64,000 nt of DNA, taken from contig OZ024742.1 in NCBI GenBank assembly GCA_964016885.1, forward strand, positions 3,534,001 to 3,598,000, read 5' to 3'. Below the pieces are notes generated by a model. That model searched no databases. It had not been told where the DNA came from and saw only the letters and a list, made by a program, of their open reading frames with translations. How positions within the stretch are numbered: the first letter of the stretch is position 1; each line of letters starts with the position of its first letter. The position numbers were made by a program, and so were the translations under genes. Shown here one piece after another: positions 1 through 64,000 of the stretch. Origin of the DNA: Eledone cirrhosa (taxonomy: Eukaryota).

Positions 1-1336
1 AGTCCGGACCTCCAGACGGACAAAAACTGGGACGAGGTGACGAGCAGGGTGGCTTCTCTAACACAGAAATAGGCGGAGAGGAAGCTATCCCTGAAAGGTC
101 GAGCGGAGGTGGCTAACGCGTACATCGCGTCCGTCATCTGCTACCGCCTGACCGTCGTACCTTGTCCCAAGCCCCGCCTGACTGCGCTGGAGCGTTTGCT
201 CTTTCGCTTTATGTGGAAGGGACGCGCTCCGATGGTCAGGCGGTCCATCTGCTGTCAACACCCGCTACGTGGAGGGCTGGGCATGCCGTGGCTGATGATG
301 CGCAGACACGCGCTCAGGCTACGACATCTCCCCCTCTTCCTCGACGGTGAACAGTTGTGGTCGCCGTTTGCTAGACGCGTCTTTCCCCAGCTCGTCTCCT
401 TGACGGAGCTGCAGTCCTGGGTCAAGCGAAGACCGAGAGGGAGCGCCTGGAGACTGGAATGTCTTCAGGCGCTCACAGCCTTCGACCAATCGGGCATTGT
501 GATCGGTGGAAACTCCACCTCGGCGTTCTATAGAGGATTAGTGGAGGGGAAGAGCGACGACGTACTTGGGGAAACTCTAGGCGTCGACGAAAATCAACTA
601 GCCAATCTCTTCGGGGCCTATGGACAACTTCCAGAAATCTCTGGCCTGGCAGTGCTACCGAGGAGCCTTGCCAGTTCGAGATAAACTGTACAGGCATGGT
701 GGTGCCGTCAGCCGGGCATGTCTGAAAATTGCTGACTCGTGGGTTTATGTCGAATACCTACTGTCGCGTGTAGGACGGATCCGGCTATCATCTGAGTCCA
801 TCGTGAGGATTGCCCCGCTCTCTTCCTTTAGCCGGGAAGTGCAGGTAGTTTTTATCTGTCTGGTGGCCATGGCGAAAGAGATAGTATGGTGGACACGTTT
901 GAAAGGGCTGAAGACGAGCACTTACCTCTTCGGCGATGCCCTGATTGACTTTTTCAAATTTCATTTGAAAAGGAAAATCAGAGTAGAGAGGGAAGTGCTC
1001 TCTTCCCAGCATTTTGTTGAAAGATGGGTGAGAGAAGCAAGAATGGCCCGAGTGAATGGGCCTACTCTGAGTATGTATCTGTAAATTAAAGGTGGAAAAC
1101 TGGGAGAGGGCCCTTGCCTTGGTGGTCAGGGTCACTGTAGCCTTTTACTGGGCTTTCTCCACAAATGTCCCTCGGAAGTCTCCTCCCTATTGGGGAATTT
1201 TTCATTGTTATTTTTTTATTACATCCTCTGTTGTTTTACACGCAGAAATGCCCATTTGTACCGTCCTGTATTGTCTACTTTAATGTACTGTCCTTAATGT
1301 CTACTTTATGTAAACCCTTGTGGTTAATAAAGCAAA

Positions 1337-1373
<37 letters not shown>

Positions 1374-1386
1374 GTTGTTGTTGTTG
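1..1386 (+). mobile_element. Tx1/L1-clade non-LTR retrotransposon copy 1 (3' part: RT C-terminus, 3'UTR, (TTA)n/(TTG)n tail); defective
   Basis: Near-identical to 9042-10483. It has a TAG at 70-72, a short deletion near 613 and a ~51-bp deletion near 721 removing CPRC..H..C. AATAAA at 1326, tail 1338-1386. Confidence 0.93.
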
Positions 1387-4381
1387 GTGAAGCCACGCTT
1401 CTTATCGCCTCCAGTTTTTTTCAACGTTTTACCGCGTTTTCAACCTTTCTAAACCTTTTATTCAAGTTTTAAATTTGATAAAAGTTTAGAAGAAGTGACC
1501 CACCTAATACAAGGGCTCACTAGTAAATAAGAGGGCCCCCTTTTAAGGGGCGCCGTATTCGTATTTGTGTAAAAATAGACTATTTGAGGAAAATAGAGTA
1601 GAGGGAGAGCTAGTCAGAAAGCTAGAAGAGGCGTTTAGGACAAGCATCGAAACCGACGTGCTTGCGGCGAGATTGGCACTCGACCAATTCTTCAACGCAA
1701 AACACGAAGGCTGCGTTGTCAGAGCTAGAGCGCGTGCTCTGAAACACGAGGGGACAAAAGCCGTCCAAAGGGACCGGGTGGCAGAGGCGCGACGTGGCAA
1801 CAAAGCCACAATTCGGTCTTTGTCTGACCAAAACGGGTGCGTGATGCTCGAACCCGAGCGGATGTGTGAATCTTTTCAGCAGTACTTTGCTGAACTCTTC
1901 GGGAGCGGCGGCAGCCCGGGTCGGGACATGGACTTCAGTGCATACCTCGACGCACTGCCTCCGCTCTCGACGACCGCAGCACAGTGTTGCGAAAAGCCAA
2001 TAACAGCCGGTGAAATACGGGAAGCGATGGCTAACTGCACAAGGGGTAATCGCCAGGTTTGGAAGGTCTGCCCTACGCGCTTTATGCATTTATGCCAGAC
2101 TTGTTCGGTGACCTCTTTGCAGACGTCTACTGCAACTGGCAGCAGAACGGGAGCATTCCCAGTTTTGTGAGCCGGGGAGCAGTTGCGCTGCTGAAGAAAG
2201 ACCCGAACAAGGGGGATGTTATCGATAATTTCAGGCCCATAACCATGCTAAACGCAGAGTTCAAGATCTTGGCCAAGGTGTTAGCAACGAGGCTGGCACT
2301 TGTCGTCAAGGGTCTGGTGGGAGAAGCGCAGACATGCGCCATTCCGGACAGATCCATACACGACAACCTCCACCTCATGCGATACATCATAGAGAGGGTG
2401 GTTAAGGAACCTGGCAAGGGTGGGGCCTTGATCAACTTGGATCAATCCAAAGCATTCGATAGGGTCGACCATCGGTACCTGGCGGCGGTCCTCGAGGCAG
2501 CCGGTTTCGGGCCCGCTTTTAGGGGGTTGGATCGCAGCAATGTACAGCGACATCTGCTCAGTTGTGAGGGTGAACGGTCTCCTGTCGCAGCCATTCAGCA
2601 TCATGCGCTCAGTCCACCAGGGTTGTCCCCTCTCCTCCCTCTTGTACGTATTGGCTCTCGAGCCGTTACTGCACAAATTGGGAGCGAAGAGGGGCGTCCC
2701 ACGCGAACTAGGATGCGGGAAATCCGAGTCGGCTTACGCTGACAAAGTCACCGTGGTGGTGTCGAGCACCAGACACGTCTAGATGCTCGGCACCGCTCTC
2801 AAGGAATACGAAGCGGTGACAGGAGCAAAGATAAACCAGGAAAAGTCGGTGGGCTTGCAGCTCGGCACCTGGAGAGGCAAGTCCATGCCGTCCGACAGCG
2901 TCGTGGGGCGTTGGATGGACGGACCGGTTAAATTGCTCGGGGTCTGGTTCGGACCGGACCTCCAGATGGAGAAAAACTGGAACGAGGTGACGAGCAGGGT
3001 GGCCTCCCTCACCCAGAAATGGGCTGAGAGGAAGCTGTCCCTGAAAGGCCGGGCGGAGGTGATGAATGCGTACATCGCATCCGTCATCTGCTACCCCCTC
3101 ACCGTCGTCCCTTGCTCCAGCCCAACTCTCACCAAAATGGAGCGCCTCCTCTTCCGCTTTTTGTAGAAGGGACGCGCTCCCATGGTCAGACGATCCATCT
3201 GCTGTCAACACCCGTTGCGTGGAGGACTGGGCATGCCATGGCTGATGATGCGCAAACATGCGCTGAGGCTGCGACATCTCTGGTGCTTCCCTGACGGTAA
3301 ACAGGTGTGGTCGCCGTTCGCCAGGTACGTTTTCCCACAGCTCATCTCCTTGACGGAGCTGCAGTCCTGGGTCAGAAAAAGACCGAGGGATAGCGCATGG
3401 AAACTGGAATGTCTCCAGGCGATCACTGCCCTCTGCCACCTGGGCACCAGTATCGGTGGAACATCCACCTCGGCGTTCTATAGAGGACTAGTGGACGGGA
3501 AGAGCGACGACATTCTCGGAGAGATACTGGGCGTCGAAGAAGATCAGCTGTTTGCTCTCTTCCGGAGAACTTTCAGCCCGGGGCCTATGGATAACTTCCA
3601 AAAATTCCTGGCCTGGCAGTGCTACCCGGGAGCGCTGCCGGTTCGAGATAAGCTCTACAGGCACGGAAGTGCCGTCAGCCGAGCCTGTCCGAGATGCGCG
3701 CAGAGCGACGAAACCGTCGTGCACGCACTCGTTCAGTGCCCGAGCATTGCTGACTTGTGGAGCTATGTCGAACAGTTGCTGTCGCGTGTAGGACTGATCC
3801 GGTTGTCGACTGAGTCCATTGTGCAGATGGTCTCGCCGTCTTCCTTCGAGGAGGAAGGGCAGGCGGTTTTCATCTGCCTGGTGGCCATGACGAAAGATAT
3901 TGTGTGGTGGACAAGGTTAAAAGGGTTAAAGACAGACACTTTCCTCTTCGGCGAATCCCTAATTAAATTTTTCAAGTTTCACTTGAAGAGGAAAATCAGG
4001 GTGGAGAGGCAAGTGCTGCCTTCTAGCAAGTTTGGTGAAAGGTGGGTGAATGTAGCGAGAATGGTCCGAGTGAACGGGACCACTCTGAATATACTTCTGT
4101 AGTTTGAGAGATGGAAAAATTGAGAGAGGGCGCTTACTCTGAAGGGCAGGGTGGCCGTGGTCTTTTGTGTGGTTTTCGCCACGAGTGAAACACGGAGGTA
4201 TTGGGGAATTTTTCATTGTTTCAATTTTCATTTTTATTGTTTATATATATGTTTCTATGTCCTTTTTTTTTCTTTTCTTATATATTAATAAAAATATTTA
4301 CACGCACAAAACCAACATTGTACCGTCCTGTGCCGTCTATAATATTTTTCTTGATGTCAGCCCTTGTGGCCAATAAAGAAA

Positions 4382-4428
<47 letters not shown>
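1387..4428 (+). mobile_element. Tx1/L1-clade copy 2, diverged subfamily, lacking ORF1 and endonuclease; ORF2 pseudogene ~1575-4102
   Basis: RT motifs FRPITMLNAEFKILAK, LDQSKAFDRVDH, QGCPLS; YADD changed to YADK; C-terminal CPRC...H...C. Frameshifts near 2050 and 2525, stops at ~2781 and ~3164. AATAAA at 4372, (ATT)n 4381-4428. Confidence 0.92.
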
Positions 4429-4642
4429 GAATGCCATGGTTGACGGAGGCTCGGCTCTGTAAGGTATAGTAATTTTTAACCGTTAAAACAATTGTAAATT
4501 GTTTAAAACTTGAACCAAATTGTTGATAAAGACACCCTCCTCCTCGTGAGAGGGGTCTTTCTGTCCGTTATTTGGCCCTTCGGGGTTAAATAACCAGTTA
4601 TTGGGGTTTTGTACCCAATATTCATTTTAAACAAAAAACAAC

Positions 4643-6739
4643 ATGGCTACGAAAAAGAAATTTCATACGTCACTCCCACTCATTCCGTCTTCTCCTTCCT
4701 CAATCATCACTACAGCAGAGAGAAGATTGTCTCTCTCCCTCCCTTCTTTAAATGTGTCTCTCTCCCTCCCTTCTCTTTCGCAAGTGACGAAAGAAAAGAA
4801 AAGTCTCGTGCAAAGCGTGCAAGGTTTCTCCACGACGACGACGACAGCGACGAAACAGGTGTGCGGGAAATACGAAAACCCAGTTCATTCGTCTCACGTC
4901 AGGAATAATAGCAGTAGCAGCCGTAATAACAACAGCAACAGTGACAATGAAAACAACAGTAGCAGCCGCAACAGCATCACCAGCAGCATAAACAACAACA
5001 GCATTAGCAGCAGCAACACCAACAACAACCACAGCAACAGCGGCGGAGGCAGTAGTCGTAGTACCTGCAGCAACAACAAAAGTACCAGCAGCTCTGACGA
5101 CAACAACAACAGCAGGGAAAAACCAATCTCATTTGCAGGTATTGCGAAAAACTTGGAAACAATCCTCATAACAAATGAGGAATTAGAGGAAGCGAAGAAG
5201 ATGGTGACAAAGAACGGACACCGAGCAATCTGCAAGGCAGCGAAAAATTTTTTCGAAACCCAAGAGCACTGTACGGTCACGTACCGTACAGTAAGTACAA
5301 AATCCCGTAGGGTGGAAAGAGCCACAGAGGCCCAAATACAAAAAGCCTTGGGGTCTGTGTGGCAGCGGAAAACGCACATCACCCGAGGCAAAAAATATGC
5401 CACCGTAGACGTACTTTTTGCCACACCCCAGGAGGCAAAGGCCCAATCAGTAGTGACCCTAAGGAGCGAGGAAATGGTGTTGGTGCCCTCCTACTGTGGG
5501 CAAAAAATTGTGAGGGTCAAACTGACCCACGTCCCCCCCGGAATGACCCCTTCTTGGCTGGCCGCGTCTGTCCTCGTCGGAATCGAGGACAAAACAACTG
5601 TACTGCAAGTACAGAAAAAAGTAAGAGAAGATTGGGTCGGCTCCTCCATTGAGATGCTAATCCAAACCAACCAGGAGTGCATCGAAGCTATCCCGGATGT
5701 GATAGACTTCGATAACGGCACTCAACTGCCCATAAGTGTTGAGGGCAAACGCCCGAAATGCTTTCGCTGTGGATCGAAGACTCACCTCAGGGCCTTCTGC
5801 AACGAGAAGACCCTGAGAAAGGAGAAAACCCCCCTCCTTCCGAATCCGGCTCCACGGCTACCAGCAACAGGACAAGCGGCAACCAGGAACGATAGGCCCG
5901 TGGCACCCATACCCACTCCACGGAAATCAAAAACAGCAGCAGCAGTGGAAATACTAACAACAACAACAGCAATACCAAATGCAGCTGCAACAGAGACTCC
6001 AGTGCAAACATCACCAACAACAACAAGTGAAAGAGTGGAGTTGGTACCCCTCCCCGACCTCACAGAATCAGACATGGAGTGTGAGGTGGGAGAGAGATGG
6101 CAAAAGGTTGTAAGAAGGCACAAACGCAGAAGCAGCGCATCGTCGCCTTTGAAAAGGGAGGAAAGAAATGAGAAAAGGGTAAAGTCTACTGCAAAGAGAC
6201 CCACAGCAGCAACAACACCAACACCATCACCACCCACACTAGCGCCACCATCACCACCGGCGACAACCCCACCGCCAACAACACCTTCAACACCACCACC
6301 ACAAGCACCAACATCGCAAACACAACAACAAAACACACACACCCAGCAACAACGACAAGAAAATAGCAGAACCACACCCCACCCCCAGAAAAACAAATGC
6401 ACGGCAATAAATACACACAACAAGAAACTAATGACTTACATAATTGAACACACAGACATTTCACAACAGGACTACATAATACCAGCACCAATCAAAACGC
6501 CAACTAACATAAGACTGCTAAAAATAGCACAGAAACAATACACAAATATTAAAACGAAATTCCCCAACGCAGTTGGTGATTTCAGGGACCTGGGAGGAAC
6601 CATCAATCGAAGAGTATACTCAGACATTCTCTTAGAAGAGCCGACGACCAGCCGAAGGGACGATTCAACGGTCCCTTCACCAGACGATCAAGTGAAAAGG
6701 GATGTAAAAACCATCCCTCCTCTACCAAAAGTACGGTAA
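4643..6739 (+). CDS. Retrotransposon ORF1 (gag-like nucleic-acid-binding protein, 698 aa)
   Basis: Open 698-codon frame upstream of ORF2, with CCHC knuckle CFRCGSKTHLRAFC, N/S-rich and P/T-rich low-complexity segments and a basic stretch. Confidence 0.88.
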   Translation: MATKKKFHTSLPLIPSSPSSIITTAERRLSLSLPSLNVSLSLPSLSQVTKEKKSLVQSVQGFSTTTTTATKQVCGKYENPVHSSHVRNNSSSSRNNNSNSDNENNSSSRNSITSSINNNSISSSNTNNNHSNSGGGSSRSTCSNNKSTSSSDDNNNSREKPISFAGIAKNLETILITNEELEEAKKMVTKNGHRAICKAAKNFFETQEHCTVTYRTVSTKSRRVERATEAQIQKALGSVWQRKTHITRGKKYATVDVLFATPQEAKAQSVVTLRSEEMVLVPSYCGQKIVRVKLTHVPPGMTPSWLAASVLVGIEDKTTVLQVQKKVREDWVGSSIEMLIQTNQECIEAIPDVIDFDNGTQLPISVEGKRPKCFRCGSKTHLRAFCNEKTLRKEKTPLLPNPAPRLPATGQAATRNDRPVAPIPTPRKSKTAAAVEILTTTTAIPNAAATETPVQTSPTTTSERVELVPLPDLTESDMECEVGERWQKVVRRHKRRSSASSPLKREERNEKRVKSTAKRPTAATTPTPSPPTLAPPSPPATTPPPTTPSTPPPQAPTSQTQQQNTHTQQQRQENSRTTPHPQKNKCTAINTHNKKLMTYIIEHTDISQQDYIIPAPIKTPTNIRLLKIAQKQYTNIKTKFPNAVGDFRDLGGTINRRVYSDILLEEPTTSRRDDSTVPSPDDQVKRDVKTIPPLPKVR

Positions 6740-6774
6740 GTGGTCTTTCCCATCTTTTCCACTCTATTTTAAAC

Positions 6775-9700
6775 ATGACCTCACTCAGAATAGGCAGCAT
6801 AAATGCGCGTGGCTTGGGGTCGTCATGGAAGCAGGGTCACCTGCTCAACGACCTCAGGTCACTAAACATAGATGTAGTGGCCATCAGCGAGACCAGAATC
6901 TCCGAAGCACGGGCCTTCGCACCGATCTTCGGCGGCTACGATGTGTACGCATCTCCCAGCCGTCCTGGATCCGGTGGAGGAGTTGCTGTACTTTTTCGGA
7001 GAGGTTTGGATCTCGCCATACGGGCCATCTTCCTGGACCCAGAGGGTAAGCTGGTGGTGCTGGACGTGACCAGCGGAGACGGGCAAGCTTTCAGGCTAGT
7101 GGCCGTCTATGCCCCGACAGGAGCAGGGCGGCCTGATTTCTTCCGGCGTCTGGAGACCTTTCTTGGAACGTCCCGCTCTTTAGTGTTAGTGGGCGACTGG
7201 AACGGGATCTTAGATGCACGCTGGGACTGTGTGGGATTAGCGGATAGGGGTGGAGGGTGCAAGAGCCTCACCAACCTGCTCAGGCGTTTTGAACTGTCTG
7301 ACAGGTACCGATTGGATTTCCCGAATGTGCCAATGTGGACTTGGACAAACCGCATAGGGTCATCCAGATCATATCTAGATAGAGTATTTTGTAGGGAAAT
7401 AGATAGGTCTAGCATAGGCTGTCCACAATTCAAGATAGTCAGCTACACGGACCACAAATTCGTGACCTGTGTGCTTGACTTAGATAGGCTTCATAGACGA
7501 GGACCCGGCTACTGGAAGCTAAACGCGTCCTTACCAGCGCGCAAGGCCTACAGAGACCGGATTAGCGAACTAGTTAAGCGGGCGTTGACGGGGGCCATCG
7601 TCAACAACAAGTGGTGGTTTGCTCTGAAAAGAGCGATTAGAATAGAATCGATTAGGTTTAGTAAGGCTTTAGCAATAGAGAAAAATAGAGCAGAGGGAGA
7701 ACTAGTTAAAAAATTAGACGAGGCGCTTAGCAAAGGCATTGCGACCGACGTGCTTGCGGCGAAATTGGCCCTTGACCAATTCTTCAATGCAAAGCACGAA
7801 GGCTGCGTTGTCAGAGCTAGGGTGCGTGCTCTCAGACACGAGGGGACGAAAGCCGTTCAATGGGCCCGAGTGGCGGAGGCGCGTCGTGGCAACAAAGCCA
7901 CGATCCGGTCTTTGGTGGACCACGACGGGCGCATGCTACTCGATCCCGGGCAAATGTGTGAAGCTTTTCAGCGACACTTCGCTCAGCTGTTCGGGGGCAG
8001 CGGTGGGCCGGGTAGAGGGATGGACTTTAGTGTCTACCTCGACGGACTGCCGCGGCTCTCGGCCACTGAGGCGAAGTGTTGCGAAAAGCCGATAACAGCC
8101 GCTGAAGTAAGGGAGGCAATGACTGGCTGCACAAGGGGTAAATCGCCTGGTTTGGATGGTCTGCCCTATGAACTTTACGTACAGATGCCAGACTTGTTCG
8201 GAGGCCTCTTGGCGGACGTCTACTGCAACTGGCAACAGAACGGGAGAATTCCCAGTTCTGTGAGCCGAGGAGCGGTGGCACTGCTGAGAAAGGATCCGAA
8301 CAAGGGGGATAACATAGACAATTTCCGGCCCATAACTCTGCTAAACACAGAGTTTAAGATTTTGGCCAAGGTGCTAGCAAAGAGGTTGGCGCTTGTCGTT
8401 GGTGGTCTGGTGGGAGAGGCGCAGACATGCGCCATTCCCGACAGATCCATCCACGACAACCTCCACCTCATGCGATACATCGTAGAGAGGGTAGCTAGGG
8501 AACCTGGCACGGGTGGGTCCTTGATCAATTTAGATCAGTCGAAAGCTTTCGATAGGGTCGACCATCGTTACCTAGCGGCAGTCCTGAGGGCGGCTGGCTT
8601 TGGGCCCGTCTTCAGAGGCTGGATCGCTGCCATGCACAGCGACATCTGCTCTGTGGTGAGAGTGAACGGTCACCTGTCGGAACCGTTCAACATCATGCGC
8701 TCGGTCCGCCAAGGATGTCCCCTCTCGTCCCTCTTGTACGTATTGACTCTCGAGCCATTACTGCACAAACTGGAGACGTTGAGGGGGTCCCGCGCGAACT
8801 AGGATGCGGAAGATCCGTATCAGCATATGCGGACGATGTCACCGTAGTGGTGTCGAACGCCAAACACATCGAGGCGATCGGCACTACACTAAGAGAATAC
8901 GAAGCGGTGACAGGAGCAATGATCAACCAGGAAAAGTCAGTGGGCCTGCAGCTCGGCACCTGGAGAGGCAGGTCCATGCCGTCCAACAGCGTCGTCGGAC
9001 GCTGGACGGACGGACCGGTTAAATTGCTAGGGGTCTGGTTCGGTCCGGACCTCCAGACGGACAAAAACTGGGACGAGGTGACGAGCAGGGTGGCTTCTCT
9101 CACCCAGAAATGGGCCGAGAGGAAGCTATCCCTGAAAGGTCGAGCGGAGGTGGCTAACGCGTACATCGCGTCCGTCATCTGCTACCGCCTGACCGTCGTA
9201 CCTTGTCCTAAGCCTCGCCTGACTGTGCTGGAGCGTTTGCTCTTTCGCTTTTTGTGGAAGGGACGCGCTCCGATGGTCAGGCGGTCCATCTGTTGTCAAC
9301 ACCCGCTACGTGGAGGGCTGGGCATGCCGTGGCTGATGATGCGCAGGCACGCGCTCAGGCTACGACATCTCCACCTCTTCCTCGACGGTGATCAGGTGTG
9401 GTCGCCGTTTGCTAGACGCGTGTTTCCCCAGCTCGTTTCCTTGACGGAGCTGCAGTCCTGGGTCAAGCGAAGACCGAGAGGGAGCGCCTGGAGACTGGAA
9501 TGTCTTCAGGCGCTCACAGCCCTCGACCAATCGGGCAATGTGATCGGTGGAAACTCCACCTCGGCGTTCTATAGAGGATTAGTGGAGGGGAAGAGCGACG
9601 ACGTACTTGGGGAAACTCTAGGCGTCGACGAAAATCAACTAGCCAATCTCTTCGGAAGAACTTTCGGGCCAGGGCCTATGGACAACTTCCAGAAATCTCT

Positions 9701-10193
9701 GGCCTGGCAGTGCTACCGAGGAGCCTTGCCAGTTCGGGATAAACTCTACAGGCATGGAGGTGCCGTCAGCCGGGCATGTCCGAGATGCGCGCAGGGCGAC
9801 GAAACCGTCCTGCACGCACTCGTCCAGTGTCCGAAAATTGCTGACTTGTGGGTTTATGTCGAACACCTGCTGTCGCGTTTAGGACGGATCCGGCTATCAT
9901 CTGAGTCAATCGTGAGGATTGCCCCGCCCTCCTCCTTTAGCCGGGAAGGGCAGGCAGTTTTTATCTGCCTGGTGGCCATGGCGAAAGAGATAGTATGGTG
10001 GACACGTTTGAAAGGGCTGAAGACGAGCACTTACCTCTTCGGTGATGCTCTGATTGACTTTTTCAAATTTCATTTGAAAAGGAAAATCAGAGTTGAGAGG
10101 GAAGTGCTCTCTTCCCAGCATTTTGTTGAAAGATGGGTGAGAGAAGCAAGAATGGCCCGAGTGAATGGGCCTACTCTGAGCATATATCTGTAA
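6775..10193 (+). CDS. Retrotransposon ORF2: AP-like endonuclease + reverse transcriptase + C-terminal zinc knuckle; single 1-bp frameshift at ~8785
   Basis: GSINARGL, VAISET, VYAP, LVGDWN, YLDRVF, YTDHK (APE); KSPGLDG, LDQSKAFDRVDH, VRQGCPLS, YADD (RT); CPRC..HALVQC. ORFs 6775-8802 and 8715-10193 join if one base is restored in GAGGGGGTCC (copy 2 reads AGG GGC GTC). Confidence 0.92.
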
Positions 10194-10441
10194 ATTAAAG
10201 GTGGAAAACTGGGAGAGGGCACTTGCCTTGGTGGTCAGGGTCATTGTGGCTTTTTACTGGGCTTTCTCCACAAATGTCCCTCCGAAGTCTCCCCCCTATT
10301 GGGGAATTTTTCATTGTTATTTTTTGTTACATCCTCTGCTTTTGTTTTTTACACGCAGAAATGCCCATTTGTACCGTCCTGCATTGTCCTGCACTGTCCT
10401 TAATGTCTACTTTATGTAAACCCTTGTGGTTAATAAAGAAA

Positions 10442-10483
<42 letters not shown>

Positions 10484-10484
<1 letters not shown>

Positions 10485-12120
10485 AGCTGCATTTATCTTG
10501 CTTTATCTTCATACGAGTTATCACCAAGTCACAACCAGTGACCTCAAGAGACAACAAGATCCGCCATGTTCAAGAAAGAACATACATACACACACATGCA
10601 TCTTTAGGTGTTTAGACTTGTGATGTACTTATATTGACAGAATCTTCCTTAGTATATGGGCAGTTCCCATTAGTACTATATTTTGTATTTCTCCTATACG
10701 CGGGTTTCTTGGGATTTGCGATAAGTAATCATTAGACCCCTTGGGTATCATTCCTAGAGCGCCTACAACCACTGGTATTGTATTAGTTCTCAACTTACAT
10801 ATTTTTCCAATTTCTATCTCCAGGTCTTTATACTTGCTCAATTTTTCAAATGTTTTTATAGATACATTCTTATCTATTGGAACGGACATATCAATTAGCA
10901 GGCATACCCTCTTTTTAAAGTCCTTCAGTATTATATCAGGTCTATTTGCATCTATTTTTCGGTCTGTTTGGATGCTAAAGTTCCACAAGATTGAGATGTG
11001 ATCTTTTTTAAGCATGGTAGGTGGTTATTATTATTATATGGTTGATGCTCCCACCAATTCTTTTGATAGGCAGGTCAAAATGCTTACACATTATCCAATG
11101 TATGTATTGTGCAGCTCTGTCATGCCTGTTTAGGTATTCGGTTGGAGCTATAGGACTGCACATTGAAATTATATGTTCAATGGTCTCTGGTTGTTTTTTA
11201 CATACACGGCCTAATGGGTTACATCCACTTTTTATTATGTTGGCTTGGTAATTTTTTGTTGGCAGACACTGACCTTGTGCTGATAAAATCAGTCCTTCAG
11301 TCTCCGATTTCAGTCCAGAGGATGCCAACCACTGATGCGTTAAAGTTTTGTCAACATCAGGATTGTTAGCTCTTTCTGGGTATTCTCCATACAGAAGCTT
11401 TTCTTGCCATTTCTTAGCCAGTTTGTGTAGCAGTTCTTTCTTTGCAGTTACTTTTACCTGCTTTGCTTTTTCAGTGTTTTTCATTTCAGCAGTAAATGAA
11501 ACTTCTGAAATTTGTAGTCCATTGCTGTATCTTTGTGCATCTTTTGTAATGGAGTATGATCTTTTGATGCTTTCATGTTTCAAAACGAGTTTGATCATCC
11601 AATCTTGTGATTCCCTTAGATGTGTAGATAATCCAACTGTTGCAGATTTCAAAGCAATATCTGACTGGATTAATCCACGTCCCCCTTCTTTCCTAGGGAG
11701 ATATATTGTATCTGTATCTACCTTAGGGTGATGCATTCTGTGCATGGTTAAGAATTTTCTAATTTTTGTATCGAGCCTACGGATCTTTGTGCTTGACCAG
11801 TTGATGACATTGTAACTTTAGGTTACTACTAGTATGGCATCGATCCTATTCCTTGAATTCAATTCCGTTCTTAAGATTGCTCTTACTCTGCGGTAACGTC
11901 CTTCCTTATCCTTTCCCTCATTGTTGAGTGCTTGATTCCGTCTCCTTCACAAACACCTAGATATTTGTAAGTTTCCTCTTGATCAAGTTCCCTTATCACA
12001 TTTCCCCGATCAAGATTAATGTCTGAACTTCTCAGCAGCTTTCCTCTGGTGAACGTGGCTTTGGCGCATTTGTCTAGTCCAAACTCCATTATAATATCAT
12101 CACTGAACTGCTTCACAGTG
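10484..12120 (-). mobile_element. Dong/R4-clade (RLE) non-LTR retrotransposon, 5'-truncated and degenerate
   Basis: MEFGLDKCAK, YKYLG, GGRGL, LKSETEGLILSAQ, ETIEHIISMC, RHD, NRPDII..IDMSVP..KLSKY, IPVVVGALG in frameshifted minus ORFs; ends in (TAA)n on the minus strand. Confidence 0.88.
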
Positions 12121-12449
12121 GATTCACAGCCCTTGCAATTGCCTTTGATGCCTGCAAACTCTGCTAAGAGTATTGCAATCGCTTGTCAGATGATAGAGTT
12201 TGGTGCACTTTTAGGCTATGACCATCCACACGAACCTGTAACAAATCCGGAACAAGCAATGCTGCGCTTTGAAGGTTTTTAAGTGGGGAAAGGCCTTGAA
12301 CTCGACCAATTCCACTCTCTGAACATCGAACACTATGCGAAAAGGAGAACTGGTCAACATCCTCGCAGGTTTTTTTTCTGGATCCTAGATATTATTAATA
12401 TACGTCTGGATCGGTCTTCAGACAGAGATGTTATCAGAGATGTTAACAT

Positions 12450-12517
12450 CTCTGTCTGATGACCGATACAAACGTATAATAATATTGTCTGGGATCCAGA
12501 AACCTTTGGTAATGGAG
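12450..12517 (+). ncRNA. Type I hammerhead ribozyme motif (PLE-derived), right arm of a short inverted repeat ~12378-12500
   Basis: CTCTGT CTGATGA [stem II] GAAA CC TTT GG TA ATGGAG; homologous to the motif at 53230-53297. Confidence 0.6.
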
Positions 12518-13618
12518 TAATTATATTTTGTGTTGTTCACTTTCTAATTAAATAGTTCTGTTCTATACATAGAGCACTCTTTTTTCCTTTGCGTTTTCTT
12601 CGGAATAACCTAACACATAAATATATCTACATATATACAGAGTATTTCTCAAATTTCCCGTTAATTCCCTCTTATCGACATATCTACTATGCATCTTCTG
12701 ATTTCAACTTTAAACAATTTACTAAACTTTAACATGTATACTTATTCGAGAGCGTCTGATGGCCCACTGGGTACTTTTTCATTTCCTTCTGACTTTACTG
12801 GCTGATAAGTGAATATTTCACCGGATATCTGCCTTTCGATTTATGTGAACACAAATCAATATATTTGTGGGATGTCGCCGAAGGTAAATGAAAATTGACA
12901 CCCAACTATTTTCTCGTTTGTATTCTTTTTTCCTGACACGCACCTAAGATATAATCTGATTGCTTTCTTCTCGAAATAATATAGTAATACAAAGAGAGGA
13001 GTGACAGTTATTTATGCAGGTTTTTCTTATAGAAGTACGTAACGTAAGTATCAATACTGTTAGATATAGAATCAGCTATTCATATGTGAAGTCATTCTGA
13101 CATGATGAGCATCTTACTCACAGACACACACGTGGTGGTGGTTGTGGTAGTCTGGCATTCTACTGTTACAGAAATGTTATCTGTTCCTTATAGTTAGTTG
13201 ATTAATGCCACGTCCACTACAGCATTGCGGACTTGTCACATTCCTAATCTTATATCCAACACCCATATCACAATCTAACTACTACGGCAACTTATTGCTG
13301 CTCAGAACCTTGGCTTACTAGAGTTCCCTTACTGCTTATGTCATTAATAAAGGAGGGGAGGTCCAACAATCTAAACAGAAGATAAACACTATCTATCTCT
13401 TGGGGTCTTTTAAGCTCTGCAAATTTCATGGATTATCTGTTTTACACACCTAGTTCTTCCTGCTGAGATCATTGGTCCCCTGGAAGTTGCTCCATGTTCA
13501 TCTTTTCCGACCGTTCTTGGTCTGCACCTATTTAAACAAAACAACATCATCGATCTATTGAATGTCGACCGGTCAGTAATGACTATTGGGTGATATATAT
13601 ACCGTCTAAGCTGCCGTT

Positions 13619-13762
13619 AAACCTATCCCCTGGTATCACAGTACTGCAGCCCACAAACCTATCCCCTGGTATCACAGTACTGCAGCCCACAAACCTATCC
13701 CCTGGTATCACAGTACTGCAGCCCACAAACCTATCCCCTAGTATCACAGTACTGCAGCCCAC
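13619..13762. repeat. Tandem repeat, 36-bp unit x4
   Basis: aaacctatcccctggtatcacagtactgcagcccac repeated four times. Confidence 0.95.
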
Positions 13763-13900
13763 TTTGTGGCAAGAATATATGTCTGGTTTTCAGTTTGAGA
13801 ATGAACTCCTCCTTTTCCTCCAGTTCTTTGTTACGAAGGCCCCGAAAAAATTAATGGGTGTAGTTCGTTTGTTCCGTTGGGATATTTATACCCCTCAACA

Positions 13901-14062
<162 letters not shown>

Positions 14063-14597
14063 ATTCATATGTGTGAGTTCCTGTGCGTATGAGTATGTGC
14101 AAATTAAAGGGAAAACATTACAGCAATCCATACAATACAATGAAGATATATTCTAGTTTAACTATATAAAAGGAGGTTTCAAACTATAATCTTCATCGGA
14201 AGATAGAAATTGACATAAAAGAAGAAATATATAAATAGAGGAGAGTGAGTAGATGAAACGATTTTATTTTCTAGGGAAAAAACAAATGTGTCCAGAGGAA
14301 TTTGTGGATATGCATATCTAATATATATAAACTACAATATGTTGAAAAGGTAACACACTAGAGAGAGATAGTGTGCCATCAATAAAACTCTCTAGTGTGT
14401 TACCTTTTCAACATATTGTATTTTAAAGAGCTCAAGATTCCTTTTCCTTTGAGGACATTATTGACAGGGAATAACGAGAGTCTATGGCTCCGTTAATCTA
14501 CCGTGATATCTAATATATATATATACGTTATTATATTCCGGGTTGAATCGGAGGTAACCACAGTAAGTAAGGTACTCAATACATAGCAGAGTATAAA

Positions 14598-14724
14598 AGT
14601 TTTAATATAGATGAAAATTCTACAGGACTAGAACTGTTTCATTCTTTAGAAATCATCAGGATTCTTGATGATTTCTAAAGAATGAAACAGTTCTAGTCCT
14701 GTAGAATCTCATCTATGTTAAAAC
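14598..14724. ncRNA. Back-to-back inverted pair of hammerhead motifs (minus 14617-14663; plus 14661-14707 with C3>T)
   Basis: (C/T)TGATGA TTTC TAAA GAAT GAAA CAG TTCTAGTC CTG TA GAAT on both strands. Confidence 0.72.
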
Positions 14725-14860
14725 TATACACAGTCGTCGGGCTCATACCTTTTCCTATTTCCCACTCTGTTGAGTACTCTGGTGCGTTATGGTCTATCTG
14801 GTTCCTTACCACAATTCCTTTGTTACACATATATATACATATTTATATATATAAATATAC

Positions 14861-14891
<31 letters not shown>

Positions 14892-14992
14892 TATATATTA
14901 TATATATATATATATGTGTATATATATATATATATGCGGCGATGAATTAGCTTTGCGAGGTTTTTTATATGAAATCGTGTGTCGAAACAAAT

Positions 14993-17263
14993 ATTGTTAT
15001 ACTTGGGGAGGGTCATATTTGTGTAATATTGCCAGAATTAATAAGAGAACACACTCACTGTTTGGTTGGTTTTCGCTTCTCGCTGTCTTTTATATCGGTA
15101 ATCTAACTTACTCGGTCCTCAGTGTTGCCATTGACTGACCGACGGTCAAAAAATAATACAGATACAATATAGACACAAACACATATATATAGTTTATCAT
15201 AAATCTTTCGTTGCACATCTGCAACATCGTCAGTGGTGTTATATTTTCCTCCTGTTGTGTTCTATGTCTACGCCATTTTTATTCAGTCTGTCTATATATT
15301 TATTTATTTATTTGCTTGTTTGTTTATTTTATTTTGTCTTCTTTGCGCATGCGTTTGCGTGTGTGTATAGTGTTTTGTTTGCTGTGTGATGGGTGACTAG
15401 TGTGTGTTTATGTGCTTGTTGTTATTGTGCTTGTGTATGTATTTATTTATTTATTTATCTTATTTATTTACTTATTTATACTTCTCTTAGGTCAGTGTTG
15501 TTTGTTTGGGTGTTGTTATTCCATTCATTCTTTCTGTTTAGTCTTGGTCTTCTAATTTCTATTTCACTGGCCTCTCTGATTTGCCTATCTGCTGGGTCAT
15601 TTCTATGTTTAGATATTATTCTAATTTCTATGTTGTCTATGTTACCGTCATGTTGTTGTCTAGCATGTTCGTATAGTACTGACCTAGCTATGGTGAACTG
15701 TGCCTCTGTCTCGTCATCTATTTGTTGTGGTATGCAAACTCTTTTATTAAAGGGTAACCTCGTAGGATAGATATTACCCATCTTATATGTTTTGTCAGCT
15801 GGGTTGAAAAATAGTTTCTCTAAGGGGTTGTCATTATATCTATCGTCATAGTTGTGTGTGTTGCTATTATTGTTATCAGGGTGGTTGTTGTTGTTTCAAT
15901 CATTAGCATTACTATTATTGTTATGATTGCTAGATGTATTGTTGTTTACTTCACCGTTATTGTTGTTGTTGTTACTGTTATTTCTACCATTGTGGTTGTT
16001 ACTTTTATAATGTTTCTTGTTTTTGTTGTCTCTATCATTGATGTTGCTACATGTACTATTTCCATTATTACCACTGTGGTTATTGTTGTTGTTGTTCGTA
16101 TTGTTACCGTTATTACTACTGTTGTCGCTGTTGCTGTGTCTGTGGTTAATGTTTCTATTATTATTATTATTGTGGTTGTTGTTGTTCTGTCTATCGCTAG
16201 TATTATTGCCATTATCACTATTTCTCACTTTCCTGCTATTGTTATAGTTATGGCTGTTATTTCTATACTCAGAGTTATTGTCCTGAGAAAGACCCACTTA
16301 AAAATAAAGGTGGTAGAAAATCCAGGAACCACCATAACATCCCTGATCAGCAAAACCTACCCTTTTAAGAAAACCCACTGTACCAATAGGAAATGTATCA
16401 TATGTAAGGTGAACCCCCGGATAAACTGTAAAACTAGAAACGTAGTCTATAGCATAAGATGTACAGAGGGTACTTGCAGAAACATGACAACAACATACAT
16501 AGGTGAGACAGCTCGTAGCATAGGTGAAAGGATAGACCAACACTGGGGGGAACTAAAAGGACGAAAAAACGGGTCAGTACTATACGAACATGCTAGACAA
16601 CAACATGACGGTAACATAGACAACATAGAAATTAGAATAATATCTAAACATAGAAATGACCCAGCAGATAGGCAAATCAGAGAGGCCAGTGAAATAGAAG
16701 TTAGAAGACCAAAGCTAAACAGAAAGAATGAATGGAATAACAACAACACCCAAACAAACAACACTGACCTAAGAGAAGTATAAATAAGTAAATAAATAAG
16801 ATAAATAAATAAATAAATAAATACATACACAAGCACAATAACAACAAGCACATAAACACACACTAGTCACCCATCACACAACAAACATAACACTATACAC
16901 ACACGCAAACGCATGCGCAAAGAAAACAAAATAAAATAAACAAACAAACAAATAAATAAATATATAGACAGACTGAATAAAAATGGCGTAGACATAGAAC
17001 ACAACAGGAGGAAAATATAACACCACTGACGATGTTGCAGATGTGCAACGAAAGATTTATGATAAACTATATATATGTGTTTGTGTCTATATTGTATTAT
17101 TGTTTGACCGTCGGTCAGTCAATGGCAACATTGAGGACCGAGTAAGTTAGATTACCGATATAAAAGACAGCGAGAAGCGAAAACCAACCAAACAGTGAGT
17201 GTGTTCTGTTATTAATTCTGGCAATATTACACAAATATGACCACCCTCCCTAAGTATAACAAT
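14993..17263 (+). mobile_element. Penelope-like element fragment (GIY-YIG end, Neptune-like Cys-rich linker) with ~690-bp inverted arms 14993-15684 / 16572-17263
   Basis: HCTNRKCIICK..NCKTRNVVYSIRC..C..YIGETARSIGERIDQH..EHARQQH..RQIREA..PKLNRKNE at ~16290-16783; arms are reverse complements; (AT)n on both flanks. Confidence 0.88.
17022..17063 (+). ncRNA. Minimal hammerhead motif in PLE terminal repeat (mirror copy on minus 15196-15237)
   Basis: ACCA CTGACGA TGTTGCA GATG TGCAAC GAAA GATT TA TGAT; stem I imperfect. Confidence 0.55.
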
Positions 17264-17264
17264 G

Positions 17265-17600
<336 letters not shown>

Positions 17601-17920
17601 TGGAATAAGAGTTTTTACATGCGGAATGTAGTGAGGCAGGTTATGGTCTCCATCAACCCAGGGCTAGAACAGTTGATATGTAATTATGACCTGTGTTAAC
17701 AGATACGGAAAAATGTAATTACTGCCATTCACTTTACATATAACCACGTGATTTATTATAGCATCATGATTTATACCACATTCCCTGGTTGTCATATACA
17801 AACAACAAACAGAATATATATAAATTATATACATATATGTGTGATTTTATGTATAATTATTTATATATGGATGTATATTTGTGTTGGCGTCTGCCTGTAT
17901 ATATATATATATATATATAC

Positions 17921-20495
<2,575 letters not shown>

Positions 20496-20624
20496 CTTGA
20501 TGCTGTTTTCCTGTGATTTTCATCGAAAAATATCTTTGAATACCTCTTCGCTTTTCATGATATTTGGATTACATTGAGTTCTTCATACGGATTGGACACT
20601 ACCGTATATTTTGGTAGATTTATC

Positions 20625-20677
<53 letters not shown>

Positions 20678-20757
20678 CCGTCTGGTGACCCTGTGGTGAT
20701 AATCTCCAGAGTACAAAGACTATATAGCCTTAGTAAAATGAATATATATATATAACA

Positions 20758-21490
20758 TTTAAAGGCTATATACATGTAAACTACACAAAGCCATATATAT
20801 ATATATGTGTGTTTTTGGCAACCATACACGGTGTGGCTCAATGACGAAATTAATTAAATAATTAATAATCCGAGCATTATATAAAAGTAAGTCCATAGAA
20901 TCATTAGATAAAATATATACAGTATTTCTTCTCCCAATCAGCATAAATCAACCACACAAAAAATCATTTAAACGAGGCTATAAGTTTAAAATATACTTAT
21001 GAAGAAACAGTAGATAAATGTTATAGCTTTTTATCCGCGACTCATAGCTACAGAAAATGTACCTAGTATTTCTGATAGCCTGTAGAAATTGACTAGACAT
21101 ATATTTAACCATACATAATTAGGTACAAAATCAAAGTTAGAAGAAAAAATGTATATAAACATACCAAAATCATCAAAATATCTCCACTACCGCCAGTTTC
21201 ATTCCATTTTTGGATATATCCGATCTTGGATAAATCAACGAGGTTGGAAATCATCAGGAGATAACTCAATTGGATAAAGATTTTTCTAACATGATCCCCA
21301 CCAGAAACGATTTCAAAATGGCTAAGAATCATCTCGTGGCTAGTGGTCAAGACAGAAAGTTTGTGATTGGTGTCTGTCGGCGAGTAGGCTGGTTGCTAGA
21401 AAGCGCAGCCAAATACTGCCTAAAGTTTTACTCAACCTTACGGGAGTATATAAAATGTAAAGGCTATATACATATAAACTACACAAAGCC

Positions 21491-21532
<42 letters not shown>

Positions 21533-21715
21533 TTGGCAACCATTCACCGTGTGGCTCAATGACGAATTAATTAAATAATTTATAATCAGAGCAATATATA
21601 AAAAGTAAGTCCATAGAATCATTAGATAAAATATATTCAGTATTTCCTCTTGCAATCAGCATAAATCAACCACACAAAAAATCATTTAAACGAGGCTATA
21701 AGTTTAAAATATATA
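20758..21715 (-). mobile_element. Non-coding ~700-bp unit with ~250-bp partial tandem duplication and a hammerhead (minus 21185-21260); same family as 44983-46225
   Basis: 20761-20995 is repeated at 21459-21712. Minus strand reads CTC CTGATGA TTTCCA...TGGAAT GAAA CTGGCGG TA GTG. Confidence 0.7.
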
Positions 21716-21912
21716 TATTGTAGAAAACGACCTATACAAGACCAGATCTGATTCATTCGTAAGAAATTACCATGACATTCCTGGTGATTTCTTACGAACG
21801 AACCAGTACTAGTCCTGTAGAAGTAATTTGTATAATAATATAAATATACTTATATTCTACGAACATATTGAGTAACTTTTTAAACTGTGATCACCCCCTG
21901 ATGTACATCAGT

Positions 21913-21917
<5 letters not shown>

Positions 21918-21988
<71 letters not shown>

Positions 21989-22003
21989 GAGAGGAGAGAG
22001 AGA

Positions 22004-22089
<86 letters not shown>
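21918..22089. repeat. (GA)n microsatellite
   Basis: Direct reading. Confidence 0.95.
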
Positions 22090-22092
<3 letters not shown>

Positions 22093-23295
22093 ACTTGATA
22101 TGGAACAGCCGACCAATACCTGACGGTGTTACGATATTTGGCACGAAGTTTCTGTTTCTTGAGATCAAAGAAATAGTGTTTTTAAGAAAGTGAAACTGTA
22201 ACACCTAATATTTTTGATAAAGTATTTGGTATGATACTCAAACATACATTGTTCCACATACATATATATATATACACACGCACATATGTATGCATGTATA
22301 CACATATACGCACATTCAAACACACACACACACATATATATATATTCGCTCACGCATACACAAATATAGATATTTATATTCGCACACGCATACACACACA
22401 CATATATATATGTGCGTGTGTGTGTGCGTGTGTATGTGTGCACGTATGTATATGATTGCGAGCATGCGTGTATATATGCAAGTGTGTGTGTGTGTGTAAG
22501 TTTAAGATATATAAAGAAAGACAAGTTTAAATAATCTAAATCCGAACTTTTCAGTAGAGATACTTTTATTTATCCTACTGATAGCACCAAAGCTCATAAT
22601 CATGGAAATCTTCCATAAAAGACGACATACTTGAAAAAGCGTTAGTTATCAAATAGAATAATATTTATATTTTCCTAGGTTACTGTATAATACAATATAT
22701 ATTTAGACATATCACCGCTACGGCAAATTAATTTTGATGTATTGCTATACAAGGACTGTTCGATTTTATTTTTCTTACAGAAATATAATTGCTGTTTTCT
22801 AATAAATAGTCGTAGTTATATTAAAAATGATGCTAAAATATAAAACAAAAAGTAAACGACAGCAAAACAATTATTTCTGTAAATATAAAATATTGAAGCA
22901 TTAAGAATTATTATAAAAAACTTCATGATATTCATTGAAATTATTCTCGTCATATTTCCTCAAATGACATTGTCTACAATAGAGTAAATTCAAAAATTCG
23001 CTTATTAGAGCACTTCACAAACTATTCAAAATTGAAATTGGAATAATTAAGGAAAGAGAAAATTTTACATTTTCTTTCAAAGTTACTAACATGATGGTTC
23101 TTTTGCTGTTGTCGTTTATTCTGACTCCATGCTGTGACGAGGAATATCTGTTTCTAATTAAGCCAATCTTGGCTGTCATTTCATTTGAGCATATATACCG
23201 ACTAATTGTTGTTTACCTGCTGTCCCTTTTTCCTCATTTATTCTCTATACACAGGGAATTTGTAGAACTGTCTGCAACGTCATACATAAAACACA

Positions 23296-23339
<44 letters not shown>

Positions 23340-23441
23340 GATACGAATAAGACTGTTGTTGAATCTCTGTGTTTGTCTTGTGATTTCTTTATAAATATAT
23401 GTGTTTGTATAAATATGTGCATACACACACACACACATACG

Positions 23442-23634
<193 letters not shown>

Positions 23635-23856
23635 AAAACCCCGATTGCAGCGCCGAGAAGTTTCGGTTTGTGTGGTCAGATTACTACAACCTTGAAAAAA
23701 GTTTGCAGAACACACAAAACGAAACCGATTGGTGCCGCATTCGGGATTTTACATATCTCTAACCCACTGTGCCTCTCTCCATGCATCGAGTACTCCCATG
23801 ATTAGTGGTCTCCTCGGTCTCAGCACCAAGACTATCTCTCTCTCTTTCTCTTTCTC

Positions 23857-23965
<109 letters not shown>

Positions 23966-24944
23966 AGAAGCAAAACACTGTTTATTGTGATCCAGTTTTT
24001 GGTTAAGAAAGCCAGTTTCACGGATGGTTTCAACGTACGGTTAGGGGTAACTCCACAGGTTTGTAAGAATTCCGTTCAATCTTGGAGTATAAAGTATAAA
24101 AGAGAAAACACAGGTAAGCATTAAGAGAAGGATTTTATCCAGGTATTTACGACCGTTTCATTGGTAAGTGCAACCTTATATTGCTATACTGCAAATAGCA
24201 GCCACTCAATTATAATTGTTGTTCACAGTCCAAATTTTCAAAATAGTGATTAAGTTACTCTTGAAATAATTCTTAATATATAGAGAAAAACATTTATTTG
24301 GAATTATATTTACTAGTATAGAGAGAGAGAGGAATCAGGAGGTGAGGGGTCAGACGGAATAGTATAGAGAGAGAGAGAGGAAGGGGGAAGAGGTAGGAAG
24401 TAGAATGACAAACTGAGATGGAGGGAGGGGTAGAGGTGGAAGGATTCCTTGGTCAGTTTTGATAGCAGACTTCATGTCGTGGAATGTAGTGAGTTAAAGA
24501 GAATTAAATTGATCATAGTGGGAGGGATGGATAGAGAGGGAGAGAGAGGGGGGATGTATAAAGAGATAAATATATATATATATATATAAAAATAAAGATA
24601 AAGATAATAATGACAAAAATAAAAGCAAAGAAGGGGGTGAGAAAGAAGAAAAGAAAAGATAGCCAAGAAGGGGAGGGAAGGAAGGGAGAAAACGAAGGAA
24701 TAGAAGAGGAATGAGGGAGAAGAGGGGGATATATGTATTGGTTTTGTGGGTAATTAAAGGGTTTAGATACAACAAAAGGGTATAAAGTCTAAGTATATGC
24801 AGTTTGTCAGTTGGTAGTAAGAGGTTAAGGGTTCGATTTGTAGTGCGAAAATTTCTCTTTGAGTCTATGGTTACAATAAATTGATCTCTCGATTTTATTG
24901 TTGAGTAACTTATTCTTCGAGCTTAAAAGGATTATACTCTCGGG

Positions 24945-27229
24945 ATGATACAACGAACAAACGACTTTATACACAGAGTTAGATGGAAAACTTTCCATTT
25001 CGACAAAGGACCTAATAGTCGCACCGTGGAATATAACAAGGAAACATACGGCTTCAAATCGTGTAAAAACCCACCTACCAACCCTCAACTGGATGCCTTT
25101 GAACAGGACTTAGTGAAGATAATTATGAATATCAAATTCAAAAAGCGGAGGAATAATAAACTCCAGAATGACATAAATACATTCCTAAAAAAGCTGCGAA
25201 CCACCAATGGAATTATTGTCAAAGCGGACAAAACATCAACTGTGTATACGATGGATGTTAATACATACAATAGCTTCATACGGAAGGAATTACATAGGAA
25301 ATACAAAAAAACAAATGAGGCGGCACTGATAAACATCAACAACGAGGCACACAATATAGTCAAACACCTAGGAATAGACGACAGAACGGAGCCACTTAGG
25401 CCATGCACCCCTACCTTTAACCTCAAAGACCACAAGGTAAATTTTGATTATAACCCCACTATTAGACTTATATGCCCATCCAAATCGGACATAGGGAAAA
25501 TTAGTAAACATATATTAGACAGAGTGATAGCACAAATGAAGAATAAACTAGTGATTAAACTATGGGGTAACGCTACCGAAACAATTAAGTGGTTTAACAA
25601 TATAACTAACAAAGAGGTATCTAAATTTATACAATTTGACATTAACGATTACTACTCATCTATATCCTCCAACACCTTGGATAAAGCCTTAGCATTCGCC
25701 AAAGCCAATTGTGACATAACAGACGACGAGATAAAAATCCTATTAGCTGCTAGGAAAACAATAATTAAATTTGAAAACGCCTATTGGGAACGTAAGGATA
25801 GATTAAATAACTTTGACATCACGATGGGGGCTAACGACTCGGCTCAAGTCACAGACTTAGTAGGTATTTACATAGCCCATAGTTTACAAAGTGAGTTTAG
25901 CGACCTTCACGGTGGAATCTACAGAGACGACGCCCTTCTCCTAGTTAAGAACCTAAATAACCAGAGCATAGAAAGACTCCGTAAGAATATTAGAAAGACT
26001 CTCGGAAAACTAGGCCTTAGCATAACGTATGAGTATAGCACTAAAACAGCTAACTTTCTAGATGTGACGCTTAACCTAAATACAGGACTTATAAGACCTT
26101 TTCACAAGATTAATGAAAACTTAGCATACATCAACTGTAACTCAAACCACCCACTATCCATAATTAAATCCATTCCACGCAGCATATCCCTTAGGATCTC
26201 CCGCCTCTCGTCTAACCGACAAATCTTCGAAGAACATGCAGAATACTACAACACCGCATTAGACAAGGCAGGCCACTTAGATAGAGTAGAATATATAGAT
26301 GAAAGCCTCCGTGAAGCGCACACAAACACGCATAACACAAACTCCAGAAACCACGCATACACACATTTACGCATAGAACTCCAAAGTATACGGCAAATAG
26401 AAATACAACATCGAAATCAAAAAAGTCACGCAGTAGAAAATATATTTGGTATAACCTCATATTTAACACCTCTATTAGTACTAACCTACCCTCTACCTTC
26501 TTTAGAATAATAAATAAGCACTTTCCAGATTCACATAGATACAGCAAAATCCTTAACACTAAATCTATTAGATTATCTTACTCCACGGCACCAAATATAG
26601 AGGCACACATTAAGATGCTTAACGCTAAAAAGATACATAACAACACCAAAACACAAATTTACAACAATAACAACACAATCACCACCGAAAATAACATAAT
26701 ATCTAATACACAACCACCCGCTAATAGGCAAACAAAACGTAACACAATTGTTCAGGCATCGCAGCCCACAAATAATGCCAAAGTTGCCCATGACAAGAAC
26801 TGTAACTGCCACCTACCTGAAACCTGTCCATTACATAATGAATGTATGCAGTCTAACCTGGTTTACCAATGCACAGTGGAATCAGAGAACCAGAAATGGT
26901 ATTACATCGGAGCGACTGGGAATACATTTAAAGCCCGTTAGTATACACACCGTTACGCAATGAAACATTCCCAGCACCGTTATGTAACTACCCTTGCAAA
27001 CAAGACCTGGCAACTGAGGGAAAGTAACCATCAATACACCCTGAAGTGGAAAAAATTATCGAACGTGCCCCCATATTGGAGTGGTATGAGAAACTGTCGA
27101 TTGTGCGACCTTGAGCTGTTCCACATCTTAAGCTCGAAGAATAAGTTACTAAACAATAAAATCGAGAGATCAATTTATTGTAACCATAGACTCAAAGAGA
27201 AATTTTCGCACTACAAATCGAACCCTTAA
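24945..27229 (+). pseudogene. PLE polyprotein: reverse transcriptase + GIY-YIG endonuclease; one frameshift (~26320-26420) and one TAG (26939-26941)
   Basis: FIHRVRWK, YGFKS, VKADKT, LKDHK, FDINDYYSSI, ITMGANDSAQ, GIYRDDAL, NFLDVTLNL, SNHP, IWYN..KHFP, NCNCHLPETCPL, VYQCTV..YIGATGNTFKAR, CRLCDLE..CNHR. Confidence 0.9.
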
Positions 27230-27802
27230 CCTCTTACTACCAACTGACAAACCGCATATACTTAGACTTTATACCCTTTTGTTGTATCTAAACCCTTTAA
27301 TTACCCACAAAACCAATACATATATCCTCCTCTTCTCCCTCATTCCTCTTCTATTCCTTCGTTTTCTCCCTTCCTTCCCTCCCCTTCTTGGCTATCTTTT
27401 CTTTTCTTCTTTCTCACCCCTTCTTTGCTTTAAATTTTGTCATTATTATCTTTATCTTTATTTTTTATATATATATATATTTATCTGTTTATATCCCCCT
27501 CTCTCTCCCTCTCTATCCATCCCTCCCACTATGATCAATTTAATTCTCTTTAACTCACTACATTCCACGACATGAAGTCTGCTATCAAAACTGACCAAGG
27601 AATCCTTCCACCTCTACCCCTCCCTCCATCTCAGTTTGTCATTCTACTTCCTACCTCTTCCCCCTTCCTCTCTCTCTCTCTCTATACTATTCCGTTTGAC
27701 CCCTCACCTCCTGATTCCTCTCTCTCTATATACTAGTAAATATAATTCTAAATAAATGTTTTCTCTATATATTAAGAATTATTTCAAGAGTAACTTACTC
27801 AC

Positions 27803-27904
27803 TATTTTGAAAATTTGGACTGTGAACAACAATTATATTTGAGTGGCTGCTATTTGCAGTATAGCAATATAAGGTTGCACTTACCAATGAAACGGTCGTA
27901 AATA
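27803..27904 (+). ncRNA. Hammerhead motif, U3-A8 core variant with long stem II (mirror on minus ~24145-24245)
   Basis: TATT TTGAAAA TTTGG...CCAAT GAAA CGGTCG TA AATA. Confidence 0.55.
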
Positions 27905-30088
27905 CCTGGATAAAATCCTTCTCTTAATGCTTACCTGTGTTTTCTCTTTTATACTATATATATATATATAGAGAGAGAGATACATATGAGAAGGTATCAA
28001 TAATACCATTGTTCAGTGTAGTAATCTATGTTTAATAACAGTAGAGTGTCGATATAATAACGATTCTCTGTCTCATGGTTAAGTTTATAGCTTTTCGATA
28101 ACAAATATACAAAAATGTTTTTTTTTCTCATTGAACGTGTGAGTGAGTGTGAGAGACAGAGAGAGTGAGTGAATGAGTGAGAGAGAGAGAGAGAGAGAGT
28201 GTGTGTGAGTGAGAGAGTGAAGATGTTCCAATCTACACCTACAAATTGTATATATTCTATACACATCACGCATGTAACGACATTTAGCCAAATTAAAATA
28301 TTGTATAGATGGTCTTATATCTCTTTATTGAAGAGAACATGTCTAGCTAACCGGGTATTTCGATCGTATATGTTATATGTCAACCAGTAAAATAGTAAAT
28401 AAAATTTCACTGACAGAAATAGAAAAGTGCTACAATGAGATCAAAAATGATTGTCTCTAAAATATTGATGGCATTCATTTCATTTCACTCCATTTAAAGA
28501 ATTCTGAAAATATTGTAATTTTCAAAACAGTTATTTCAAAGACAAAATAAATTTTATAATCGTCAGTTGTGTTTCATTAGAGATATGATAAGAGAAAGGT
28601 TAATTAAATGATGGATACAAACAGACCAGACCAAACTTCTGCCTACTACTGACAGCTTCCCCACCAGACCTTGGTCAGGTCAGGGAGATCAGGCTTCTGC
28701 CTGCAACTGATATCATGTAACACAATAAAAGCTGTTTCATGGCATAGTGGTCGGCAACTAACCTGGCTCACCCAGCAGATCCTAGTATGGTCAGGCTTTG
28801 TCCTGTTACTGGTATCATGTAACACAATAAAAGCTGTTTCATGGTCGTGTGATCGGCAACTAAACCGGCCCCTCCATCAGTCTGGTGAGAAAGGTATGTG
28901 GAACTCCAGCATCACAAAAAACAAGAGGTGTAAAAAGGGTGGATGAACTCCTCAGAGTCAACGGCTATCCACCCAACTATGGGTTAAATAGCCTCACCAA
29001 CTCGCAATTGGCCAAGCATGGTGAGTATGGTTACACACCTGACATGACCAAAATCAAACAGAACTCCGTGGTGGTCAACCAGGGAGGGATTCCTCCAACA
29101 GGATCGAGAAAACAGTGGATTTCTTAAATACCAGCCCACTGCTATCAACACCAGAAGTACCCAGATTATATTTTAATTTGTTGATTAGTAAAACACATTT
29201 TAAGTGTTAGCTTAAATTATCGTTTAACTAAGTTATCAAGGGAGACAATCTAGAATGCTCCTGAAATATTTTACTTCATCAGCGGCGGCGTGGCGTTTGT
29301 TAATTGAATAAAATAAATGTAACCGTGGAAAAACATTCCTCCAATCACCAACGAATTTAATCTAATTCTTGTTTATAATTTTTAAATAATTGTCTGACGC
29401 CTATATAATCTAGAATGTACCTGATAGAATTTAAAACATTAAATAAAACAAACATAACCACAGAAAAATACATCCCTCCAATCTTTATATTTTACGTATG
29501 TAATTCCTATTACTGTTGTGACGTACACCATGTTACTCTAGCGTTCGTTATATTTCAATAGCAGACAGTGTTTTTCTTAATCCAACTTAACAATGATGTT
29601 CTATTATTTACACATGCACAAGTTACAGAAAATTCGGTATTGCTTCGGCCTACCTCTTACAGATGTAATTTATGTTGTTGTAGAAGTCATATTAATGTAT
29701 TATAAACATTCTCTAAGCGTATTACATATTTAGTTATGGGTTTCGTTTTCCTATATGAAGACTTCTCTCATTTTATCATACAGCTGTAAGTCGTTTATTC
29801 TTGTCATTCATCCTTTGTTTTCCTTGCTTCGTTTATATCACTGCCAATTGCTACTTTTCTATAAGAATACCACTAGATTCTTAAATATCTTACTACTTGA
29901 TATATTTCTATTACTTCCCACAATCTTCTCAATATCAATATTTATCCCACACATAACATGCACTCCAACACAAACACATGTTGACGTATACATATAAAGA
30001 CTTTATTACACAGTTTGATATGCACATATACATCCTAAGTATCATAGGTAAAAGTACATTGTTTACTTACATATATTATGTGGAAAAT

Positions 30089-30182
<94 letters not shown>

Positions 30183-30417
30183 TCCCCCCCCTCTTTCTCT
30201 AAAATGGTGTAGAGGGCTACAATAATGCTGAGAGACAACTCCATGTGACTTAGTTCCATTCCATGTCTACAATCCAATACAACTGTCGGTTATTTTCAAC
30301 ATTTAATCTTTTATTTCCTTTGCTACAGCCCTTAAAAAAACATGACCATTTTTATCCTTTTCACGAAGCTTCAAGCAGACTGCAGCAATCTTAAATCTAT
30401 TTATCTATCTCTATCTT

Positions 30418-31530
<1,113 letters not shown>

Positions 31531-32127
31531 CAAATACTCCGTTTTACATCATCTAGCTGTTCCCATAAATGGAATTGGAGATATACAAAACCGTGGAGAA
31601 CTTAATATTGCTAACAAAATTTTATTGGACCGTATGACACAACCAATAATACACCTTACTATATAACAACTATATATATATATATAGAGAGAGAGAGAGG
31701 GGGGGAGGGAGAGAGAGAGCCTCATGGTCGTCATGTTATATGTTGATCTCCTTTTTGATACATGTGTGTACTGGTATATTCACATATACATAAGTATATG
31801 TGAATATATGCTCTTATATACATACACGTTTGTGTTTGTGTGTATATATATGTGTGTAAGTGTGTGTTTGCAGGATAATATTTTGCATTACACAGGATAT
31901 TACACAGTGTAATATTTCCCAAATCAATTACATTATTGCTGATATATTCCTATTACTCTTATGTAAACAGTTGACTATCTTCACCAGTTTCGTATACAAG
32001 TGTTAGATATGACACAAGTCAACAAACTATGAGGAAAGATATATTACTTCTACATTATTAATAGTTATAGATGTGAAGTTGCAGGTGTGTGGCCTTGTGG
32101 TTAGGATGTAGTAGTTACAATCATAAT

Positions 32128-32302
32128 TGTTTCTACTTTTGGCACAAGGCCAGCAATTACCCCAGTGCATTAATAGTACTTTATTTTATCGACCCCGTAA
32201 GGATGAAAGGCAAAGTTAACTTCGGCGAGATTTGAACTCAGAATGGCAAGGGCCGTAACTCTATGCGTCAAAGCATATCGCCCGACCCTCTACCGATACT
32301 GC
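32128..32302 (-). mobile_element. tRNA-derived SINE with Meta-like central domain, inserted in another tRNA-SINE with 10-bp TSD CAATCATAAT
   Basis: Minus strand: ggcagtatcggtagag..ctgagttcaaatc..gcctttcatccttacggggtcgataaaataaagtac; TSD at 32118-32127 and 32303-32312. Confidence 0.8.
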
Positions 32303-32845
32303 CAATCATAATGTCGTGGTTTAAGCTTCTGGACTGGGCTGTGTTGTGGATCTGAGAAACATGTTCGCGTCACTCTACGTTATTATACTTTACTGAGCAG
32401 GGACTCTAAATATACAAAAGTACCAAAGAAACCATCCACGAGGTAAAATATTTTAGCAGGACCTGTACACCTACATGAGTAAGAGCTGATACATATTAAC
32501 ATTTACATAGAAGGTATTTTTACATAATACTTTTACATAAATAGATAGAATGTTTAATATCGACTCTGCAATTATTGCTAAAGAAATTGCAGGCACCAGA
32601 CAGTGAGACATCTTCGGGGGATATTTTTAATAATAATACGGATAAATATTTCTGTTGTGCTAAACAAAAAATTGTCTGAGTACTGATAAGAATTACACAA
32701 TCTCGAGATACAGGTAGAGTGAGTGATAAATATCACCTCTTGACTTTAGCAGGGATTCTTACATATATTACAATATATCCTGTAAATTTATGTAATGGAT
32801 ACAAACATTAATAGGTTATTTCACCAAACTTTAGACAAAGCTACG

Positions 32846-32886
<41 letters not shown>

Positions 32887-33142
32887 GAAGGCGCGTGACT
32901 TATTATTTAGAGCGTTGAGCTCACAATCGTAAGTTTGTGAATTAGAATCCTGGACCAGGTAGTGCGCTGTGTTCTTGGGAAAAACACTTTATTCCACGTT
33001 CATCCACCAGTTCACTCAGATGTAGAAATGAGTTGTAAGGTCACTGGTATCAAGTTGTATCGGCCTTTGCCTTTCCCTTGGACAACATCTTTGGCATGGG
33101 GAGGGGAGACTGGTACATATGTGTGATTGCTGGTCTTCCATA
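32887..33142 (+). mobile_element. tRNA-derived SINE (CORE-like central segment), degenerate
   Basis: A-box-like ggcgcgtgacttattatttagagc, B-box-like gaattagaatcc, then gtgttcttgggaaaaacacttt. Confidence 0.7.
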
Positions 33143-33675
33143 TTAGAGAGGAACTTGTTAGGTGCGAAAAACCATGGTCTTTGACGGGCCTACTACGATA
33201 TATACGGACAGGCATATTAGTGAATTGGCGCCAGTTAAATACCATCACGTCCGTAGTTTTGACACCTCGAAAATTGTAGTCGCGGTTCCCCAGTCACCTG
33301 TACTGATATGTTCTGCACATTTGCCCTGGAATAGGTTCTCAGTTTTGCCTGTTGTTGATGGATTGAAAACTCAACACTAAGAACATCACTGTTCAGAGAG
33401 GAAAACGCTTTGTAGAATCTACTTCGTCTCTTTAGATTCTCCATTCTTAAGGTGTCAGTTTAATCAGTGATTCCGGTTTTATTTCATCGCATTGTTCTTG
33501 GCTGCCTTTAGTGGATATCATGTTTCTTCCCACCAGAATACGTAAAACTTTCAGGTTATACGGACTGCCATAAACATGGATACTTAATTTATGGTAAAGC
33601 CGGAGGCTATCCATTTTCAAGGTTAGAAAACAGCAATGTTTTTGTCTTTTTTTTTACTTAGAGAGAGAGAGAGAG

Positions 33676-33720
<45 letters not shown>

Positions 33721-33929
33721 GAGGGGGAGGAAAAATCGACTTGAACACTGAAACACTGAAGTCATAATTTATCGACCTCAAAGGATAAAAGGCGAAGTTG
33801 ACCTCGGCAAGATTTTAATGTAGAGTGCAGAGAGGGAGACGAATACAGCTAACCATTCTATCCAATAATCAAATAACTGAGCAAATTGGATGCTTTACTA
33901 AGTATACAACACTACTAAACTACATCTAA

Positions 33930-34722
33930 AGACCGTGGTATATCTTCGATATACTGTAGTATATCTTTGATAGACCGTGGTATATCATCGATAGACCGTG
34001 ATATATCTTCGATAGACCATGATATATCTTCGATAGACCGTGATATATCTTCGATAGACCGTGATATATCTTCGATAGTCCATGATATATCATCGATAGA
34101 CCGTAGTATATCTTCGATAGACCGTGGTATATCATCGATAGCCCGAGATATATCATCGATAGACCGTGATATATCTTCGATAGACCGTGATATATCTTCG
34201 ATAGACCGTGATATATCTTCGATAGACCATGATATATCATCGATAGACCGTAGTATATCTTCGGTAGACCGTTATATATCATCGATAAACGGTGTTATAT
34301 CTTCGATAGACCGTGATATATCTTCAATAGACCGTGATATATCTTCGATAGACCGTGATATATCATCGCTAGAATGTGATAAATCATCGATAGACTGCGG
34401 TGCATCTTCGATTGACCTTGATATATCTTCTATAGACCGTGATATATCATCGATAGACCGTGATATATCATCGATGGACCGTGGTGTATCTTTGATAGAC
34501 CGTGGTATATCTTCGATAGACCGTTATATATCATCGATAGACCGTGGTATATCTTCGATAGACCGTGGTATAACATCAGTAGACTGTGGTGTATCTTCAG
34601 TAGACCGTGGTGTTTCTTCGATACACCGTGGCATATCATCGGTAGACTGTGGTGTATCTTCGATAGACCGTGGTATATCTTCGATAGACCGTAGTATATC
34701 TTCGGTAGACCATGGTATATGT
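33930..34722. repeat. Minisatellite, 21-bp unit (gatagaccgtgatatatcttc), ~38 copies
   Basis: Direct reading; produces the IDRDISS / IYHGLSK periodic ORFs. Confidence 0.95.
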
Positions 34723-34847
34723 TGAAACTAAAGTCTCCAATAACAATGCTGACAAACTAAGTTCTTGTTATGAAACATTAAATTATCTTCTTTCCTCCTC
34801 CGCCTGAGTGAGAGAATGGCTGCGAGAAAGAGATATAAAGGAAGGAT

Positions 34848-35420
34848 TGAACCCAGTATTTGACTGGTACCTTCTTTTTATCGATCTCAAATGGATGCAA
34901 AGCAACGTTAATCGGGATTTGATAGCAGAGATCCGAAACGAATACAGTAAATCATTCTATCTGATGTTCTAACAACTCTACCGTTTTATCTGATGTTCTA
35001 ACAACTCGACCGTTTTATCTGATGTTCTAACAACTCTACCGTTCTATCTGATGTTCTAACAACTCTACCGTTTTATCTCATGTTCTAACAACTCTACCGT
35101 TCTATCTGATGTTCTAACTACTCTACCGTTCTATCTGATGTTCTAACAACTCTACCGTTCTATCTGATGTTCTAACAACTCTACCGTTCTATCTGATATT
35201 CTAACAACTCAACCGTTCAATCTGATGTTCTAACAACTCTACCGTTCTATCTGATGTTCTAACGACTCTACCGTTCTATATGATATTCTAACAACTCTAC
35301 CGTTCTATCTGATGTTCTAACGACTCTACCGTTCTATTTGATGTTCTAACAACTCTACCGTTCTATCTGATATTCTAACAACTCTACCGTTCTATCTGAT
35401 GTTCTAACGACTCAGCGAAG
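34848..35420 (-). mobile_element. Meta-like SINE whose head segment is expanded into a 29-bp minisatellite (~16 copies, 34955-35412)
   Basis: Unit ttctatctgatgttctaacaactctaccg matches the single-copy head atatccgacgttctaacgactctgccc of the sister SINE at ~36001. Confidence 0.8.
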
Positions 35421-35904
35421 TTGCTGCATTATAAGTGAAATACTGAAATACAAAACTAGTTATGGCAAAGATTTTATTCAATAAACACTGTATATATTAC
35501 AGATATACACCCTTCGACTATATTCAGTATGATTAACACGTCCTCTGAAGCTGCATTTGCACGTCAACGTTAGTTTGAATCTAACACATTTATTATTGGA
35601 TCCCTTACAAGTGAGTGTTTACATGTTTCCTCAGTTTCGTTTTAACCATTTTCTTACCATATTTAAAATGAAAACCTATACATATGCATTTGAAAATGTT
35701 GAAGAAATTCAAGAAGTTGCAGTGAGTTAGTAATCTGCATGCATGATCCCGTAAATCCCAGAGTAGTGGTAGGGTTGCCGTATTGCCTTACGGCTCTTTT
35801 AAACCTAGCGGAGCCCATTCCTTCTCCAGGCTTGAATACAGCAAATTTGTACCAGAGAAAGATCGAGAGTGGGACAATGGAGGGGAGAAAGAGTTATGGG
35901 GAAG

Positions 35905-36038
35905 AATCGACCTCAGTACTTGACTGGTAAATTTTTGTATCGACCACGAATGGATTTGAACTTAGAGATCAGAGAGCCGGAACGATTACTGCAAAACAAT
36001 ATATCCGACGTTCTAACGACTCTGCCCATACACCGCCT
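35905..36038 (-). mobile_element. Meta-like SINE, degenerate
   Basis: cagtacttgactggtaaatttttgtatcgacc..ggatttgaactt..ccgacgttctaacgactctgcc. Confidence 0.7.
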
Positions 36039-36824
36039 TAGTAATATACCTTTCTTGTTATAAAGCTGGCGTTTGAAATGTAACATAACCAATATTCTTA
36101 CATAAAATTTTAATAGAATTTTGTATTTAGATAAATGCAAATTCTGAAAAACAAACAGTTTGGTATTGTAGAACTTAAGGCTGTTTAAAATGATTTGGTA
36201 TCTAAATAGTTTTAGATATTGTGTCATTTGGTTATTCTTTAGAAGTAAAGTGCAAAATATTCACAAGTTTTAACTCCCAGAATTTGTAATCTTTTAATTA
36301 TGTGATTCCCACCGCCCAGATGTACTCACTGTCACCACAGTCAAACATTTCTGACACATTCTCTCCATAATTCACCGTTTTACATTGCTCCTGGCAACTG
36401 TTCGCTACTGAGGTTTGTATCGACTAAGAGTTAATCGATGAAGGTTCGAGCAGGTCTTCCTCTACTGCATCTCCCGTGACATGTGTCCCACAATAGTAGC
36501 TTGTATATAATTCCTGCTTATTTCTCTAGCAATATCCTCTAAATTGTAACCGTCTTTGAACAATTGTAGCTGGGCAAAAATCCATATTTTGTCACCATAC
36601 AAAGGTGTCATAATAAAAGTGTTTTCTCTTTAACTTAATGAAATGTCTGTAACAAAAATCTAATTTATATCAAGATTTCCTGAAAAGTCTGTAAACATCG
36701 TCCGTGTGTATATCTATGTAAAATAGAACGAATATACACAAATGTTTATTAGGGAAATATAATATGAATTAGAAATTTAGATTGGTTGTACTATTACTGC
36801 TAATTTAAATAAAAATAATAATAA

Positions 36825-37098
36825 ATGTTAAGGTTATCCCTGTTGTAGTTGGGCGCTTGGCACAGTGAGCCTCAGAATTGAAAGCTATTAAAAAAACGAG
36901 GCCATCGTAAAAGTGGGGGCCCTACAAAAAACAACTCTCCTTAGGACTGTTTAACCAGGATACTCAGAAAAGTGCTGGCTATTTGAAGGTGTCACCTCAC
37001 TCCGCTGGTTGTGGACAGCTGACACCAGAATACCATCAACAAATGATGTGTGACAAGCGGATAAAGATAACGTTGATAATGTTAATAATAATAATAAT
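36825..37098 (+). mobile_element. Dong/R4-like element 3' end with (TAA)n tail
   Basis: Degenerate VKVIPVVVGALGTV..GLQKTTLLG..RILRKVLAI*, 3'UTR containing ggttgtg as in the 10484 element, taataataataataat tail; AAT repeats upstream. Confidence 0.7.
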
Positions 37099-37257
37099 TG
37101 TTTCTACTTTTGGCACAAGGCCAGCAATTATACCAGTACATTACTGGTACATTATTTTATCGACCCCGTAAGGATGAAAGGAAAAGTTAACCTCGGTGGA
37201 ATTTGAACTCAGATCATATAGGGCCGTAACTCTTTGCTGCTAAGCATGGTGTCCGAC
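37099..37257 (-). mobile_element. Meta-like SINE, tail-to-tail with the Dong fragment
   Basis: Near-identical to 32128-32302. Confidence 0.78.
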
Positions 37258-37329
37258 TAGACAGAAGAAACAGTAACAGAAACTCCGAAAAAGATAAAAC
37301 CCAAATTGAAAACAAGATCTCCAGAAAAT

Positions 37330-37660
37330 CCCCTAGAGGTCCACTATTAAAAAAAAAAAAAACTCACAAAACTGGCTACGAAGTATTTCGCAAAAAGCCG
37401 AGACTGACGGATTTGTAAAATACAACACAAGATCAAAGCCTCTCCCACCAGAAACAAAAAATACATAATGTGAATCAGAACACAGTAGCTGTAGAATATG
37501 TGTTGACAGGGAAAACAATTAACCACATTATTTCTGGCTGCTCTTAGTCAAGTAGAATATATCTGAAGATATAGAGTTGGGTTCTACATACACTGAAAGT
37601 TATGACAACACTACGAAATAACAACAGAAAAAAAGATGGTTAAGTCACACCCCAGAAAAG
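37330..37660 (+). mobile_element. Degenerate Dong/R4 internal fragment (zinc-knuckle region)
   Basis: Interrupted KAETDGF..QDQSL.TRN..CRIC..TINHIISGC..HTPEK. Confidence 0.6.
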
Positions 37661-38691
37661 TGTGTGTGAGTGTTGTATTTGTTAATACATCTATGGATGC
37701 TGATACTTGGAGACGTCATCAGTGTTGTATCCTGGAATAATACTGCGTCTCCATTCAGCAAATAACCATTTCTCTTTCAGACAGAGTCATCTTGATGCCA
37801 TCTCTGCTGCTTCCACGTGGTTATTGATGGCTGTTTTCCCGCTCTTTCTTTTGTCATGCTCAACAATACATAAACATTACAAAGTGAACACTTGCCGAGC
37901 CCTCAACATCATCCCATCTTTCCATTAGCATCAACTTCTCCGACACTATTTTATGAATTCATATCATTCTACACAAAGAACTATCCTTCTTTGGAAAAAC
38001 ATCTGCTGTGTTCATACCTGGAAAGGGGTGGGCCCACCAGGCTTAAAATGCCCAAGAAACACCATATAACACAACTGCCTCCCTGCGACTCTATCAGAAG
38101 TTACGGCACCATACCATAGCATAACATACCATACCATGCCGTACACACAGAACTATTTCAGGTGTATAGAACGATAAAGAAACTTCATTCATTCGTTGTT
38201 TTTGTCTACAATCAATGGATATTTTGATTTCATTTGTTTTCCCCTATTTGATGTTCATGATTCACATGATACATTATTTGATATATTCTTTTGTTCCATT
38301 TTACAGCTATTCTCATCATAATCAGTCAGAGAGAAACAGTAAATATATAGCATAAACTATCAATACGTAACATATAGGAAAATATTATCAAATCCTAATT
38401 AAATAATAGAAAAACTACACCAAATCATGCAACACCAACAACGCCAACAAAACATCATAACATGACAGTAATTATTTGAACTGACTGCTGTTAGTGAAGT
38501 TGTTGTGTAGTTATAGTTTGCAAGTTATTTCATGGCCTAAATATATGTATTGTGTGTCTAACCTGATTACCAATGTGATGTGTACAGTTACGTCTGAAAA
38601 TTGGCTTACATCATTGAATTTTATCTCATAGTATACAATCATACATACATACATATGCATATATATATATACATATCCATATATATACATA

Positions 38692-38770
<79 letters not shown>

Positions 38771-39257
38771 CACTGGATCTCCCTGCAACAAGTCTTAACA
38801 CCCCGGCGGGCAGGCGCTGCAAAATAACACCCAGGAAACAATCCTTGCATACCAGACCCAGCCTCAGACAAACAGATGCGGCAAAAAAAAAAAAAAAAAA
38901 ATTTGTCCGGGAAAGACTGCCCTAACACCGGCCAGAGTTACCTCCCTTGACCTGCTGCAAAATCAAAACAAGATATTTTTTGCGAGCAATGAACCTTGAT
39001 GTCGATTTAACCCCAAAAACTCTTTCCGAGCAATATAAGGAACACTTGTGATTATTTATTACTTTCCCACGTGCTTACGCTCTGCTAACTCTCTAGCCCA
39101 CTAAATATTAACACTTCGAATATTTAATACTGCCGGCACTAGTATCGAGCACCTTTGGCATACGCTACTTGGCAAATACCTATATGTGTCACCTATCCCC
39201 CCTTTTTTTCTCTTTCTCGATACGTAAATACTATATATACATATATATATATATATA

Positions 39258-40420
39258 ACGTGGACGACTTCTTCATCTTCTGGAATAGAAGCCAAGAAGA
39301 CCTTCAAAGATTCCATTCCTTCATAAATAATCTTCACGAAGAAATAAAGTTCACCATGGGATGTAATAAAAAGGAACTACCGTTTCTGGATATACTTATC
39401 ATTAAGGAATGGGAAAATATCAAAACAGGCTTATTTTACAAACCAACAGACACACCAATACTTGAATTTCCGTTCAGCACACCCATCACATACCAAAAGG
39501 AACATTCCTTTTAACATGGCAAGACGCATCTGCACCATAGTAACACACCCCACACTACAGGAAAAAAGATTATATGAATTAAAAAAGTTCCTTAAGAGAC
39601 AAGAATATCTGGTGAACCACATCAACACAGCCATCTCCAAAGCCCAGAACATCCCAGTGACAACACTGAGATAAACAAAGCAACAAAATAGAACGGAAAA
39701 AACAGTTATCCCTTTTGTCATCACTCACAATCCAAGGAACTTCAACATTGTAAAAGCCACCAAACAATATCTCCCGATTCTCCCGCAGTCCCCCAAAATG
39801 AATGCACTCATAAAAGACGCACAAATTATATATAGTAGAAACCAAGCACCCAACCTAAAGAAACTGCTTACCAAGGCAAAATTTACGTCTAATATTGAAG
39901 CAATGCAAGTTAAGAAATGCGGGGACCCTCGATGCGGAACTTGCGAACTCATTGAAGAGGGTGGACAAATCTCTTTTAAAAACAACCAGTCTTTCACAGT
40001 TTATGCAAACATGAATTGCAAAACAAAAAACTTGATTTACTGTTCAACCTGCCAACAATGTAAAGAATGCTACATTGGTGAAACCGGAACGGGTCTACAT
40101 GACAGAGTTCGAGTACATAAAAAACAAATTAGAGACCCCTCTGTCAGAAACGCCACATGCAGTGAACACTTTGCAACATGCGAAAAGGGAAATTTCCCCT
40201 TCTTTAAGATATGGTCGACAACGAACACTTCCGAAAATATAAAGAAGAATTCTTTATTAGAAAATACAAACCACTACTGAACACAAAAAAGTGATATTCC
40301 ATTTTCAAGCAACGGGATTCTCCCCCTCACTTTTCTCTAAAAACATCTCATATTGAAAAATAAAAATAGTTGATGACACCTGTACTTACAAACATTCGAT
40401 CACTGAAGAGAAGAAAAATC
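39258..40420 (+). mobile_element. 5'-truncated Penelope-like element (Neptune-like): RT C-terminus + GIY-YIG, frameshifted
   Basis: VDDFFIFW, IKFT, LPFLDILI, FYKPTDT, SAHPSHTKRNIPF, KKCGDPRCGTC, MNCKTKNLIYCSTCQQC..YIGETG..RVRVH; starts at an (AT)n tract. Confidence 0.88.
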
Positions 40421-40987
40421 CTCAGAGGTTCAATAACATTTCATTAATTTCCCCTTCCCCACACCAATGTATATATGAACTTAAACACTTGAGTGGATGT
40501 GTATACATATATGTATGTATAGATGTGTTTTTTTATATATGTGTTTGTAAGTATACAGATATATGTGTACATGTTTATGTGTATATGTGCATAAGTGTGT
40601 GTGTATATTTATACTACCAACACTACTACAACTACTACTATGAGCACACCTCTCTCTCTCTCTCTATATATATATATAGGGCTTCGTTTTAGACCCAGTC
40701 TTCACAAGAAAGATGAACAGACCGCTTCAACACTTAATTTTAAATTTAAAAAAAATGTATTCTTTTTTATTCTTTTTAATTGTAATATTCAACATTTGAT
40801 AAGATGGTTCACACTGATACATCGAAACCGGTTATATTTTATATATTTTATGTACATTATAAAACTCTCTTTTTAAAAGAATTGTCCTTCTCATTTTTTC
40901 ACTAATGTTACATTGACGAATCAAAAGAAGAAAAAAGATAAACAGATCCTTAAATATATTTTCCGTGCTATTTCCAATTCCATCTTC

Positions 40988-41026
<39 letters not shown>

Positions 41027-41046
41027 GCCCCCCCCCCCCTCTCTCA

Positions 41047-41092
<46 letters not shown>

Positions 41093-41214
41093 ATATATAT
41101 ATATATATACACACACACATATATATTGATTTCTCCCAAATGAAACTGTTCTCGTCATGCATTTCTATATTATATATTTTACACATATATATATATAGTT
41201 TTAATATAGATGAC

Positions 41215-41261
41215 ATTCTACAGGACTAGAACTGTTTCATTCTTTAGAAATCATCAGGAAT
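41215..41261 (-). ncRNA. Type I hammerhead motif (family of 44258)
   Basis: Reverse complement ATTC CTGATGA TTTCTAAAGAAT GAAA CAGTTCTAGTCCTG TA GAAT. Confidence 0.75.
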
Positions 41262-41405
41262 CTGGCTTTCCAAAAATAAATGTTATGGTATTTATATCTT
41301 TTCATGTGGTAGGAGAGGGTGGGGAGGTCATTGGTTGAAAGAAAATATGTATATATATATATGTATATATGTAATATGTATATATATATATATATGTAAT
41401 ATGTA

Positions 41406-41436
<31 letters not shown>

Positions 41437-41484
41437 ATATATGTATATGTATATATGTATATATATATATATGTGTATATAAAT

Positions 41485-41975
41485 ATGAGATGGGTGTGAA
41501 AGTCGGACCTTCTTAGAGACCTGAAAATCCACCTCGTCATTGCTGTAGTGGAGTCTGTACTGCTGTATGGGTCTGAGACTTGGACACTGACCAAGAAATT
41601 CACTCAGATGGTGGATGGGTGCTACACGAGAATGCTGAGGATGGCTCTGAACATTAATCAGTATACACTGAGGATGAAAAACTCAGAGCTGTATGAGAGC
41701 ATCCCAAAAGTCAGCTCAAAAGTGACACATAGGAGACTGAGGTTAGCTGGACATGCTCACCGACATCCAGAGTTGACATTGCACTCAGTGCTCCTTTGGG
41801 AGCCCCTACATGGACACACTAGAAGAGGAAGACCAAGGTTAACGTATGTTGATGCCCTAAGGACAGACACTGGTCTGTTGGAGACGCAGGACATAGCAGC
41901 GATAATGAGGGACAGAGACCGCTGGAGAGAACTCGTCCATGGATCTCGGGAATTTTACCCGCCTTAGAATAGAAT
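41485..41975 (+). mobile_element. RTE-clade LINE 3' fragment
   Basis: ESVLLYGSETWTLTK..RMLR..RRLRLAGH..GRPRLTY..DRDRWR followed by a short TAGAA repeat tail. Confidence 0.8.
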
Positions 41976-42374
41976 ATGTATAGATGTATGTGTTTATTTG
42001 TAAATTTTCTAGTATTCTACTTTAACCATAATTTTCAGTAGCACTACTCCACATAAATTCCTCAATTTAAGAATGACCTGTAGTATCTATTTCATACTAT
42101 TAACCTTAATTGAATATATATCTGACCAGGAATGCTTTTTGTGAAAATCAGGCATATGGAACTATTGTCATCTTGCCTGACGGTTTGAACTTTACAACAC
42201 CAACTGTCTCTTTGAGGTCAAATACCAACCCTACTAACATCTACAAACTGACCAATGAGAATTAAGACTATTCCTGCTGACAACATTAAATTATTCCTAA
42301 CAAGCTCATATGTCCCAAGGCTCTGATACCATCAACACCATAAACACAGAACTGGCATATCTAAGAACTGACTA

Positions 42375-42430
42375 ACTGCTTGATGAGGTCATAGCCATTC
42401 AATGGTTATCATCGAAATATATATAGCAGT
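42375..42430 (+). ncRNA. Minimal hammerhead motif (C3>T)
   Basis: ACTGC TTGATGA GGTCATAGCCATT C AATGGTTATCATC GAAA TATATA TA GCAGT. Confidence 0.62.
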
Positions 42431-42479
42431 AAATAAAGGATTATGAGTTCATGCAATTGACTTATGTTTCGTCACTATA

Positions 42480-43123
<644 letters not shown>

Positions 43124-43126
<3 letters not shown>

Positions 43127-43636
43127 ATTATAAAGAAAGAAGAAACATTAGATATAATTAATAAGATATACCATACCCATATTTCTTAATTACTCCTCGA
43201 CTACGTAGTTTCGTGGCTTATTAAGCAAAACCACTACATCACTGAGATGCAGTATTTTTGTGAGGTTTGCCGACTTATCAAGAGGATACCTCATTTAGAG
43301 ATTCAAAACACGTCCGTAGCACGCGAGATAGCATCCCGGAAGGCGGAGGGGGAGTCCATCACGTGATACAGCGGTCAAGAAACAGAGTTAAGCCTCTTAC
43401 AACCAAGAAAAAAATACCGCAAAAGGCGGAGGGGGTATTTATGTCAAGGCTGTAGAAGAGATGGCTAGGAAGGCGAGAAGTTTGAGTAATGAAGGCTATC
43501 CAGCAGTCACTACACTTCAGTGGTTACACTACCGTAGGGAGTTCCACGAAATTACGTAGTCGATGCGTAATGAAGAAATTTAGGTATGGTATATCTTATT
43601 AATTATATCTAATGTTTCTTCTTTCTTTGTAATGTA
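43124..43636. mobile_element. Fold-back remnant (arms ~43124-43216 / 43544-43636) with hammerhead motifs (minus 43194-43286, U3-A8; plus 43331-43566, degenerate core, ~200-nt loop II)
   Basis: TCCTC TTGATAA GTCGGC...GCCAC GAAA CTACGTAG TC GAGGA; and GCATC ... TCCAC GAAA TTACGTAG TC GATGC. Confidence 0.62.
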
Positions 43637-43799
43637 TTATATAGCTCTGATATTGAATCAATCTAATCCATTCGGATTATTTTGTCCCGATTATTCATAG
43701 AGCAACAACGGTTAAGGTTGGCACCACACAAATTCAGGGATAGATGTGGGTATATTCATGTATATGTATGTATTCGCGTGTGTCTGTGTATTTCTTTAT

Positions 43800-43872
<73 letters not shown>

Positions 43873-44257
43873 GCGTGTGTGGGGGGGGGGGGTGAGAATG
43901 TGTCTGTTGACACCTGGAATATAGCTTAAGGGAAATATGACAATAATGATATGATAGGCACCCAATATTTTGAACTGGTTTATAGAATTCTTTTGGCCTT
44001 TGTCACTCTAAGTAGAACTTTAAAGAAGTAGCTTTTAAAGAATGTTAGCTTAAGAGAAACTTAAAAATAAGAAGTGGCACCCCATTCTGAACTTGTTTCT
44101 GCCTTTGTCACTGTAAATATAAATTATAGCCTTAAATAATTACCTTTTAATGAATTCCCTTTTCTTTCAACTAATGACCTCCACCCATCCCACTACCCAC
44201 CCTCTCCTACCACCTGAAAAGATATAAATACCACAACATTTATTTTTGGAAAGCCAT

Positions 44258-44304
44258 ATTCCTGATGATTTCTAAAGAATGAAACAGTTCTAGTCCTGTA
44301 GAAT
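44258..44304 (+). ncRNA. Type I hammerhead motif within a non-autonomous PLE-type repeat (~43960-44390)
   Basis: ATTC CTGATGA TTTC TAAA GAAT GAAA CAG TTCTAGTC CTG TA GAAT; predicted GUA cleavage after 44300. Confidence 0.78.
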
Positions 44305-44391
44305 CTCATCTATATTAAAACTTTTATACTCTGCTATGTATTGAGTACCTTACTTACTGTGGTTACCTCCGATTCAACCCGAAATAACTTA

Positions 44392-44429
<38 letters not shown>

Positions 44430-44472
44430 AAATATTATATAAATGGAAACTATATTTATAAAACCATATTTA

Positions 44473-44531
44473 TTTTATTATATATATTTCAAGGGTACCA
44501 AAAGACTTTGGTACGCTTTCTTCAGATAAAA
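44473..44531 (-). ncRNA. Minimal hammerhead motif (family of 52174)
   Basis: TTTTAT CTGAAGA AAGCGTACC..GGTACCCTT GAAA TATATA TA ATAAAA. Confidence 0.68.
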
Positions 44532-44931
44532 TACAAAATTTGTTTTATAGAGACATACCCAGGAAAATCATACCTTATCAGTTGGATATTCTCGGGATAT
44601 ATTCCAGAGAATATCCAATTGATAAGGTATGATTTTCTTGTGAAGACTGGGTCTCTATTTATATGGTTTTATAAATATAGTTTCCATTTATTTAATATCA
44701 TTAAATATTTACTCCAGGAATCTGTTGAGTGCTCTAAATTACTTATAAACATTTATATTTATATTTGTCGGATTTCCAACAAATGAAATACCTCATTCTA
44801 CTTATACTTATTTATATATATTTATTGAGCTATTTCTCTAACTGGTAATAAGGTAGTAATAAATTACTGACCTTTCTTGTTTATAGTTGTTTATAGCATA
44901 GTATATACATAACTATGAATAGTATCTTTAT

Positions 44932-44982
<51 letters not shown>

Positions 44983-44988
<6 letters not shown>

Positions 44989-46225
44989 TTTACATATATA
45001 TATACATATATATACATATACGTGTTTTGCAACTGGTCACTTTGTGGCTCAATGAAAAATTAATAAATTAAATAATCAGAGCTATATATCATAAAACATG
45101 TCTATAGAATCACAAGAGAAAATATATACCATTTCCTCTCCCAATTACCATAATTAACTATATAAAAATGAGGTTCTATGAAGAAATCTCCGATAAATAA
45201 CCGAAACTAGCCCTTCGCGTCGGCCGCAACGGAATATTTATCGAATATTTCGACAGCGTAATCGCCCAGATACAGTCAACTAAACAGAATTAGGTGTAAA
45301 ATAAACTAGGAGAAAATAAATGTATTCTATTTTCTCCTAGTTTATTTTACACCTAATTCTGTTTAGTTGACTGTATCTGGGCGATTACGCTGTCGAAATA
45401 TTCGATAAATATTCCGCTGCGGCCGATGCGAAGGGCTAGTTTCGGTTATTTGTCGGAGATTTCTTCATAGAACCTCATTTTTATATAGTTAATTATGCTA
45501 ATTGGGAGAGGTATATATTTTATCTTGTGATTCAATACACATGTTTTATGATATATAGCTCTGATTATTTAATTTATTAATTTTTTTTTTAGCCACAAAG
45601 TGACCAGTTGCAAAACACGTATATGTATATATATATGTATATATATATATATATATGTAAACTTTTATATGTAATAATCTCCCATTAGGTTGAAATACAA
45701 ATTTGGCTGTATTGTGCTGTGCTTTCTAGCAAAAATGCCACCAGTCGTAAGCAACTACAACTCCCCTTCCAACCTGACCGCGACTACGTCACGACTTTTA
45801 GCTATTTTGAATGAATTCTTGGCGCGATTACTTTTGAAAATTTAGTGTCTAAATAAGAGCAAACTTCCTGATGAATCCCATGCTCGAGTTTATATAATTA
45901 TTACATAATCATTTGAAAACTCAAAATACGGATGAAACCATGGTAGAGGTTTTTAAATGTATTCTATTTTCTCCTAGTTTATTTTACACCTAATTCTGTT
46001 TAGTTGACTGTATCTGGGCGATTATGGTGTCGAAATATTCGATAAATATTCCGCTGAGGCCGACGCGAAGGGCTAGTTTCGGTTATTTGTCGGAGATTTC
46101 TTCATAGAAGCCTCATTTTTATATAGTTAATTATGCTAATTGGGAGAGGAAATGGTATATATTTTCTCTTGTGATTCTATAGACATGTTTTATGATATAT
46201 ATATATATTTATATATAACTCTGAT
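44983..46225 (+). mobile_element. Non-coding PLE-type/retrozyme-like element: ~637-bp unit (45321-45957), partial tandem copy (45958-46225) and inverted copy (44983-45318)
   Basis: Near-perfect inverted and direct repeats read directly; hammerhead at the unit end; (AT)n flanks. Confidence 0.8.
45863..45950 (+). ncRNA. Type I hammerhead motif with extended stem II
   Basis: ACTTC CTGATGA ATCC..GAGTTT..AAACTC..GGAT GAAA CCATGG TA GAGGT. Confidence 0.78.
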
Positions 46226-46275
46226 TTTGCGTTTCGTTTCGCTTCTTCTACCCGCCGAAATACGATTCTCGCTGA

Positions 46276-46333
<58 letters not shown>

Positions 46334-47428
46334 CATACATGATGCAATGGAACAGTAAAGGTTAATCCATCTCCGTTATAGACATTCCTGATTTACACAC
46401 GACGTGAAAGTTAATATTCTATGCTTTTCTTATGTATTTATGAAAGCTATGTGTTGGAGGTCCTATGTATTCACTCAATGTACTAAAACATTCGCCAAAT
46501 CTCAATGAAAATGCACCCAACTGTTTTTCTGATATAAAATAAAATAAAATAAACCTATTTACTCTTGAATATATTAAGAGGACATACCTGGTTGACCTTC
46601 ATCATAAACCTAAACCTTACTGAGTTGTAGCGTCATGTGGTCCATGCCGGTTGTATAACCTGGTCATCGACAACGTGTATTGCTGATGAAAATATATGAA
46701 AGGAATCTGTAATCGTCTCTCTCACTCTCTTAGAATTAACTATAGCCAGTATGATGTTAGAAACCTCAGTGGAAATGAAGGCAACACAAAACTATTTTTT
46801 TATAATGAGAAACACATAGCGATTGAAAAAAGCCAAAAAAAGGTAACCAGGGTTTGTTCCTCAACTTGATGCAAGGATTGTGTTTAAAACCACAACAAAA
46901 TATAAAATTCTTTCGTCATCATATTAAGACTCTGGCTTTATCAGTTCTTTGCCATTTTATAGATTTCTACGCACGTACAATATGGACATCAACTGTATCA
47001 ATTTCAATACTTTGAGGAGACTCTAAGTGTGAAGGAAAGGAACATAAACCATTATCCTCTGAGAAAGAAATTGAAATATATATATATATATAAAAGATGA
47101 ATATAAAATGAAAGTGCTTTTATTGGTTAAATTGGAAAAAATCAAAAAAATTGAAGTATTTATCAGAAGTGACAACTGATTATACATTTGCTATCGAATA
47201 CTTGCTAACATTATATGATTACGCAAGCAGCGATACATAGGTATTCCGTCTGTTACAGAAATATATGTCAATACCTAATAAATTCCTTTATAAAAGCACT
47301 TTCATTTTATATTCATCTTTTCTACATTTTCTCCGGAATATAATTTATACTCGTTGAGCAAACCTACACGTACGCTGTTCATCTCTAACGTGACAATATA
47401 TTATCACTACATTATTGATAACCTGAAA

Positions 47429-47464
<36 letters not shown>

Positions 47465-47467
<3 letters not shown>

Positions 47468-48012
47468 AATTTCGCATTTCTAAAGAAATGCGGTATGTTT
47501 ATAAATAAACATTTAGAAAGCCGTAGCTAAGCAAAATCACATTGGCAGCTAACGCCAACTAGCGAGGTCCAGCAGAAGCAAGGGAGACAATTGTCGATGC
47601 ATTTCGTATTCAACTGGATCTCGTCAGAATGGTCACTTCCTGCTCTTGCAACTGCTGGACTTTGAAAACAGGTGAAAATATATAGTTTTTTCATCTGTGC
47701 AAATGAGTTAATTAACCTCATTTGCACATTCAAATACATATTTGTACGCAGCTATGTTCGAAGCTAAATTCTAATTCTATTCTAAGTTGAGCCAACATAT
47801 ACAGCTTCATATGGAAATGAGTCCAGCAGTTGCAAGAGCGGGAGGGATCGTCGTAACGAGACCAGTCAAGTTCGAAATACATCAACGATTGTCCCCCTTG
47901 GATCTGCTGGACACCGCTAGGTGGCGATAGCTGCCAGTGTCTTTGTATAGCTACGGCTTTCTAAATGTTTATTTATAAACATATCGTATTTCTAAAGAAA
48001 TACGAAATTGAA
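47465..48012. mobile_element. Older fold-back element (arms ~47465-47661 / 47820-48012) with degenerate minimal hammerheads (minus ~47590-47633, plus 47847-47889)
   Basis: Arms are diverged reverse complements; CTGACGA GA..TAC GAAA TGCA TC on the minus strand. Confidence 0.65.
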
Positions 48013-48014
48013 AT

Positions 48015-48049
<35 letters not shown>

Positions 48050-48544
48050 ATCAGATGACACACTGTGCCTTCACCTGTAATCAATAGTAGAGTGGTGTAT
48101 ACGATTATACGATTGCTAAATTCACAAATACATTTCCACATGAGTGAAGTTAAAGTAACTAATACCATAGAGACTGGATGCTTGTTATATATAATTGTAC
48201 AATGCTTAACACAAGGACTCCGCCAACAAAGTTTTTGCTTAATTATGGCACGTTATGATACTTTCCAATAGATATCAACATTTCGAAGCACATATGACCA
48301 TCCGTTTTATGTATCATGAAATATTATACGTAATTTCGTGCACACGTATATTCGTGTGTAATTCTATGAACAACTGCAGTGACTGATCTGTAGGAAAAAA
48401 AGATTAATATATGTTCGCTGGAGTTATTTCTATCGGAGATTCACGTTCCTTCGCTATTGGGAAATAAGGAAATAGAAATTATTTCGTTTGTTTATTGGAA
48501 ATATTTTGACCTCCTAACAAGCTAACCAAAGAAAGAACGACTAT

Positions 48545-48830
48545 GGTGTCGAACGTTCTGCTAGAAATAGCAGCAAAATCGCCAAAATTGGTTCTGATGA
48601 TGAACGTTCCAGTTGTTCGAACGATGGAACAGTTTGATCGTGCAAGTGGGTGGGTATTCTGCAGTTCTCATGCGACTTTAACTTAGTTCTCGGGTATATT
48701 TAGTGTAACTCATGTTGTGACATGGCCGGGCCTTTACATTACAAGTACAGTTCATTTTGCTAGCTGAGTCGACTGAAACTACAGGAAATAAATGTCTTTA
48801 TTCGAGGACACAACGTGCCGCCGTGAATGT
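48545..48830 (-). mobile_element. tRNA/CORE-like SINE, degenerate (related fragment ~51570-51710)
   Basis: aaataaatgtctttattcgaggacacaacg is the reverse complement of the CORE-like segment seen near 32970. Confidence 0.55.
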
Positions 48831-50399
48831 ATACAACTGAGGGCAGCTGGGTGCGCAATTTAAAGAATATCAGAGGAGATGATTTGTGAAATTTCTTCAG
48901 GGTCTTTACGGAGTTCAAACATCGCCATGGCCTACGTGGGAAACAGAGTTAAACTCTCACTCGTGATTTATTTTTCTTACAAAATATTGTGAATTTAGTC
49001 GAAGACGTTCTGTTTATGTTTATTTTATAATATTTAATTATATCTGTTTATATTGTATGATGCTGAATTTAATAACAGCACGCTTATAGAATTATACACA
49101 TTGCAAACACGTGAAAGATAACCATAGATGTGTTTATATATCAATAGATTTATTATTGATATATACTGTTGAATATCTTCTATGAAGCATTCTTATAGCA
49201 GAATCTTATGCCAAGTTTCCACATCGATTAAATATGATAACATTCACAATTAATTCAAAGACAGTCATGCGAATGAGAGAAGAAAAAATATAAAAGTGCC
49301 ATCTATTTCGCAAATTCACGAAGCTATGATATGCTACAATACCATTAAATAATGTCATATTGAGAATGTAAAATATATTTAATGTATAAACCTGGTCGTT
49401 TCACACTGTATATTCAAAAATTTTCTTCTCCAATTCTAGTCACCATCCTATCAGTTTATATTCACCCTGGCGGAACCGTCAGATAATCTCCTTAGCGTAT
49501 AGCTAGCAATTTTCCAACTGCCTAAATTGTTAAATGATATTGTCCATTATAAGTGGATTATTGCGATTGAAGCCGACGTCTTATTTCAGTGAAGACATTT
49601 CTTAATGTAATTCGCAGTCTTTTATTTCTTTCAGTTCTTTTTCAAAAGAAAGGATAATACATAAAGGAATGTCTTTTCATGAATATATATATATATATAT
49701 AGGTTTTTTATTACTTTCACCTCGTTTGTTTTCTTGTTTTATTTCGTTTATTTCACAACTTTCACTCCCTATTTCTAGTTTACTATCTCTCTCTCTCTCA
49801 CTCGTTTACGCTCTCTCTATCTCTCTTCCAACAATGCCAATGTTTTATGCAACAACTAAAGTCTGCGAGGTCGAGAATAATAAGTTCTTGCGCAAGTGAA
49901 ATTTATGCATCAGACGTAAAGTGAGGTTGAGAGTAATTGTGAATTTAATGGAATGAATATAAATAAATAAATATACAAATAAAAAAACGAGGAAAATTAA
50001 GAATTAATCTGATTCGACAAAGATGACCAATTGAAGTCAATTCTGGTTTATTACATTAACATATTAATGTTGAACTGATGAAAACAAAAATAAAATTCGT
50101 GTCAAGATGGAAAATGAAAACAGAAATAAAATTACTGAATCAAAGAATCGGAATAATATACATCCAAAAGTCATTTTAGTTGGCATACAAACATTTTTTT
50201 CTAATTCTCAGAACCTTAAAATTATCACATATTGATTTATATAACACTTCATGCCACTTCAACTTATTAATTTCCTGGCTACCTAAAAAAGTATATAATT
50301 TACTGACTACCTGAAATGTATATATTATAATTATATAGTCTCGGGTCTCCCTGAATCAGGAAACATATTTTTTGATATAAGAGATCGATTTGTACCAGG

Positions 50400-50766
50400 A
50401 AAATTGTTCCCTAAAGCGCAGGAATAAGGAATGTGTTTGTTTATGGAAGGTTGGCAGCCATCCATGCACACAAATCTCCCCTCTTCTTGCCACTAATGGT
50501 GTTTATGAGAAATGCAATGACCGATACATGTTGGTCCCAATGGAATTGGAAGCAACCTTAGCACGCAATGACCCCAAAGAGCTATCACATGTATGTTGTT
50601 CGACGCTCTTCCAGCCATAACAACCACTTGTCATGAACAGGCCTTTTATTTATCGACCCCGAAAGAATGAAATGCAAAGTAGACCTTGGAGGGATTTCAA
50701 TACTTAGAGTAAAGAGCTAGGAAACTATGGCATCGCCATTTATCCGACGTTCTAACAACTCTGCCA
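50400..50766 (-). mobile_element. Meta-like SINE with longer 3' part
   Basis: tttatcgaccccgaaagaatgaaatgcaaagtagacc..ccgacgttctaacaactctgcc. Confidence 0.65.
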
Positions 50767-51961
50767 TGTCCTTATATAGCACTGAGCTGTATTCTAACGG
50801 TAAATAATAAACTCACTGTTAAAAATGTAATTAGTCAATTAACTGAAATTACATTTCTCCTAATTACCTTAATGATCAATTCTCAAGAACAACACGGAAA
50901 AAAAACTTCGGATTAGAAATTAATCAACATCTCAAAGGGAGTGCATCAAGGGAGTAAGATTAATCTTTGGCAATATAATATATATTTTATTATTATTGAA
51001 TTGTAATGTTTAAGTTCGGGTTCGTCTCCCCTGCCGTTCTTGGCAAAATTTTAACATTAAAATAATGAGATTTTCTCACAGTTATAATTTTAATCAATAA
51101 AAATATCTTCGTTCGTTACATTAACTATGTTAGAATACGTTTTACTATCTAATATTTTACTATTTAATATTTTCACTCCAGACATTGTTTTAATAATTAA
51201 ATACACATCGATTTATATCACAGAACATATAGAAATATAGTTAAAATAAGAAACACGAAACAATTTGCAATAAATTTATCCGATTTATCATATCCCATTC
51301 CATTCAGTCTTATATGTTATATTAGCATTACAAGGAATTATAAAGCATATTAAACTGCGTAAAGCCAATTCGAAAGAAAATAAACAAAATGACTAACGGA
51401 ATGGAAAACCTTATTTATCCGTTGCCAGGAGACAATTGTATATTTTGAGACTCTGGTACATCAATTTATTATATTTTAATATGTTTTACATAAATAAGTT
51501 CGTACATCATACAATATATATATATATATATACTGAATCTTTGATTTGCGGTTTCGATTCACAGATAAAGAAGCTTTATTACCCATATGGCTGAGTATTC
51601 CAGAGACACTTTCACACTAAATTAATTCTCAGGGAGTTTCAACATGACACAGTTGCTGTTATGGATGGCTTTATGTATTAGATACAAGTCAGTTTTGTTA
51701 GCTGAGTCGACGAGAGATAGAGAGATAGAGAGAGAGAGAAGAAAGAGAGGGAGACGGAGAGAGAGAGAGAGAAAGAGAGAGAATGGGGGAGGGAGAAAGA
51801 GAGAGAGGAGTCATGCCAAAAAATTAGAAAATTGCAGCTAGAATAAACATTCTGTTATCAATGTGGAACAGTGAAATTGTTATATATTAAGAAAATAGAA
51901 CGTTTGTGGGGGGCGTGAATATAGGTGAATCAAGCGTTATAATATATATATTACTATAAGT

Positions 51962-52040
51962 CTGATGAGCAGGTTGGGGCTGAAGTGGGGTCTATAACAC
52001 AAATAGGGATCTTGAGCCACCCATCTGCGAAACGTTCGTA
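51962..52040 (+). ncRNA. Hammerhead core with long stem II; stem I poorly preserved
   Basis: CTGATGA GCAG..GGCT..AGCC..CTGC GAAA CGTTCG TA. Confidence 0.55.
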
Positions 52041-52106
52041 AAAGATTTTAATCAATAAAAACCTCAATGTGAGACCTTTTATCTTTCCTATTATATTACT
52101 ACTACA

Positions 52107-52130
<24 letters not shown>

Positions 52131-52137
<7 letters not shown>

Positions 52138-52470
52138 TAACAAATGGAAACTATATTTATAAGACCATATTTATTTCATTATACATATTTCAAGGACACC
52201 AAAGCAAATTATGGTGCGCTTTCATCAGATAAAATATAATATAGATCAGTTTTATAAACAAATATTGACATACCCTTAAAGAATGCAGCCATGTCGGTTG
52301 CATTCTTTAAGGTTGCATTCTTTAAGAGTATGTCAATATTTGTTTATAAAACTGATCTATATTATATTTTATCTCATGAAAGCGCACCATAATTTGCTTT
52401 GGTGTCCTTGAAATATGTATAATGAAATAAATATGGTTTTATAAATATAGTTTCCATTTGTTAATATATT
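52131..52470. mobile_element. Near-perfect fold-back palindrome with a hammerhead on the minus arm (52174-52234) and a G5>C copy on the plus arm
   Basis: ~160-bp arms; TTTTAT CTGATGA AAGCGCACC..GGTGTCCTT GAAA TATGTA TA ATGAAA. Confidence 0.75.
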
Positions 52471-52561
52471 GTATTTTTACTATAAAAATTTGTTGAGTGC
52501 TTTATATCAGTTATAAAAATATTTGCTTGTTGTATCCCAACAAACTAAATATAACTTCTAC

Positions 52562-52645
<84 letters not shown>

Positions 52646-52649
<4 letters not shown>

Positions 52650-52692
52650 AAAAAAGGATGAAATCGAAAATGCAACTGGAGTCTTGTTTTTA

Positions 52693-52731
<39 letters not shown>

Positions 52732-52984
52732 AGTCTTATTTAAAAAAATATATATATATATTTATTTGGTTCCTTTACCAGTTTCGCAGTTCTTCTGCTT
52801 TTCAAAAGTAGAGTTGAGATGGAGGATCTGTGGTTTTTCTCATCCATCAGACCCTCCATCTCAACTCTACTTTTGAAAAGCAGAAGAACTGCGAAACCGG
52901 TAAAGGAACCAAATAAATATATATATATATATATTTTAAATAAGACTCCAGTTGCATTTTCGATTTCATCTTTTTTTCTTTATA
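52646..52984. mobile_element. Fold-back palindrome with two minimal U3-A8 hammerheads (minus 52773-52808, plus 52870-52905)
   Basis: CTT TTGAAAA GCAG AAGAA CTGC GAAA CCGG TA AAG; embedded in (AT)n. Confidence 0.72.
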
Positions 52985-53038
52985 CTTTCACTCGTGTAGG
53001 ACACCTCAGTTATTTTTCATTTTCTAAAAAAACCTCAC

Positions 53039-53129
<91 letters not shown>

Positions 53130-53130
<1 letters not shown>

Positions 53131-54067
53131 AAGTTTCTGTTGAAAATTGAAAAAGTCATATGAGTGAAGAGTGCTCTATGTAAGTTACAGAGCTAAATTT
53201 AATGTATAATAAACAATACAATATAATTACCTCATTACCAGAGGTTTCCCGAATAAGGCGAATACAAGAAACGTCCTCATTCGTTTGTCAGACAAGGCAA
53301 TTTAAAACATAGTGAAATATTTGAAAAATCTCCTCAACGGGCAAAAGAAATATATATATATATAGATATAAATAAATGTAATGCAAGAGATATATAAAAA
53401 CAAAATAAGGAAATATAGTAAGGGTATGTGTATAAATGTGTGTATATGCACCTACAAATGTACATATGTGTGTATGTACAAATGCATATGTATAGTGAAA
53501 AAATGTATGCGTAAGTACATACATGAGGGCAAGCATATCAGTGTATGTCTGACCACAAATACTTATATAATATATGTTGAAAAAAGAAATTGTAAGATAA
53601 TAGAGTTAGCGTACATACAGTCTCAGGGACTAAGGATTGAAATATATACACATACAGGTATGAAAGCACGCGTATAAACACATACACACGCGCAACCACA
53701 TACATGTATGTGATATATACAGGGAAGGGAGTGTATCAGTCAAAGCAGTGTCAGGCTAAAGGTCGATACAGATATAAAAATATGAAATATGAAAAAAATA
53801 TATATATGAGAATAAAAAAATTAAATCAAAGAGAAAGTAACAGGGAGGGGTTATCAATTATAAAGTAACAGTAGAAAAAATAAATAAAAAGTAGAAAACA
53901 TACAGAGGTTCGTACGCACATATATATATATATAAGAATATATATATAGTACAGACAAATGCACATACATGCGTACATACATACAAAAGCGCGCATACAT
54001 ACACACGAAGCACATATATATACATACATATACATCTAATCACAAGCACGCACGCGACCATATATAT

Positions 54068-54152
<85 letters not shown>

Positions 54153-55050
54153 TATATATAAGTATATAAAAAACACAGATATCAAAACACACATATACAC
54201 ATACACGCGCACATATGAATGCATTCGCATACATATACAAACACGTATACACACATATGCACACTTACACGCATACAAACAATATAAAAACCCGCCGTAT
54301 GAATAAATTAGTACAAATTATACGCAAGTAAACATACATAAATGCGGCTGAGCGACAACAGAATATATCTGGAGTTGAAAACACAAGTGACAGGATATCA
54401 GGTAGTGAAAGAAAAGGGGCAAGTAAAATATGTAAAATTGTGAAAATATAAAGTAAGTGAATCAAAAAGCAGATGGGGGGGGGGGTCACTGGTGGATGTG
54501 AAGTAAAAATAAAGTCAAAAATAAAAATAAAAGTAAATAAGAAAGGAAGTCTGTGAAGAAGGTAAGTTAAGGAAAGTGAAGAACAAGAGTTTATGGAGGA
54601 TAAGTATCTGAAAGTGAGTTAAGTTCATATGAGCTGGAAAGCAAGTGTGATTTCATGTGTGGGCAACTGGTGAAAATTTCTGTTTTTGCATTTAGGCAGG
54701 TTTTTGTTGATTTAAGGTTATGTGAAATCCAATATTTTTCACTTATGCAGAGTGCGCATCTTCTTGTTCCTCCTGCATATTCTTTAGATTGGTTCAAAAT
54801 TGACCAATCCAATTTATATTGGATACCTTGTTCTTTCAAATCCCATATTCTGCTAGCCAGAGCTATTGCAAATCTTTTTTCAGGATGTCGGAAAGATGCG
54901 ACATGTGAGCAATAAAGTGTTTTGAATTTATCTTGTGTCATATCCACATATTGTTCACTGGTGGCTGGTAGATTGTTGCTGGTGGTAGTTATCACTTTAG
55001 CCGCATATACAATGGCTTTGGTGTTGCATTTACCTTGTAATGGGCATTCA
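53130..55050 (-). mobile_element. Naiad-like PLE 3' fragment (GIY-YIG 54591-55050, long 3'UTR, hammerhead 53230-53297 with G8>A)
   Basis: ECPLQGKCNTKAIVYAAKV..QYVDMT..SFRHPEK..LASRIWDLK..CALCISEK..LNAKTE..CPH; CCTTGT CTGACAA ..GAAA CCTCTGG TA ATGAGG; (AT)n on both sides. Confidence 0.8.
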
Positions 55051-55051
55051 C

Positions 55052-55115
<64 letters not shown>

Positions 55116-56133
55116 GTTTTGGTAAATCTCCGGATGAAATAATCAGGTCGTAATGAAAGAGAAATGTAAGAGGGAGCGTAGAAAGAGAGCTGGAGAGCGT
55201 AAAAGAACGTACGAAAATTGTAAAAAATAATAACGAGATTTAGTTACCTTGGAAGTGATTTAATAGTCCCTATATTTCGGATTTTACGTTCATCAACTTG
55301 GGGTTTTTCCGTTGTTTGCCGTATATATATGAATATTCGTAAAATTTGAATATTCTGAGCTTGAAATGTAGCCGTAACAGCTGGATACTATTTACATAAT
55401 AAACATTTTTGGGGGTTAAGATATAACCACAAATCGAACGCAGATTGGGAGAGTGAGATAGTCAAAGTATGAGATGAGAAATGATAGGGTTATAGAGAGA
55501 AAAAGGTAGAGGAGGAGACGAGAAAATAGGGGTGAAAAACAACGGAGCAGGGCTTGCAGAAAAAAACGAAAAGTTTGATAGAAAGATGGAGATAATAGAC
55601 TAAGAAGAAGGAACTTGGCCTTATTAAAATCGTTAGCTTCCCACAATACTTTACAATATGACACTGTAACATAGTTGCTCACGTGTAGACAACAATCAGC
55701 TCAAACTCAGACATGATACACAAGATTCATTTCTATCGAGCGATGTTACACATCTATTAGTTGTAGTGTGTTGTGTTACACATCTATTAGTTGTTTGTAT
55801 TTGTACATGTCTACCCAGTAGATTATGGAATAACTTACATGTGTCTTCTTATTTACGGAACATATCTAAACGTGAACAGACAAGTTTTCACTGAATACAA
55901 TGTACAATAAATAATTTGATAACTCACAACGAGAATGTTTGTAAAAGAAGATGGGCTCCACTGAATATTTTCCAATATAAACATTTATATATGTTACTAT
56001 CCCTCAAATAGATGGACGCTATATGTGTCTAACTCTGATTGTTGAACTAACAGATATTTCAAGACATTTTATATAGTCTTGTACCTATCTTAATAAAACC
56101 TTTTTACAATTATTGTTATTTTACGAAATCTAA

Positions 56134-56330
56134 GGTGGTGCATTGGCAAAATCGGGAGAGCATCGGACAACATGCTTTGCGGCCTATAGTTACATCAATT
56201 TGTTCTGATTTCAAATCCCGCCGAGGTTAGTTTTATCTTACGGATTTGATAAAATAAAGTACCATTAACATACAGGAGACGATTTAATGTCCCCCCGAAA
56301 TTATTGGCATTGTGCCTAAATCAGAAAGCA
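56134..56330 (+). mobile_element. Meta-like SINE, degenerate
   Basis: ggtggtgcattggcaaaatcg..ctgatttcaaatcccgccgaggtt..gataaaataaagtacc..ggcattgtgcctaaa. Confidence 0.68.
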
Positions 56331-56390
56331 TAATATTTTAAAATCTAATATATACATTTTTTTATATAATATGCACTAGTGAATATTATA

Positions 56391-58127
<1,737 letters not shown>

Positions 58128-60322
58128 CTTGAAGACACTGGTGTACTGAGTCTTCGGAACGCCGTTTTCCTCCACCAAATCAAGAGGTGAAGGGTCATCT
58201 AACCCGAGAAAGAAGTCGCGAAGTGGAATGACTGGTGTAGCGCGGGATAAAGGACGGTTTCTGTTGCAAATATATGCCATCCTGTCAGCGATACCTAGTT
58301 CATCTGGTGTTGACCAAATGGATGTTGTAGAATTTGCCCATCGCCATTTTTCCATGTTTTTCATTCTTAATTTTGTCCTGGTGATAATTTAAACGTATTT
58401 TGAAAATTCAATTTAATAGTATTTTACCTAAAATAACTAACGAAGCAATTGCATGTAAATTTAATATATAAGCCACGCTGTTTATAAGCCATACAAATAC
58501 ATATGTTGTATATCTCATTAAGAATATGTCTTTGTTTTTTATTCATAAACTTCTATAATTAGGAGATTATATTAATATCTTCATTATTTTTCCTACTTAA
58601 ATTTCTCCTCCGGATATGGAAAACTCAAAATTGGAATCTTTATTTCGGTAAACGTCTCATATTAAAACATCATATCTCTAGAAACTTAAAATATCTTAAT
58701 AAGCATTCTATTGAATATCTTTAAAAGAGCCAGAAGCTACCGTACGAAAGTTTTTGTTGAAATGATTTACTTCCTAGATCTAGGTTCAAAAGATGTCGTA
58801 GTCATCCCACTTTTGATATGTTCTAGGTTCAATAATGTGTATAACATTCAAGTAATGGATATAAATCACTCGATTATATCACTCCTTTTGAAATGTGTAG
58901 TTTATTGTTAACGATTGAGACATGGTTGTAGTGTTGGCGGTGATACTGGTCCCCCCGCTGCCATGACTATCAACGTTATTTTTCAAAACTGAAGAAATTA
59001 TTTAAATTCAGATTTGAAAGCAAAGACAACGGGGAGAATTTCCAGCAAGATCTTGTCAACAAAATCTCAATATGGTTTAAATAGACAACTGGTCTCCGAT
59101 ATATGAATGGCTAAACGTCAGAAGGGCTCCCAATAATCATGACCTGGATGCGGCCGGGCCCTACTAGCGTGTAAGAGGTTAAGGGTCGAAACACTTGCTT
59201 GGGGAGGGTTTCTTCTCTGAAGAACGTCTGCAGTCCAACACTCTCGAAAGTTCCTTACCACTTAGTACTGCTAGTAACTAATACACTAACCAGTCAATGA
59301 GAAGTGTTTAAGTGACAAAGTGAATTTAAATTCAAAGATGGGGACAAGATATAGGACAGGAGATCACATTAAATGGACCCTATAGAGAGTCAGCTGATTG
59401 TTTTAAGCGGAAAGAATATCCAAAATGTACAATATGCAGCAACAAATGCGCTTTCATTAAAATATAATAAATTTTGGTCTTAAAAGGTTAAAAGAATATA
59501 ATTGCATATCTAGATATATTCTCATTATACACATGAGATTAATTTTATTCTTATTGGAATAGTCATCATCATCATCCCTGTCATGATCCCCAATCTGAAA
59601 AAGTTCTATATTTCAATAATATGGTGCTTGAAATCTCGGAAGTTTCACAATTGTTCCTTGATTAATTTATTGCTACCAAAAGGAAGGCTAGCGCCAACAA
59701 GACGCTGTTAAAAGGGAAAATAATGTCCTGAAAGGTTTACATGTATTAGTTTTAGTGTTTAAATAGCAGGAGAGGTCTACGGATAATGCTTATTGGAATG
59801 TTCTCTACTATCTTTAGTCGATATCTTTGTTCAATAAGAGAATGGAAGAAAGCTGCTGACTAGAAAGAAATCAACATTTATATCTAAGTCAGCATTGATG
59901 TAGGGTTATAGACACATGGCCTTGTGCATGTATATATATTTATATATAGATGTGTGTACGTGTTAGTATATATATGTATGTATATGAAAACTGCAGCAAC
60001 CAACCACACACAAACAGAAGCAATAATGCGCACCCGCGAAATGCACCCCATCTGCAAACAAATAACACCCACGACAAACCTGGACTCTCTAAGATGCCAC
60101 CCCATACACACATCCGGATGCCAGACCACTCCCTCACTAACCCCAGACTTCTTTAAAAAAATTTCCAAACTCCGATATTCCGACCGTGTCTCACTCTCTC
60201 TCTCTGAACGCTCCTTTTCCTGAAGTAGGACATATCCAAAACGCCGAACTTTCCTCTACATCCTATTGAGCGTAATACAGATAAGACTGTCTTTTTGCAT
60301 CTCTGAATTTGCCATTTCTTAA

Positions 60323-60375
<53 letters not shown>

Positions 60376-60378
60376 CAG

Positions 60379-60429
60379 AGCTTCTACAGGACTAGAACTG
60401 TTTCATTCGTGAGAAATCATCAGGAAGCT
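60379..60429 (-). ncRNA. Type I hammerhead motif (family of 44258) with covarying stem I
   Basis: AGCTTC CTGATGA TTTCTCACGAAT GAAA CAGTTCTAGTCCTG TA GAAGCT. Confidence 0.8.
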
Positions 60430-60872
60430 GGCTGTCCAAGTAAAATGGTAGTATTTATATCTTTCATTATCTGGTGGTAGGAGAGGGTGGGGATTGGGAT
60501 GGGTGTAGGTCATTGTTTGAAGGAATTAAAGAAAAGGGAGGTCATTAAAAGCTAATTCTTTAAAGCTATATATATAAAGAAAATAAGAGAAAAAGTAGTA
60601 AATTCTAATGAGATTTTCTCATAGAATTACAGCAAAACACTTCTTTAAAAGTAATTTATCGTACCGGCTTCAGCCGATAATTGTTTCAGCTTCTTCATGC
60701 TACAGGAAATATGATAAAAAGTATATAATAAAATTGAGGTGTATATTAATTAGACGAGGGCATTAGACAAAATAGTTTACATATAATTAAAAAAGTTCAT
60801 ATTTTCGTTTATCTCTTTCTATCTCTCTCTCTCTCTGTCTCTCTCTCTCTTTCTCCCCCTATCTCTCTCTCA

Positions 60873-60931
<59 letters not shown>

Positions 60932-60994
60932 TCCTTGGTGAAATAGAAGTTGGCTTGTTCCCTGTTATTGTCTGACTGGCTGGTGACTACAATT

Positions 60995-61020
60995 GCAGCA
61001 GCAGTAGCAGCAGCAGCACC

Positions 61021-61066
<46 letters not shown>

Positions 61067-61135
61067 ATAGTAGAAGAAGAAGAAGAAGAAGAAGAAGAAG
61101 AAGAAGAAGAAGAAGAAGAAGAAGAAGAAGAAGAA
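60995..61135. repeat. (GCA)n-(GTA)n-(GAA)n compound trinucleotide microsatellite
   Basis: Direct reading. Confidence 0.95.
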
Positions 61136-61323
61136 AGAGTCTGAGAGCGACGGCTGAGTTCTTGTCGTTTCAACAGCTAATTTCAGAGTCTGGAACTAGC
61201 TGTTGAAACGGCAAGAGCTCAGCTGTCGGTCCCAGACTCTTTCTAATATAATCACACTATTACTCCAAGTACTGAGTACTCTGATGAATAATGGCCTACC
61301 TAGTTTAAAACTGGTTTAAACAT

Positions 61324-61485
<162 letters not shown>

Positions 61486-61628
61486 GGTATCTACTGTAAG
61501 ATCAATAACTGAGTATAGATACAATGTATGATCACCATCTAGAAACGATCGTAAAGCAGTGAAGTATATCTCTAATGACTTGATTTTTTATTTCATTGTT
61601 TTCACTTATATATATATATATATATACA

Positions 61629-61671
<43 letters not shown>

Positions 61672-61682
61672 CATGTGTGTGT

Positions 61683-61755
<73 letters not shown>

Positions 61756-61813
61756 ATGTGTGTGTATGTATATATATACATATACGTGTGGGTGTGTGTG
61801 TATTGTATATATA

Positions 61814-61907
<94 letters not shown>

Positions 61908-62811
61908 GCCCATGCAACTGCCATCGGAAATGAGAATTATAAAGTTTGAAATACTTTTTACAGGAAGAGGACAGAAGAAATTTCGATTTCAATTTATTTC
62001 TCTTTCCTATTAAAACTGTTTTCGTTAAGATTGTCTCATTAGTGGAGACAATGGACAAGAACTTGAAATTATCACATTGAAGCACACGTTACTATATTAC
62101 TATTCTGATAGTAAGGGTAGTATGCCACGTCGATTTGATTGGCAGCAGGCCATTGTAGTTGATTAATTGCGTCATCTGTGTTGGAAAAGTCATTTAGAAG
62201 ACATTGACACGAATAAAGGAACAAAGTGGTAATATACTATACATAACTCACTACAGACGTTCGTGAGCGCTAACAACGTCTACAAATGAGGCTCTCTATG
62301 AAAATACTACTGAATTATAACTAATAACTTAAATTGGGTTGTAATGATCCAGGTTCCAATTGTTACGGTTTAATCCCTACCGAATCCACTTTACGATCTT
62401 GGGATAAGAAATCTTTGTGCCTCCATACCACATCTACCAGGACAGGTCGCAGACCCATCGCCAGATTTTACAGCTTGAAATGGAGACTGGAATATATTAT
62501 TCGAACAGGCGCTTTTACCTAAAGCATATATTTAACAAAAGAGAAAAAGATTTAAAATTGTGCAGACAAGAATAATTCATGACGAATATTATTATATGAA
62601 TGAGCGTGGAAACGTAAACTGCTTCAAATAATATTTCTCTCTTAATCCTTATTTCCGTTTACAGCAAAAGATGTCTTGAATATAACTCCACCATTTTCCG
62701 TAGTTCTTTGTCATTCCATTTAGTTCTTACCATAATGGAAATTGTGGCCAGTATATGGTCTGGTCTCTCCATATACCACTGACATTACCTCGGTTTTTCT
62801 TTCCAGTTGTC

Positions 62812-62879
<68 letters not shown>

Positions 62880-63239
62880 CAGAGAAATCACCAATTGAGC
62901 GTCTGATTTGCCCCAAAGTTTACGAAAGTGGTAATTTGTTTTATTAAAAATTGTCTGTTGTGTCATTTCTCGTAGATGTAATATATTAACTCCTCTGTCA
63001 GTTTGGTGTTTACCAGTAATACATCTTATAGCAGAATTTTGAAATACGCTGGATAATTTGGGACATGTGAGGTAAAGAATGTTATGGTATGGTTCAATAA
63101 CTCCTGAGGGAGCTGCAGAGGCACCGTATTGACATACAGTGTTTCATAAACATTAAAAGTCTGGCCTAAGTACAGTAGATTTCTTCAAGAGAAGGATAGA
63201 AATTGAGATAGGAAGTGAGAAATATAAATAGACGAAGAA

Positions 63240-63388
63240 TCGAACCCAGTACTGGTCTGGTACCTTTCTATTGACCTCGAAAGCATGAAAGGTAAAGTTG
63301 ATGTCAGCGGGATTAGAGAGCAAAGAGCCAGAACGAATACTCAAAATATTCTAATCAATGTCTTAACGATTCTATCAATTCGCCACCT
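63240..63388 (-). mobile_element. Meta-like SINE, degenerate
   Basis: cccagtactggtctggtacc..gacctcgaaagcatgaaaggtaaagttga..aattcgccacct. Confidence 0.65.
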
Positions 63389-63494
63389 TGACGTTGAGAA
63401 TGGTTTGCGTTAAATTGGTAACGAATACAATTATTCCACGAAAGATTCCCCTGCAAAAATAACGAATTTAATATAAAATATGCAAAATGTTGCT

Positions 63495-63881
63495 TGGGTT
63501 CATACGCGCAGGTTCCATGTTAAGATGTCTTACAGTATTACTTGGGCCCACTCACACAGGACACGTGTTAAGATGTCTTACAGTATTACTTGGGCCCACT
63601 CAAACAGGACACGTGTTAAGATGTCTTACAGTATTACTTGGGCCCACTCACACAGGTTCCATGTTAAGATGTCTTACAGTATTACTTGGGCCCACTTACA
63701 CAGGACACGTGTTAAGATGTCTTACAGTATTACTTGGGCCCACTCACACAGGACACGTGTTAAGATGTCTTACAGTATTACTTGGGCCCACTCACACAGG
63801 ACATGTGTTAAGATGTCTTACAGTATTACTTGGGCCCACTTACACAAGTTCCATGTTAAGATGTCTTACAGTATTACTTGG
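63495..63881. repeat. Minisatellite, 48-bp unit, ~8 copies
   Basis: gttaagatgtcttacagtattacttgggcccactcacacaggacacgt repeated. Confidence 0.95.
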
Positions 63882-64000
63882 CTAGCTTTTATATTCATTT
63901 GGCTTCATGTTAGAGGTATTGTTTTTCGTGTAAGCATTTATGTGGATCAATAATTTGGTGATTATTAAATAGTTTCACTCTTTTCTGTTGTTATCTATCA

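Follow-up and report, generated by a model that had tools for sequence, protein, structure and literature searches.

What is the role of a 5' splice-site motif that coincides with the stop codon of ORF1 in an octopod LINE? The element lies in a 64,000-nucleotide stretch of the Eledone cirrhosa genome (contig OZ024742.1, positions 3,534,001 to 3,598,000), hereafter the window, and all of its features are on the forward strand. It is a young L1/Tx1-type LINE with more than a thousand near-identical copies. An (ATT)n run (4384–4428), which is the tail of an upstream copy and the likely insertion target, precedes the 5' UTR (4429–4642). ORF1 (4643–6739; ATG at 4643, TAA at 6737–6739) encodes 698 amino acids that include a CX2CX4HX4C knuckle and are of low complexity at both ends. 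A pyrimidine-rich spacer of 35 nt that lacks AUG (6740–6774) leads to ORF2 (6775–10193; ATG at 6775), which encodes APE endonuclease, RT and zf-RVT domains (PF03372, PF00078 and PF13966 in a Pfam search) and has human L1 ORF2p as its closest solved structure in a PDB search (E 6e-52). ORF2 is frameshifted near 8782 in the window copy and is open in many other copies. The element ends with an AATAAA signal (10432–10437) and an (ATT)n tail (10444–10483).

On its structure and targeting, as distinct from an RT tree, the element is assigned to the Tx1 clade of the L1 group. It resembles the L1-group Tx1 LINEs Kibi and Koshi in its knuckle-bearing ORF1 and in an ORF2 with APE, RT and zf-RVT domains, and, like them as described in PMC4494074, it inserts at microsatellites. 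The same start base directly follows (ATT)n in 11 of 11 other full-length copies, which indicates a preference for this repeat as a target. L1-Tx1 families are reported to be active in Octopus vulgaris (PMC13282606). The ORF1 knuckle was read from the translation; no Pfam family passed in a profile search, and the 299 ORF1 relatives from a protein search are all unnamed. An Rfam search of the element gave no match near the gathering score, and two metagenome scans returned, respectively, nothing and only distant relatives (25–51% on their best segments). The octopod elements differ from other Tx1 LINEs in two features, namely a conserved donor at the end of ORF1 and intron-like cassettes in the 5' UTR.

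ORF1 terminates in CG|GTAAGT, in which the donor GT occupies 6736–6737, and the pyrimidine-rich spacer follows immediately. The 5' splice-site motif (6733–6741), a presumptive U1-binding site, thus overlaps the stop codon. We compared it across sister families, which we named F1–F13 and sampled within the initial 29 Mb of a single contig; their ORF2 DNA is 70–88% identical to that of the window element. Of 100 sister-family copies (the first 100 listed of 8494, read by eye), 97 carry the donor GT where ORF1 ends. When scored with human frequency matrices, applied here to an octopod element, the window donor ranks first among 295 GT sites, and the equivalent donor ranks first or tied first among 267–315 GT sites in 17 of 18 elements. 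With the same human matrix, only 6 of 3269 other stop triplets from 16 representative elements lie inside a donor that scores at least 6. Relative to ORF1, most families have the donor in phase 2, F4 and F12 have it in phase 1, and F6 has it in phase 0. It persists in these last three families, where it no longer supplies the stop, and varies within the donor consensus only, whereas its flanks are unrelated and cannot be aligned between families. Retention in all three phases means that the motif is a by-product of neither the stop codon nor a fusion of the two ORFs. The ORF1 stops of 13 distant LINE loci lack it. On this comparative sequence evidence, the donor at the ORF1 end is not a chance occurrence but a conserved 5' splice-site motif.

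Does this donor serve to fuse the two ORFs? The preliminary description of the locus had read 6736–6788 as a candidate 53-nt GT-AG intron whose removal would join ORF1 in frame to ORF2 as a possible route of ORF2 expression. The geometry was correctly described, since the CG|GTAAGT donor and pyrimidine-rich spacer are followed by CAG (6786–6788) as the first downstream AG and computed excision joins the ORFs in frame; the CAG, which had been placed in codon 5, starts on the final base of codon 4 and ends on the second base of codon 5. The first AG is in frame in 11 of the 16 representatives and, via a non-conserved AG, in one F5 copy. Conservation among sister families holds for the donor, but neither for its phase nor for the acceptor. 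The near acceptor, an AG within an Arg codon, ranks an unremarkable 21st of 261 AGs in the window element and 35–229 outside F1 and F1b; among the 16 representatives, 11 have AAG or GAG here and 4 have a first AG that is out of frame, and F5 lacks an acceptor at the equivalent position. Of the 11 in-frame cases, 7 have a GT-AG stretch of 28–42 nt (39–42 nt in the abundant families), versus 58–69 nt for the 5' UTR cassettes. Furthermore, the ORF2 AUG is kept in a strong context, which is CAACATGG-like in 14 of 16 representatives, the exceptions being F6 and a deletion-bearing F10 copy. F6 has neither this AUG nor an in-frame near splice, although it is active; its ORF2 pN/pS is 0.23 for shared variants versus 0.58 for singletons (13 copies). 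A 52-nt spacer variant also exists and leaves the phase unbroken, because the phase is set by the two ends.

Genomic copies also speak against the fusion. None of 1233 copies of the window family lacks the stretch (rule-of-three bound 0.24%), in contrast to the approximately 1.8% of full-length copies that PMC5860796 attributes to cis-competent spliced human L1 RNAs. Exact loss of the GT..AG stretch was found in one of 13 matches, copy L188, which may be a SpIRE-like spliced retrocopy, but its join bears 3 nt of microhomology and is out of frame because L188 belongs to a phase-1 family. In L353, a near-complete deletion of the spacer lies off the splice sites, and in L183, a non-GT point is joined to the AG used in L188. 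On the other side, 77 of 77 whole matches still carry the 5' UTR cassette, and should this cassette be a true intron, a stretch can persist in DNA and nevertheless be spliced from RNA. A protein search for long ORF1-containing fusions and near-length ORF1 relatives found none, which weighs little, and contigs of four runs of unrecorded type searched with the junction, and of three searched with the whole element, contained no joint at 6735 among the matches listed and were counted neither way. Altogether, the in-frame fusion is poorly supported and likely does not occur as the route of ORF2 expression, a role that we consider highly improbable for the short intron, and a low-level in-frame splice may exist in the window element's family alone. 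As a separate candidate, -1 frameshifting in the open ORF overlap of the window element's family was rejected because the overlap is not kept, the ORF2 frame being open for 8–74 codons upstream.

We tentatively propose, at somewhat less than even confidence, that the donor docks U1 and splices past all of ORF2 to generate an ORF1-only mRNA, while ORF2 is expressed from unspliced RNA. The donor at the ORF1 stop would serve as a docking site for U1 on the full-length transcript; if spliced, it would probably be joined to an acceptor near the 3' end, so that all of ORF2 is removed (6735 to 10359 in the window element) and the product serves as an mRNA for ORF1 alone. ORF2 would be translated from the unspliced RNA by termination-reinitiation, and the spacer, which is retained in genomic copies, is short and AUG-free as in LINEs that use this route (35 nt here; a stop-start overlap in F6). 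The ORF1-only RNA encodes no RT, and cis preference would therefore keep it out of the genome. A junction at a stop codon escapes junction-triggered decay, and the proposed junction would avoid such decay and leave ORF1p almost unaltered.

The skip of ORF2 is favored because acceptor scores peak at the ORF2 stop or in the 3' UTR. Among 37 elements scored (8 more were skipped, and AGs within 66 nt of the donor were excluded), 31 have an acceptor in the segment from the ORF2 stop to AATAAA that ranks first or second of approximately 230–280 AGs per element. In the large group A, this top terminal acceptor coincides with the ORF2 stop; in F1, F1b and F10, it is a 3' UTR CAG. In the window, a 3' UTR pyrimidine tract with CAG at 10356–10358 (10310–10358) is the top-scoring acceptor of the element and a candidate partner of the donor in a 3623-nt skip. 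The predicted joined RNA encodes an unchanged ORF1p in F2, F8, F9b and F11 and adds 20–79 residues in some families; strong terminal acceptors are lacking in F12 and in most copies of F4 (ranks 7–29). For 9 of the 11 group A representatives, 17–62% of synonymous recoding trials reach the acceptor score that is observed, with F6 (0.003) and F8 (0.065) as the only outliers; the encoded amino acids mostly account for the pyrimidine tract upstream of the ORF2 stop. Acceptor-like sites also arise by chance, as the 3' UTRs are U-rich. Genomic copies with the long skip were found neither among 77 F1-group copies in which a base other than G follows the exon end nor in two further searches (0 of 42 examined of 137, and 0 of 39). 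In F6, a search with a motif that fits 13 of 13 F6 loci had no match, and the single match of another search was a different deletion. Such anchored pattern searches miss copies with changed anchors, and of 30 sampled loci from all families, the group A motif recovered 12. A genome pattern for a more distant subgroup gave 10 matches, which were variants of known families or noise.

Would U1 docking alone account for the motif? A U1 site that is rarely spliced could shield this long, A-rich and intronless RNA from being cleaved and polyadenylated too early, or alter its transcription or nuclear handling. Both where ORF1 ends and in the 5' UTRs, donors are better conserved than any acceptor; in the 5' UTRs, F2 and F8 keep the donor without a well-placed acceptor, and no recurrent spliced copies of any kind occur among the genomic copies searched. 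In 12 of 15 representatives, A[AT]TAAA hexamers occur in the 520 nt that precede ORF2, although this region is about 40% A, and U1 is reported to repress premature termination in the EVD retroelement (PMC5580714). Docking alone, however, needs neither the top-ranked acceptors at the element end nor the AG found past the donor in most 5' UTR cassettes, and we regard it as a credible but unlikely explanation. It is still less likely, and indeed rather improbable, that the motif is an inherited context of a C-terminal Arg codon, a stop and a G with no role in splicing. In favor of such a context, the sample spans only about three deep lineages, and fourfold-degenerate ORF2 sites are likewise invariant in 18 of 80 codons, though only in these, of the same 16 representatives. 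Group A also has a GT directly after the ORF2 stop, and a human L1 donor is kept for another reason, as a transcription-factor site (PMC5860796). An inherited context is at odds with survival of the motif where it is no longer a stop, with variation confined to the donor consensus between unalignable flanks, with its first rank in the element and with the rarity of other stops in such a context.

The ORF2 skip that we favor may not be the only splicing event in these elements. The 5' UTR contains a 68-nt, intron-like GT..AG cassette (4464–4531), a candidate intron that is weak in the window copy and textbook-like in sister families, and most such cassettes place an AG 58–69 nt after the donor. 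Possibly, although we hold this with reservation, the octopod clade is an intron-bearing LINE lineage with two RNA pools, in which spliceosomal introns (58–69 nt in the 5' UTR, and from the ORF1 stop across ORF2) yield the ORF1p mRNA and unspliced RNA alone supplies ORF2p and genome copies.

The closest parallel is found in Ty1/copia elements (Arabidopsis EVD shGAG, Drosophila copia and barley BARE1), which share with the octopod LINEs a strong donor close to where the structural ORF ends. In EVD and other copia elements, a single U1 site both splices a GAG-only RNA and protects the full-length RNA (PMC5580714), and BARE1 is a further precedent for a subgenomic GAG RNA (PMC3735527). The spliced RNA makes structural protein and the unspliced RNA is the template, a plan that the octopod elements share in prediction; however, Ty1/copia elements are LTR elements with one polyprotein and a demonstrated splice, whereas the octopod element is a two-ORF LINE with a predicted one. 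Human L1 is likewise a LINE with a conserved donor and rare spliced retrocopies, the SpIREs, but the sites studied in PMC5860796 lie in the 5' UTR and ORF1 and their products are dead ends, whereas the octopod donor lies where ORF1 ends and spliced copies are either absent or rarer by at least a hundredfold. L1 and SART1, which use termination-reinitiation, have a short AUG-free spacer or a stop-start overlap before ORF2 (PMC5972666); the octopod spacer is similar, and in F6, the stop overlaps a non-AUG start position. Among non-LINE elements, Penelope-like elements are described as keeping introns in their DNA copies. Ogre LTR elements keep in DNA an intron whose removal eliminates stops between coding regions, although an Ogre-like in-frame fusion fails the phase test in the octopod elements. 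Our search of the open-access literature, with subscription papers and Repbase notes outside its scope, found no LINE whose ORF1 stop carries a donor and none with intron-like 5' UTR cassettes or an ORF1-ORF2 splice fusion.

The ORF1:ORF2 ratio of LINEs is thought to be set by poor reinitiation on one bicistronic RNA, and L1 splicing has been described as harmful. If the proposed splicing is real, the octopod elements would represent a LINE clade whose splice signals have been selected through promoter and spacer turnover, with a second, copia-like route to excess structural protein and template choice. Even without splicing, a conserved U1 site in an intronless retroelement would provide a clean case for U1 protection of long RNAs. 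The family offers three exact predicted junctions, 6735/6789 for the fusion, 6735/10359 for the ORF2 skip and 4463/4532 for the 5' UTR cassette.

The 53-nt stretch at 6736–6788 lies in a full-length LINE (4429–10483 of the window), which belongs to F1 among the sister families. The element consists of ORF1 (4643–6739; 698 aa, with a zinc knuckle), a 35-nt spacer and ORF2, which starts at the ATG at 6775 and encodes APE endonuclease, RT and zf-RVT domains. ORF2 of the window copy contains a frameshift near 8782 and is open in many other copies. For an intact copy, human L1 ORF2p is the nearest relative of solved structure. The named protein matches come from Argonauta hians and Octopus sinensis, in keeping with a likely octopod host. 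The family is young, given that all 40 scored junction-region matches are 100% identical.

The preliminary description proposed that a GT-AG intron splices ORF1 in frame to ORF2. On re-checking the sequence, the stretch is real: the donor lies at 6736, CAG occupies 6786–6788 and removal keeps the frame. Donor conservation among sister families was also borne out. A pattern search anchored on the first motif of ORF2, with the window element's family left out, retrieved 8494 copies; among the first 100 listed, sorted into about 13 families (F1–F13) and judged by eye, 97 have the donor's GT where ORF1 ends, and the exceptions are one truncation, one point change and one deletion. All motif variants (GTAAGT, GTAGGT, GTGAGT and, once, GTAATT) stay inside the donor consensus. 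ORF2 DNA identity to the window element is 70–88% across sister families (97% in F1b), and ORF1 ends and spacers are unalignable between deep groups. In 17 of 18 elements, scored with a human matrix, the donor ranks first or tied first among 267–315 GT sites, and of 3269 other stop triplets in these elements just 6 have a comparable donor context. The ORF1 stop carries no donor in any of 13 distant metagenomic LINE loci, four of which have ordinary stop-start overlaps. Selection probably maintains the donor as an RNA signal. In an F9 subfamily (11 of 39 matches; L239, L242, L244–L246, L249, L251–L253, L276 and L282), one base is lost just before the donor, which retains its motif in a shifted phase.

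The remainder of the proposed fusion intron is not conserved. Going by protein similarity, most families have the donor in ORF1 phase 2, but it lies in phase 1 in F4 and F12 and in phase 0 in F6. A splice to the first AG would be in frame in 11 of 16 representatives and out of frame in F4, F6, F10 and F12. F5, with CGA as its Arg codon, lacks the near AG; elsewhere it is the AG of that Arg codon, is preceded by A or G in 11/16 and mostly ranks poorly as an acceptor (20–21 in F1, 4 in F1b and 35–229 in other families). The stretch spans just 28–42 nt in seven of the 11 in-frame cases, and stretches of 39–42 nt fall well below the 58–69 nt of the intron-like 5' UTR cassettes, our internal yardstick of intron length. 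Moreover, the AUG within the supposed intron is retained, mostly with CCAACATGG context. It is very unlikely that ORF2 is made through the 53-nt fusion intron.

LINE proteins prefer the RNA that encoded them. The intron-less retrocopies that fusion splicing might leave are missing from the window family: 1233 copies with both flanks have a 31–60 nt spacer, and none has a 0–30 nt spacer. Similarly, all 77 F1-group copies with a non-G base after the exon end reflect point changes or deletions. In human L1, ~1.8% of full-length copies derive from spliced RNAs with coding capacity for both proteins intact (PMC5860796, in excerpt). A search for loss at the near AG across all families gave 13 matches (the left ends of copies L181, L182 and L189 being unassignable), of which one, L188 of F4, is exact. 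This old copy is cut short in ORF2, and its join is out of frame with 3-nt microhomology; similar deletions occur away from splice sites in L353 and L183. The copy, L188 / L264 (G000:C3:46203500-46212500), terminates in (ATT)n roughly 690 nt into ORF2. Two deletions or a processed RNA could account for the exact GT..AG loss together with the early (ATT)n end. Whether L188 is a retrocopy of spliced RNA or the result of deletion, it does not demonstrate fusion.

The 5' UTRs differ among families, yet most (13 of 15 references) contain a donor motif 30–90 nt from the 5' end and an AG 58–69 nt beyond it, an intron-like cassette that in several families also has a pyrimidine tract and a branch-point-like motif (TAAC or TAAT). 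In F2 and F8 the donor persists with no well-placed YAG, and no cassette was seen in F12. Such cassettes occur at 4464–4531 of the window and in the 5' UTRs of L092, L097, L099, L100, L107, L114 and L118. At the fetched 5' ends, none of the 77 whole matches has lost the cassette, and five partial matches are truncations or cross-family matches. Should the cassette be a genuine intron, only unspliced RNA is copied in this clade; this would soften the missing-retrocopy argument and keeps the probability of the fusion splice above zero.

Family F6 (13 of the 100 sampled copies, the first listed of 8494) is abundant and has ATA where others have ATG. Its ORF1 continues across the donor to a stop at this ATA, and the junction offers no in-frame near acceptor. 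In F6 copies (L091–L095 and L341–L348), the ORF1 stop overlaps this ATA one base off frame after an A run. F6 is young, and purifying selection acts on its ORF2: pN/pS is 0.23 for shared variants vs 0.58 for singletons in 13 copies. Because F6 conserves ORF2 without an AUG or an in-frame near acceptor, ORF2 is likely expressed in this octopod clade independently of the fusion splice. Either non-AUG reinitiation or a -1 slip at the stop may operate in F6, and the slip, if true, would yield a natural ORF1-ORF2 fusion. In the distant metagenomic LINE L294 (4000–4200), no in-frame AUG precedes the first ORF2 motif and ORF1 ends inside that motif, making frameshift expression possible. For the clade, our analysis points to termination-reinitiation on unspliced RNA, known from L1 and SART1 (PMC5972666, in excerpt), as the most likely source of ORF2.

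What might the donor do? All splicing statements here are predictions from DNA. Our leading, still tentative, explanation is an ORF2-skipping splice with U1 docking, in which U1 would dock at the donor and the donor would be joined to a terminal acceptor, dropping ORF2 and leaving an ORF1-coding RNA. The best-scoring acceptor of the window element is a 3' UTR CAG (10356–10358) after a long pyrimidine tract, 74 nt before AATAAA. In 31 of 37 scored elements (ORF2 end misplaced in two; eight further elements passed over; AGs ≤66 nt from the donor excluded, dropping strong sites at 28–38 nt in F9 and F13), the first- or second-ranked AG lies between the ORF2 stop and AATAAA. In group A, a large group of sister families, this terminal acceptor is the TAG that stops ORF2, and in F1, F1b and F10 it is a 3' UTR site; among scored elements, F12 and most F4 copies have no strong one. 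The predicted skip would lose ORF2, leave ORF1p unaltered in F2, F8, F9b and F11 and add 3 residues in F6, 19 in the window element and up to about 80 elsewhere. This plan resembles that of copia elements, where a single U1 site makes a GAG-only RNA and protects full-length RNA (PMC5580714, in excerpt), with BARE1 as a further precedent (PMC3735527, in excerpt); we found no LINE of this kind in the open literature.

Besides the missing strong terminal sites in F12 and most F4 copies, a recoding test counts against the skip: synonymous changes to the final ORF2 codons match the observed acceptor score in 17–62% of trials for nine of 11 representatives of group A, the exceptions being F6 (0.003) and F8 (0.065). 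No skip retrocopy appeared among 42 examined of 137 matches or among 39 in a further search, an absence that weighs little because cis preference predicts it. U1 docking without much splicing ranks second and is somewhat unlikely. That the donor is simply inherited context ranks third and appears improbable; the independent lineages behind its conservation are few, about three, and the 16 representatives also agree at 18 of 80 fourfold sites.

In all 11 other copies fetched, the 5' end is the same base directly after (ATT)n, resembling the repeat-adjacent insertion of microsatellite-targeting Tx1 elements (PMC4494074, in excerpt). The flanking repeat varies among sister families (4384–4428 and 10444–10483 of the window; L283–L293; L091–L130): (ATT)n in F1, F4, F10 and F12, (TCTA)n-like in most of group A and a tandem unit of ~70 nt on either side of F2 copies. 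Long open frames without a Pfam match lie at 11008–11817 (minus strand), 15824–16783 and 24927–26510. Directly upstream of the element, two more 5'-truncated broken copies (1–1373 and about 1547–4428), of its own and a sister family, both terminate in (ATT)n, and head-to-tail arrays with ~6 kb spacing are common.
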